A stretch of DNA of 63,382 nt, counting the filler, from Perkinsus chesapeaki ATCC PRA-425 (lineage: Eukaryota > Protista > Perkinsozoa), in assembly GCA_013115145.1 (NCBI GenBank). It is 4 parts of 4 records of this genome, joined end to end, with 100 filler letters (N's around TTAATTAATTAA, not from the genome) between each part and the next. Parts side by side here need not be neighbours in the genome. Positions count along the whole stretch, not along the records: positions 56,456 to 63,382 come from JAAPAO010001052.1; 3 more parts are not named here. One strand, written 5' to 3'. Shown here one piece after another: positions 1-63,382 of the stretch. Under the pieces are notes generated by a model. The model did not search any database and was not told the origin of the DNA. It saw only the letters and a list, made by a program, of their open reading frames with translations. Numbering within the stretch: position 1 is the first letter of the stretch; the number at the start of each line of letters is the position of its first letter. The position numbers and the translations under genes are program-made.

Positions 1-24
1 GACGGTCACCAATCGGTGCTCCAA

Positions 25-96
25 GGGTGTGTAGCTCAGTGGTAGAGCGGCTGACTGCAGATCAGCAGGTCCTGGGTTCAAATCCAGGCGCGCCCT
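25..96 (+). tRNA. tRNA-Cys (GCA)
   Basis: Full cloverleaf: acceptor GGGTGTG/CGCGCCC, D arm GCTC..GAGC, anticodon stem GCTGA/TCAGC with loop CTGCAGA, T arm GGTTCAAATCC, discriminator U. Confidence 0.97.
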
Positions 97-174
97 AGTA
101 AACCTATCGGAAAAGATTTGTGATTAGATATATCGTATTTTTACATGCTGGACGGTCACTAATCGGTGCTCCAA

Positions 175-235
175 GGGTGTGTAACTCAGTGGTAGAGCGG
201 CTGACCGCAGATCAGCAGGTCCTCGATTCAAATCC
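175..235 (+). pseudogene. Decayed tRNA-Cys copy (second unit of a 150-bp tandem duplication)
   Basis: 151-235 repeats 1-85. It has a D-stem G>A change, U33>C in the anticodon loop, a broken T stem and no 3' acceptor strand. Confidence 0.85.
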
Positions 236-1107
236 GCGAAGCGGAACGGTAGCCAAGGTGTTAGACACGGTAAGGTGTAGGTGCCAATGTATGAAACTGT
301 TTCATAAAACAGCCTGTTTGATTGAAACAGGTAACCTGTTAAGTTCTTTTGAATGAGCTTGCGAAGAGACATCTTTGCGTTGATATAAGACTCATCATCC
401 TGGAAGTTTCATGTTCTTAGTCGCTGAAATGATAAAATCATAACATTTTTCCGTTTTGGACTATCAAAATCGCACACACTGTATGCCATCATGTAACACA
501 CACAACTACGCCTTTGTGTGCCAGGATAAGGTATAGTTTGTAACGCATCATGTGCGAGTCAGATAGCTTCGTGCGAGTCATCATTGACTCATGCGTGGTG
601 TTTTTTTGTCTGATCCCCTTTACCAACAATCAAAATAGGTAATCCTATATACAGGAACGAAAAATGTGTGCGCAATCAGCTGTTACTACCCGTGTTATCG
701 CGCTGTGCCTCTTTGAGTTGCATGACTAAGTCGCGAACATCTTTGTGTGTGTATCGCACTTTCGACAGTAGGGCATCTGCTAAGAGGCGCTAAGGCAAGC
801 GCTAACAACGCCTAGTTTCGAAGATGTAGGAATGCCCTACCCAGACCCCCCACGGGATGCTCAGCAGCGGAGTTGTATTAGGTGCTGTAACGAAGCCGAG
901 CGTCCCCGACTCACACCTTACTCGCGTTGGCTTCTAGAACCTGCCTTGAACGACGCGGTTCGAAGACACTTCGTCCAGGCTTGTTCTTAGGCTTTCGGCT
1001 GGGTGTACCTGAAGTGAAGCATTGCTTAGCGTCCTTCACACAATGTATGACGGTTCCGCTTGCTGCTCTTGCGCCGATTCGGTTCCGCTCTATTTTGTGC
1101 TCGGCCG

Positions 1108-4100
1108 TCACTTTCTTCGATCCGCATTTCCGGTGAAGAAGCGTCTAAGAGTTTCCAAAAATGTACAGGGGGTATCTCTCATTGCGGCGAGAGGCTCTTC
1201 GTATATCTGAAGTTTTGACTTGCCTGTCTCAGGATATTCTCGTTCTTCATTGATCGCATCGTTTGCGTTGGAGAAGGCTACAGTACGAGGTAACCTACAG
1301 ATGCAGATCTTCGGGCATCGACTGGAGCGCCAGGAGCATGTTCTTCTACATAGTCGCAGTCGGTCCCACTGTTATTAGATCACAGTCGTCAGGATGCCAT
1401 TGTCCCATGTCCGCGACCTGAAGGACACCGTGTTATTCACTCAGGCATCGCGCACTGTTATCCGACTGGCACATCCTGACTTGTACGCCCTAACTCTTCT
1501 TGCTTCGACGCCAAAAAGCACCTTGAAAAACTCCAAGAAGCCCAAGGTGTGCTAATTTCGAGCAATCTTTGTCAACTATAAAACCCTAGCAAAAGTGTTT
1601 ACTTACTCTCTGAGCCTTTCGGGTACTAGCCCCCACATTGCCTCGGCTTCAGCCTTCAACGTCTGGTGCCTTGGCGCACTGTACATTACAGTATGAAGTA
1701 CTTCTATTGATTCATTGCTTATCATCGACATGTCATCACGATAAAGGCAACGTATGGCCGACAGGACCTAAGAGATGTAACAAGCTCACCGAAAAGGCAT
1801 AAGTGTAAGGTGAATAGGTTATTGACAATAGTACAGCATCTACTAGTACGACTCATACAATAGTACGGTAAGATGACACTATACATCATCTCACAATGTA
1901 AGACTCACATCTGAATCGCCTTACTTCAAGCATGACCGATGGGTCGGTCGCAGCCACCTTTGCCACGCCAATTATAATGGTGTTCACCATGGCACAGCCG
2001 AGAAGGATGTCGCGCGTCACTTGGTTTACCTGTTCACATATTCTCCTAACACAGCCACGACACGTGACCGAAGTTTCACGTATTTGAAGCGCCATGTCGC
2101 GTTTTATTGCCCCAGCACGAGCGTTGAGTCGAGCTGGTGGTTGCACTATAGTGGGTACCTTTTATCCTGTCTCACACACAATCGCTGGTAAGCACGTCTA
2201 GAACCCCAAGACCGCTCACTTGTGCTATACGTTGGACAAGGGTTACCGCAGCAAGAGGCAAACCGTCGTCTGAATAAGACTCTTCCGAAACTTCTTGATC
2301 CGGGCTACCTGGTAACGCTGCGATTTCCTGAATAAGCACGATTTAACAAAAAGGGTCACCCTCGGCATTGTCCACGGAGGATGAAGAGTCTGTGGATACA
2401 GATAGGGAATCCTGTTCGACCGCCAACTCCGCGAGTTGCTCGGCGACTGTTGATAGTAAACCTATAAGCGCGAATGAGTTCAGTTCCAACTCCAAGTAAG
2501 TTGCTTGAGATCATCGTATAGAGACAAGCAGTAGCTGTTACATCTCTGTAGGTCCGAAGAGTAGAGTAGTAGCTCGATTTCAGCGGGTCAAAAGAATACT
2601 AATTTGAGAACTACACCCTTTCGCGAGGAAACCCCTCGAAGGTTTGGCGCGCGGACGGCTCGTAAGTCACCTGGAACGGCGCTCCGTTGTACTAACTCAT
2701 CGACCAGGTTGTGGGCACGGGCAAGTTCAGACATCGCTTTTACTGCAATACAGCTCCTGGATGTCCTAAAAACGGTGAAACCGTTGAGTATTGGAGAGCA
2801 TTCAGCTTACTCTATGAGGTTTAATAACTTTGGACAAATGCCTAACAAACACAACTCCCTGGCGAGTTCTGGGTTATCTTTGGCGAAGCTCCTCGCAGCA
2901 GCCGAGGCTGCCAACTGAAGGGGGTGGCATGTTTATACCGGAGAGACGACTGCGCGAAAGCAACCGGCGCCTGTACAACGGCACGATATAATGTATGTCA
3001 CATATACTTGCCCTGTACGAAGCACACCAGTCTCCCCGCCTACTCTATGATGAGGACTCTCATCCTCTAGTGCAGCTACAATCCAATCAAGGATGCTCGA
3101 ATTAGTAGCCATGCTCCACTTGAGCTGAGTGTTATGGGCCAAGTGGGCCACAAACTGTAAAGTCTCCAGTCGGACTTTTTGCCTACAACACTGCTCCGCT
3201 ACGCATGTCCGTGATAATCGAAATTACCAATCAGCGTGTGTATTATTTCTCGCTCCCCTTTGAATCAAGTCAGAAAGAATTCCAATAATGTTGATTGCTA
3301 CTAACTTATCGGCAACATCTTCGTCATACTCCACGCCAATCTGTCTCAGACCCCAAAGACCATGACAAAGAACTGCCGGGTTCCTAGCGCCGAGAAGCTG
3401 CATAAGCGCCTCTACAACTCTCAACTTGTAGTGGGCATCTTCCAGATTCTCGCCGGTCATGCTTGACACCAGCCATGCTGCGCGGGATTGGACAGAACGG
3501 GGACCCTCGGTAGCGAGCCGAAGCACTAGGTCCAGTGCAGAGAGCTCGCTGCCATTGGAAGCCACCAGTGTACTCTGAAAGCTAGTCTCGTCGGCTAGGA
3601 GGAGAAGAAGCTCGATGGCACAGCTGCATACTGCGGGGGACCCTCTGTGTAGAAGACGGATTACCGATCGGGCATACGGTTCTCTTCTCAGTGCATTAGC
3701 GACCTCAATGTGACGTGCAAATTGAAGGAAGAAGTCGATAATGCCGAGGATAGATTCCTGCTCAACCGCGCGGTCAAGAACAAGCATCGAGTCATGAATA
3801 AGTGCTTCTTGGAAACTCAGCAGTTGCAATGCCGCTTCTTCGGATTTGGAGCACAGCTTGAGGAGACGAAATAACCTAGGTATAGCTCTGTAACTACCAC
3901 CGCTCAGGAAAGCTTTAACGATATGTGGATTGATGAGCCCTTTCCCGATAAGCAGTTCCCTTGAGCGCGGTGTTTCAGCCAGGCTTTGCAGAACTCCAAT
4001 AACTTCGCTAAGATCATTAGATCTGGGAGCGCCCATAATATTCCCAAGTATGTCAAGAAGCTTTTCGATGAAATTCGTATCCAAGGATTCTCTGTGATGA

Positions 4101-7100
4101 GCTATAACACTGGCAACCGCTCGTAATATCTGGTCAGTAGCGTCCACAAGGCCTCCGTTGTAGTTGAACTGTAGAATATCCAGTAGCCCATGGAGACGGG
4201 TGTGGAGGATAGACAGAACTGTTGGCAAGGAACGTGTCCGGTCCAGGACCTATGACAGGAAATCGACATGCAGTGGTGAAGCTCACTGGATAGGACCGGC
4301 TTCACGGCTGCCAGCCTTCCTTGTAACTGACCTACCGAGCATAGCTTAGTAATCAACTCATCGTCGGGCTTGTGCGACGGAATCTCCGTTGTCATCAGAA
4401 CCTGGCCTGTACATCGGACCTGACAAAACCGACAATCGATTCCCGAAGGCCTATTTTTCTCTCTAAGCTGACAAGTTCATCGTTACCATGTCGGATGCTG
4501 TATCGAAGATGCGCTCTATGATTGCTTTATGTACTTGGACTAGCTCAGAAGAATTGAGGCATCCTGGAGATGTAACCGCCGCGAGGAAAATATGCCTACA
4601 GCAATATTTCCCAGGAACTATTTGGTGCGTCAGCAACGTACATACCATGTCGAAAGAGGATCTATGCCCCATTGCGCGGATTGACATCGAAGAATAACAG
4701 TCATTGCATGCAGTGAGCCGATAGAGGAACATACAGGATTCGCGAGGCAAGGCTGCTGTGTTACGAGATACCTGAGGACTTCGACATGACTGACGGGCCC
4801 TAGTTCAATGAAACTCTCAGCTACGAGTGCAACAGCAATTTACTTCACCGCTTCATTACACTGAATGTAGTCGTTTCAAGAATTCTACCAACAGACACAC
4901 ATTGTCTCGTGATCTTCTAAGCATGCGCTGCCATCACAACCGACGCATAGACTGCATCGTTACCTTATTAGCCCAAAAATATGCTGTCTTGCAATCACAG
5001 AACAATTTATGTCCGAAATAGCGGCCACCCATCGCTCAGTGCAATCCACGAGCAAGCGAATGTGTTCAGGCATGACCTAATAAGACCACATGGCCAACAC
5101 AAGTGACCCGAGTGTGTCTAGCACACAATTATAAGCGACATAGGACAGAGGTCCGCTCGAATACATTCCGACCGACCTGAAGATCAGCTTCAGATACAAC
5201 CGTTCGCAAAAGAGACTTATAGGCATGAAACGCTTTTTCCTGCACTTCGTCGACCGCCAGGAGATGCAACACTGATAAAGCTCTGACTACACATAAGCGT
5301 GATAAATGATTCAGTTTCCGTTGAGCCTAATTGAAAGGGATTGGATTCCACCGCACGAGTTCGCTCACCGCGAGCTGCTCCAGTCTATGAACTGTCCAAC
5401 TCTGCGTCTCCGGTCCGGCATCACGAGTAAGCATGACAAGGCACTCAATAGGAGATACTTGCGACGACTAAAATATTTAGCATGCGCTAGTTCGCAGTGT
5501 GCCGTCTCACCAGTCTCTTTGGTTTCGACAGGGAGTTTTCTTTCCGTGCGCTATCCAACAAAGTGGCCTTTAAAGAGGTTGACGGGGTATCGACGAGGAT
5601 GGCACGGAAGTCAGAAGTGATTATGTCGGCATTGCCCAAGGCTAGTGACCCTGCGAGGAACATTACCATACAGCACATAGAGAGCAGTCCAATTAGAGCG
5701 CCCCCGGCGCTCTAAGAAATCGAAAGGACCAGCAGCGTATCAATCTTACTTGCAACGATCCACAATCCCATAATAGCAGTGGATCGAATATCGCGGGAAG
5801 TATCATCGGCAAGAATGAGCAAACAACGGATGATGCAGTGCTGCTGTACATTGTCGATGGAGTCACAAATCATGAGGAAACGAAGGAGGCACCTATTTGC
5901 TTCTGTGCCAGACTGCGGCTGGCTGCAGTAGTGGGAGCTCTTTGGAGTGGGGTTACCTCGAACATAGGAACTTAACCGACTCGTCGCTAACTGTCCAAGC
6001 AAGCCTGGCAATCGTCTCCATACCACCCATGGTAACCTGGTCGGGAGGTAATTGGCCTACTCCACAGATCAGGCGCTGCCCTACCACGATGTCCTCAACG
6101 TGCGGATCGAAGTACATAGACGCTACCAAACTCAACGCATTCTCTCGTGTTCGTTCGCTATCGGACCAAGTCAAAGCGACCACGTCCTCGACCTGTTAGA
6201 AAGAGGCTCTCGAGTTCCAATGTGAGCAGGTTGGTTCACAAGATTAGTGGTGAACTCCTCGGTTTCAACGAGCTCCATGAAGTATCGAAATCCCTCTCGC
6301 TGGATGTCGCAATCTTGCGGAAATCCCTGATGCAAGTATCTGCCTAAAAACTCGAGACGTTCATCGAATCCAGCAAAGACCTCACCGGGTTTACCTGCTG
6401 TCATTATGCTCATACTCGGGGCCGAGGCCAGTTAACATTCCGAAGGCAAAACTCGACAACGAGTTGCTGAATACTTGTTGAGAATCCGCGCTCTCGTCAA
6501 CATCACTCAGCAGGAGCAGATCCCGGACCCAGCTCAGCGAAGAGTTGTTATAGGTCCTGTCTCCGGCATTGGCTCCCAGGAAGGCGATGGTCCACGCTGC
6601 ATGACACCGAACCTGCGCTCTCGTAGAATGACGTAACCAGAAGACATGGAACGATGGGACGGAATTGCATTTTTCCAGAGGCTGATATATGGATGAGCAG
6701 GACGGCTGTGTGAGCTACTGGGTCAATTCTTCAGGCTAGGTAAATGACAGAACACCGATTTTGGGGAAAAGCACAAACACGGATTTTAGGGGAAAGGTTT
6801 CAAATCTCAAAAAAAACTTACAGTGACAGTTGTAGATATTGCGAGCGAGTGAACTGCGTCTGCTACTCTTGAATCAACCATAGCTTTCAGATTCATAGGA
6901 TTGCTAGACAGGTTAGCAACTGCTCCTGATAGCCACAGCAGCGTCTGAAACGTGCAATTTAATGTCACGCCCTTAAGGTGTGTAAACTCGTTTTATTCGT
7001 ACTCCGTCAACTGTCTTATGGCTTTGGGCCTCAGAAAGCGCTTCTAGAACAAAGGCCAGTGCTCCCTTGTAGACTAGCATCGACTGGGCTGTTCGGTTCA

Positions 7101-8891
7101 GGAAGAGGAAACCTAAGTAGGAAGACGGTATCATTCCAGCCAGACCTGTTAGACGGAATCAATGTGATTCTCGCAACTACAGTCCGCCGTTTCGGAACTT
7201 GATTCAATCAAAGTCCAACACGGCGGCCGTATCAGGCCAGTAATAGGCGACATGTCAACTACTTCGCCGGAATGGAGATTGCTCCCAAAGAGTATCTTAC
7301 TGATGGTGGCGCTTAGGCGAATGGCAGACTGGTTTCCCTCTTCGTCAACCCCGCATTTCGTTAGGGCCGTGTGCCATAAATTTGCAAGCCTTCCCCACTC
7401 GGGGACAAGTGCCGTAGCTCCATCTTCATAAGCCGCAAGCACGTTTGTAGCCAGACAGACTTGATTTACCACCTACACGTGTCGAATGGCTTTACCTATT
7501 AATCTATGCGGTTGATTGCGTGACGTGCAATGCCGCATTGCAATGCGTATAGAGACAATATTCTCACGCGCGCATGTACCGTAAGCGCTGTTAAAATGCA
7601 TGCGATTCCCATTTGGTGCGAAAGCCGTACGAGGCAAACGGCTATTCGAATCACCCCGAAATCAGAGCTCTCCATCAGCTTCGCTAGAATGTTCATCGTG
7701 TTCTTGAGAAAATACTCGCGGCACTTGTTATCCTCGGCCAGTGAAAGTATTGCGAAGGGTAGATATCTAAGAGAAAAGGGCTTCCAAACAATGCATTGTC
7801 ATTGGCCATTTGTTAGCTTCGGACGAACCTCCGAACAAGCAGGCTGGGACCAGTTCGTAGTTCAACGAACAAGCAACTTCAAGCAAACCGAAGCAAACAT
7901 TTACAAATACAGAGCCCAGAACATTCAAGCCCAAATATAGAGAGCTCTTCCTTAATGAACATAGGAGCTAAGTCTCGCAGCGATCTCTGTCCATCCTCAC
8001 GCACTCTTGGACATCTTCGCCACTTTTCAAGAAGCGCACAAGCAGTTCCAGCGCCTTCGGAGTGTTAGCGAAGCATTCTGCGGATGCAGCATCACATGGA
8101 CCGAGGATGTGTAAGAATCTGCAAGATAGATTGATCTCGAACAATTCCTTTGATCTTCTCTTATGTAAGCCGCCCTCGAGCTTGAATGAGCTGAGCTTTT
8201 CCAACTCACTTCGCAACAACGAGACGCTCAGTAGTATTAGGGCTTGCCAGCTCATTCGCCAAAGCCGCGATGAAGGTAGACTCTGAGATACGAATTTCTC
8301 CACCATGGCGCGCGAACCGTATACCAGTCACAAGAGATTCCCATTGAGCCTTACTAGGGTCAGAAGATGCTTTAGCTGCAGCTTTATGAGCGAATAAGGC
8401 CTGAAGCTCATCTAAATCGGCTCCGATGCCTCCGAACCCTTCCCCACTCGCAAATCTATTCAACCTACGAACATCCAATGCGCCATAGCCGACCAGTGTG
8501 ATCTCCCACCGTGCACTTCTTTTTCGAAGCAATCTCGGATTTGCACGTTTCGTTATACTCTCCGCACTGTGGGATTCAGATTCTTCCACAGCTAGTATTT
8601 CGCGCATTTCCTCCTCTGTCTCTTCCACGATGGCCTACGTGAACACGCATTAACTTAGATTGTACGCTGCGAATGCAAAGGGGACGTGAATCAGAGTCTC
8701 GCCGGCTACCATCGCCTTCCAAAAGTGCGAAAGAGTCGTATACGATGTTGTGGGCTTACGGGCATGAAAGGCTTATCTCGGCGTTTTGGACGTCTTTTGT
8801 ATTTTCTCAGCAGCCCTCCACTTTCTGACTCTGCGTCAAGGAGGCGCTCCGGTGCGGGCCGTGAGGCTTCCAAAGCCGATGATTCGCTCAT
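1108..8891 (-). CDS. Large multi-exon armadillo (ARM/HEAT)-repeat protein; possibly two genes, 3' end uncertain
   Basis: ATG at 8891 with a basic RKYKRRPKRR stretch. Co-oriented ORFs with importin-alpha-like helical repeats (VQSRAAWLVSSM, VLCHGLWGLRQI, IRSTAIMGLWIVA, VRCHAAWTIAFLG) are linked by plausible GT-AG introns. Largest exon lies in ORF 3224-4228. Confidence 0.65.
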
Positions 8892-9477
8892 AATGAAGAA
8901 GATTCACAAAAGGCCGCTTCGTTTGCTGTCCGTTGAAGCACCACTGGCGGCGGTTTCCCGGTTTTCGTAGGTTCGCGGTACATATAGCTTATTTGTTACT
9001 TCAGCCATACTTGTCCAATGAAGCTTGGCAACGCCCCTGCCAGAGCGCTACTGGACACAAGAGGTATGTGAGCAAATGATAGACAGATGCCTCTTATAGC
9101 TGTCTGTGAGAAAATAGTCCTTCGTTATGTAACACACGTGGCCTTGTTCGAGGATTGGCTCAAGGATAGTCCCAAAACTGCAGCAAAGAACTATCAACTC
9201 AACGCATGCCAGTACGGTTCAAGTTCCTCGAGGCTGCGACACTCAAAGAGGGCAGCAAATATGAGCTAAGCACACTCCGTTACTGCGAGCGATCCTGTAC
9301 GAAGAACCCTCGCCATAAAAGTTAAAAAAGTTTAAAAAGTACCTCCACTGTGCAAGTCAGTGTGGAGAGTAGCTTGGCCGTTCCATGATGAGTACAACAA
9401 ACCATGTTGACAACTAGGCAATATGACTAACAGTAGTTCAAGTTGTCAGTCGCAGTGACTAGCAACGGGCGATAGTT

Positions 9478-11520
9478 CTAACTGATAGGAAGAGGAACGA
9501 AGTCTCGTCCGACCGCATCGATGTCTTTCAAAACGTCCACTACGTCGTCGCGGGTGACAGAGTGTGGATTCGCGAAAGTCCATCTGAAAGCAGCGGCTTT
9601 CATTCATAGCGACCATTAAGCGCGAGCCTACCTGAAGAAGTTGTACTCTCCTGTGAAAGTGATCATCGATAAGCCCAGCTTTTGCATCTTCCCCTTACAA
9701 TACGGGATTACCTGAGGGATGCTAACCGTAAGAGCATAAGTAACATGCATCGGACACCAACACAACCAAGTTAGGTTCTGAGTTCGGAACCGCTGATGCA
9801 CATTTTTTAGGAAAAGTTTCTCACAAGCTCGTTCAACGCTTACTTGACTGAGTCTAAATGCCTGATCGTCAGTGAGAGGTCCGAATGAAGGTTTAATGTC
9901 CTTCAGCGAGGGTGGTATATACCTTAGTCATACGCATCATGGACACACGCAAGCTTCTGTGTTACTACCAGAAACAAACGTTAGCGTACTCGGGCTGATG
10001 GTGCAGCTCGAACCGGCCAGCAAATTGGCCCGAACTTCCACCATCAGAAATAAGTGCAGCTGCATATCTCGAAAGATCGAGTGCTGAAAGCAGTCAGAGT
10101 CAACGGATTCACTGAACACCTTGGCAGCGCCCGCGACCTACACCACTCCACTCTGGAGCGCAAAGCCTCGTCACCAATATGTTTCCAAGCTAGCCAGATC
10201 TTGAAGGCGTCTGGGCGTCTGCCACCTGGTGACAGAAGCTTCAAGTCAATAACGCCCAAGTAGCTGAGTGAAATACATTGAATAGTCCAGTCTCCTCTAT
10301 CCATGTCGCCGTGCAACTTCTCCTTTTGGAAGAGGTACGGCGCTTGAGTCCCATTGCAAGCTTGGAGCTGAGAAATCAAAACACTACACCGTTATGAGTG
10401 ATGACAACGAAGGCTACCAGCCCTTTGCCTTTTCTATGCACAATAATGCTACACTGTAGAGGCGCGCCAACCTGGCAACTGGCTTGGCTCTAGCAATATG
10501 GGCTTCAACGTACCATCTTATGTGGATTCCAACAGAATGAATCAGCCTTCTCCACACCTTTCAGCAAGCGATCTCGAGTCGCCTGCGATCCCAGCATAGC
10601 AGCGCCACCTACAGCAGAAGGATAAAGCTGTTTATAACAATAAAAGAGTGGTATTCTGACTGCAGTAGTGATAAAAAGTGCCAGGTAGAGTGCCTTACCC
10701 CACGCGCCATCGACATGCAACCACAAGCCGTACTGGTCACAGAGGCTTCTCAGAGGTGGAAGCTCATCAAACGATCCTGAAACAAATTGGCCAAGATTTC
10801 CCAGTAACATATTTGACGTCTTACCCCATACGGTTGTGCCAGCTGTAGCGCCGACGAAAAAGGGCTGCATGCCGTTAGCGAGGTCGGATTGGATTTGCTT
10901 TTCAAGTTCAGAGGGTATCATTCGACCGCGGTTGTCTATAGGAATCTAAAAGACAGCTGTACTCCAGATCGGCCTGGTGTGGCATCACGTCGAGCAACAC
11001 TAAAGCAGCTTGTTAATAAAATGTTAATGAAAGACCCATTCACATTAGATACCGAAATGCTCTCACTTCTTTCATATTCTTATCTCCGATTCCCATGAGG
11101 TGGGCGGCCTTCTTATAAGAGTAGTGTGCGGCCGCAGAGCAGTATCTTAGCGGGGTATGACATGCACGCGCAACATCGAATTCAGACTCGAAATCGCTTA
11201 CCCGACTAGGGGTTTTCCAATGGCGTACAAGCCTTCGTGCTTAGTCTCCGGGAACCTATAAAATCTCGCTAGTTGCAGCCCATAAAGGTTCGCTATTGAT
11301 CCACCAGGAACGAAGAGACCTACAAAGACGCGTGGGAGGATCTCTTCAATAATTCCCACCTTCGGAGTTGTCGGATTCAAATCCAACTAAATGTAAAGTT
11401 TTTTCGATAACGCTCGATTCGACCATCACAAAAACAGGTGCGATCTCAAACGTATATGCGCTGGTATTGCACGCCGAAGTGAGCATATCCCCAACAATAC
11501 CTGCTTGAAGCAAACCACCA
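9478..11520 (-). CDS. PLP-dependent group II decarboxylase, glutamate / cysteine-sulfinate decarboxylase-like (5' end lost in gap)
   Basis: Spliced exons give AYTFEIAPVF, PGGSIANLY, GATAGTTVWG.FD, LWLHVDGAWG, WNPHK (PLP lysine), GRRPDAFKIWLAW, NVCFW and NFFRW. Stop TAG at 9478-9480. Confidence 0.92.
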
Positions 11521-11603
11521 CTGCTGAGGGTTGTCTTGGCCGGTTCTGTTCTCTATCTGTGCCGGTAACTCTACAGTTGATGCCATAGAAAACAGGGGTT
11601 GAG

Positions 11604-11703
11604 NNNNNNNNNNNNNNNNNNNNNNNNNNNNNNNNNNNNNNNNNNNNTTAATTAATTAANNNNNNNNNNNNNNNNNNNNNNNNNNNNNNNNNNNNNNNNN
11701 NNN
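11604..11703. other. Assembly gap with TTAATTAATTAA six-frame-stop linker
   Basis: 100 nt of N flanking TTAATTAATTAA, the same design at three positions. Confidence 0.98.
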
Positions 11704-12941
11704 GGTGTCAGCTGCTACTATTGCTGGTTGTACGCATGCACCGCGCGCGAGATGTTGAAGTCACTATATCGCAGGTATTACCGCGACACTTCCAAGCCCT
11801 GGCTGGGCGACTCTTTCTAGCACTCAACAGCATTGGTAATAAGTATGACAAGTAAAGTGATTAGAAGAGGCATTAATACAGGCTAGCTCCCAGCTGATTC
11901 CGTACGCTCTATAAACTCCGGAAATGGGGCACGCGTCGCTCCGTAAGCCGGCACCGCAAAGGCCGCACAATACAAGAGCGCGCGTACTCACTGCGAACAC
12001 TAGGCTCAAGCCCGAAGCCTCCTGTCTCATGGCGATAATACATGTGTGGAGTAATGATATTATTTCAAAATATTCTAAGTTTATTTGGAGGACTGTATTA
12101 TGCTATTAATATACATGACGTTCATGTTTGCAACGAACTGCCAATAAAATACATCTCGCCTTTTCATTCCCTTTCACGGTGAAAGTTTCGCCGAATATGC
12201 ATGTACTTTAAATGGCTAGCGGATAGACTATTTCTCCACGCATCAATCTTGCAGGAGTGTGAACGGCACACACATGCGCACTACCCAAGCGAAGTATGTG
12301 TAGCGGGTGGCTATGGGCGTACGCGTACCCGCGTCTCAGCTGGCGAGGTGATACTCAAGGCTCCTGAGCTTCCGGGCATCTCTTCTATGATGATATCTGT
12401 CTTTCAACTTGGTCTTCGGACGGCACGCACTAAGGCACGGACTACCAGATAGTCTCGTATTTCGCGCCGCGCTCTACGATCCCATGCGTGCCAGCCTGGC
12501 CCTGGCACTGCCAGGGCCGCTCCTGGCAGGAAAGCCAAACAATTCTAAACGCATTGCGGGAAGAGCCACACCCAGCTTATATTATGCTGGGAATAGGAGA
12601 ACCGATCTGCAAAACTCGAAAGCTACTCATAAACTGAACCCCGTACCAGAACTGATAACCGTATCTACCCTTCATCAAGTCAAAGTTACAGTGGAGTATC
12701 GGCAACTCGGTGTTCTGCTCACTAGCGAAGCAGGCTCACAGGAGAGCGGGGTTCGGCATGAGTAACATTTATTTCGGCAGTATCGACAATTACAAGGGAT
12801 TGCGTAACGCGTTCACAAACTAAACGCAAGAAGTACTTCAACATGAGAGAACGCGACGTAAATGCCCAGGAAGAGAGAAGTTTATATGAAAAGTGGACAG
12901 ATACTATGAAACTATTCCAGATCCGTCTTCCGTTCGGTCAC

Positions 12942-13370
12942 TCACGGACTGGATTCACTATCGGACCACCTACACCAGCCTTTTCGTAGGTTAACCATGT
13001 AAGTACCATAAGCTGTACGCAAAGTATCACTAGGCTGGTTATAAGCGAAGAAGTCCACGGTATCCTCGATGTTCAGAGGGCGACAGACATTCCTGGCTCT
13101 CTCAGTGAAAGCTTGGCGAAGAAGTTGGCTACTATTGGTAAGTTCATATGTGTTCGTACCAGTAACAAATGATGCTGGGGATCGGGTCCAAATTGTAGTG
13201 CTTTCAGGTTTGCACTGAACAGCCTCTTTGACAAATGACACTGGGGTGGGCCAGTAAGACTCGATACACAATAAGTTACTCACGTTGTAGTGATAATTGC
13301 TGGACGGAGCAGCTCTTGAACACCAAGTATTAATAACAGACCAGATGTACACAAGGAAGGGTATTTTCAT
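12942..13370 (-). CDS. Small intronless secreted protein (142 aa)
   Basis: ATG ORF with an N-terminal hydrophobic signal-like segment (MKIPFLVYIWSVINTWCSRA) and several Cys. Confidence 0.75.
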   Translation of the reverse strand: MKIPFLVYIWSVINTWCSRAAPSSNYHYNVSNLLCIESYWPTPVSFVKEAVQCKPESTTIWTRSPASFVTGTNTYELTNSSQLLRQAFTERARNVCRPLNIEDTVDFFAYNQPSDTLRTAYGTYMVNLRKGWCRWSDSESSP

Positions 13371-15059
13371 AGTGTGCAGAGTCCAGTGAAGCGTTGAAGT
13401 AGATCCCCGATAAACAGTTAAGAGGAGGATCCAACTGATAGATAGTTTTAAAGCGAGCGGAAAGCTGACAAAAAATGGCTCACGGAATAGCTTAGTAGTC
13501 GTCTATAGAAGAACAAATCGCTCAAGTGAAACAGCGCGTGCGGCGGGTGCATGTTATGTGTTATGCCTGCTGCATTTGGGTGCTTAGTCGAGTGAACTCG
13601 CATTGTGCGAGTTGCGCACGCGTGCCCCGTGACACGGGGGCCCCGCGACGGGGCCCGTGTTGATGCGCGCGAGGGGGCAATGTCAATGTATCCGACGCAG
13701 TCTTGTTCTATCTACACGAGGTATGTTGTTTCATCTGACTCACCAAGGTGCAGCTTGCCCGGCAAGCCTTGCCGCGGATCTAGTAGTTCTATTTCGTTGT
13801 TAATGAAAAACCAGAATATCAGGGATTTTTTCAACAAACTACGCGCCAAGCAAAGCATGTTTTTTCATTTTTTTATATTTCTTTACATTTTCCGACCAAG
13901 TTCCGGACCGTCCTAACAGCGCCAGCAAATTGTTAAAGTAATCCGTCACCGATCAAGTGCGAACTCTTTGCGTCTTTCTGATGCAGGGCGGCAATCAGGG
14001 CGAACACGAGGCGCCAAATTTCGCCTCCGTTTTCGTTAGAGTACGGCCAGCCAAGGAACTCTGCTATTTCGGATTCTCCACCCACTTCTGTATACTCCTC
14101 ACTTAGCCCTTCATGTATTCGAGAATGCCCGAGGACGGATATCCGGATGAAACATAGAGGGACACATTAAAGTAGGATGTGTTGTATTCTTCACAACAGC
14201 AACACACTACATGCTCTAAGAAAGAAAGAAGCCACAAGTGTTCCAACAAGGGAAGCATAGCAACATCCTCACAGAGTAAAGGGCTGCGGCTGAGATGCTC
14301 GCCCGAGGAATCAATAAACCTTCACGCTGGCGCCATCATGTGGCACACTTCTCTGCGAGTTTCGGTGTCACCGAAACCGAATCGGTGATACCGTCGCCCT
14401 TAAAGAGGATGTGGCCGACCTCGTTCGACTCCTCTCACAGTGTCGGCGAAACAAGTCGAAAGATGATAATGGAAGAGGTTAGGCGATAGCTTGCCGTTTT
14501 GGAAATAAGATGACCCATTTAAAAACCAAACTGGTGGAGCATATACATGCCGTGCGTGATGCACCTACGTGCCTGCGACGGTGATCTGGTACCAAGATCA
14601 CGTTCCACAGACCAAACATACGACTAGTTCTACAAGAGCTTCACAAAGCAAAGGTGAAACCTAAAGCCCGCAGGATTTGGTCCGACTGCATACCGGTACT
14701 GAGGTTAATATTATATTATGTGAGTTCATGCACAGGCTTTTGGCTGCAGAGCTCCACTAGAGAGTTTATAACCGCGTTTCCTCTTGTACTGAACTCTCCT
14801 TGAGCTGGTAATGAAGTTGAGGATACTCAACTGAGAGCCATGTTGCATTCTTTACATCATCATATAAGATCTCTCTGCCATGGTGGGACCTTATATGGCT
14901 TTTATATCATTGCTCTCGTTGTAGGGACGACGGAGCCAGCGGGACCAGTGGAGCCGCAAAGCGTGGCGCAAAGCATGGCACGCTTGCGTCGGCTGCATGA
15001 GTCGGGCTTCCTCATGAACATCTACATTTAACACTTTCTCGCAGCAACTTTTTCAAAGA

Positions 15060-15488
15060 ATGAACCCACTATTCATTATACCTATGCTGGTCGCCTACCT
15101 TCTTGGGTTTGCTCGTGGATACGATGAGTACGATCTCGCAGGTGGCCATAGAGGAGGCTGGTTCTCACCATGCGACGGTGCCCCCAACCCTACCCCACTC
15201 TATGCCATTTTTTTCACTGCATTTTCGGTGACTCTCTATCTTTACACGCCTAACAAGGCAGCGACCGTTCCTCTCGGGCCTTTTGAGTACTATGTAAGGG
15301 ACTTGCCGAATGGATTATACTCGGACGCAGTTGTGCCTACCTTCGATGCCTCTGCTGTAAGACACGAAGACTATGGACAGCTCATCTCGAAATCTTTCGA
15401 CGTCATCTTCGTCTCGGGCGAACATAGTTTGGAGCTCTACCCAGTGAATGACACCCCCGATCGCTTCCTACGTCTTTGCAGGCAATGA
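15060..15488 (+). CDS. Small intronless secreted protein (142 aa), paralog of 16429-16821
   Basis: Signal peptide MNPLFIIPMLVAYLLGFARG. Shares YD..DLA.G.R.GWF.PC and LEL.P......LRLCR with the neighbouring ORF. Confidence 0.88.
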   Translation: MNPLFIIPMLVAYLLGFARGYDEYDLAGGHRGGWFSPCDGAPNPTPLYAIFFTAFSVTLYLYTPNKAATVPLGPFEYYVRDLPNGLYSDAVVPTFDASAVRHEDYGQLISKSFDVIFVSGEHSLELYPVNDTPDRFLRLCRQ

Positions 15489-16428
15489 AGAGCTATTGTG
15501 TGAAATGGGGCATCGAATGAAACCACAGATGGCTTACGAATATATGCTCTAAAAAGAAAACTGTTGTATGTATTCAGGTTGTCGGTTTATTGCTTTTGAG
15601 AATTCCTTTGAGGAATTTCCTTGTTATCCACCTGATACCGTCATGCCTTGTGCGTTGCTTCGAAAAACGAGGTTAACCACATTCCCCCCGTTCAAATCGA
15701 GTTTTGTTTTCAATCGCGACCTAGAGTGACAGTAGTCATCCCTTGAAAACATAACGGAAACTAACTGAACTCGACTGAAACTCGACCTTGAATACATAAC
15801 TTTTGTCCAAGTGCGGGAAGGGGGGCCTTCCCGATTGCTTGGACTCCGAAACATGGGTATGTTAAATAGGTTTCAGGACTGGAGAGAGTGTTCGCGCGCT
15901 TCTCTCACCCACGATTGGATGTATAAAACGGTCACAGATACGCGGCTGGACATGATATTAGAGACTAGATCATTTTGAGCTCAATCCACTCGTTCAGTTG
16001 TTGAGTCGGGCAGTGCAAGTGCATCTCCTTACAGAAAGTTTTGAGATCTGCCACGTCACGAACAGACCATGGATACCATGCTCCACCGAAAGGAGGTTTA
16101 CTAGTTATTCATTTATCACTCTCGTGTGATTTTCACTCCTCTCGACTTCGCTGGTACCGTACCACAAGCTATGGTCGATAACCCACATTATCAAGTCTCT
16201 TACTAGGCTGTCTTGGTTGGAATTTTCCTGCCTGTTCAATCCTTCACCTCCGGCGTAGACATACTGGCGCTAGTGGTTCCGCGTTTCGCAATTCTGACAG
16301 GATTCTTTCTAATTGGGATAATCGCCCCGGCCTTTGACGGTTCAGACAACTTTGTTCACAAGTGTTGAATTATTTCATTATCTATCTTTGTGCTTCCTAG
16401 GAGTAAGTTGTTCCAAGCACTGAGTCCA

Positions 16429-16821
16429 ATGTCCATCATCTCTACTTTGGTCCTTTGCCTAATCGGGGTTGCTCAAAGCAAGTACGACCAGTTAGATCTC
16501 GCACAAGGCTGTAGAAGCGGGTGGTTCTTACCATGTGGTCATAACCCGACCAGCCTCCATGACGTCTACTTCAACGTCTTGTCGGTAAGCTTTTACGCTC
16601 GCAACGATAGCGGCACAGGATTCTTCAAGCTCGGGGCTTTGAAGTACGAAGTGGTCGAGGACGAAGTCAGATTTACCGAATATGTACCCAATACGGTATA
16701 CCAGCCTCTTGCCCCTTATTTCACCAAGCTAACTTTCGAGCGTATCACCATTATAGATCGGGATACACTGGAACTCTCCCCTTTGAATTTCATTGACACC
16801 CTCCGCCTTTGCAGGCACTGA
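16429..16821 (+). CDS. Small intronless secreted protein (130 aa), paralog of 15060-15488
   Basis: First ATG at 16429 gives the signal peptide MSIISTLVLCLIGVAQS. Shared N- and C-terminal motifs and similar 3' flanks. Confidence 0.88.
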   Translation: MSIISTLVLCLIGVAQSKYDQLDLAQGCRSGWFLPCGHNPTSLHDVYFNVLSVSFYARNDSGTGFFKLGALKYEVVEDEVRFTEYVPNTVYQPLAPYFTKLTFERITIIDRDTLELSPLNFIDTLRLCRH

Positions 16822-17327
16822 GGGCATAGTTGGTGAAATGTGGCTATCAACTAAAGCCATAATAGCATATAACTATGTGAACTCATGAAAAAAGTTTGTT
16901 GTATGTGCTCCGAAGCTGAACTTCAGATTGTAGAGTCGTTCTTGAAAAGTACGCGATAGGAATCAATTCCCCTATCACTGATCTAATATCTTCATATGCG
17001 GGATGTCGTGTTGCTTCGATGAGGTCAACTACGTTTCCATGCTTTCACATTCAAGTGTTGCGCTAAGTGAGCGCACTTCCTTGGGAGGGCGACTCATCCC
17101 CTATAACAGACACAGAAGAGACATTACAGTAACTAGCAGCTACTAACTACACACCCAACTTCAATAGACTTGGCGAATGTTCAAGCTACACCAAATGTGC
17201 ACTTTCATAGCTACTTCAATTGACATATCTTACACAAGAGCAAATAAGAAACGATATTTCGCAAGTCAACATAGTACTGATACTGAACCGAAAGTTTGCC
17301 GTCAACGATTGAGCGATGATATAAGAA

Positions 17328-20300
17328 TCATTTCAACTCAAGCAGCTGCTTCAGTGTCTCCCGTTCCTTACTCGTTGCCCAGCTCCCATCCGGGAAGGTG
17401 CTTCGGAGATCTTGTATGCCCTGGGCCACCATCGAAAAGATAGTGTCTCGCCTCTTGTTCACATCGGGGCCAGCACCAGTAGGACGGGTAACCCGTGGGA
17501 CACTAGTCAGACTGCCGAGCTTAGGCACTGGACTCGGACTTGCCTCCATTGCCAAGACCCTCCCCCGCGGAACAGGAGACTTCTGTGCCGAGAGCGTAGG
17601 GGACTTGGGAACCTTGTCGGAACTAGCGGTCGGGGTCTTATTTATTGCCGCCAACCGAGTTGCAATTGCGCCCATCTTCCCAGGCGTTGACTGGTTATCA
17701 TCTAACCAGCTAGCAGGGGTGGGAGGACCAGAACTAGAGTGATCATCACCAGGAATATCAATCGAAGGCTTAGACTTAGCAGCCGCAGCTCTGAGCCCCG
17801 TGCTCGCCTTGGCAGTCGTCACCGCGCGCGGCGGAGGCGGTGGAGCTGCTTTGAGGCTAAACTGTGCCATTTTCGTTAGGCCAGGGATATCCAACTGAGA
17901 TGCCATCACTTTCCGTATCTCGCTCTCTGATAGTCCCCCAGATGCTTGCACACGTATATCTCCAGCCTCGGCTACTTTGGAGCTAACGGATGGCCTGGAA
18001 CTTCCAAGCGACGGGGCCGTCAGCCGACTACATGGAGACATCCCTTGTATAGGCGCTGCCGCCGGACTGACTTGTCGTGTGGGAGCGGCGACTTTCCCGA
18101 CAGGCTTCGCCGGGGCCTCTTTAGTCGCCCTACCAATGCTTGTCGCAGGGACAGGTCCAACTCCTGGCGGGTGGCTCAACCTAGGATTAGGGGCGGCCTT
18201 CTTGGTAAGGGCAGGGGCTCCAGATACTGGGTGTGCATTCTTAGCTATCGCCGTCGGAGTGACCCTCCCGTTGCCTCGACGAGCACTTGCTTCGCCCACC
18301 ATGGCCGCCTGAGCTGCCTTGAGGCTGATAGGAGCCGTTGTTTTGCTGGGACCACCGCTCTTCGGCATGGCTTTCCTCAGTGCCGCCGCTTCATGTTCCG
18401 AGCCGTTGGAAATCCTAGGGGAAGGTCCTACGGAGGACGCAGTCTCACTGGACCCTCCTTTCTTCGGGAGCTTGCTTGTGGAGGCCGAGCTCACCAGTTT
18501 AGCTCGCTTGGCAGGAGGAGGCGACTCAGACCAGGGATGCCCAGATGACGTGCCACTCGACGGACGCAGCCGTGCTTTCATCCGAGGAAGGCTCACTCTA
18601 GACCACTGTTCGATGCACTCATCTAGGTAGGACCTGCGAACAGCCAGAATCCATGTAATGTTGATAGCAGTAGTGCGCACCTGTCCTCGGGGCCCACCGT
18701 GTCCAGCATTGAAGCATTTATGTTGCCTCGATGAAATCTCTTTGTGAGCTCTTGAACGTAGTAGTTAACCCATTTCTTCGGGTCGTTAACACCCTTCTTA
18801 ACCATCGGCACTTTGAAGCCCATTCGCTCCCAGAAGAGCCGCTCCTAACAAGTAAGCCGATAAGTAATGCTCGGAGAGGCGTAGGTTACTTGGTAAGGCC
18901 TCCAGAAACAACGTGTAAGATTCTCACTGGCCATGACCCATTCAAAGCACTCTGGCATAAGCCATGCTCCATGCAGCCTATCAACCCTGAGAAGATCCAT
19001 TAATGCCAGTTCTAGGCCAGGGGCATCATCTCAGTGTGAGGGCTACTTTCCCAGACTCTAGGGCCCAGAGGCCGCCCCGCCTTACTGTTGCGGAAGTAGT
19101 TTCTTGTCAGCAGATCTCCTCCTTTTCGTGGTCTCTTTAATATCCTGGATTTGGGTGTTAGTCAATCCAAGCTAAAACAGTACCAAGTGGAGCACAACCA
19201 AACCGAGCCTACCGCAGCGTCCAAGAACACGAAGGCTAGATTTGTGGGCGGCGGGCGGCTGGTTTTCTCTCCCCGTATGGCTGCGAGGAGAGTCCGAATA
19301 ATCTCTGTGGTGAAGCGGAGTTCGCCAAAGTCGCAGGCATAAATGTAGCCGTCTTTGAGCAGGTCAACTGAAGAAGACGCTTGCGGTTTACTAGCGAACA
19401 CGTTAATTGACATGAAGATCATCATAATATAATCGAGCATGATGCTTACATAGTGGCGAATCAATATTAGGACACCAGTTAACAGGAATGAGATAGAATT
19501 GACATATGGAAAAAATATAATTCCATCAATTAGAAAATGACGCTATTAACCTCACGTTGACATGTGATAGACTCGCACAGCATAGAACGGGTGATGGTAT
19601 CTCAAAGTCTCACAACACAAGCCACGAGTATACTGGATGATGATGCCTATGGTTCGCGGCTTCCTTGATTATATAGCCAGGTTTTATCGCACTAGTCAAA
19701 GCATGTAAATTATCCGATTTCAGGAACAGTGCTGTGACAGCACCCAACTGCTACCGCTAAGCGCTCCCCTCCCCTGCAGATCGCCGAAAAATCCAATTAT
19801 CAAAGATGACACGATTGAGCACCCATTCGAGAAGCGATACTAAAACTACACTACTTTCCGGGCATACTCGACGATTGTCTTACCTAGAGCTGCCATGCAC
19901 TCAATATCCTTACCCAGAACGGTGACCTCGCCGAGGGAGAGCATGTGGATGGCGGGGCCGCGTCTCCGTATTGAGGACAAGATGAGGAGGAAGTCCGACT
20001 TGGACGGATCTGGTACTTTGTCGCGGAACGAGAACACTGGGCCTGCAAAGTGAGACAGACAAGTACTATTTTATTCTCGCTGGCATGGGAAACCTCACAA
20101 TCCCCGATAAACGAAAGACGGTGATGCTTACTCGGTTCTGGATCTGTCAGTAACACACTTGCCACCCTCTTGGCCGAGTTCGATATCAAAAATCCGCCTC
20201 TTGGCACACCAATGTACTCCGGCGTTGTTATTATAACCTAAGTTGATACCTCACGTGGCTGAGCATATCACAACATCAAGCGCTAATAGGAGGAGAGACT

Positions 20301-22102
20301 TGAAAGTATCTTTCCCGTATCAGGACTGATATGATTAATAATAATGTTATCAGTATTCAATGATGAACGGGGTACACCGAAAAACGCCTAAACCCGGGAA
20401 CTATCAATCAATACTCCACTGCAGACTGGCGCCGCCCCTCTTACCTCCATCTCGTGACAAGGCACATCCATCGCACAGGCGCACGGTGGTACATCAGGAC
20501 CTTCGTCAAATTGCCCTATTGGCGTCATCACCCCGCTTTCGGCCTCACCCTCGGCGGAAGTATGTTCCCTCTCTTCGTGTCGCAAGGCTTGCTCGGAGAT
20601 ATCCAAAAGCACTTCACCAGCTCCCAGCTCTATTAGGCCACCGGAAGAGACCGCGCCCCCACTTCCCTGACCAGTATCCCACTTAGGAAGGCTTTCATTG
20701 GAGGACATTCTGAGAGAATCACCGTGGCCTTGAATTGATCGTCACTGAGCCAACACAGTGCTCTGTGAAAGAAACTGGGTTAGTCATGCTCCCCGGAGGA
20801 CGGGCCCTGAGGCATGCAGTCGGCAGAAGTTGCGTTTTATCTGAGGAGGACCCTTACCGAGCCAGCATTAATCAGGACCTCTGCCAGAAGGCGCATATCG
20901 TGAATCAAAAGAATGGATTGTAGTACGTTTAGGAATTTACCACCACCGTTTTCGGAGCAATGCTGCACGCCTCGTCTACAGGAAGGACACACGGAATTCT
21001 TCATGGCTTCGCTACAATTATTTCCCCATCGACGCGAAGTTTGCGACACACAGTGAGATCTGCAAATTGTCTCATTCTGCGGAATGGTTCCGCCGGAGGC
21101 GTAGCTGTGAGATGAATAAGACACGCTGCTGATGCTGCTCACTCTGACACATCTCTCGTAAAGGTTCATATCCACTACATCTGCTGCACATGGTATAACA
21201 AGGCCGACCTGACAGCAAAAGTCAAGTGTATAATTATTATACACTTCAATATTCATTATACAAATACTTCGGGCTTCGACATTATACTATAATGTCTGAG
21301 CCCCAAGTACTTGACGACATCGAGATCGAAGCTGAAATTCCCACCCCTACCCAAAATTGATGTTCACCCACCATCGTGGAAGTTAGCTCTTCAATAGCGA
21401 TTTGCGGGTAGGTACTTTTTATTGTTATATCGAATAGGGCAACAAGCCCTATTCGGACCACAACGGGGCCAATGGCTGGAGTCTAACGTGGGAATAGAAG
21501 TCGCGGAGATCCACACTAACAATTCGTAGAAATTGGAAATTCGAGATAAAGTGAACTATTTCACGGACTTGACAACCAGTACGGTATCGGAACTGAGGGA
21601 TATATCACAAGGCTCAGACACGGCAACTATGAACCCCCTGTGGAGGCTACTTTAACCACGGGCACCTCTAACCCAGCTTCATCTAGACACTGCTGTGTAG
21701 TGAACAACTGAGGATGCCGAAGGTTGAGGTCTTCCGGCATTGCACGCGCCAAGCCCGGTCGCAAGCTACCGATCACCGTTACCCAAGAGCCGACCGCCCT
21801 GATCGAAGATAAAACACACACCGACTCGGGGGCGAAGTACATATGCTCGAAAGGCCTCCACAACTCTGTGAGATCTGCCCATATACAGGAGCCTCTATCG
21901 TGCAGCAGAAAAAACCGCGCGCCCTGAATATTCTCTGACCGCAGCACCTAACGCTGCATCAGTTCCTCGTCGCTGTGCGATGGCATGCTCCCACCTCTCC
22001 CACAACTCGGATGAATTTATCTTCATCTCTAATCCCTCTAAATCGTTCATCCTCGAGAAGCTCTCTAATCATCACAACCTCCGATGCATGCATCCTTTCC
22101 AT
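17328..22102 (-). CDS. Large multi-exon hypothetical protein with a long Ser/Pro/Ala/Lys-rich disordered C-terminus; possible GNAT-like motifs
   Basis: The 450-aa terminal ORF 17328-18680 is preceded by a chain of co-oriented exon-like ORFs (RLFWERMGFK, MAALGKTIVEYAR). Likely ATG at 22102. Exon structure only partly resolved. Confidence 0.55.
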
Positions 22103-22207
22103 TACGGCAACCAAACTCCTAATCGGAGTCGGAGTATATGACAGCCCTATGATTATAAAGCGTCACCGTAGCTGCGAAGAGGTGCAAAAGGCATCCGAAA
22201 TTTTGCT

Positions 22208-22310
22208 ATTTCCCTGGAAATTTCACATTTTTCCCTGGAAATTTCGCGATTTCCCCTGAAAACTTCACATTTTTCCCTGGAAATTTTGGGATTTTTTTCC
22301 GAGAATTTCA
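22208..22310. repeat. Five degenerate tandem ~20-bp units with core TTTCCCTGGAAATTT
   Basis: Directly visible: atttccctggaaatttcac / atttttccctggaaatttcgcg / atttcccctgaaaacttcac / atttttccctggaaattttggg / atttttttccgagaatttca. Confidence 0.85.
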
Positions 22311-22849
22311 TCACTATCATAGAGGCACAATTCCAACCCCACTTCTGACTATTGTTAGACTGGACACAACAGGCAGCGCAAGGCAGTGAAAATGGTTGTC
22401 AATATACGTAATTTGCTCCAGCTAACCGGCGAGTGCCCACAACTGGGGGTCTTCTATCATGGGTGGATTCGGGTAAGGATCTGAACCAACAGCGGCGGTT
22501 ACTAACGGGGCTGTCTCCAGATCACCTACCTGTCGCCATGGTCTTCTGGACAAGATTCTGTAACCGCAGCAGGACCAAGTCCACCGAGTCTCTACAGCGG
22601 TCGGTTATCACGCCAGCAGTCGAGAACCTGCCAAAAGCGTTTCCGCAGTAAACTCGGTCTTCCGATATTTCCATTTAGTTTACACGCCTTCTCCGGTTGC
22701 TGACGAGCCGCGCACGGTGTTTTGAAAATTTTTGGAGTCGGAATGCTCACGGCAATTTTTTGCAAGTTTCGACCCGGTTTTCCTTGAGTTTCACGATGAA
22801 AGACATTTTTTAGGTATAATCCCCTTTTCTTCTAGCAAGAGAGTTTAAT

Positions 22850-25800
22850 GAAAGCTGATGGACTCTAAAAAATACGTCGAGCGGCAACATGCGTAGGTTC
22901 TAGACTGCTACGCGTGCTGCAAGCCTTACACTTCCTCGCTCCGAACTGTGGCCAGAACATCGTATGCCGCGCGCGGCTTGGAGCTGCTCTTAGATACTTC
23001 AGTGAGAGCTAGAAGACGCATCGCTGCCAACTCCAGTGTTCGAGAGCACTTCTCCAGCCACTCGTCGACAGTAACCTGGGCAGTGGACAGATGCTCGAAC
23101 ACACGCAACGGGCTCCTACGTGCGTGGGACACAAGTCCGTCAACATAGCGCCGGTCTCAGCCACGAAGGCCTCCCGCGGTAATAGTGGCGAGACTCCCCA
23201 ACATAAGCCATCATAGTGAGGCGCAACGTCCGCCAGAGGGGACCTTCCGTTCTTGCTAGAATCACCCTGAATGAAGTGGATGCACTGAGAATCGATTACA
23301 AACCTCTACCTGTACTCGTGGGAAAGCTTCATCGAATGCCCCATGCAACGGTGACAGAGGCTCCTTGCGGGCCTTAGCTGCACTGACCTATACAACAGAT
23401 AACCGCACTCCGCAGAAGCTACTATCCTCACCTTGGGAGTCGGCGGATGCGCTGTTGACGTTCCTGACTTACCCTCCAAACTTTGAGGGCACAACCATAA
23501 TGATAAAGGTACCGCGCTGAAGAACATGAAATGGCATTCCGAAGAGTTCCCAAGTGCGCTGGGGTATTGACTTCGAGACTGATCGAGCGGTAACCGAAGA
23601 GTGGGATGCTGAGATTTCTCTCAAGCAGAAGATGCTGATCTATTATTACGTCAATGATAACTTAAATACAAAGTCGAAGAAAGCGCCTTAAAGGAAGGAA
23701 ACAGTCGCATCGCGGACCCGCAAGAAGTGTGTTTCGACCCTGCAACCCATCACTGACTGGGAGGTACGAGGTGGGGAGACAAAGACTCATGTCATTTCAA
23801 AGCTTGTATGTCAGCTTAGTCATCTTTATATCAGCTTACTTTTCCCCCTTCCATCGACATATCAGCAGGGACCGCCGCAGAGACTCAGAAGAGCACACAG
23901 TCGATGCCACGAAGTCGCATAGCTGAAAACATTATTAAAATAATAACGCTTCTCGGCATTGCGGTCTTACCCGCCGAATGCAGTCCAAGAGCGACTCAAA
24001 GTATGCGTTGAAGGTATGGTCACTAGCAGATGGTGAGGGCGCCAATAGTGTACATTCTATTATATCCAAGCATAGCCTGACAGTCATAGAGGAGTGCCAA
24101 CAGCAAGCCAAACGCAACGTTCAACGACCAACCCTCTGCGCATCCCCTCGAAAGCGTTCCGATGCCAAATTGTGGATCTCCCTACAAGCGATGCGCCCCT
24201 ACCAGTAAACCCTCTGAGTGTATATACTCGGTGGATTGGCTCCAACAGTGACCACCTCATCATCGAAGATAGTCTGAATGTCGCATCGCCCCTGCAGTTT
24301 CTCAACCCTCGACTTCGGATACCTGGTGAGATACTTGCCCAGTCTCACCAGCCAGAGGTGCCCTACATGGTGTCCGCGTCCTGAGTGAGCAGCGCCGCAT
24401 AGGAGAACCCGCCAACAATAACTTTGCCACTTCCGCGTAATAAACCTGGAAGCAAAAGTGCCAGTGGTAACAGCGCTGGCAATTCTAACTTATAATGCGT
24501 GTCAGCTGAGTTCAGCGATTCGGTTCTCGATTGGTGATAGAAAATACTCTATTTACTGTTGGGAGAAGAAAGAGGCCTTAGTTTTGCGACTTACAAATAA
24601 GATTGGAGGCCATGCAACATTATGTGATATGGATAATGCCGGTGCTACGGAGAATTAAACAGCGCGTCTAGCCTCGGAGGAGAGCGATGATGGGAAACGG
24701 CCAAACCAACTTACTTGCAACCAAAGAGGCCTCCTCCAGCCCCGCCAGCTCTCCGCAATGAGCTCCTCGAGCCAATGCACGTGCGGGCCACTGATCAGAC
24801 TCCTGCAGCACAGAGGTACGTGTAATCTAGAAAGACTTAACTGCAAACACAGAGCTCTCCCAAACCCTACCTCCAACGACCTCGTAGCAACGTAGAGCTC
24901 CGCTAGCCAATCCTGATAGGCTGGAGCTCGGACACCGTTGCTGTAAGCCGGGCCGATGTACGCCTTCTGCAGTTTAGCCTTACGGCCCGATAATAGAGGT
25001 GATAACTGAGCTGGTGGGGCCTGGAAAGAGGGACATACTATATCACCTCCTCTTAGACGCGCTCGCGTCCTATGTGGCAAGTGTGCGGCAACGGTGGCTT
25101 ACCCCAATGGACTGCAGCAGCCCGATAAGTACGCCCAGTCTGCCACACCCGATTCGACGAGCAATACCGGACTCTTGAATTGCTGTCATCAGATGGGATG
25201 TCCGACAGTTTGGCCAGATAGATAGAGCACTGACGAGGATCTCGCAGCAACTTTGTGGGCAATGCTGTAGAGCAGGCGAGCTGATGTCCAGGATACCACA
25301 CAGCAACCTGAATACCACTTACAGGAGGAGGAAAGGATAGCATAGGAGTGTAAAAGAAATACAATCTACACAAGGGCCATTAAAAATGGGCCTTTGGGTG
25401 CTCGAAGCTCCGGTAAAAGACGATATGCCTCCGCGAGAGAAGACTTCCCTGAAAGGCTGATTCTACATCTTTACACAGTGCAAAAAACTCTGAGCAAGTT
25501 CTACGGCAAATCGCTGCTGTCTCGCAATTCCGACGTGAGAAGTTCAATTGCTAACGGAGCTCGGATAGCTAAGCAGTGTTGAAACTAAGTGCATTACTCT
25601 ATCAACCAACTTCATAATCAATGCGATATGACACTTTCCACGGCCCCTACCTAAACCGTGACAGATCATCCCTCCCCACGAGTTTCTAGACACACAGATA
25701 GAATGATACATGACCAAGGCGGCAATGACCTTATCGACCAAGACTCTTACTCATCAATCGTGGGTGCTAGTCCATCCACCTCAGCCTTGGCTAAGTCCGA

Positions 25801-28220
25801 GGCTCTCTGTAATATCAGCCCCACCACTGTAGACCACAGTCTCCACTGCAGGCCACGTGCCGCCTGGCTGGAATCGCTGGCCTGAGGACAAGCAATGCGG
25901 TGTTACCAAATAGCGGCGTACATCTCCGCTGTCGACTTCGATCTCAAGCGTCTTAGTAAGAGCAGAGATCGTCTTCGACACCTCCAATGCTGTTAAGGGG
26001 GAGGCATCGCCGAGAGCTGAGTCACCAGGGGGCAGCACCAGAGAGGATACGTAGGAGTCAACTGCCTGAACGATAAAACAAGGTAAGCAAACCGTAATCT
26101 ATCAAACAGTGGGCACATTAAGTTGGTATCAGACGACATGTCATCGACTCCACTGCTACCAATTACGCAAACCACGCGGGAACCCACTTACGTCAGAAGC
26201 GCTCGGTGACTCCGGTGCCGAAAGAAGCCTCTGCAGCAGGCCCAGCATCCCAACGAATATCCGACGATTCCTGAACGACGCAAGTGAAACCGTTCCAGCT
26301 GACCACTGAAACCTACACAGCTAATCTCTGCTGGTAGAGGGCGAAAACCCTCAATGACGTCTTGAGACAAGTCGATGTATCCAATTTCGTGCCTGAAGAA
26401 ATGGTGACAGCACCCCGCCGAAAATCCTCTTACTTGATGATGAATTGCTGTCATCACCAGATGAAATAGACTGCACTACAGCCTCTCGTACCACCGTGGT
26501 GAAAACATCAAGAACGTGAATGCGATGGAGGTCCTAAACAGTACCAAAATATCTCTGACAATGTTGCTTTGCGAACCCCTCACTGAATGGGACTAAACCA
26601 TTTGTGTCAGATTTTAATGGGGCCACAGGAGAGGGAAAAATTGCACAAAAAAATGAAATAATTCCCGAAATAACTGCTATTACTGCTACGAGCCTCGATG
26701 CCATGAGCAAGGAAATTGGCAGGCGTTACGGAAGTGCGATGGTCCAAGCCAATGGAGGTAAATCCCACTTACTCTTTCCGCAGACTTATTAATTCTCTCC
26801 CAAGCCATTATTCTGACACTTCTAGCTGCTGCCTCCACTCCCATAGCCCGACAGATTGCCTCGACTGTGGGTACGTGGACCTTCCAATCGCCAGCATCTA
26901 TGAACTCTCTCCTCAGACCATATCTCTCCAAGAAGGCGTTCATCAGGCCCTTATCGTCCACTTCCTCTCGAGACGGAACTATCCATCCACTGCCCCTCCC
27001 ACGTCCCTTCCAGTCCTGCTCCTCCTCAGTTTGCCAGCCCTCGGAGAAAGGGTCTCCCTTCCCCCAATCCTCACAGTGACTCCCAAAAATTAACTTCAGC
27101 AATTTCTCGTTCTTCAGCATTTTCGGTACGAATTCCCTCATCTTATCATCTCTGGCCGCCAGACCCTGAGCCGCAACCGAGAGCAACATCTCAGCATCGA
27201 TGGCCCTCTCCGCGTGATCCAGCAAAAGGCTCAGATCGAGGTACTGATATATCTTATGTCGTTGGCTCAAGTAGAGCAATGCCTCCGAATGATAAGACTT
27301 CTGCAAGGACTCCGTCAGCTCCTTCAGCTTGGGCACATATATGAATACCGTCGGTTGCGTGCGGAGCCCAACTGTGAGGAGATCACGGAAATCAGCGACC
27401 TTAGACTTGTGCTCTACCAGGTACTTCACCACTCTAGGCATCAATCGAGACGTGGGACCCTCCGCGTGAGCTACCTGAAGCGACACGTCCGAAAACAGCA
27501 ACCGCAGCTGCCAGTGTGGACTTACCAGATGAACGCCTCGCCGGGACAAATAAGTACACAATGATTTCAATGACTTAGTGGCGGCCAATGCGACCGTCGG
27601 TGACGTATCATACTCCAGAATCTACTAGACACATACTAACTCTCACAAGAAGCTGCTCTGTCCTACGTAGACAGCCAGCCAAGCCGGCAAAGCGTCAGTG
27701 CTAACTGCCACCATCTCGTCACCGAGGATCAAACCAGCCAGGGAGGAGTAAACTTCGTCGTCTGCTAGGGAGTCCGAGCACTCGAAAAGAGTCGTCAGTG
27801 ACCGCAGTGCCAGCAGTTGTACCTAAGATACTCACATCAATGCGCACTGTGAAGAATTCCCTACTTCACCGGCGAGGCTCTGAGCTTTATCGTTGGTCAC
27901 GGGGCAGCTCCTCCTCAACGGGTTCAAATAGTGGCGGGCACGCTTACTCTTCTGGGTTGGCTCACCCGGTGGTTGCTCGACATCCAGTGGGGGCCTCTGG
28001 ATCATGGACAACAACGCCGCGTATATAGATCCATCTGATAGCAGGTCGCGCACTAGCGAGCTTTGCTCCGTCCTGAAACGGAGCATTAACATTGACATCA
28101 AAACGATTAGCTGGAGTCGCTGTTGGCGATACCATTTTGTACATAAACTGCTTCACGTCAGCGATCGTCACACTGCCGAGCTGACATTCGACCGAATCCG
28201 GGTGGTGGTTTTCCCATCTC
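22850..28220 (-). CDS. Large multi-exon hypothetical protein(s)
   Basis: Run of co-oriented ORFs with protein-like composition, including 26686-27588 (300 aa), separated by GT-AG segments. No family recognised and ends uncertain. Confidence 0.55.
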
Positions 28221-28529
28221 TACTATGTGAAATCCAATAGTACATTTATCGAAATATACGCTTGCCTCCAAGTCCGCTAGTGAATTAGTTTTTCAACAGT
28301 TTCACGAAACTGCGGTCCTTTTTGCAAGCTTTTTTGAAGAGTATTTTTCCCATAGAAACACAGTGCTAAATTATAAAGCTCAACTGGAAAGGACAGCCGA
28401 CCAGCAAATTGCGAAGTACTGCCCACTCGACACTGTCCGAGAAGGCACGAATGTCGGCTGATATATAGCTAATCACAATTCCACCCAGATCTAACTACAC
28501 ACCAAGTTCCTCTAGTGACTGCACCACAC

Positions 28530-30277
28530 TCACCTCACGGCTAACAGTGTCTTCGCTGCAATAACCGATTCGGATTCATGAGAGCTGCCGCCTTTGCCCA
28601 TATGGGATATCTTCTCCGCCTCCTTCCGAGTAATCTTCAATCCATCACCGCCAAATGGCCTCAAAGTTCGGTTCAGCATACCATTAAATAGCCTCAGGCA
28701 CGCCGGTAATACGCTATTATTGCCAAGGTTAGACAGCCACTTCGGCATAACCGACATTATAACTCTCCCCACTGCTCTCCTCGGCCAGTTGCTATTAACC
28801 CTCTCCACCAGCGCGGTCAATAGCTCCACCAAAGCCTTCGAGGGTACTGCACCATCAAGCTCATGGCAGCAGTTCTCATCCAGCTCCTCGCATAGTTTAT
28901 CTATATAGTAACCACCACCATTACTTCCCTTCTCCACAAGCGCCTTCAGCAGCTCCAACGCCCCTTGATTGACTGGACCTTCCAGACCCTTGGGCCGTCT
29001 CAAAGTCAATCCAATTGCCCACAGCCTCGCCACATCCTCCTCCTCACAAGAATCACACTCCACAAGTATCCTACCAACCTCAGATGCTGCCTCGACAATA
29101 CCAGCAATAGGCCGCAGTAATGTAAATCGATCACCAAGGCGCGCGCTGTTGTCAGCGACTACGGCCAGCAGGGCAAGGGCCATATGAGCCGGCCTCAGTG
29201 GCTGGTCCGGAGGCAGCGCCAGCTTCACCACCCGCTCTCCATCCTCCAGTCTAATGACCGGGAACTCCGAATGCACAGGGAGGATGGGGGAGGGATACAT
29301 CTTGAGGACTTCATTAGAGATCGGCAGACCCAAGAGCGAGGTGAAGAATAACTCATAGAGGAATACGCTTTCAGTAAGGACCACATGAGAGTGCGATCGA
29401 CGCCTGTAGATGTTAGAGGGCAAACCCGAGAGTCTCAGCCAACATGACTCAACTGCCGTTCCCGGTAGCTGATCCCGGACGATAGGACCCGAGTTCAAAC
29501 TCGCCATCATATATATCAGTCCCCATGGCCCAGTGGACTCCGGCGAATTCGATACTGCTTGAAGGCAAAGATCGAACGCATCGGAGCTGAAGAGGTCATC
29601 AGTTGCCTCGCCACCGGCCCTCAGACACTCCACTACAGCCTTCGCCATCCCCGATGAGGCGAAGTTCGTCGAAGTTGAATCGAAGGTCCGCAACAGACGT
29701 ACAAGGGCCGAAAGGAGACAGTGACCAAGTGGCGCCGAAAATACCGACTCGCCGAATTGCAGACTGGCCACCAGGTCTCCAGTTGCCTTTGCCTAACTCC
29801 GAATCATCCCCTCCTCCCCCCTTCGCCTGCCTCATTACCATATCTATCAACCCTTGAGCGATCGTAAGACGCCCTTGAGTTTTCGTATAGGCGAGCAGCA
29901 GCTTATTATCCACCTCACTCCGCAGAGCATGATACTCCGAGGAGCCAGCCGATGACAGCACTGCCGACCATGACCCAAGCAACTAACGGAAACAAAGAGC
30001 TAGTCTTTCGAAAAGAAGCCTCTCGGTAAGAAGTGCAGTTAGACCACAACCCACGACAAAACCCTTTTGCCTGAGTCTGAGTAGTATCCCTAGGAGATAT
30101 CCCGCATAATGTGGTTCTTAATGGACCATAACTATTGGATTCCCGCCAAGTATTTATAAAGACATTCCAAAGCCATTGGCGGTAACTTAATGTCGATTTA
30201 GTATCTGTACTACTGTAGATCAACCTATACATTTCAGTGAGAGAGTAGCCCGACTCTACCCCTCCCATAACTGCCAT
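28530..30277 (-). CDS. Hypothetical helical (ARM/HEAT-like) protein, about 3 exons
   Basis: ATG at 30277. A 45-nt intron gtaatg...gagttag joins ...LIDM to AKATGDLVASLQF of the 413-aa ORF. Confidence 0.7.
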
Positions 30278-30699
30278 ACTACTACCAACTACACCGATGC
30301 CCTATTACAGTAGTAACACCAGCATCCTGTGCCCCTGCCGGGCAATCAGTTCCCTCCACAATAGCATTATGTAGAGACTTCACTAGATCTTGGTCTGTTA
30401 AAGATAAGTGTTGCTCAAACATCGTTATTAGTGCCAGGCAGTTCAACGGTTGAGGCGCCGAACCTGAAAATGGATGGATTCAAAATAAGAAAAGAGAACA
30501 CTTCACCGAAACCAGCGAGGCTCAAGGGCGAAATAATAATCAATATTTTTCTTTTATTTTCCACATAGCATATTGAAATCAGACTACTATACGAGACCCT
30601 TATAGTCTAACACTCAATAGCATGTAGCTAGACAAACTGTAAAACAACAAACGACCACCAAACCTCAACAAGCCGGAGGAGAGTGAGAGCTAGTTCGAG

Positions 30700-32242
30700 A
30701 ATGCTCCTCAAAGAGCTGCTGATGTTACTAGTGCGTTTAGAAGATTGAACAGGCAAGTGCAAGTTCCGAGTGCAAGTGGAAGCATGGTGCACATTATCGT
30801 TAAGAGCCCCTGATGTTCCTCTATGCCTCCCCAGCCTCTCATTCTCATGCCTGCGTCTACCGACTGGTTCCGTCTCGAGAGTAACACTGAGTCAAGCAAC
30901 ACCGGCTACACCACAGATTGGCTAAGGCCTCCAGTGGGTCAACTGGGTTAAACCAAGTATCGATTTATTATTGCGTAAAAGAGGACAACTATCATTATTA
31001 TCAAGTTAATATACCCCTGTCTCCGCTAATTTTCCGTCCTAGGTCAACTGTTAGGTCCTTTGTTTCCTAGGAGCCCCCAGCCATACACCCTAACCCTCCT
31101 TCCTCACTAGCTAGTAGCCTCCTTGCTGTATATTGAGCCATATCGTTATCAACTTTAACTAGCCCTCCAGTAGCAGTAAACAGCCCCATAAGAACCTATT
31201 TCCCATCACATCCATTTAACACTAACCTTCTCCACTCTACCGTTGCTGCCTGTTCCCGAAGTGTATCTCTACATCCTTCAGGTAGCTCCTCGATGGCACA
31301 ACAGTCAACCGTTCTTTTAATAAGGTCGTGCTTAGTAATGAGATCCCGTAGTACCGCAGCACATTCATCTGAACGCAGTGTCACAATGCAGTTGAATAAT
31401 TCAAATGCATATCCCATTCGAACAGATCCTCCTCTTGTTAACCTCGCCGCCTCAGCCCCTTTATTACCTTTTCCCTCTGAGCTAGTAGCTCTATCCAACA
31501 TAACCAACAATACATGATACTGCATTGATTGGTCCTGTGTTGCCTGAAAAGGGGTCAACACAACACGTCCGCTATAAGTAGCCCAAATATGTTATACAGC
31601 AAGCGTTCAGCCAAGCCGCGAGATCTACACTAAGATGACCCTTCATCGAATCCTCCTAGTGCTGAGTTAACCCTTCAACCATCATGGTACGGAATGAAGT
31701 TGCACTTCATAGGCTTTCTAAGGCTTCCACCAACCCTACCCAAGACCACTGCTGCTGAACACACGGTCGATTTCCCACAGTTGTCGCCGCACCGAGCAGT
31801 ATGTCCATTGGCCCCGATACTCAGGTTTTCGCTACACTCCCGGGAGATGCATTCTCGCGGAAATTTTCCCCCTTCTGTAGTTTTTAGCACCAACCCCCTT
31901 CACGGCAGTCCTTCCTTTATATTCCTAGATCTCGGCACCGAGGCAGCCCCCCTATACTACCGCAAAAGCGTCCGCCTCGTTACTCAGGTCTCCAATCGAT
32001 GTTAATGACTCATGCTTCAAAGATGGACTGAACCTACATCTCAACATAGCTATCCAGGTAAGAGAGAAGTCCTGGTACTTTGGTTGAGAGTAATATGCAT
32101 CCATTCCCAGGCCCAATCTGGCGAAGGCTTTCTTATTAACCTCCAACGCATCTTTGGATTCCTTATCCGACCTGGCCTTGGTCAATGCCAGGAACAGTGA
32201 CCCACAGGGCACCCCCGAGGACTTGCTCGACACTGAGGCCAT
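30700..32242 (-). CDS. Hypothetical multi-exon helical protein
   Basis: ATG at 32242 (MASVSSKSSG), with downstream exon-like ORFs such as 31196-31561. 3' end uncertain. Confidence 0.55.
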
Positions 32243-32358
32243 AGTAACACTATCCACCGATCGATGTATGCACTGGAAACCCAAAAGCTGGAGTGTTAGA
32301 AAAAATAATCTACCAACTGCTGAATGACATTTATACAGCTCGAAATCGTACTTGCCAA

Positions 32359-32998
32359 TTATTCACTATTCTCCGCATTAACTTCTCGTCTATCCGGTGA
32401 CCTGCTCTCTTCGGACTTACTGCGTCGATCATGGCGGTGGCGGCTGCTGCTGCCATGGCGACGCTCTCTCGGGGAGCTGATAAGATGGGGAGGTTTGAAG
32501 GGTCACGAATACGGTCCTCTCCTCCTGCACCTCACTATAGCAGCCCACTCTGTAGTATCACCCCCATTAGCCTACCTGTATGATGATCTAGAGCTCGACG
32601 GTGACCTTCGGCGGCGACTGGAATGTCTCCTCCTTGAGCGACTTCTGCTCCGTGATTCACTGTAGTAACGACTCCTTCGGCGCCTCTCAGGAGATCTACG
32701 CCTCACCCTATCGCTGAACAGAAAGCGATAGGAAGTGTGTCGTACACTCCCACTGGTACCGTGGTCCAGCTTTGGCCCATTCCACAGTGACGGATACACC
32801 GCCAATCTTGGCCCGAGACATCCCCCTATGGGCGTCCTCGGCGTCCCTTTCTCTATCAAACTCAATAAAACATATATTCTTGCCGCGAGGAATGTAGCAT
32901 CGGATTACTCTACCGTAATCGGAAAATTCATCTCGGATGTCTTGTTCGGTGGTATGAGATGATATATTGCCGACATAGAGGGTAGTACGGCTGTACAT
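32359..32998 (-). CDS. SR-family splicing factor (RRM + RS domain)
   Basis: RNP2 LYVGNI, RNP1 ICFIEF, then RSRSRSR repeats over two GT-AG introns. Stop TAA at 32359-32361. Confidence 0.92.
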
Positions 32999-33260
32999 TC
33001 TGATGGAAAAATAGTAAACTAATACTTCAGTAATATAAAGGAACTCCAACACTAACATCTACAAATGCTTATCCATCGTCCCATAGAAGTCTCATTCCAA
33101 CAGTTTTAGTATATTAGACTGCCACGATAGATGAGCTCACTTCAGGCGGCGGAGGATAATAATACGTACTTCAGGATTTCTCGCTCGCCCGGAAATGATT
33201 AAATTTCGTGCGTTCCGTGTCCGCGTCCCCCTGGGAATCTCTCTGGAGAGCTTTTTACCT

Positions 33261-33974
33261 ATGAGAGCTTTTTCGAGAGTTAATAGACTGGAAGTATTAT
33301 CTGTCTGTCTGATACTGGCGTCCTACAATGTAACTGCTGGACCTACTAAATTTAAAGATACCAATGGGCAGCAATCGACCTCAAAAAGAATCTTGAAGCC
33401 CGTCGCCAAAGTACGTCCGTTTCCGAGCTTTGATACCATCGGTGGACGTGTTGCCATACGTAGACGCGCTCTTCTAGGAGAACAGGCCACCGAGGTTGTT
33501 CCTGTTGTCCGTGAAGAGCCTCTATTCCGTGATGGATACCCCTTAATACATCTGACCAGTGGTACCGCGCTACCTAACGTTAAAGTGCTAGTTGAAGCCA
33601 ATAATATAACCAACAGTCCTATCCCATGGTTATCCCCTGTCACCATGGCCTTCGAATCAGTCAGTGACTTGTCGTATCACCGTCTGTCTTTACACAAAGC
33701 TCTTCCTGATGTACACAAGATACCCGGCTACAAGTGCATTCGTCTGGTAACCCTATCAAACCGTGATGCCGATACGATTACGTTGGATATAGCTCGTGGA
33801 ATCGTAGGAGTCGAATCTTTGACCTTTGATAATATGAGACTTTGTTATCGTAATGGCTGGCATTTTGCCGTTGTTGACTCCACAAAGAAGGGCTTCGACT
33901 TACTGGCTTCCTTGGTGCAATATGATCCTGATAATAAAGTAATGAGTGACCTCTACGGTGTTAGTTTAATCTGA
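33261..33974 (+). CDS. Intronless secreted hypothetical protein (237 aa)
   Basis: Long ORF. The second ATG gives the signal-like LEVLSVCLILASYNVTA. Confidence 0.7.
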   Translation: MRAFSRVNRLEVLSVCLILASYNVTAGPTKFKDTNGQQSTSKRILKPVAKVRPFPSFDTIGGRVAIRRRALLGEQATEVVPVVREEPLFRDGYPLIHLTSGTALPNVKVLVEANNITNSPIPWLSPVTMAFESVSDLSYHRLSLHKALPDVHKIPGYKCIRLVTLSNRDADTITLDIARGIVGVESLTFDNMRLCYRNGWHFAVVDSTKKGFDLLASLVQYDPDNKVMSDLYGVSLI

Positions 33975-34027
33975 TGTTGTTGTTGTATGTTTTATTGCGT
34001 TATAAGTACCTCACATTCGCTATTGAG

Positions 34028-34420
34028 TCAATAGTATTGACCATTTTTAATGAGGAAGCAGCATCTCCCACCGCCCCTACAGCCCTTCACTCCCTTCAGG
34101 CTCAGTTCTCTAGCAACTCCTAGCAGCCACACCACTGCAACTACAACAACCGCGACAGATAACAGTCTGGCCCAGCTCTTCATATCGTCCCAGTCCATCG
34201 ATATGTGAGTCATAGGAAAAGTCTCTGAAAGTCTATGTGTCGGCGAGCTTTCTTCAGGCCTTCCCTTGGCCTTGGAAATGAGGCTTTGGATGACATAGCG
34301 GGAATAATGGACGATATATGTTTCACGAATAGCGTCATCCCACTGTCCAATGTTGTTGTTGGAGGAGGAGGAGGAGAGCTCCCTGTATGGCATGCAAGCT
34401 CTGAGTAAGATACGTTTCAT
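34028..34420 (-). CDS. Small single-TM hypothetical protein (possibly organelle-targeted; last exon uncertain)
   Basis: ATG ORF with a basic N-terminus (MKRILLRAC) and a hydrophobic LLSVAVVVVAVVWLLG segment. Confidence 0.5.
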   Translation of the reverse strand: MKRILLRACMPYRELSSSSSNNNIGQWDDAIRETYIVHYSRYVIQSLISKAKGRPEESSPTHRLSETFPMTHISMDWDDMKSWARLLSVAVVVVAVVWLLGVARELSLKGVKGCRGGGRCCFLIKNGQYY

Positions 34421-34472
34421 AGGTATAAGTATTACTAGTATCTATATTAGGACCGATGTTGAGCAGATCGAT

Positions 34473-36650
34473 ATGATGTTGAATTATCGTACGAAGAAGT
34501 GCCTTTACTATTCCCAAGGATCTTGTCGATCCCAGCGGTGCTTTGATTATCACTATCAAACGCAGAGGCGTCGGTCGCCAGTGTCACCTAGTGGATACTT
34601 GGCATACTGTGACGTACCTTGCAAGCATATGTCGAACCCTGCACAGTGTGCTAGAAAAGATTCCTGCGCTTACTGTCACTCTGTGGATGAGCTTCGCTAT
34701 CATCCGGCTATATTCAAGACACAACTTTGTAACGGACATGATTGTCGTGGTCCGGCATGTCACTTTGCGCACCCGGGAGAATCTACCAGGCCGTGGGCCG
34801 TGGAAAGATACTCCCTTGGTAGCGCCGCCGCCGCTGCCATATGTTGGCCACCAGCTCCTCCCCTTTCTCGAGGCCATCTGCGTGGCAGTCTTCTAGATCG
34901 CAATAGTAGCGAAAATTCGGTCAATTGCTCGGATTCCTCCGAGAGATTTAAGATCGTCAAGTGCCCGAATTTGGGGCAGGTAGGCCAGGTGTTAGGGGTC
35001 ATGCTGGGCTGATGTCTACAGCAGGTTCATGACCGCAAGCTTTGCCCGTTTTACCACAACTTTCGAGATCGTCGTCGGTTTCCCGTTACCTATGAAGCCG
35101 AGCAATGCCCTCGGCACTTTGACATTGATACTAGTGTTATCAGCTGCGACAGGGGCGACGAGTGCGATAAATGCCATTCACGAATAGAACTATTGTAAAA
35201 GGGGCACTTGTTTGGAAATATAATGTTAAGTCATCTCAGGTATCATCCTAGCATTTTTAAGCAAAGATTCTGTGCAACTTGGCCCAATGTGGCCAGCTGC
35301 GCTCGGGGCCACAATTGCGCCTTTGCCCATCACCGTGATGAAGTAGTAGTAGTAGTAGTAGCCAGCAGCAGCTTATTTAGTGGGTGTTGAGGTCAGGTCA
35401 ATGGTAAAATGTTTACCGAAGAGCAAGAGACCGTGCGAGACGTGGATTTCTTTGTTAACCATTTTAAGACATTATGGTGCCCCTACGGCGTGCAGCATGA
35501 CTGGCACCGATGCTACTATGCTCACACCTACCAGGACTGTCGGAGTAATCATTATTGAAATAATTGTTATCTTTTTAATTTTTCAATCTTGGGCATTGAT
35601 GATAACTCTTTTAATACCGCTGCAGTATGAAGTATTATTATATGCCATATACAGCAGTTTTGTGAAGAATATTTGTTTCAGACATTTGGAAACAAACTGA
35701 GTAAGGTTTTATTTATATCTGATGCGTTCCAATGACTTGTTGAAATTCTATTAGCTACTCATCGCAGAACGTTTCTGTATAGAGTGTTCGCCAGGAGCAT
35801 TCAGTTCCGGTTAGCCGATTACGTCGGATGTATGATAATGCATACTTATCCTGAATAATATAATAACAGTGCATATTTCAGAACTAGTCGAATGGACCTT
35901 TTCGCACATCCAGATGAACCTCTGGACTCTTCAATATATCTGTCACCATATGTTCTGTATTTCATACCAGATAAAGGTTCATATGTTTACTATTAGGATC
36001 GCCAGCGTTGGAGTACGGCAGTGAGCCATGCCCACATTGGGGTAGAAGTAAAGCCTGGACTGAATACGGTAGCAGATGTCCTAATGGGCATCGATGTCCG
36101 TATTCGCATGGAAGCAAGGAACAGCTTTATCATCCATCTTACTACAAGACGATGCCTTGTAAGTGAGGGGCTCTGTGTGCATGCGATTAATACAAGTAGA
36201 TGATGATATCTCCATAGTGAGGAGGGGGAAATGGATGCATATTATACCGTCTCTCCTAGTTCCTAGCTCTCGACAGTCGTGTTGTTCGCATAGTAGGCGT
36301 TAGTGGAACACAGCTTACAGGACAAGTTGTATCAATTGAATTGGAGCAGCAAGTTTCTGTTTTGCTACATCTCTTTACATGATCATCATTGATCTTCAGG
36401 TTGCGACTGGAAGTCCCGCGGGCGCTGCCCCAGAGGGGAGCTTTGTGCTTTCTATCACGATCCGAGCGAGAGGCGCCAGGCCACCAGGTGCGGTCACTGT
36501 GACCTTTTCGGTAGAGTGGTATTCCAGATTAGCAAGCCTGGACTATAGCCGTCCGCTTTCCACCGGGGAGGAGCTTTGTCATCATCAGCCCAACTTTTGG
36601 AGGCCACCATTGTTTTCGGCAGACGAGGGATCCTCTGAGAGCCGAGGTGG
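34473..36650 (+). CDS. Unkempt-like tandem CCCH zinc-finger RNA-binding protein
   Basis: Repeated units YRTKKC..C..C..YH..RRRSP, YC..PC..C..C.YCHS..ELRYHP.IFKT.LC recur across spliced exons (ELLYHPSIFKQRFC, EQLYHPSYYKTMPC). Confidence 0.88.
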
Positions 36651-36926
36651 GTAGACAGTAGGCGGTAGTCTTGGAAAAGTTTATGCGGTCGATTACGCAC
36701 GGCGTTACTAATGGATGGTAGATTGTATATACCATCAGCTACTTGTCTTATAATCTATATTGCCGTTCATTCCAGCTAAGGGCAGATATCATATAATAGT
36801 TGATTATTATTAAGACAGTTCGTTGTATTGTGTAATATGATACAATGATCGGTTACTTGAGTCTTGTCATGGGGAATATAGGCGCAATTAGGCTGATCGA
36901 TCGTTGTACGATTTCTGTTGGCATTT

Positions 36927-37026
36927 NNNNNNNNNNNNNNNNNNNNNNNNNNNNNNNNNNNNNNNNNNNNTTAATTAATTAANNNNNNNNNNNNNNNNNN
37001 NNNNNNNNNNNNNNNNNNNNNNNNNN
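36927..37026. other. Assembly gap with TTAATTAATTAA linker
   Basis: 100-nt N block with linker. Confidence 0.98.
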
Positions 37027-37029
37027 TAA

Positions 37030-37263
37030 AGGTGAGATATCCGAAGGAAAATTTTATTCGCATTTGATCCCATGTCAGCCCCACTTACGGCCAGCCGTGT
37101 CTCGACACCGAGTATGGTCGTGCGAGCGGAGGGCCCGAGGCTGCCGTTTACCTACAAATGCGAGCGTCTCTTCCAGACAGCGGTGTGGCGCTGGATGGGC
37201 GGCCTGGAACTTCGTATAGACTGCTAGTATATCAACAACCAGATTAGATGCACCTTTGGGCAT
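37030..37263 (-). pseudogene. Decayed or truncated paralog of the F-box-like gene at 37921-38838
   Basis: MPKGASNLVVDILAV...LEETLAFVGKRQP aligns with MPRDTFNLAIDIIAV...AQEILAFLGTREP. In-frame TGA and TAA follow before the gap. Confidence 0.65.
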
Positions 37264-37920
37264 TAGCTAATATTTGGTGAAAAACTGAAAATACACGCAT
37301 CCTGGAAAGTGAAGGCAGCTCGTTGGGAGTATCGATCAGACTCTCTCACCCGAACCGAAGAAGAAAACACAGCGTGAAGTTGCCGAGGCAGAAGTTGCTC
37401 GATATTTCGTGAAAGTCCCTGGAATTTCTCCCGCCAACACATAACGGCGAGCAAGTTCACACACTTTAACACTTCCTATTTTTCGGAATTTCTCCCACAG
37501 TCTTCTGACTTCACATACTTTAACAATAACTAATGCAGGCAGTAACGCATTTCTATTAATACAACAACAACAATTATAAAGCATTAAGTCGAAGACCATC
37601 GATACTCTTCGTCGACCATGCACACCGCGCCGAGCAGTAGCATCGTAAGGGATTCCCCATCACATCTGGTAGTGCGATCTCTACTAGCTCGGCAATATAT
37701 TCCATCAACATTTCGAGAGTGCTAACACCATACCCACCACATACTCAAACGTGAGCGGTGTTGGGGCAGGGAGTCTCAGTGAACCGCTTACTACTAACAC
37801 AACCGAAATGAACTAGTCATGACAAACATATCATGGAGCACCATTTGAGGATACATCTGCACTTGAGGTAATAAACATGCATCAAGGGACTGGCTGCTGT
37901 CACCACTACCGAGGAACGGG

Positions 37921-38838
37921 TTAGTAAACCACAAGAACCTCTCGGCTAGTTGTGAGCTCATAGGACGGGGAGCTTATACCGACATATACAACATGTCCGC
38001 ACGGGCTTATCTCAATGCCCGATACAAAGTCCCCGGGTGAGCAGTCGACATGCACGGTACTGAGCACTTCTCCGGGACCATCAAGGCTCACGTCAATGAG
38101 TGTTATCCCCAACAGACAACCATCAGAATGTCCCACACAAATTAAGTTATCGTTTACGAACCGTACCGCTTCGCTGAACATCGGAACGTGGAAGCACCGT
38201 GCTGTATAGTCCTCAATCACACGCGACTTCAATCCTTCGCGGTCGATGCAACGATAGTCAACCCGGAGCTCCGCCGGGTGTAATGGTGACACGTAGGCCA
38301 CTAAGAGACTTCGGTCTCGGCAAAAGACGTCGAAGCAAGTGACCTCGGATTCGGTCTTAACTTCTAATACCTTTTCGCAAGTGATGGGATCGATCTCCCA
38401 CACTGACAGGTCTCGCGGATGGAACTCATAATCAATGTACCGTATGTCTCGGACATAGAGCTTGCCCCCATGATGCGTGATTTCACTCCACAGCGAAACG
38501 GATGGGTCCGACAAGGCGCCATCGAGAACAACCCAGTCCCCTCCTTCTCCGCTCCCTTCCAGAATCTCATGGTGGTCACCCAGTTTATAGCATTGCTTTC
38601 CTAGGGGGTCCAAAGCGTATCGCCTTGAAGCAAGAACGTGCCGTCGCCACCAGCTCGATCGACAACACTCGTGGCATCTCCCACACGCACCAGCGCTGGC
38701 CGCGAGACCAATGGGCTCCCGCGTTCCAAGAAAGGCCAGGATCTCTTGAGCCATCTCAGCACCGGCGTAGGGCATGGCGGTGAGACGACTGCGTACTGCA
38801 ATGATGTCTATGGCAAGATTGAATGTGTCGCGAGGCAT
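37921..38838 (-). CDS. Intronless F-box-like N-terminus + beta-propeller-like protein (305 aa)
   Basis: Long ATG ORF with a helical EILAFLG motif followed by beta-strand-rich repeats. The family call is an inference. Confidence 0.7.
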   Translation of the reverse strand: MPRDTFNLAIDIIAVRSRLTAMPYAGAEMAQEILAFLGTREPIGLAASAGACGRCHECCRSSWWRRHVLASRRYALDPLGKQCYKLGDHHEILEGSGEGGDWVVLDGALSDPSVSLWSEITHHGGKLYVRDIRYIDYEFHPRDLSVWEIDPITCEKVLEVKTESEVTCFDVFCRDRSLLVAYVSPLHPAELRVDYRCIDREGLKSRVIEDYTARCFHVPMFSEAVRFVNDNLICVGHSDGCLLGITLIDVSLDGPGEVLSTVHVDCSPGDFVSGIEISPCGHVVYVGISSPSYELTTSREVLVVY

Positions 38839-39512
38839 TCATAAACGAGTAACTACGGTCAGCTTTCGGTCAGCTCCAGATCGGCACGGGGCGGACTTGG
38901 AGGCCTGTTCACTCCTCAACACCGAGGGAAGGAACTCTCGACCGAGCCCCACAAACTTCCCCTCGATACGGGAACCACTCAAGCCCTATTAGCAGTCACC
39001 CTACATGAGGTAAATATTGGCTGGCACGCTCGCTTCTCCTGCATATAAAGCGTGAAGTATTAGGTCACTTCAAACCAAAGAGACACTTCATAATCGAAGA
39101 TGAAATGGTGCAATGGAGTCGCCCCCGCCGCCGCAACCGCGATGTGAGAACCGCTGGCCAGGCCGCGAAAGTGTAGCCAGATGACGTGGCAGTCCTGTTG
39201 ATGAGAACTCCCAATCACCGGTGAGTGCCTTGTAAACACCTATTCGATTCCAATACCTCAGAGCCAGTCCTTGGTCCCAACCTACGGACCTCGATTTACC
39301 TGCTTTGCCAACTCAAAATCTTTCATCGAGGCGGCAGGGACCGCCGAAAAATATTATTCGCTCGCCCGAGCCCACTTTGTCTGTCGCTCGCCCAAAAATT
39401 AACATGCTCGAAACCCCCCCCTTCCAAGTTATCATCTACTCGTTCCCCACTATCATACACAGTGTTCAGCATTTAGGCTTACCGCGTGATCTTACTTTCC
39501 CTTGTTCGGTAA

Positions 39513-40220
39513 ATGACCCTCAACAAGCGTGGAATGCGTTCCCCGGCAACAAGACCCTTTATCTTCGCCTGTGCTCTAGCAACCGCATCTTCGTCGTCAT
39601 CTGCTAACCTTTTCTGCCAAGATCACACCGACAATGGTCGTCTGTGTGGTATTGTGAAAACTCAAGGCAAGGGCAAGTCCGAAATCGACAAGCTTTTCAA
39701 ATACGGTAGCTTGCAGACTGCGCAGTGTGACTTCCAGATCATCGATGATAAGAAAATATAACTTCCGACGACCTGTGGCGCTTCCCTCTTACACGGCACG
39801 TATTCGGTGAACTAGTACGAGGGCAGTTTTACACTTAAAGACGCTCGTGATGGCGAGACATTCAAATTTGAAATGCAACCATTTCTCCCGGTCGAAGATG
39901 TGCTCAAGGGTGACCAACACTGGGGAACACAGGTTCCCCACATCGAACTCCTTGCTGGAGCCAATGAGGTCACTGTTTCCGGCTCAATAAGCTCTCACCC
40001 GCAGGTTGCAGATAAGTTCTCTTTAAAGGGTAAGTTCATTGTGCCCGAACTTAAGGGTGAGGCAGACTTGGTTATCTCATTCTTCAAGTCTGGGAAGAAC
40101 GTTAACTGCCTGCTGTGGCAGAGCAGCGCGGCCTTCGTTCTCCTCCCCACCTTCGACAAGGTGATAAACGACGCATCTGATGAAGAGGCTAGCCTTCAAA
40201 GCATCACCGTCCATCAGTGA
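39513..40220 (+). pseudogene. Secreted-protein gene interrupted by two in-frame stops
   Basis: One frame runs from a signal-like N-terminus to TGA at 40220, broken only by TAA 39759-61 and TAG 39813-15. No intron tested rescued the frame. Confidence 0.7.
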
Positions 40221-40402
40221 TGACTATTCCCTGTAATGTGTGTGTGTGAAGATGTTGATGTGTAAGGGTGTGAGTGTTGCGTCTTTAGTAGTACCAATCC
40301 AGCCAGCCCCTTTCAACGGTATAAACTAGAACTCGACATACAGCAGTAGCAGCTCACACTGTAATGGTTGATTCATGACAATAGCATGTGTTTCACGGCA
40401 GT

Positions 40403-42723
40403 CTAGTTTGTCGTCTTCCTCCTACTAGGGGAGGATCCTCCTCCTTCTAAACGCACAGTGATGTTAGTGATATCATCGCAGTAACTGAATATGATATTAA
40501 AGCTGCTTTTTTCGCCGAACGCTACTCGGCTTCGACTGTTTCCCATCGCTTTCGCGCGCATGTATCCAAAAACTCAGCTGCCTCCCATTGGGTTCGCTAA
40601 ACCAAGCTTAAGGCCGGTCCTTACTATAAAGCCGGCTTACAAGTCTGAGCTTCTTGTTCATTATTTTATGGGCTTCCTCGGCCTTCATGAACTCCCACAC
40701 CCCATCGGAGGCTGCCGTCACAAACACACTCTCCCCTATCTGACCACAGTTCTTGTTCCCCTTGGCGAAAGGAGTTAATTTTCTCACGGGAAACTCCCAA
40801 CGCTCATACTCGGGCTCGGCGGTGACGCCGTGCTGGCTCACAGAAGCGTCGCCTATCGCCCTCGTTATAGCCAGCCCTGATCATGAAACTGGTGGGACCT
40901 TCCAGGATTTCTCACCCGGCAAGTTCGTTCCCTTGACGTAAATCCGTTTACTTCCACCAGCGATCTCCCGGACTTCCCCGCCAGCGCTCTCGATCCTCTT
41001 CAGTTCCGCCGGATCTGAAACCCCACTGGCTGTCCACGTTTGTGCACTAGTTTATATTAGATAAGATAGACATACGGTATATTACAATTCCCAAAGGAAG
41101 TGATGACTACTGATAACAGTACAGGAAATCCGACAACGAGAATATGCCCCCAAGGCTGCGCTTACCGTCCGGCGTATGGTCGTGTGTCTCCTTTAGTATC
41201 TAATGCAGAGGTGGTCAAAGTGACCTAGAAAGAATCTTTGTGAGCTACGGATTCCGTGTCCTTCTTTCCGTATTTCCCAGCGACAATTTTGGAATCGCCG
41301 CACCACGCCACGTGGACGACAAGCATCCTCTTCGACGCGGGATCGAGCGGCTCCACCTGTCCTAGCGGTATCGGCTCAGAACCCAGCTCTCCGTCTCACC
41401 ACTAAACAAGCGAGGCTGCTGCCGCTGTTCTCGACAGGGAATCCTATATCTCCAGCAAACCTGAGGGGGATCACCGCCTTGCCGAAAAATGCTTCCAAGG
41501 GACCTCTCACTTCACAATGTCGTTCTGGCACTCCACCACGGCGGACTTTATCTTGTCGGCGATGCTTCTGTCATCTGAATTGAGAGGACTCGCAGACGAA
41601 GCGGGCCATGAGGGTACCGTCAGCCGCCCGCAAGTGGCTGGAGATTAATGACGCTCCCGACTGGGCGCAGCGCTGACTGACGAGATGACCGAAAGGGCCG
41701 TGACCATCGCAAACCAGAGCAATCAGTGTGTTATCATCTGAGTAGTAATGATGGTGGAGTCGGCAGCTGTATCGCCCACCAAGCAACGTGATGCTAAAGC
41801 TGTCCTGATTCGGCGTGTGGTCATCACTGCCTTTCCGCCCTTTCCTGCAGCACGGCCGCCATCAGAGCCACCTCCCGTACGGAAGATCCCTCACCGGCAG
41901 ACTACACCAACTTGAACACCCGCAGTATCTCCCTCAGCACGAGCAAGAGCAAGCTTCTCGTTAATAGGATTCACGAACGGCATCGCCAGTACGTTGGCCA
42001 CCTTGTCATCCTCGCCGGGTGTCTGAGTTGCCGAGAATATACCCAACCCCGCGGATCTCTCTCCCACGCTAAACCGGCGTCGCTCCGCCTCAGCTTTGGT
42101 TTTCGATTCTGGTATCGTCCCCGAGGCATCTGAAGTATATTTCATGGCTTCTATAAGGAACAGCATGACTCACCTCGCAGAACCATCCTTTTGTCGTCCA
42201 TATAGGATTCACCATCGCTGATCAAACCAAGTGCCTGAGAAGAGGCAGAAGACACAACTGACAAAGATATATCCTCGGGAATATGTCTGAGTCTTGCATA
42301 TCAACAGGAAATAAAACTAAAGTCACTCCAAAATGAGGACAGCTACCATCTTACAGCTGACCAGAATACACAATGATACGAATAGTCTAAATAATGACAT
42401 TGATGACGAATAGTCTTAAATAATAGACGATGCTGAACTGGACCTGTTTCGGCCCCGACAAGCAATCAACTACCTTCACAAATTCACATCACAAGTTCAT
42501 ATAGTCGCTGTACGGCGGTTTGTGACGGTCTACTCACCTGCAGCACGGCACCCTTCGGATAGGTCTGTTGGTCAGCCTCCATCAGCTTCACATTGGAGTA
42601 GTCGGCCGAGAGACGCGTACGAAGATCCATCGGAAAAATATCAACAGCGATCAATCTGGTCACGTCTCCCGAGCAACTCAATTCTCCAAACCCAATTCGA
42701 GACGATATAGGCATAGCGCGCAT
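40403..42723 (-). CDS. PP2C/PPM protein phosphatase (possibly the C-terminal half of a DSP-PP2C fusion)
   Basis: Spliced exons give VCRKGRK..PNQDSF, VCDGHG, SGSS, AWCGDSK, HDHTPD.AELKRI, LAITRAIGD, ASDGVWEF and YCDDIT. Stop TAG at 40403-40405. Confidence 0.92.
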
Positions 42724-42729
42724 GCGAGA

Positions 42730-44297
42730 TTAAGCTCTGATAGCACCGTTGGCGTCGTGCTCCAAAAGCTGCCTCTCAAACCCTGGATTTGGCTCTGCCA
42801 TGGATCGAACCTGCGCCGGTTCAAACCCAACCACGCAGGAGGCCAAAATCTCACCGAGACCACCATCGCCAAGGCAGCCTTATAGTCGATGTTGAGATGT
42901 CTCATCAAATAACTGATCAGCACTATCACGCTCCGGCTCTGACAAAAAGCAAGCTACAAGCCCCTCCCCGCTGCTGCTGACGACACAATACCTGTCCCAT
43001 AATGCAGTGTATAAGAACGTTGCCGTCTCCATGCTTGCGGGCATCATCGATGAAGTCCCAAGCCTTCCTTAAATACGGTATGCCCAACACTTGCTGCTCG
43101 TTATCTCTCATAGGTATACGACAGTACCTGCAAGAAAACAACAACCAAGAAGAAGATGAAGACGATTGGATTCCATTATTGAATTCCATCATTATGGGAG
43201 AGGACTATTGGCGACTATCGAATTCATCACAACATTATTAGTGTGGAGACCCTCCTGGACAGTATCTCCGCTGGGGAGATGCTCAGGTATAACCGCCAAG
43301 ACAAGGTACGGGAACTTCCTGTCAGGAAGTAAAGCTATACCATCGACACACGACGACGGACCTCGAGGAGGAGCAGCAGCAGCAGGAGCAGCCTGACTGC
43401 ACTATATGCTACTACGTTCACAGAACAATTGTCATTTAAATAAAAGGTAATCACGGCGACCGAAGGTAGAAGATATAGTGGTTTGCTCGCTTCACGAGTT
43501 CCCCAACCGATCCTGCTTCCAGCAGGCTAAAATATCCCTCTAAAAGCGAGGACTCATTTAAGACACCCAACCCATACCGTAAGCTATTCCCTATCACAAT
43601 ATCGGCGGTCTCAAGTCCAATAAAGGAGGAGGTGGTCTAAAGCTCCTGTTATGAGCGCGTCGCTCGTTTTCCATCCATTCCAGACACGGAATCTGCTCAC
43701 CTGAACTCCGGATCAGCTTCGTGGTAATTGCGCACTCCTCCCTCGAGGTACTCCACTGTGCAATTGACAACATACCTAAACAAGCTGAAGCTGCTGCTCA
43801 AGCACCGTAAGGACTACCCGGCATAGGCGAAGGCAAAGAAATGTACGGAGACGAATCAACGTCTAGTAGGTTGGCCTTTGAATCCTATCTGCAGTGACCA
43901 ACTTGGCCACAAGAAGGCACCCTATGAGAAGTCCGTACCAATGCTGGAGAGGCACGGGAACCCGGATAACAACAAGTCCGGGAGATTTCGCTACATACTT
44001 CCCAACATCGAGGATTCGGGAATGATATATGTCACTGAGTAGGACGGCGGCCTCTGGTTTCAAAGGGAGCATTGACAGAACAGTATATTGTGCGGAAAGC
44101 CACGCTGGCCCAGTGCTGCTCTAATAGCAGCCGTGGTCGACCCCGAAGGCGAGGGGACAGCCCACTACTGTGCAACAACAAGCATCCCCCATAGCCCACT
44201 TTATCCCGGCAGCCAACAACCTCTCCTTGTCACTCGCATCTCGCCTATTCCCTATCCACAGCCAGCTGAAGCAGCGCCGGATAACACCCAGGCCCAT
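42730..44297 (-). CDS. Dual-specificity protein phosphatase (start approximate)
   Basis: Exons WLWIGNRRDASD, YVVNCT, YCRIPMRD, catalytic HCIMGQSRS (CX5R), YLM and PNPGFERQL. Confidence 0.9.
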
Positions 44298-44549
44298 TCA
44301 ATCCTCATCGAATCCCCTTGCCAGTGCTCCACCAGGCACCCTATCTACTTCATTGCACGACTCTCCTTGAGGTAGTCCCCAAAAGGTACTCATAAAGATC
44401 ACCAAAAGTCTCAGCCGGTGCACAATAAATATATAATAATTTTAATAAATTATAGGGAGGCGATGTCATATAAGTTTTACTAGTAATAGTAAGGATATCC
44501 ATGAAAGTTATATCAATACAAAGAGTGTTTCAGTCGAAATTGGTGGACG

Positions 44550-46903
44550 GCCCACCTACACTGACATCTGGACGCTCCCTTCAGAATGGAAAAGATGGCA
44601 TGCATTGACGGCTGACCGATTTTTCAAACTGCTTACGGAATTCCGAGACACCATTGACTACGCCAAAGCCCCCCCACGGGCTTACTCCAGGGTCGGCATG
44701 TGGGCCATAACATTCTGCCCCATCGGTGCAATGAAGCTTGATCGCTTCGCCCCTGACATCATCACCCCATCCTCCCTCCCACTTCACACTTCCCTATACC
44801 TGCTGACGGTTGCTGATCCGTCGGCGCCGTCGGCTGCTGCTGCGTCGCGGCGCTGCTGCTAGTGTTAGAGATAAACCTACTACCCTCAACACTGGCATCT
44901 ACCCCTGGCCACAGCCTAGCCTCACCTAGCCTGACCAACGACCTTAGGCGGGATGTGATGGGGCGCCATGTTGGCCAATGCAGCCTTCTCCTCCTCCGTA
45001 AGCTCCACTACCACTAAAAACATCCACCATCACCGCCGAGACAGCTAATCACCTTCTCCAGTCTCCCCTTGGTCATCTTCATCAATAGTTTCGCTGCTTC
45101 CATCCTGCCGCCGATACTCACCTCAACCATCGCCCAACACTTACCTTCTGTATCGAGCTCACCAAAGCCGAAGTAAGCATCTGGACAGACTGCCGACGAT
45201 CGTTGCTTGCAAAACGCCGCACTAGACCGGACAGCTATCAGCGAGCTCCACCTCACAGTGGCCCACTGAAGTCCGGAGGCGGTGACGACTTCAGCATCTC
45301 CTTCAACTGATCCTTGCTCCGCTGCTCCCATTCCTCCAGCACCTCTATGATGGCCGTGTTGCCCCAGTCACACGCCACCAAATACGGTGTGCGGCCCCTA
45401 CAAGAAGAATGCTGCATCAGAGTCGGAGGGCTTAGTCGAGACTTATAATATAAATTGATTAAATATGATGACAGGCAACAAAGTCGAGACTTGTAATATA
45501 AATTGATTAAATATGATGACAGGCAACAAAGCCATATGAGCTGAGTAGGAGGCACACCGATGATCACGGCTGCATTGAATAGAGACGAGCGATGGCTTCG
45601 TTAACTAACCGAAAACACTTGTCCGTAGTCCGCCCCACAGATGGGGGGCAGCTCAAGATACGACAGAAAGCGATATATCCTATCTCAACAAAAGTCTTAG
45701 TCTTATCCTTTCAAAAGATTAGCTACTAAGTCTTTCGATTCGAGAGCCTAAGATACAACACGTAGATCCAGTTCCACGAAGAACTAGTTGTCCCCAGAGC
45801 TAGTGCGTTTGCTTCTCCTCCACCTAGAAAAGAAGCTCTATCATGTGGACAAGACTCCCCCGGCGGCCACGAGGGAAACATTTCCGTCCACCCAGGTCCT
45901 TGCCCCGATGCACTACATGTTGTTCTCCACATGAGGATCTGCCTTATAGTCCACCAACAGCTGCACGGCAGATTCATTCCCTAACACCATCATTTCCTCC
46001 CCCGCCATACCAATAGCATTACCAACAAACGCTGCCCAATGCAGTGGAGTCCACGCCTCATTATCCTTCCCATTCAGCCCCGGGCAGCCTTTGTCCAACA
46101 GCATAGTCAAAACCTGTCGTAACATTGGACCTCAGACTTACCTTTGACTTACTTCGAGGCCCTCATCCGTCTCGCAATTGAAGACGGCCAAGTGCAGCGG
46201 GTTGCGGTTGTACTCGTCGACACCGGTTAGGCGACAGGTGCCATTTCTGATGGCTTCCTTGGCCTTCTCTAGCTCCCCAGCCCCCAGTAGAATGACCTAG
46301 TTAACCTATAACGTATCTTTTAGCCGTTTCAGATACCAATTCATTCTCAGATAACCCCATCGACACTCTTGTGTTCTGTTCCTTTACGCAGCTATCCACT
46401 ATAAACTCCAATGGGTCCCCTGGTTGAGCCTTGGCCAACTTGTGGACCAGCAACCCTATCATCGAGGCCAGGTTATGCTCCTCCATATACGTCTGCACCG
46501 GGGCGTTGTAACTGATGAAGCTGCTTGCTTAGGAGATACCGGCCGGCGGCCTGGACCTGCTGGCAATGTGCTTGGCAATGCCATCTCGAAGGCCATGGAG
46601 ATCGGCCATCTGACAGTAGTCCGTAAAGGAGCAGGTGTTATCTTCGGAATCCAGCTCCAATAGGGACACGAATGAGTTGGTCATCTCGTTATCGATAACG
46701 GGAAGGTTGATGAACTTCGTGGTATCTTTGTAGTTCGGCAATAGCATCTTTTTATTGCCTAAGATACAACAAAGGTAAGCTTGCTGACCTCTGCTGCTAG
46801 GCTCACCATCATCATCTGTAAAACTAACGCTTTTGAATGCATTAGAGAGACTCTCGGCCTTATCAGAGGACAGCCACGTCGAACGATTTCGTCTCCCAGG
46901 CAT
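44550..46903 (-). CDS. Dpy-30/RIIa-like dimerization-docking motif + ankyrin-repeat protein (3' end uncertain)
   Basis: YMEEHNLASMIGLLVHKLAKAQPGDPLEFI, then ankyrin motifs NRNPLHLA, AWTPLHWAA and GRTPYLVACDWGN. ATG at 46903. Confidence 0.8.
45434..45531. repeat. 48-bp tandem duplication (2 copies, 1 mismatch) inside an intron
   Basis: AGTCGAGACTT(A/G)TAATATAAATTGATTAAATATGATGACAGGCAACAA repeated at 45434 and 45482. Confidence 0.92.
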
Positions 46904-47120
46904 TTCACAAACTGTTATTCACAATACTCACAGCCTGCTCCAGAAAACCTTAGGCCCCCGCCCCACGTTGAGACTCTCAGCATGGTGAATCTTGATAGAT
47001 CTTGCGCACTTACATTTACTCAACGGACTACGCTGCGCAAGTTGACGCTCGAGCTCTACCATAAGGACGCAGCGTCCTTCGGAGCGTCCTGGACGCTCCT
47101 CTCGTTACCAGCCTTTTTTT

Positions 47121-47370
47121 ATGGTTCACAACAATCCCCTTCTGTTCACCTCTGTAGTTGTTGCCGTCATAGCATTAGCCCTCTGTCTATGTGCCAAGGT
47201 CTTCCACCGTAAGTCCCTTCTGCGCCGCTTTCCCTTCTATCACCCTTGCCTCAGGCCTCTGCCTTGTTCTATGCTTCCTCGGCCTTGTCGCCCTTGGTGT
47301 GGCCGTATGGTTGTTCCATACCTCTCAATTGAGTGTTAAAGTCCAAGTTGAAACGCCATGGACTACATGA
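47121..47370 (+). CDS. Small two-TM membrane protein (~67 aa, intron 47209-47254)
   Basis: Splicing gtaagt...ctcag gives two hydrophobic segments, SVVVAVIALALCLC and LCLVLCFLGLVALGVAVWLF. Confidence 0.5.
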
Positions 47371-47866
47371 CCCATCGTGCCCCTTATTTCCCATTGTAGC
47401 GTTCAGCCAATTAAGGACAAAACCATACGGAAGACCGTTGAGGCAAACAATCGAGGGCGTTACTGTTATGCAACCTCGCGGTCATTGCCTCTCAGTTATA
47501 TGATATAACTTATATTACATCCATACTATTCATCCACGTTATTATATCGTCATATATTTAGTATAATATCTACTACACGGTTCCGTCGTCGGCCGCAAGC
47601 ACCGTTAAAACTAAGACGGTCGAGCCCAAGTGTATCATTTCGACATCGGTGTGTCACACTATTATGCCGCTTAACCACTAACTTGCAACACCACACAAAG
47701 AATACAAAATGGAGACGTTAGCGTAACAGCCGCGTTTCATAAACTTGTGAGCCGACGTTGCACCTAAGTCAACTTACGGCAAACTTAACAGTAACTTTTC
47801 CACTCACCTTTATTATTTTCTCGTTGACCTTCGTATGATACTCATGCCAAAACCCAAAGAGTAGCT

Positions 47867-50800
47867 TCAGCTCCTCCGCTGCCTTCTGATACGTCTAAGG
47901 CGATACTGCAGCAACACATCAGACGCTACCATCAGGCCTACCTCCAATATTCCGCAAGAGCTCAGCTGCTCGATCTCTTTTGCCGAGAAGGAGCCATAGA
48001 AAAACATCCTTCTTGTTGCTTGGCTCGATAAACTCGCAAACCTCGTCGGATTGCGCTGCGCCAGAACTTGGTACCTGAGCCGTGCTCTGTAGAGCACAAC
48101 AGCGACCAGGCCTTCTCACGTGGCCTGCTCTAACAGTATATCTGCCTTCTCCTCAAGCGCCCACGAATGAGCGCCATTGAGACCGTCGTATGCCCGCACC
48201 TATATAACGGGAACCAAATTTGATCACATAGAGCTACCACAGAAACGAGCAACAGTCTTGCGTGTCTTACGCAGAAGTCCAGATAGATATCTAAGCACTT
48301 GATAGCCTCCGAGAACTCCTTGACGTATATGTAGTAATCGGCCAGTATATGCAACCTGTAGCAAAGGAAACTGTTCAACTGTTAAGTTAGAGTAGTAAAT
48401 TAAATTATGTATTTCACCACACCGCTATCGTGCAGATATTCCATACCGCAGGATGCATCTACCAGTGGCATGGTAACACAGAAACTAATTCACTTCTCGA
48501 GGTGCCTCCAAGATTTCTCCAATCAAGCTCCCCTACACTTTAGCTGCCGTGCCGTGATGGTCATTGGTGACAGCCTTGCTCAGCTTCCGCAGTTGCTTCG
48601 CCTGTCCAGCATCCATGAACTCACCGGCATTGTGTCGAGTTATGTCCCTGAATCCGCCCAACTCAGCGTCATCTAATCTCTATACACTTACTTCGACTCC
48701 AACCCTTTTAAAACCGCCGCAAGACGACCTTCCGATTTCAAGTAGAGGAAAAATCTTTCCGCGCTGAGTTCTTTTCCGCACCGAAGGCAGACCGGCAAAC
48801 GGTTGAACGCATCTATAAAAAATAAACTAATTTCACCAGCGTGGACGTCCCACCTATGGCCTCCTTCCCATCAGAGAGCAGAGGGGCATCCGACGGGAAT
48901 ACAACATCTCCCACAGAACACGACGGACATGCAAAGACTCTCGAGGGATCCTCTTCCGCGGTGCATCTGAGATTCAATTTTCCGAACCGCGGCAAGCAAA
49001 GGAAGCTCTCACCGAGGGCATGTGCAGACAAATCCTTTGGTGGTGTTGAGGTCATCCACCCGAGCTCTGGTGCAGTCCAAAAGCGCCTCCTCGGAAAGGT
49101 ACGACACGCACACTTCATCGCCTAAGCGAGGTCTGATAAGCTTGCCAGCACCCTCGACCCACCCCTTTCAATAGGAAGACGCGCTTTCAACACGAAGTTG
49201 CCCTCCGGATCATTGACCCATCCTAAATCATCTACAGTCACACCGGCTTCAACGCAGAGGCTTACCAGCGTTGGGCAGGCAGCTGTGGCTCATGAAGGCC
49301 GGAGCGAAGTACGTCGAGTACCCCGTGGGCGTCTCCTGGTATTCACTGAACCAAAGGACTCCAGCCTATCTCTGCAGCTGCTGTGCCTTACAAGCAGTTG
49401 TGAATCCAAATCTGCAGGAGCTCCTCCAGCAGCTGATCGCAGCCTTCCAGTCCACAGGCTTGCACTACTCGACGAACTGATTCGGAGACCTCCGTAATCT
49501 AAAGCGGGAATGCGTTAAACTCGTGTGAATTAGGAAGGCGGCCTTGAGGAGATACTATTATTCTGAATAATGATATATAAAATATAATATCATATGAACA
49601 ATAAGTTATTAGAATACGCTCACTAGTACTACTCTAAGTAACTAGCACTTGGTATTAATTAAAGGAATTGAAACAGTGGATGAGCATCGGAGGCGGGTGT
49701 GTACTAGTTTGCAATGAATAGTAGCTTAGCCATATTACAAGTCCAAAAAGCTTCGTAATATGCCTCTTTATTCCCCATCATCAGACGTTACCCTACCTCT
49801 GGCTTATGCAGGAGGAGTAGTCGCTTCTGGGTCTCCGATGACACACTTGGTATTGAACCTGATGAATGCGTACGGCTGGCCTAGTATAAGAGCAGCCTTA
49901 CTGGAGCTTGGCAAGTCTCGGTCAGTTAGGGATCGGACAGCACACCAATACCAAAGAGCTTCATAGTCCTGATAAGCAACTCATGGTCCCCAGTACAATA
50001 CGACAGTTAAAAGAAGAACCCAAGGCAATTAATATCATTTCCAGGTCTCCCTGATACCGAGATTTCCTCATTTATCCAGAAAAGAGAGGATCGGCTTTTG
50101 TGAATCAGAAAAGTTACCGCAAGGGAAGCTTCGAACCACATGAACTGGTTGTTGAAAGAATCATCTGCAGGAGTCGATCTCCGAGCGGACACCGACTCAA
50201 CGACGCCAAAGCACAGCTATTGGGATACACTCTACTGAATGAACTTGCATAAACAGCTGCCGCCGTGCCTCTCCGTAAAAGACCGATCACCAGCTTAGCT
50301 GGTCCAGCTAGTTTCAAGCCATGCCTGCAGCATATCCGAAGTTAGTAACTTGGAAGTAGCTAGTGACGTAGTTAAACTACATTCTGTACTACAGAATATG
50401 TAGTTACATAATGTTACTCATTTACTGTATAACCAAGTTTCTACATTCCCGGCCCCCCAAATCCAAAATGAGATCTCTAGGTCCCGCCGTGCTGCCTACC
50501 ATGTCCCCATCATCCTCACAAAGGCCCTTTATTTTCTCATAGTCACAATCGCTATCATCCTCGCACACAATATGAAGAGGAGCCTCCACAAATATAACGT
50601 CTCCGATGCCGTACGTCCGGTGGCTAAATAAAAAGATACTCTGTGGATTAGAAATGACAGGACGCACCTGATCAGCGTTCGACCTTTGCCTTCCATCACT
50701 TGGCAATGAAGACCTGAAATGGCAGTTCTCGAGCCCGCACAGGAGCACTCCCTCACAATGCGCAACGTAACGGTACATTCTTTACAAACTCTGCATCGAG

Positions 50801-51040
50801 AAGATCGTGAGCAGAAAGCGTTCCCTGCAGCCGCGCTCTCTTACCCGCACCAGGATGCATCTCTGTGAGGTAATCATTGATATAGTCCACATCAGAGCCC
50901 TCTGCAATGAATTCCGATACATCCCCTGCCCGCAGCCTTTTCGGTGATAAAAACTCGTCACCTGAAACTGGTAAAGTTGCAGAGCCGTAGAGTATGTGGA
51001 GAAAAACTATAACATCTTCATCAAGAGATTGTGCTAACAA
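47867..51040 (-). CDS. SMYD-type SET-domain lysine methyltransferase with TPR-like C-terminus (ends approximate)
   Basis: Exons give GKGRTL, GDVIFVEAP, IWIHNCF, FMSHSCLPNA, LKARLPIERGDEVCVSY and post-SET FVCTCPRC, followed by helical TPR-like exons. Confidence 0.88.
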
Positions 51041-51586
51041 CAGCGGAACCTGTCACTATCTTTTGAGATATGTTACTCACAGTTGCTAGTTTTGAACTTA
51101 CTTCTATTATAGAAGTAACTCTTTTTATAGAAGTAGAGATATGAAAGTTTCATCCCATCTATGTGGAGGAATATTAGTAATCAATGATTAGAATGTACAT
51201 GTTATTACTATTCATACGTACATCGCTTACTGGCTCTTATACCCTTCCGAATTCACAAGCCACACCCGTTTCTCCTACTACCAGTAATAACAGCGGCCAT
51301 GTCGACAGGGGCGACGGTGCAATCCACAGGCATTTAAACTGCTACAACAGAAACACAGAAACTGGCAACTATAGAGACCCCCCCATCTCTACACTAACCC
51401 AAGCTCCTTAGACGATAGAATGAAACCCTCTATCGCCTGTGGGTCCTTGCTCTACAGCCTTAACAACGAGACGTGCGATTCTACATCAACAACAACCCAG
51501 TGCGATGGGCCACGTCTAAAACATTAGAACGGGCAATTGTGACGATATTGCTACATACAAAATCTTAAAGTAAAAACTCGAGCAAG

Positions 51587-52179
51587 CTAATTCTTTTGGA
51601 GCTTGATATAGATGATCCATCCGCCCAGAGCAAGAACGATAACTAGACCGCCGATGCCGCTGATGTAACCTGACGAGGCTTCCCACGCAGTTGAATAGGC
51701 CATGCAGATTACTTACCACACCCGCAGCAGCAAACTAGGAAAAACAGGGCAACGGCTGCCACGACGCTCGCTGAGGAAAGTGATGACAAGGGAAAAATAG
51801 AGGACATATTTACATATTATAATCACGGGATTCGACCATGATCCGAATGCCCCTTGGCTGCTGCCATCACTAGCGAGGAGGCGGATGCTGCCCTATAAGC
51901 CAGAGAATGAATGCCGGCGAGAGCGGTGCTCCCACCTACCCAAATATCTTCGTCCGTTAACACATCGTCGAGCGCCCTATAGTCCGCATTATCGACGATT
52001 CGAGCTTCGTTATGGCGGACAACGGAAAGGAAGTTTTGTGCAGTGTCGTCTGAGGATTTAACAGCTTCACCAGACCCGCCTGCCAAATACTCACCCGCAA
52101 CAGGGACGGTTTCCGCTGTGCTACAGGAACGGTGGACACAGCAGAGTAGTAGAACGACGATTACAGTAGGAAGTCGCAT
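51587..52179 (-). CDS. Signal peptide + two C-terminal TM membrane protein, 3 exons
   Basis: MRLPTVIVVLLLCCV signal. Spliced exons ASVVAAVALFFLVCCCGC and GYISGIGGLVIVLALGGWIIYIKLQKN, stop TAG at 51587-89. Confidence 0.75.
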
Positions 52180-52453
52180 TGACGTGAAAAGGAATCCCTA
52201 TGAGTTGAAGTTCTCGTATTAAGGGTAGCGCCCTCAAGACGCTCCCCATACTGCTAGGTTGGTCCATAAACTGAGGCTAGTGGGACAACTTGAACGCAAA
52301 AAAGGATTGCTCTAAGATCGACAAATGGGACGACCGACAAGTTGTACAGTAAAAACCGCGCTAGCGGGATTCTCAAATTCACAGGCTTCCCAGATATATC
52401 TTCTCCTTAGCCGACAACGTTAATTCCAGTTTATAGGAACCAACTGAAGCCAT

Positions 52454-52603
52454 TGAAGTAGACGCAGGGGCTCCGGTTACTAAGGGTGAACCGGAGAGTA
52501 GCATGAAGTAGACGCAGGGGCTCCGGTTACTAAGGGTGAACCGGAGAGTAGCATGAAGTAGACGCAGGGGCTCCGGTTACTAAGGGTGAACCGGAGAGTA
52601 GCA
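52454..52603. repeat. Three identical 50-bp tandem units, each with an 8-bp hairpin
   Basis: TGAAGTAGACGCAGGGG-CTCCGGTT-ACTAAGGGTG-AACCGGAG-AGTAGCA x3. Confidence 0.96.
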
Positions 52604-52826
52604 TGAGAGTGTGTGCGGGCCGAAGGGGTTTAGTATTAACCGAGAACCAATATGAATTCCCCAACTGCTACTGGGGGCGTATTACTTCTATTGCTTCGTA
52701 TCATGGGTCACGCAATGGCTGTAGTAACAACTTGTTACTAAGTTAGTAATACTAACAAGTGACTTACTCGGTGACATGTCGCATGCCCTCAACTTATACG
52801 GGCCGGAGGCGTCACAAGGAATAAAC

Positions 52827-52994
52827 AGGGGAACTCACGAACCGATAGGGGGCTTGCTGCTACACTGTACAGTACAATGTAGGGGGAACTCACGAACCGA
52901 TAGGGGGCTTGCTGCTACACTGTACAGTACAATGTAGGGGGAACTCACGAACCGATAGGGGGCTTGCTGCTACACTGTACAGTACAATGTAGGG
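52827..52994. repeat. Three 55-bp tandem units containing a 23-nt near-palindrome
   Basis: Period 55 (GAACTCACGA at 52831, 52886, 52941), each with CTACACTGTAC-A-GTACAATGTAG. Confidence 0.96.
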
Positions 52995-53019
52995 TAGCAA
53001 TGATATGGTAACAGTCCAA

Positions 53020-53069
53020 TGAAGTAGACGTAGAGGCTCCGGTTAGTTAGGATGAACCGGAGAGTAGCA
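53020..53069. repeat. Diverged fourth copy of the 50-bp hairpin unit
   Basis: Five substitutions versus the array unit, none in the CTCCGGTT/AACCGGAG stem. Confidence 0.9.
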
Positions 53070-53125
53070 TGAATGAAGTGGCGGTTGGCCAGAGGTCGCT
53101 GCTGATAGATCTTGGGGTGACAAAT

Positions 53126-53168
53126 TAAACCAGGGACATGTTGAAAAGCTCACCATGTCCCTGGTTTA
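53126..53168. other. 15-bp perfect inverted repeat (hairpin)
   Basis: TAAACCAGGGACATG-13 nt-CATGTCCCTGGTTTA. Confidence 0.9.
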
Positions 53169-54746
53169 TTCGCGTAAAGCTGAGGTCATACAAGTGATGC
53201 CAATACCTGGACCATACGACTTAGACCAACACTACCGACTCCCTGGTAGTGACTCGCTACTAGCGAGCGGCCATAGGAGGCCTCGGACAAGCAAAAAAAC
53301 AGCTAAAAACGAGTAATTCACAGCCAAGACTGTAGATGGATACAGTGTGCGGCATACTGTATGCCCCGGAACACGGTATATTGCCATTGAGTGGCAATGA
53401 ACAATGCATCACTGTATGCGATTCTATCATTCAGGATGCTCAAGTGGATCTTAAACGCTATATAATGGACGCCGTTGCCTGAGGCACCCCTTACCGAAGA
53501 TAAAATACATAGACTTTGATATTCTGCATGGCTAATCTGCTTTAAGGAACAAGTCATTCGGTTAAAGCAGGTGACGTGCGCCATGTCGCGCGATGAGCGG
53601 GGCGAGCGAGAATCTATTCGTCGAACGGCGGCCACCGACTGCGCCACAGAATATTAGTGACTAATACAGGATATGCATGAAAACATTAGGTACAAGGAAT
53701 CCTAATTAAGGATTGAATGAACGCGAAGCTGTAAAGTGCGGAATTATTGAACTTTGTTAGTTTCACATCCAAGCACCATATTAGCATGGGAAATTCCCTT
53801 CGCGAACGCACGCCACTACGTACGCTCACATGTATGCCTAACTACGGTCACTCAAAATCTGGTCAATCCGCGGCCGCCAAATATTTTCCCATGCTGCTGA
53901 TTGTTCAGCAACTATTTCCCGAAATCTCGAGCACTCGCTCTTCAAAGACTGACACCTGATAAGCACACAGCTGTCAATAATATTGACTCAATATTATTCG
54001 CCATTACTAGTGCTAGCGCAATTCGACTGTGCTAGCTAAACCCACACATTGTCTGCAAGAATAGATCTCAAAATCAATGGAAGCACAGCAAGCAGAAATA
54101 AAGGTTCTTGTTTCTTGCTGAAGTTAAGCCTTTCTTAAGTTGTGTCTTGGAGTTAAGCCGCTTAACCTCGTTGAAAAAGTCGCTTACTCTTTCTCTTTCT
54201 CTGATAGTATCTCTTGTTACCGAATAACTTCAGCACTCTGTGATCCCTTCCACACATGGTCTTTCTGGACTACTCGATGTATAGCAGCCTCCGTCGCCGT
54301 TTTAGTTATTATAGTCGCCAAGGCCACTCGCAGAAGATGTTCGAGCCTAAGAAGGCAATAAAATAGATATTATCAGATGGACTATAGAAGCAAATGAAGG
54401 TCATATAAAGAGTATCAATCAAAGTAACTCATGGAGGAGTAGACATCGCCTAACAGAACACAGCCTAACTTACTGCTTCAGAGACGCAACCTCAGAAGAC
54501 TCTTCCGACGAAGTCATAAAAACGAACTGAATGAAGGCCTATGATAGGCCGCCGAACCAGTCTGCTAATGGAGGCTTAGGCGGCTTTGTTTGAAGGGGAC
54601 CAACACTGTGAAGTTCACAGTATGAACCTCGAGGCACAATCCATGGACAGTCCAATTGAACGACAACTCGAAGCTGCACAAGGCTGACACCGAAAAGTAA
54701 ACGACGCAAATTATACTCTCGCTACCGTTTGGCCCCCACTGTCGCA

Positions 54747-55140
54747 CTATGCATCTCTGGCGTGGATATGACGCTCTAACAAAGATTCGATAATCTTCAA
54801 TTCGGCATCCGAGCTGAGTCTGTGGTCTCCTCTTTCAATCAGATATAGCTTGACATTAGGAAGAAGGTTTGCCAGCTTCTCGCCAGTTTCAACAGAGACG
54901 CTCTCGTCACTTGTTCCATGAACCACATCTACCGGTAAAAGCAGATCGGCGAATTCGGCTATGTAGTTAGCCCGGAGGTCACTCAGGAACTTCGGAAGTT
55001 CCTGAGGGATCCTCTGTAACTGATAGACTCTTTCGTCGTCAGCATACGGTTAAGTAATATCCAGTCCCCCGTATCATTTGCCTTCCACCTTGAGCCCGGG
55101 TATGCCAAGACTCTTTCCCGACTTCAATAGCTCTAATAGG
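54747..55140 (-). CDS. Alpha/beta-hydrolase C-terminal exon(s), ABHD10-like; upstream exons unresolved, may be decayed
   Basis: Manual translation gives PVDVVHGTSDESVSVETGEKLANLLPNVKLYLIERGDHRLSSDAELKIIESLLE (catalytic Asp and His motifs). Stop TAG at 54747-49. Confidence 0.7.
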
Positions 55141-56355
55141 CTCGATAATGACCGCCGTGATAGATTGATTTGCCCACAACAGGAACCACGTCGAAGCCTA
55201 AGAAGCTGATGTGAGAAGGGCAGTGCTCAGCACGGAGTGCTGTGGAGCACTAGCTAAGCATTGTTAGCTTGCTCGCTCTAAACGGCATATAAGAACGGTC
55301 AGAGTCCACAGATCGAGTACATTCCTTCAGCGCCAATGAACAAATGTTACTCTGGTCATTCAAGGCGTAGCTTCAGGCAGTGATAACCGTGACTCCGCTC
55401 TGATCCTTACTTGCAGGCTGTAAATTAGTGATTGCCAATCAGTGATTGAAGGTAACAGTAACGTAATAGGTTGCATCGGTTGTACCATGTCCAGTTTTGG
55501 CGTTTTCTTACTATAACTGTATGCTAATGGTCAAGGAGCGTTGGGTAGCCTAGCGGTGAACCAGTATGAGCTAGTTATGAACTAGGTACAGAATGGCACT
55601 AAGTATATCAGGACATTTCCCACTTGCCAGATGCTACTAAATTATAATTATTTCGCAACATCAGAATGTTCTTCAAGGTCTACCATCGATACATAATCCT
55701 TACCTTTATCCTCTGACTCTCGCATAGAGAAAAGTGACGATGATCCCAAATACTGGGGAGTCCCCAGCGGGGACACTTATTGCACGGAATAACGTGACGC
55801 GACTATAAGAGTCGGACCCTTACACTCCGCACAATGGCGAAAACGCGCTCTGGTGGAAATTCTTCTACGTTACATTGTAACGATTACAAGGTTCACTAGA
55901 AAAGAATCGATGCAATTAAGGAAGCACGGAAGCGAATAATGCACCGCAACTCTGTAGCGGGGATCAGTATATGACAGCTTCATCTGCAACCCGCCAGCAG
56001 CGGAGGAGACGACAAGGGACAACACCCGGGAGACAGTCACAAGCTGAACCCTGGAAAAGCGTTTATCATGGTTCATTCTGTAGAGAGGAGTGATGTATCG
56101 AAGCTCCCTACGGATAGGCTTGCACCGCTATGGTCCTTTCTGAAGAACGCCAAAGCGTACATGTCATCATGCCATTCGCCGAATAGCGGAACAACATGTT
56201 ACGCATGTTAGCAACATGGCGGCGCCCGGTCACATCGGCACAGGGTTTTCGTGACGTGTGTATTCATCCAGTGTATCCTTCCCTGTAATGTCCATCTTTG
56301 TGCCTATTGTTGGTATTCTCTGTGGCTTGGCCACCGGTAAATACGAAGCTGACCT

Positions 56356-56455
56356 NNNNNNNNNNNNNNNNNNNNNNNNNNNNNNNNNNNNNNNNNNNNT
56401 TAATTAATTAANNNNNNNNNNNNNNNNNNNNNNNNNNNNNNNNNNNNNNNNNNNN
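56356..56455. other. Assembly gap with TTAATTAATTAA linker
   Basis: 100-nt N block with linker. Confidence 0.98.
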
Positions 56456-56528
56456 GCACCTCCCAGGGTATATTGAAGTTACTAAAGCACCTCCCAGGGT
56501 ATATTGAAGTTACTAAACCACCTCCCAG
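56456..56528. repeat. 31-bp satellite, left flank of the retrotransposon
   Basis: GCACCTCCCAGGGTATATTGAAGTTACTAAA x2 plus a partial unit ending CCTCCCAG. Confidence 0.93.
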
Positions 56529-56952
56529 TAATAGGATTAACAACGAACCCAACTCGCACTTGAGCCAAGATGGCTACGTATTTGACACTTACAGAACCTC
56601 ACAGTGATAATCCAACCTAATCGCACAACTAACAGAGTTATGTCACCGCAGCTAAAAAGTGTACGCATGCGCATGTTGCGCCGCGCGCTCGTCAAGAGCG
56701 GACTATGGATCTATCAATAATCAATGAATAGCATGATAAGTAATCAAGGACAGATCAAGAGTAGATATACCACTATGGGCATCATCCCACTCAACATCAA
56801 CATGACCAGAGGCACGAACCGCGACCACTTTACCCTTATAATATCGCTTCTGCGGTCTCTTACGATTCGGCACGACAACATCATATAGGACACTCAGACG
56901 CATATCAACTAAGCTCGGAAGTATATTAGCATATGGGTCTGCAGTACTATCA
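56529..56952 (-). repeat. 3' LTR (TG...TA)
   Basis: Matches 62877-63300 with two mismatches seen by eye and directly follows the PPT. Confidence 0.95.
56559..56578 (-). other. Spliced-leader sequence copy in the 3' LTR
   Basis: CGTAGCCATCTTGGCTCAAG equals the 3' 20 nt of the Perkinsus 22-nt SL ACCGTAGCCATCTTGGCTCAAG (recalled from the literature). Confidence 0.93.
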
Positions 56953-58109
56953 CGCCCCCCTTGGCGTGGACCATCGCTCGGAGAGATTGGGGCAGAACGC
57001 CACACACGGGAAGACAAGTTAACAATCTCAGGTACATCACCATTCTTAAACTTAACCCAAACCTCACCAGAGTCGTCACAAGGATCAAAGCATATCTCAG
57101 CCTCGCGTTCATAGGAACCATAATCCAAGATAATACCCATACCTACTCGACTCACAGTAGAAAGATCAGGATCACGGTGCGAGTGAGCTCTAAGCAGAAC
57201 GATGTTGTACAAATTCTCCAAAGTAACCAAACCGGAAGGGAATCGAACACGAACTCGGCGATCCGAAACGCATTCCACAATATGACCAAGTCGGAAGGAC
57301 ATACCTAACTTTCTACCAGACATATACACCAAAACCGCATCACCGGGAGCAAACTCAGTAGGTGTAACTCCACGACTTTTAGCTCGAACAGAGGACAAAG
57401 AATACCTCTTCAATTCGCTCCAAAGCCAAGATACAAAGGAATTACGGATAGCTTTAACACGGTAAGGAAGAAAGTTAGCAAAAAATCCAGGATCATTAAG
57501 AGACTGATCAATATCCAAACAACCAAACCGACGAGTCCGACCATAACAGAGACTGTCAGGGGTAATAACATCAGAACCATTCTCACTGACATAGTAAGTT
57601 CTCAAAGGTCTAGTATTCAATAAAAGCATAAGCTCTTCTAGGAGTTGTTGCTCACGAACCGGATCATCAGGCCAGCGGCCTGCGGAGCCTCGGAGCATAA
57701 CTCTCAATCGATCTCCTGCTAGGTCATGCAGCTTCTCTGAACCTAATTCCCAAGGGGATCGACTAGCAGTAAGTTCTACGGAAGCATTGAGCATAGCGGC
57801 AGCGCGGTCTCGAAAGTTAGAGAGCGAACGGAAGTAAGATGCTCTATCACTACAAATGACCCGAACACCACCAGTGCGGAGCTGTAATAGCTTAAGCACA
57901 CGTAAAGCTTCCTCAGAATTCTCGGATTCTACTCGAAAGAAAGATATGTGCTTGGAAAAACAGCACATAGCAGATAACAATTTAACCTTATCACCAACAG
58001 CATAATAATCGATAGCAACCTTGTAGTAAGGACACTTAGCGCTCAAATCTAAGACATCAGTGCGAACAGATGGCAAGGAATTCCAACTCCGCTTAGCTCG
58101 AAGGGTCCG
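56721..58109 (-). CDS. pol: Integrase core + C-terminal SH3/Tudor-like modules (pol segment after an in-frame TGA)
   Basis: IDY, ICSDRASYF, WELGSEKLH and NTRPL integrase motifs, in frame with the upstream pol ORF across TGA 58110-12. Confidence 0.9.
   Translation of the reverse strand, partial: RTLRAKRSWNSLPSVRTDVLDLSAKCPYYKVAIDYYAVGDKVKLLSAMCCFSKHISFFRVESENSEEALRVLKLLQLRTGGVRVICSDRASYFRSLSNFRDRAAAMLNASVELTASRSPWELGSEKLHDLAGDRLRVMLRGSAGRWPDDPVREQQLLEELMLLLNTRPLRTYYVSENGSDVITPDSLCYGRTRRFGCLDIDQSLNDPGFFANFLPYRVKAIRNSFVSWLWSELKRYSLSSVRAKSRGVTPTEFAPGDAVLVYMSGRKLGMSFRLGHIVECVSDRRVRVRFPSGLVTLENLYNIVLLRAHSHRDPDLSTVSRVGMGIILDYGSYEREAEICFDPCDDSGEVWVKFKNGDVPEIVNLSSRVWRSAPISPSDGPRQGGRDSTADPYANILPSLVDMRLSVLYDVVVPNRKRPQKRYYKGKVVAVRASGHVDVEWDDAHSGISTLDLSLITYHAIH
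56953..56962 (-). other. Polypurine tract
   Basis: AAGGGGGGCG immediately 5' of the TG that starts the 3' LTR. Confidence 0.8.
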
Positions 58110-60020
58110 TCATACGACACACAATCGGAGCAAGTCTCTCATCTGACTCGTACCCGACGGCAAATGGAAGTCCTCAACATAAGACAAGGAAGGACGCAGG
58201 CCTTGATGACCACACCGGTTATGAGCATCAAGCAAGACCTTCTTACGAAGGGACACAGCGGACCGCGGCAGCACATACTGCCTGAGCTCCGTACCGAACG
58301 GAGTGCCAGTCCTAAATACCACCAATTCACCATCAGCAAGCACATAAGGACCAGAAGGCGTTACACCATCTCGAACCATCTTCAGGCATGCATCATCGTG
58401 AATCTGAGCCGAATACACTAGAGCTCGGAAATCACTCGTGTCGGGGACCAGAGGATAGACAAGGCTCTTCAAAGCATCCTCTCCGTCACGATTAGCCTTC
58501 AACAACTCAAATACGAACTTCATGCACTTGACGGTGCGGCATACCTGGGGTAGATCATAACACTGCTGGGCAATAGTCTCGGCCAACGAGGAGGACGAAC
58601 TGTCAGAAGGAACCAAGGCGAGCAGGTCCGCACAGAGATCTGGGCCAGTGTTCTCACACTCCACAGAAGAGAACAATTGGGATCGCTCCAGGGACGCCTT
58701 TGCGGCATGATCATCATACTCCTCAACTAACCAAGATAACGAATCTTCACTTTCTTCATCATCGTCATCTACAGGCCAGAGTACGGCCTCAGAGTCCACC
58801 GCGCCAGCCAAGGCTTCAGCAAGGGGGAGGTTAACTCCTACTTGACGGTCAAACAGGCGGGACAAACGGTCTGCCTCAACATTCAGCGAACCTTTCACAT
58901 GCAACACGGTGACAGTAGCATACCGGCGCAAAAACTTAATCTCATCGGAAATCGCAAGGATAAGACGACCAATCGCACGTTTTTCAATAGCTTTACTACG
59001 AGCGAACAGAACAGAAGCATCTTGTTCGGCCCACGCTATACAAGCACGATTATCCGAGCGAACCGAGATTTTCAAGCGCTCACTACAATGACGATGCTCA
59101 ACGAAGTGACTCACAAGCTTGCTCAGGGAACGTAAGCCTAATAACAAGGTCATTAGCTCTCGTCTATTCGAGTGATACAGGCGCTGTCTCTTAGACCACC
59201 GAAATGCCTCAGAACAGATTACTGGGCCCGAGGATATATCGAACTCGTCAGGCTTATCCCCGCCCCCCTCGGTGGAGGAAACGATTAAAAATCCTCCACC
59301 CGATCTCGAAGCATCACATGCCAAAATGAGAGCAGCAACAGAATCCGGCGGCAGACAGTGAGATGAGTGCGAACATTCAGATTGCTCAGTCAACTCACGC
59401 ATCCACGCCAACAGGGCCGAATAAACAGAGAACTGCAAAGGGTTCAAAGTTGTTACCAAGCTCAGCATATCAGGCCAGGCTTCCTTGCTGAATCCTTTAC
59501 CAATCAGCGCACGCATGGCATCAGCCGATGCTCGGCAATCAGGGTGGCATTTGGCCGGATCAAATCCGATTTTACCACAAACAGAATAGATCTCTGACTT
59601 AGAGGTTTCCAGCGAGTGATCCGACATGACGAATTCACGAACCGACTTCAGTCGAGCGGATCTATCACAAAGAAGCTCCAGCTTGTCCTCGGCATAGAGA
59701 AAGCTTACTCCTAGCACCGGTAGCTTATCAGATATAGCGATACCAATCGATGCCAAAAGACCACTAACAGTATCTCGAACCGAAGCACAACAGATACAGC
59801 GAAACTTCTGTAGCTGGACACCAAAGCCACAAATAAACATAGCAAATAACAGTAGCTTCACGTTCGTGATGACAGCAGTAGGAGTTCCACCAATTACGAA
59901 ATCATCCACAAACAAACTCCAGAAGCATACCATAAACAAAGAAGATACGGCGGTTACAAGTTTTCCGAACGAACTTAGTAAGGACCAAAAACTAGTCCAA
60001 AGCACATTCTCGAACTCCAA
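58110..60020 (-). CDS. pol: RT C-terminal half, RNase H and integrase zinc finger (pol segment)
   Basis: FVDD, LACDAS, NRRELMTLL, VRSDN, HVKGSLNVEADRLSR and H..CGH.G...CVV*. Confidence 0.92.
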   Translation of the reverse strand: MEFENVLWTSFWSLLSSFGKLVTAVSSLFMVCFWSLFVDDFVIGGTPTAVITNVKLLLFAMFICGFGVQLQKFRCICCASVRDTVSGLLASIGIAISDKLPVLGVSFLYAEDKLELLCDRSARLKSVREFVMSDHSLETSKSEIYSVCGKIGFDPAKCHPDCRASADAMRALIGKGFSKEAWPDMLSLVTTLNPLQFSVYSALLAWMRELTEQSECSHSSHCLPPDSVAALILACDASRSGGGFLIVSSTEGGGDKPDEFDISSGPVICSEAFRWSKRQRLYHSNRRELMTLLLGLRSLSKLVSHFVEHRHCSERLKISVRSDNRACIAWAEQDASVLFARSKAIEKRAIGRLILAISDEIKFLRRYATVTVLHVKGSLNVEADRLSRLFDRQVGVNLPLAEALAGAVDSEAVLWPVDDDDEESEDSLSWLVEEYDDHAAKASLERSQLFSSVECENTGPDLCADLLALVPSDSSSSSLAETIAQQCYDLPQVCRTVKCMKFVFELLKANRDGEDALKSLVYPLVPDTSDFRALVYSAQIHDDACLKMVRDGVTPSGPYVLADGELVVFRTGTPFGTELRQYVLPRSAVSLRKKVLLDAHNRCGHQGLRPSLSYVEDFHLPSGTSQMRDLLRLCVV

Positions 60021-61345
60021 TACAGAAGGGTGGCAGCTCCCATCTGCAAGATAAAGTTCGCCAGGCGCACTCGGTAGAATGCTTGTTTGGCATCAACCGT
60101 AGATAAGACGGGCGGGGACTGCCATCGGATGCATCCTATAACCACTGAGGCATCTGGGGACTCACTGCTTGCTTTGGGAAACCCACGGTTGACCTCTCTG
60201 CAGTCCAGAACAAGCCGCGGCTTCCTATTGGAAGCTGGACCGACCATGAACACTGGAATGGTAGGGGATAAGAGGGTCTCATTAGGAGTTTCAAGTGGGG
60301 CTTGAACCCACCACGAACGCTTCACATAGTCTTCAACTAGCTCTGTGTAGGCCTCACGCTGTGCTGGAGGAAGTCGATCATACAGAGCCCGAGCATAATT
60401 ACGGGTCTGATTGATGGACTTGCTGTCGAAGCCAGAACAATTGATCTCGAAAGTAAAGCACTGTTGGAGAGTATCACGAACCTCAACCGGAAGCAGCTTA
60501 CGAAGGCGGACAGATAGACGATCACCAGGACATTTCAACAACGGGGCCCAACCTTGATTACATAGGGCATTTAAAACGTCCATCACATGGCTAATAGACT
60601 CGGCCTCCAACGGGATAGGAAAACCAGGGTCAACGGACTCGTCACAAACCGGCTGCGAACAAACGCCAGGAAGGCTCAAATCGGGAGGTACAAACTCTTC
60701 GGCCAAAGCTCGAACGGTAGCAGGGTCATCAACCAAAGGGTGAGTGGCGCCATTCACAGTGCAGTTATACACACATACGCCACGAACCGCTACATATGAT
60801 GATCCACGGATTTCTATCTGCCAATGAGATAACAGATTTCTACCAGCGAGCACACACCAAGAGGAAGAGTCTCTCCAAAAAGGCTTAACTCTCAGAATAC
60901 GAAGTCTGATACGAACTTCACCGATAGCATTACATTCGCCAAGGTCAACCGGGAACAACCCCAGAATAGTTTCAACCACAGCTGACACTTCTCGTTGCGA
61001 ACCATCGGCCAACTTAACGATACCACCATCAGACTCACAGTTGAGGAACGGGGAACCAGGACCACAGTAGAGGTCATAAGCGTGTGACAGTAACAAATAG
61101 CTTAAACCAGCTCCAGAATCAAGGAACACCGATGTTGGGCTAAAACAATGCTCATCCACTGGAGAGCGCACTTGCCCAGCGATCATAATTTCAGGGGGAT
61201 GACCTTTTACATCCACAATACAAATAGAATCAGAGAAAGTCAATGGTTCAAAGCGAATCATATCAGATGAAAGTGAGACATCAGAAACAGAAGGAAGTTG
61301 GTCGACGCGAAGAATCGCCTCACTATGTTCTTCGGCCGACCTCAT
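59975..61345 (-). CDS. pol: Aspartic protease and RT N-terminal half (pol segment)
   Basis: VFLDSGA, AGRNLL, RLVLDCREVN, STVDAKQAFY and RMCFGL. Confidence 0.92.
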   Translation of the reverse strand: MRSAEEHSEAILRVDQLPSVSDVSLSSDMIRFEPLTFSDSICIVDVKGHPPEIMIAGQVRSPVDEHCFSPTSVFLDSGAGLSYLLLSHAYDLYCGPGSPFLNCESDGGIVKLADGSQREVSAVVETILGLFPVDLGECNAIGEVRIRLRILRVKPFWRDSSSWCVLAGRNLLSHWQIEIRGSSYVAVRGVCVYNCTVNGATHPLVDDPATVRALAEEFVPPDLSLPGVCSQPVCDESVDPGFPIPLEAESISHVMDVLNALCNQGWAPLLKCPGDRLSVRLRKLLPVEVRDTLQQCFTFEINCSGFDSKSINQTRNYARALYDRLPPAQREAYTELVEDYVKRSWWVQAPLETPNETLLSPTIPVFMVGPASNRKPRLVLDCREVNRGFPKASSESPDASVVIGCIRWQSPPVLSTVDAKQAFYRVRLANFILQMGAATLLYWSSRMCFGLVFGPY

Positions 61346-61354
61346 TAGTTTCCC
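61300..61354 (-). promoter_or_regulatory. Candidate -1 ribosomal frameshift signal (G_GGA_AAC + 6-nt spacer + hairpin)
   Basis: Slippery heptamer in the gag frame just before its stop. Downstream GGTCG-GC-CGAAGAA pairs with TTCTTCG-CGT-CGACC, and pol is in the -1 frame. Confidence 0.82.
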
Positions 61355-62877
61355 GGCTCCTGAGGCGCGCCTGCTCCTGATGCGGCAAGCCGTCCTCTAA
61401 ACTGGAAAGGTCTCACTTGGAACTGGTCACTATGAAGATCTCTCACAGCATCAGTTCCCTCGACTTTATTACGATAAGCTAAGAACCATAACTGTCCGTT
61501 ACCAGAACGCAAGGGCACAACCCGAGACTCGTCAGCACGAACGACCTGATCGGGTTGGCCTTGAACACCAGGACCACCAATGACATACACCACGGCGAAC
61601 TTGGATGCCCACTTGGAGAGGCTTTCTCTTCGGTGCTTTGGTGCGGCATCCCGAACCTGGGAGACAACATCCGAAGCAGCACGCATGTGCAGGGTACGCG
61701 TGCCATCCCTCTCCGAGGACTTTCCGCCACTGGGCTGGGTAGTAAGTCGAATAGAGGCATCACGGAAGATCCGGCAACTCTTCCTTATACAGCCAACAAC
61801 CGTAGGTCCCACAAGGACACCATCGAAAGGCAATAGTAGCTCCCATTCAGTGTCCTCGGACATCTCGCGCTCCACATCACGTGACATACCCGAACTCGAG
61901 TAGATGGATTCAATAACATCCAGTCGTAGGTTCTCAGGCAGCTTGTTAATAACCGCACGAACCATTATCCGTCGTTCGAAAGTCTCATCCTTGTACACAT
62001 CCTGATAGAGATGAAATAATGCCGAACATTTGCGCAAGAAGGCATCTGCTCCATTAAGGTCAGCAAACCTCAGAGCACTAAGGGCTGAGCGGTATCCATC
62101 CCTTAGCTGGTCCTTGCGAGAGAATTGTTGTCGGAGTTCCTCCCTTATAGCCTGCCAACTGTAGTTAGTCGTTCTAGCAACCTCGTGCGCGGCAGCCAAA
62201 GCCTCAGGGCACGGCTTGAGGCTAGTCGCTAGCTTGGTGAAGCAAGTCAGCTTGAACTTGGAGTACGGGACAAAGTAGCCTGACATAGAATGACCGGCTC
62301 CTGCTTCCTCGAACAAGCTTTCAACCAAGATGAGGTGAGAGGCAACATGTGGAGCCGACTGCACCTCAGGCACTGGCACTCGATTGAGGTCAGCTAGAGT
62401 AGTAGTGGGCCTCACGGGAACCCTCGACCCAGGATCCTCAGGATCTTCGGCATTACTCGGACTCAAACTCATGTACTGGACCGATTGGTGAGGGGATACT
62501 CTAGGTTCGGTGTTCTGTTGGACTGAACCTGATACGTGCTCCCCAAGGACACCAAGTGCTCGAGTTGCCCTCGAAAGACCTGCTTGGCGAGACCGATCGC
62601 TGTGGCTGGCGTCCAGAGTAGCCTGCGCCTCAACGATGTCGGTCTCGAGTTCGGCTATCCTAGCGAGCGAAGTAGCTTCTCGCTCGTGTAACTCCTCCAG
62701 GACCGGCAGGTAATCTTCCGAACCGTCATCAATCAAATTATTAAGAGATTCACGGGCTTGGGCAAGAGAACGGCGAACGGATGCAAGTTCTCGACGGAGC
62801 CCTCGTAAATCAACAGGCGGGGCGGAAGTAGCTGCTGCTGTAGAAGGGATAGGAGGAGATCCCACAGGTGTCGCCAT
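61345..62877 (-). CDS. gag: Gag-like protein (510 aa from ATG 62877)
   Basis: Intact ORF upstream of pol with an N-terminal coiled coil and a gag-like helical WQAIREELRQQF region. No CCHC knuckle seen. Confidence 0.85.
   Translation of the reverse strand: MATPVGSPPIPSTAAATSAPPVDLRGLRRELASVRRSLAQARESLNNLIDDGSEDYLPVLEELHEREATSLARIAELETDIVEAQATLDASHSDRSRQAGLSRATRALGVLGEHVSGSVQQNTEPRVSPHQSVQYMSLSPSNAEDPEDPGSRVPVRPTTTLADLNRVPVPEVQSAPHVASHLILVESLFEEAGAGHSMSGYFVPYSKFKLTCFTKLATSLKPCPEALAAAHEVARTTNYSWQAIREELRQQFSRKDQLRDGYRSALSALRFADLNGADAFLRKCSALFHLYQDVYKDETFERRIMVRAVINKLPENLRLDVIESIYSSSGMSRDVEREMSEDTEWELLLPFDGVLVGPTVVGCIRKSCRIFRDASIRLTTQPSGGKSSERDGTRTLHMRAASDVVSQVRDAAPKHRRESLSKWASKFAVVYVIGGPGVQGQPDQVVRADESRVVPLRSGNGQLWFLAYRNKVEGTDAVRDLHSDQFQVRPFQFRGRLAASGAGAPQEPGN
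62859..62876 (-). other. Primer-binding site (18 nt), tRNA with G discriminator, possibly Ser(GCU) or Arg
   Basis: TGGCGACACCTGTGGGAT directly after the 5' LTR. Its complement AUCCCAC-AGGUGUC-G-CCA fits tRNA positions 59-76. Confidence 0.88.
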
Positions 62878-63300
62878 AATAGGATTAACAACGAACCCAA
62901 CTCGCACTTGAGCCAAGATGGCTACGTATTTGACACTTACAGAACCTCACAGTGATAATCCAACCTAATCGCACAACTAACAGAGTTATGTCACCGCAGC
63001 TAAAAAGTGTACGCATGCGCATGTTGCGCCGCGCGCTCGTCAAGAGCGGACTATGGATCTATCAATAATCAATGAATAGCATGATAAGTAATCAAGGACA
63101 GATCAAGAGTAGATATACCACTATGGGCATCATCCCACTCAACATCAACATGACCAGAGGCACGAACCGCGACCACTTTACCCTTATAATATCGCTTCTG
63201 CGGTCTCTTACGATTCGGCACGACAACATCATATAGGACACTCAGACGCATACCAACTAAGCTCGGAAGTATATTAGCATATGGGTCTGCAGTACTGTCA
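62877..63300 (-). repeat. 5' LTR (TG...TA)
   Basis: 424-bp direct repeat of 56529-56952, followed by the PBS. Confidence 0.95.
62907..62926 (-). other. Spliced-leader sequence copy in the 5' LTR
   Basis: CGTAGCCATCTTGGCTCAAG in sense orientation, 29 nt upstream of the gag ATG. Confidence 0.93.
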
Positions 63301-63382
63301 CAGGGTATGTTGAAGTTACTAAAGCACCTCCCAGGGTATATTGAAGTTACTAAAGCACCTCCCAGGGTATATTGAAGTTCCT
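63301..63382. repeat. 31-bp satellite, right flank of the retrotransposon
   Basis: Resumes at CAGGGTATGTTGAAG... and continues as GCACCTCCCAGGGTATATTGAAGTTACTAAA units to the window end. Confidence 0.93.

What the first reader, a model, noticed from the sequence alone, without database searches (positions are those of the whole stretch)
62877..62940. LTR retrotransposon encodes the host spliced leader in both LTRs: a candidate trans-splicing-compatible LTR
Seen: both LTRs contain sense-strand CGTAGCCATCTTGGCTCAAG (62907-62926 and 56559-56578), ending 29 nt before the gag ATG and the LTR end. That is where an SL would sit on a mature mRNA. Known: the Perkinsus SL is ACCGTAGCCATCTTGGCTCAAG (dinoflagellate DCCGTAGCCATTTTGGCTCAAG), added to mRNAs by trans-splicing. 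LTR elements need the same R sequence at both RNA ends for first-strand transfer. Inference: trans-splicing would normally delete the 5' R. Here the AG ending the genomic SL copy could act as acceptor, so the added SL recreates a sequence also present at the 3' end. The RNA would gain the SL cap for translation and stay competent for strand transfer. Alternatives are transcription starting at the SL copy (mRNA mimicry) or a one-off captured relic. The SL copy is followed by TGCG, not an SL-RNA intron. SL relics in retrogenes and SL-gene-targeting non-LTR elements are known, but I do not know of an SL built into an LTR. I cannot search to confirm novelty.
Basis: partly seen in the sequence, partly recalled or inferred. 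Interest (0 to 1): 0.95.

Follow-up and report, generated by a model that had tools for sequence, protein, structure and literature searches.

The report
Host spliced leader inside retrotransposon LTRs
Two different LTR retrotransposon families of the oyster/clam parasite Perkinsus chesapeaki carry a near-complete copy of the host's mRNA spliced leader in each LTR. It sits where the terminal repeat (R) should lie, which suggests, but does not prove, that these elements have adapted to trans-splicing.

Summary
The piece is a whole 6,927-bp Perkinsus chesapeaki contig. It holds one Ty3-like LTR retrotransposon on the minus strand, with 424-bp LTRs that differ at 2 positions. Each LTR contains an exact copy of nt 3-22 of the Perkinsus L-type spliced leader (SL). 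The copy ends 29 nt before the gag ATG, which is formed by the last A of the LTR plus the TG of the primer binding site.

A second, diverged P. chesapeaki family (L112) has 21/22 nt of the SL in both LTRs, 48 nt before the LTR end. Outside the pol-coding part, the SL is the only sequence the two LTRs share beyond chance. Primer sequences published for unexplained P. marinus "SL-like" loci continue after the SL with the same 8 nt as L112.

Five related families lack the SL in their LTRs: one P. chesapeaki, two P. marinus, one P. olseni and one environmental. The ~155 nt seen of a further P. olseni LTR also has none. The integrase tree requires at least two gains or losses.

No RNA data were available, so trans-splicing, mimicry of the transcription start, and inert relic cannot be separated. 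I favour the SL acting as R for SL-capped element RNA (about 0.4). I found no prior description. This copy is defective.

The parts
63301..63382 (.). Flanking 31-bp satellite, upstream of the element in its sense. It includes the target-site duplication CTG at 63303-63301.
   Evidence: Tandem Repeats Finder, period 31; sequence
62877..63300 (-). 5' LTR, 424 bp, TGACAG...CCTATTA
   Evidence: Direct repeat with 56529-56952, 2 mismatches
62907..62926 (-). SL copy in the 5' LTR. Exact match to nt 3-22 of the Perkinsus L-type SL, preceded by TA (62928-62927) where the SL has AC.
   Evidence: SL sequence from PMC9399869 and PMC3101222
62877..62906 (-). GT-rich 30-nt tail of the LTR (candidate U5): TGCGAGTTGGGTTCGTTGTTAATCCTATTA
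   Evidence: Sequence. The U5 role is inferred.
62859..62876 (-). Primer binding site starting directly after the LTR. The core TGGCGACACCT (62876-62866) is shared by five related families. It lies inside the gag coding sequence (M-A-T-P).
   Evidence: The primer tRNA was not identified.
61345..62877 (-). gag ORF, 510 aa plus stop. The ATG is the last A of the LTR plus the TG of the PBS.
   Evidence: weak homology to gag of related elements
61348..61354 (-). G GGA AAC heptamer just before the gag stop codon. Candidate -1 frameshift site into pol, whose frame is open from 61396.
   Evidence: Sequence and frames. The function is inferred.
59978..61396 (-). pol part 1: protease (LDSGAG) and the N-terminal half of RT. 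It ends at a frame change inside RT.
   Evidence: profile match to caulimovirus, Ty3 and HIV RT
58113..60092 (-). pol part 2: RT C-terminal half (FVDD), RNase H (DAS), integrase zinc-binding region
58110..58112 (-). In-frame TGA stop inside the integrase zinc-binding region. This copy is defective.
56721..58109 (-). pol part 3: integrase core and a C-terminal Tudor-like domain. The ORF runs 229 nt into the 3' LTR.
56953..56962 (-). Polypurine tract AAGGGGGG followed by CG, directly upstream of the 3' LTR. GGGGGGCG is shared by the window element, L112, L113, L115, L119 and L120; L116 has GGGGGGCCG.
56529..56952 (-). 3' LTR, 424 bp
56559..56578 (-). SL copy in the 3' LTR, identical to the one in the 5' LTR
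56456..56528 (.). Flanking 31-bp satellite, downstream of the element in its sense. It includes the target-site duplication CTG at 56528-56526.

Best explanation
The SL copy is a built-in part of the LTR in a subset of a Perkinsus-specific, very divergent Ty3-like retrotransposon lineage. It sits at the R position, between U3 and a short GT-rich U5. I propose the following, all of it inferred. Element RNA receives the host SL by trans-splicing, at or next to the AG that ends the genomic copy. The poly(A) site in the 3' LTR lies at or after the SL copy. Minus-strand strong-stop DNA, primed at the PBS, therefore ends in the complement of the SL and can anneal to the SL copy near the 3' end of the RNA. 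SL-capped RNA would thus stay competent for first-strand transfer. The arrangement probably began when a trans-spliced element RNA was reverse transcribed with an irregular strand transfer. Afterwards each cycle would re-copy nt 3-22 from the authentic host SL. That would explain why these 20 nt are perfect in two diverged families while SL positions 1-2 and both flanks differ. Shown here: the anatomy, the recurrence in two families, and the absence from sister families. Not shown: every RNA step.
For: The exact 20-mer is in both LTRs, 29 nt before the gag ATG, with 0 matches expected by chance. LTR, PBS, PPT and a 3-bp target-site duplication place it just upstream of U5. A second P. chesapeaki family (L112) has TCCGTAGCCATCTTGGCTCAAG in both LTRs, 48 nt before the LTR end, with the same PBS and ATG junction. 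Its INT/C-terminal ORF is 47% identical in amino acids to the window element's. Between the two LTRs the longest shared string is the 20-nt SL, against a maximum of 12 in shuffles. The 100 nt upstream and the U5 tails align no better than shuffled sequence. P. marinus 'L1-like' SL-like loci, known from published primers, read SL+ATCTTAGTG. L112 reads SL+ATCTTAGTT, so the SL-U5 junction is shared across species. The mismatches lie only at SL positions 1-2, which a trans-spliced RNA would supply itself. All four Perkinsus-type SL copies found in about 100 kb of fetched Perkinsus DNA are these LTR copies. In C. elegans Cer1 the full-length genomic RNA is the form that is not SL1 trans-spliced. 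This fits trans-splicing being a problem for ordinary LTR elements (PMC3315495).
Against: There is no RNA evidence at all: no RNA run holds the stretch, and the two small runs offered laid nothing. Five related families lack an SL in complete LTRs, and the ~155 nt seen of a sixth (L115) has none. Among them are the sister of L112 (L119, P. marinus) and a P. olseni LTR homologous to this one (L192). The SL is therefore not needed by the lineage. One capture event puts the SL in both LTRs of one copy, so each family could be a one-off. The window copy is defective, with a frame change in RT and an in-frame stop in IN. Its copy number is unknown. The poly(A) site, the promoter and the acceptor are all unmapped.
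Confidence: 0.4

Rival explanations
1. Inert relic. A trans-spliced element RNA was reverse transcribed once, or once per family, with an irregular first-strand transfer. That copied the SL into the new LTRs. The SL has no role afterwards and looks perfect only because the insertions are young.
For: SL relics from reverse-transcribed mRNAs are common in dinozoan genomes. The metagenome scan gave 71 contigs with this SL variant, most followed by a short leader and an ATG. None of nine long downstream ORFs had a retroelement domain. A single event gives both LTRs the SL. The LTRs are young, with 2/424 differences here and 3 mismatches in L112. Close relatives lack the SL. This copy is defective.
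Against: Two diverged families carry it at the same functional place with unalignable flanks. The SL-ATCTTAGT junction is shared between P. chesapeaki L112 and P. marinus loci. This implies that the SL-LTR arrangement has been propagated, not left behind once. Capturing a 20-nt non-homologous 3' tail during strand transfer is itself a rare event.
Confidence: 0.25
2. Mimicry at the transcription start. Transcription of the element begins at or 1-3 nt before the SL copy. The RNA is then born looking like a trans-spliced mRNA, and R starts at the SL. The SL may also act as an initiator or internal promoter element, as reported for SL RNA genes of other organisms (my recollection, not checked here).
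For: Both families have ATAC directly before or overlapping the SL start: AAATACGTAG and CTATACTCCGTAG. A start at the A would give RNAs beginning AC, like the real SL. A natural precedent for hard-coding the SL turned up here. Giant-virus MAG contigs, about 20% GC, carry the full 22-nt dinoflagellate SL after a conserved AT-rich block, a median of 46 nt before an ATG.
Against: A cap-proximal mimic should match best at the first nucleotides. Those are exactly the ones that differ: TA and TC against AC. Without re-copying from the host SL, perfect conservation of nt 3-22 would need strong selection on the part least likely to matter for cap recognition. The element is transcribed in the nucleus, where real trans-splicing is available.
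Confidence: 0.2
3. Chance match, assembly chimera or a real SL RNA gene.
For: None found.
Against: No chance match is expected. The SL sits in well-bounded LTRs with PBS, PPT and target-site duplication in two separate contigs. It is followed by TGCG or ATCT, not by the GT donor and the GTAGATATCAGG intron of Perkinsus SL RNA genes.
Confidence: 0.01

Closest known systems
Ty3/gypsy-type (Metaviridae-like) LTR retrotransposons, including chromoviruses
   Same: LTRs, PBS next to the 5' LTR, PPT before the 3' LTR, and target-site duplication. The order is gag, protease, RT, RNase H, integrase. A candidate -1 frameshift site lies at the gag stop. Integrase carries a C-terminal chromatin-reader-like domain.
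   Different: All Pfam matches are below the curated thresholds and RVT_1 is not detected at all. Only 89 relatives were found in 1.8 billion representatives. The target-site duplication is 3 bp. The gag ATG spans the LTR/PBS junction. The reader domain is Tudor-like, not chromo, and is encoded inside the LTR. A host SL sits at the R position.
SL relics of retroposed mRNAs in dinoflagellates (Slamovits and Keeling 2008, as cited in PMC3101222 and PMC6050394)
   Same: A genome-encoded copy of the SL, in sense, a short distance upstream of a start codon. It most likely comes from reverse transcription of a trans-spliced RNA.
   Different: Here the SL lies inside both LTRs of an autonomous-type retroelement, not at the 5' end of a processed host gene. 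There are no tandem truncated relics. It is placed where it could serve the element's own replication.
Orphan 'SL-like' genomic sequences of P. marinus (Zhang et al. 2011, PMC3101222)
   Same: An SL exon without an SL intron, mostly starting with T, and not expressed as SL RNA. The L1-like type continues ATCTTAGT after the SL, exactly as L112 does.
   Different: That paper did not link them to LTRs or retrotransposons. The link made here rests on primer sequences and one P. chesapeaki family, not on the P. marinus contigs themselves.
SL-gene-targeting non-LTR elements of trypanosomatids and nematodes (SLACS, CRE1, CZAR, NeSL-1; from my own knowledge)
   Same: Retroelements whose biology is tied to the host SL.
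   Different: Those elements insert into SL RNA genes and do not carry an SL. This one carries the SL in its LTR and here sits in a satellite.
Cer1 of C. elegans (PMC3315495)
   Same: A Ty3-like element in a host with SL trans-splicing.
   Different: In Cer1 only a subgenomic spliced RNA receives SL1. The 8-kb genomic RNA is not trans-spliced, and the LTR holds no SL.

Membership tests
LTR retrotransposon (Ty3/gypsy-like order) | Two long direct terminal repeats flanking an internal coding region | tested here: met
   424-bp repeats, 422/424 identical
LTR retrotransposon (Ty3/gypsy-like order) | Target-site duplication | tested here: met
   CTG on both sides restores the 31-bp satellite unit. 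3-bp duplications are also seen in L112, L113 and L116.
LTR retrotransposon (Ty3/gypsy-like order) | PBS complementary to a tRNA 3' end next to the 5' LTR, and PPT next to the 3' LTR | tested here: inconclusive
   TGGCGACACCT starts right after the LTR and is shared by five families. AAGGGGGG precedes the 3' LTR. No matching tRNA gene was present in the fetched loci.
LTR retrotransposon (Ty3/gypsy-like order) | gag, then PR-RT-RH-IN in that order | tested here: met
   Motifs LDSGAG, FVDD, DAS, HHCC and the IN core are in order. The family profile matches caulimovirus RT (6e-13), Ty3 Gag-Pol and foamy-virus integrase in the PDB.
LTR retrotransposon (Ty3/gypsy-like order) | Pfam RVT_1/rve above the curated cut-off | tested here: not met
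   Only rve, Integrase_H2C2 and RT_RNaseH_2 matched, all below gathering score, and there was no RVT_1 match. This is a very divergent lineage.
SL RNA gene | SL exon followed by a GT donor and the conserved intron with a poly-T terminator | tested here: not met
   The SL is followed by TGCG here and ATCT in L112. Perkinsus introns start GTAGATATCAGG or GTAAATATCAG.
SL relic of a retroposed host mRNA | SL at the 5' end of a processed host gene copy, outside any transposon | tested here: not met
   The SL lies inside both LTRs of a gag-pol element.
   No RNA run holds the stretch.
   There are no 3' end data. The GT-rich tails after the SL in both families are compatible with a downstream element, but this is inference only.
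   Present in 2 families and probably in P. marinus L1-like loci. Absent from 5 related families with complete LTRs and from the ~155 nt seen of L115.

The most novel reading that the evidence does not exclude
These LTR retrotransposons use the host spliced leader as their terminal repeat R. The 5' R is not transcribed from the element. The host adds it by trans-splicing in every cycle, and the genomic SL copy in the 3' LTR is its landing site. The element's R would then evolve in concert with the host SL. This would be the first retroelement with part of its terminal redundancy supplied in trans, and it would explain the >100 orphan SL-like loci of P. marinus.
Probability: 0.35. Interest if true: 0.9.

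Novelty: new variant of a known kind. Interest (0 to 1): 0.75.

Why it matters
SL trans-splicing removes the 5' end of a primary transcript. That end is what an LTR element needs for first-strand transfer, and how LTR elements survive in hosts with pervasive trans-splicing is largely unexplored. An SL built into the LTR at the R position is a simple solution, and it can be tested directly with 5'/3' RACE or capped long reads. It would also give an origin for the unexplained SL-like sequences reported in P. marinus in 2011. It would add a parasite-side case of SL use beside the giant-virus contigs seen here. It would also point to compact, naturally SL-linked expression signals for Perkinsus transfection work. 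In six full-text searches I found no paper that describes an SL inside an LTR. The library lacks most subscription journals.

Tried and rejected
**RNA evidence.**
- The look-up of sequencing runs listed only two 5-Mb runs that hold none of the stretch's words.
- Read laying on 57400-63382 laid nothing. This is no evidence of silence.

**Protein word searches.** gag and the PR-RT piece found nothing.

**Collection scans.**
- The viral-contig scan with the SL (C or T at position 12) gave 110 loci. All were of the dinoflagellate TTTT type, and none was related to this element.
- The metagenome scan with the Perkinsus-type 19-mer gave 71 contigs. They come from unknown GC-rich dinozoans and have a short leader and an ATG after the SL. 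None has homology to this pol, and none of nine long downstream ORFs has a retroelement domain.

**Loci that gave no LTR information.**
- L001 (P. marinus), the closest relative, ends inside integrase, so its LTR state is unknown.
- P0004 had no DNA available.
- The 5' LTR of L120 is lost in an N gap.
- L114 has no LTRs and starts next to a tRNA-like 3' end.

**Degenerate SLs.** I looked for them in the SL-less LTRs. The best local matches are no better than in shuffled sequence. The non-coding tails of L112/L119 and of this LTR/L192 do not align above chance.

**Primer tRNA.** No matching tRNA gene was found in the fetched loci.

**Rejected ideas.**
- SL RNA gene: there is no GT donor or intron after the SL.
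- Chance match.
- A contig chimera: two separate contigs show the same architecture.
Full report
**What the piece is.** The piece 56456-63382 is a complete 6,927-bp contig of Perkinsus chesapeaki. The only near-identical database protein is FOL47_000356 of that species, on a contig of exactly this length. It holds one LTR retrotransposon on the minus strand, inserted in a 31-bp satellite.
- The LTRs are 424 bp, at 63300..62877 and 56952..56529, and differ at 2 positions.
- CTG is duplicated at the insertion site.
- AAGGGGGG followed by CG precedes the 3' LTR.
- TGGCGACACCT follows the 5' LTR directly.
- The gag ATG (62877-62875) is made of the last A of the LTR and the TG of this primer binding site.

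**Coding content.** Reading the sense strand gives gag (510 aa), then a G GGA AAC heptamer immediately before the gag stop, with the pol frame open in the -1 frame. Pol follows in the order protease (LDSGAG), RT (FVDD), RNase H, integrase.
- This copy is broken twice. There is a frame change inside RT, between 60092 and 59978, and an in-frame TGA at 58112-58110 in the integrase zinc-binding region.
- Pfam sees only sub-threshold integrase and RNase H matches.
- A profile of nine related pol proteins matches caulimovirus RT (6e-13), Ty3 Gag-Pol and foamy-virus integrase among solved structures.
- An exhaustive search of 1.8 billion representatives found only 89 relatives of the integrase piece. 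Most of the top hits that I looked up are Perkinsus proteins. The lineage is very divergent.

**The observation.** CGTAGCCATCTTGGCTCAAG occurs exactly twice, once in each LTR, on the sense strand. No match is expected by chance.
- It equals nt 3-22 of the Perkinsus L-type SL, ACCGTAGCCATCTTGGCTCAAG (PMC9399869; PMC3101222).
- It is the exact complement of the probe that detected the SL RNA of P. chesapeaki on blots.
- It is preceded by TA instead of AC, and followed by TGCG rather than the GT donor and intron of SL RNA genes.
- It ends 29 nt before the gag ATG, leaving a 30-nt tail to the LTR end.
- The two LTR copies count as one occurrence, because both LTRs of an insertion derive from one cDNA.

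**Is it only this copy?** No. The integrase search led to a second P. chesapeaki element, L112 on contig JAAPAO010001004.1. Its INT/C-terminal ORF is about 47% identical in amino acids to the window element's, its gag 32-37%, and its PR-RT 37%.
- Both of its LTRs contain TCCGTAGCCATCTTGGCTCAAG (21/22), 48 nt before an LTR end ...AAACA.
- That end is again followed by TGGCGACACCT, with the gag ATG across the junction.
- Between the two families' LTRs the longest common string is the 20-nt SL. The next is an 11-mer at the pol stop, and shuffles reach at most 12.
- The 100 nt upstream of the SL and the tails after it align no better than shuffled sequence.
- The primers that Zhang et al. designed for unexplained "L1-like SL-like" loci of P. 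marinus read ...CCATCTTGGCTCAAGATCTTAGTGTCG. L112 reads ...CTCAAGATCTTAGTTGCG, so the same 8 nt follow the SL in two species.
- That paper reported more than 100 such intron-less SL copies in P. marinus, "most starting with T", and found that they are not expressed as SL RNA. It did not connect them with retrotransposons.

**Is it general?** No. Related elements share the architecture: a G6 polypurine tract (GGGGGGCG, or GGGGGGCCG in L116), a TG...A LTR, the TGGCGACACCT PBS (L118/L120 has TGGTAACAGCT instead), and the ATG at the junction. Five of them have complete LTRs without any SL-like sequence:

| Locus | Source | LTR length |
|---|---|---|
| L113 | P. chesapeaki | 168 nt |
| L116 | environmental contig | 110 nt |
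| L119 | P. marinus | 243 nt |
| L118/L120 | P. marinus | 202 nt |
| L192 | P. olseni | ~306 nt |

- The first 155 nt of a further P. olseni LTR (L115) also show no SL.
- L192 is clearly homologous to the LTR studied here in its 5' coding part.
- The best local matches to the SL in these LTRs are no better than in shuffles.
- In an integrase tree the window element, L001 (P. marinus, LTR not on the contig), L112 and L119 form a clade with 100/99 support. L112 (with SL) is sister to L119 (without SL), with 100/97 support.
- The distribution therefore needs at least two events, either two gains or losses.

**What could not be tested.** No public RNA run holding this stretch was offered, and the two tiny runs listed laid nothing. 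The transcription start, a possible trans-splice acceptor and the poly(A) site are all unknown.

**Interpretation.** Three readings remain.
- **(A) SL as R.** The SL acts as the terminal repeat for element RNA that receives the host SL by trans-splicing. After an initial irregular capture, each cycle re-copies nt 3-22 from the authentic SL.
  - This explains perfect identity of exactly those 20 nt in two families whose flanks are unalignable.
  - It also explains why only SL positions 1-2 differ, since a trans-spliced RNA supplies them itself.
  - It explains the SL-U5 junction shared with P. marinus.
  - The GT-rich tails after the SL would suit a poly(A) downstream element at an R/U5 border, but that is inference.
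- **(B) Start-site mimicry.** Transcription starts at the SL copy. Both families have ATAC at the SL start. I also saw a precedent for hard-coded SLs in giant-virus contigs (below). However, a cap-proximal mimic should match best at the very positions that differ here.
- **(C) Inert relic.** One event is enough to put the SL in both LTRs, the insertions are young, and sister families do without it. Against this, two families and a junction shared across species argue for propagation.

I put A at about 0.4, C at 0.25, B at 0.2, and chance or artefact at about 0.01. The remaining 0.14 or so I leave to readings I have not thought of.

**Comparison with what is known.** SL relics of retroposed mRNAs and retroelements that insert into SL genes are known. 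In C. elegans Cer1 the full-length genomic RNA is the form that escapes SL1 trans-splicing (PMC3315495). Six full-text searches found no description of an SL inside an LTR. The library lacks most subscription journals, so this is not proof of novelty.

**Verdict.** The mechanism is plausible, specific and directly testable, but it is unproven. I rate it a new variant of a known kind (an LTR retrotransposon with a host SL at R), interest about 0.75.

Noticed in passing
L002-L111 (IMG/VR contigs, mostly bins GVMAG-M-3300023179-82, -2, 3300023174-43/-52, GVMAG-S-3300013131-116): AT-rich giant-virus MAG contigs (median about 20% GC) carry the full 22-nt dinoflagellate SL: 148 hits in 110 contigs. 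Of the 134 hits with enough flank, 124 read ACC before GTAGCC, and 124 follow a conserved AT-rich block such as TTTATTTTTAAATATAAATTTT. The SL lies a median of 46 nt before an ATG, and 77% of those hits are followed by an ORF of at least 100 aa. It looks as if viruses of dinoflagellates hard-code the host SL at the 5' ends of many genes. I found no paper on this.
   Followed up: partly
L045, L059, L065, L073, L074, L093 (IMG/VR, 3-6 kb): Contigs with two large ORFs (about 800-900 aa and about 400 aa) carry a dinoflagellate SL at a contig end or between the ORFs. In L065 it occurs twice, 3,846 nt apart, with identical upstream sequence. They resemble dinoflagellate +ssRNA virus or endogenous viral element transcripts, but I did not annotate them.
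   Followed up: no
window 56724-56952 and 63072-63300 (LTR U3): The pol ORF runs 229 nt into the 3' LTR. The LTR-encoded C-terminus matches repeated units of proteins that Pfam calls Tudor_5, Tudor_3 or Agenet. This is an integrase with a Tudor-like reader domain encoded inside the LTR, analogous to chromovirus chromodomains. L119 and L192 show the same arrangement.
   Followed up: partly
window 62866-62877; L112 897-910; L113 ~10000; L116 427-439; L119 6766-6777; L118 30-33: In all six related families examined at the 5' LTR junction, the gag start codon is formed by the last A of the LTR plus the TG of the PBS. The PBS is therefore translated (M-A-T-P..., or M-V-T-A in L118), and the whole 5' UTR lies in the LTR.
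   Followed up: yes
window 63301-63303 / 56526-56528; L112, L113, L116 LTR flanks: The target-site duplications appear to be only 3 bp (CTG, GTC, GGG, CGT) in four families. This is shorter than the 4-6 bp usual for LTR elements.
   Followed up: partly
L116 318-427 and 6328-6437; L113 9837-10004: Relatives have extremely short LTRs (110 and 168 nt). This leaves little room for a promoter plus R plus U5, and raises the question of how these elements define their RNA ends.
   Followed up: no
L121-L191 (JGI/ENA metagenome contigs): The TCTT variant of the SL, thought typical of Perkinsus, occurs in 71 contigs from GC-rich unknown dinozoans, many from the Ga0194xxx lake samples. It usually appears as TCCGTAGCCATCTTGGCTCAAG before ordinary genes. 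L122, L129 and L175 have GT after it and may be SL RNA genes.
   Followed up: partly
L114 1-60: A P. chesapeaki gag-integrase remnant starts 16 nt after what looks like the 3' end of a tRNA gene (GGTTCGAATCCCACCCGGTGCCA). It has no 5' LTR.
   Followed up: no
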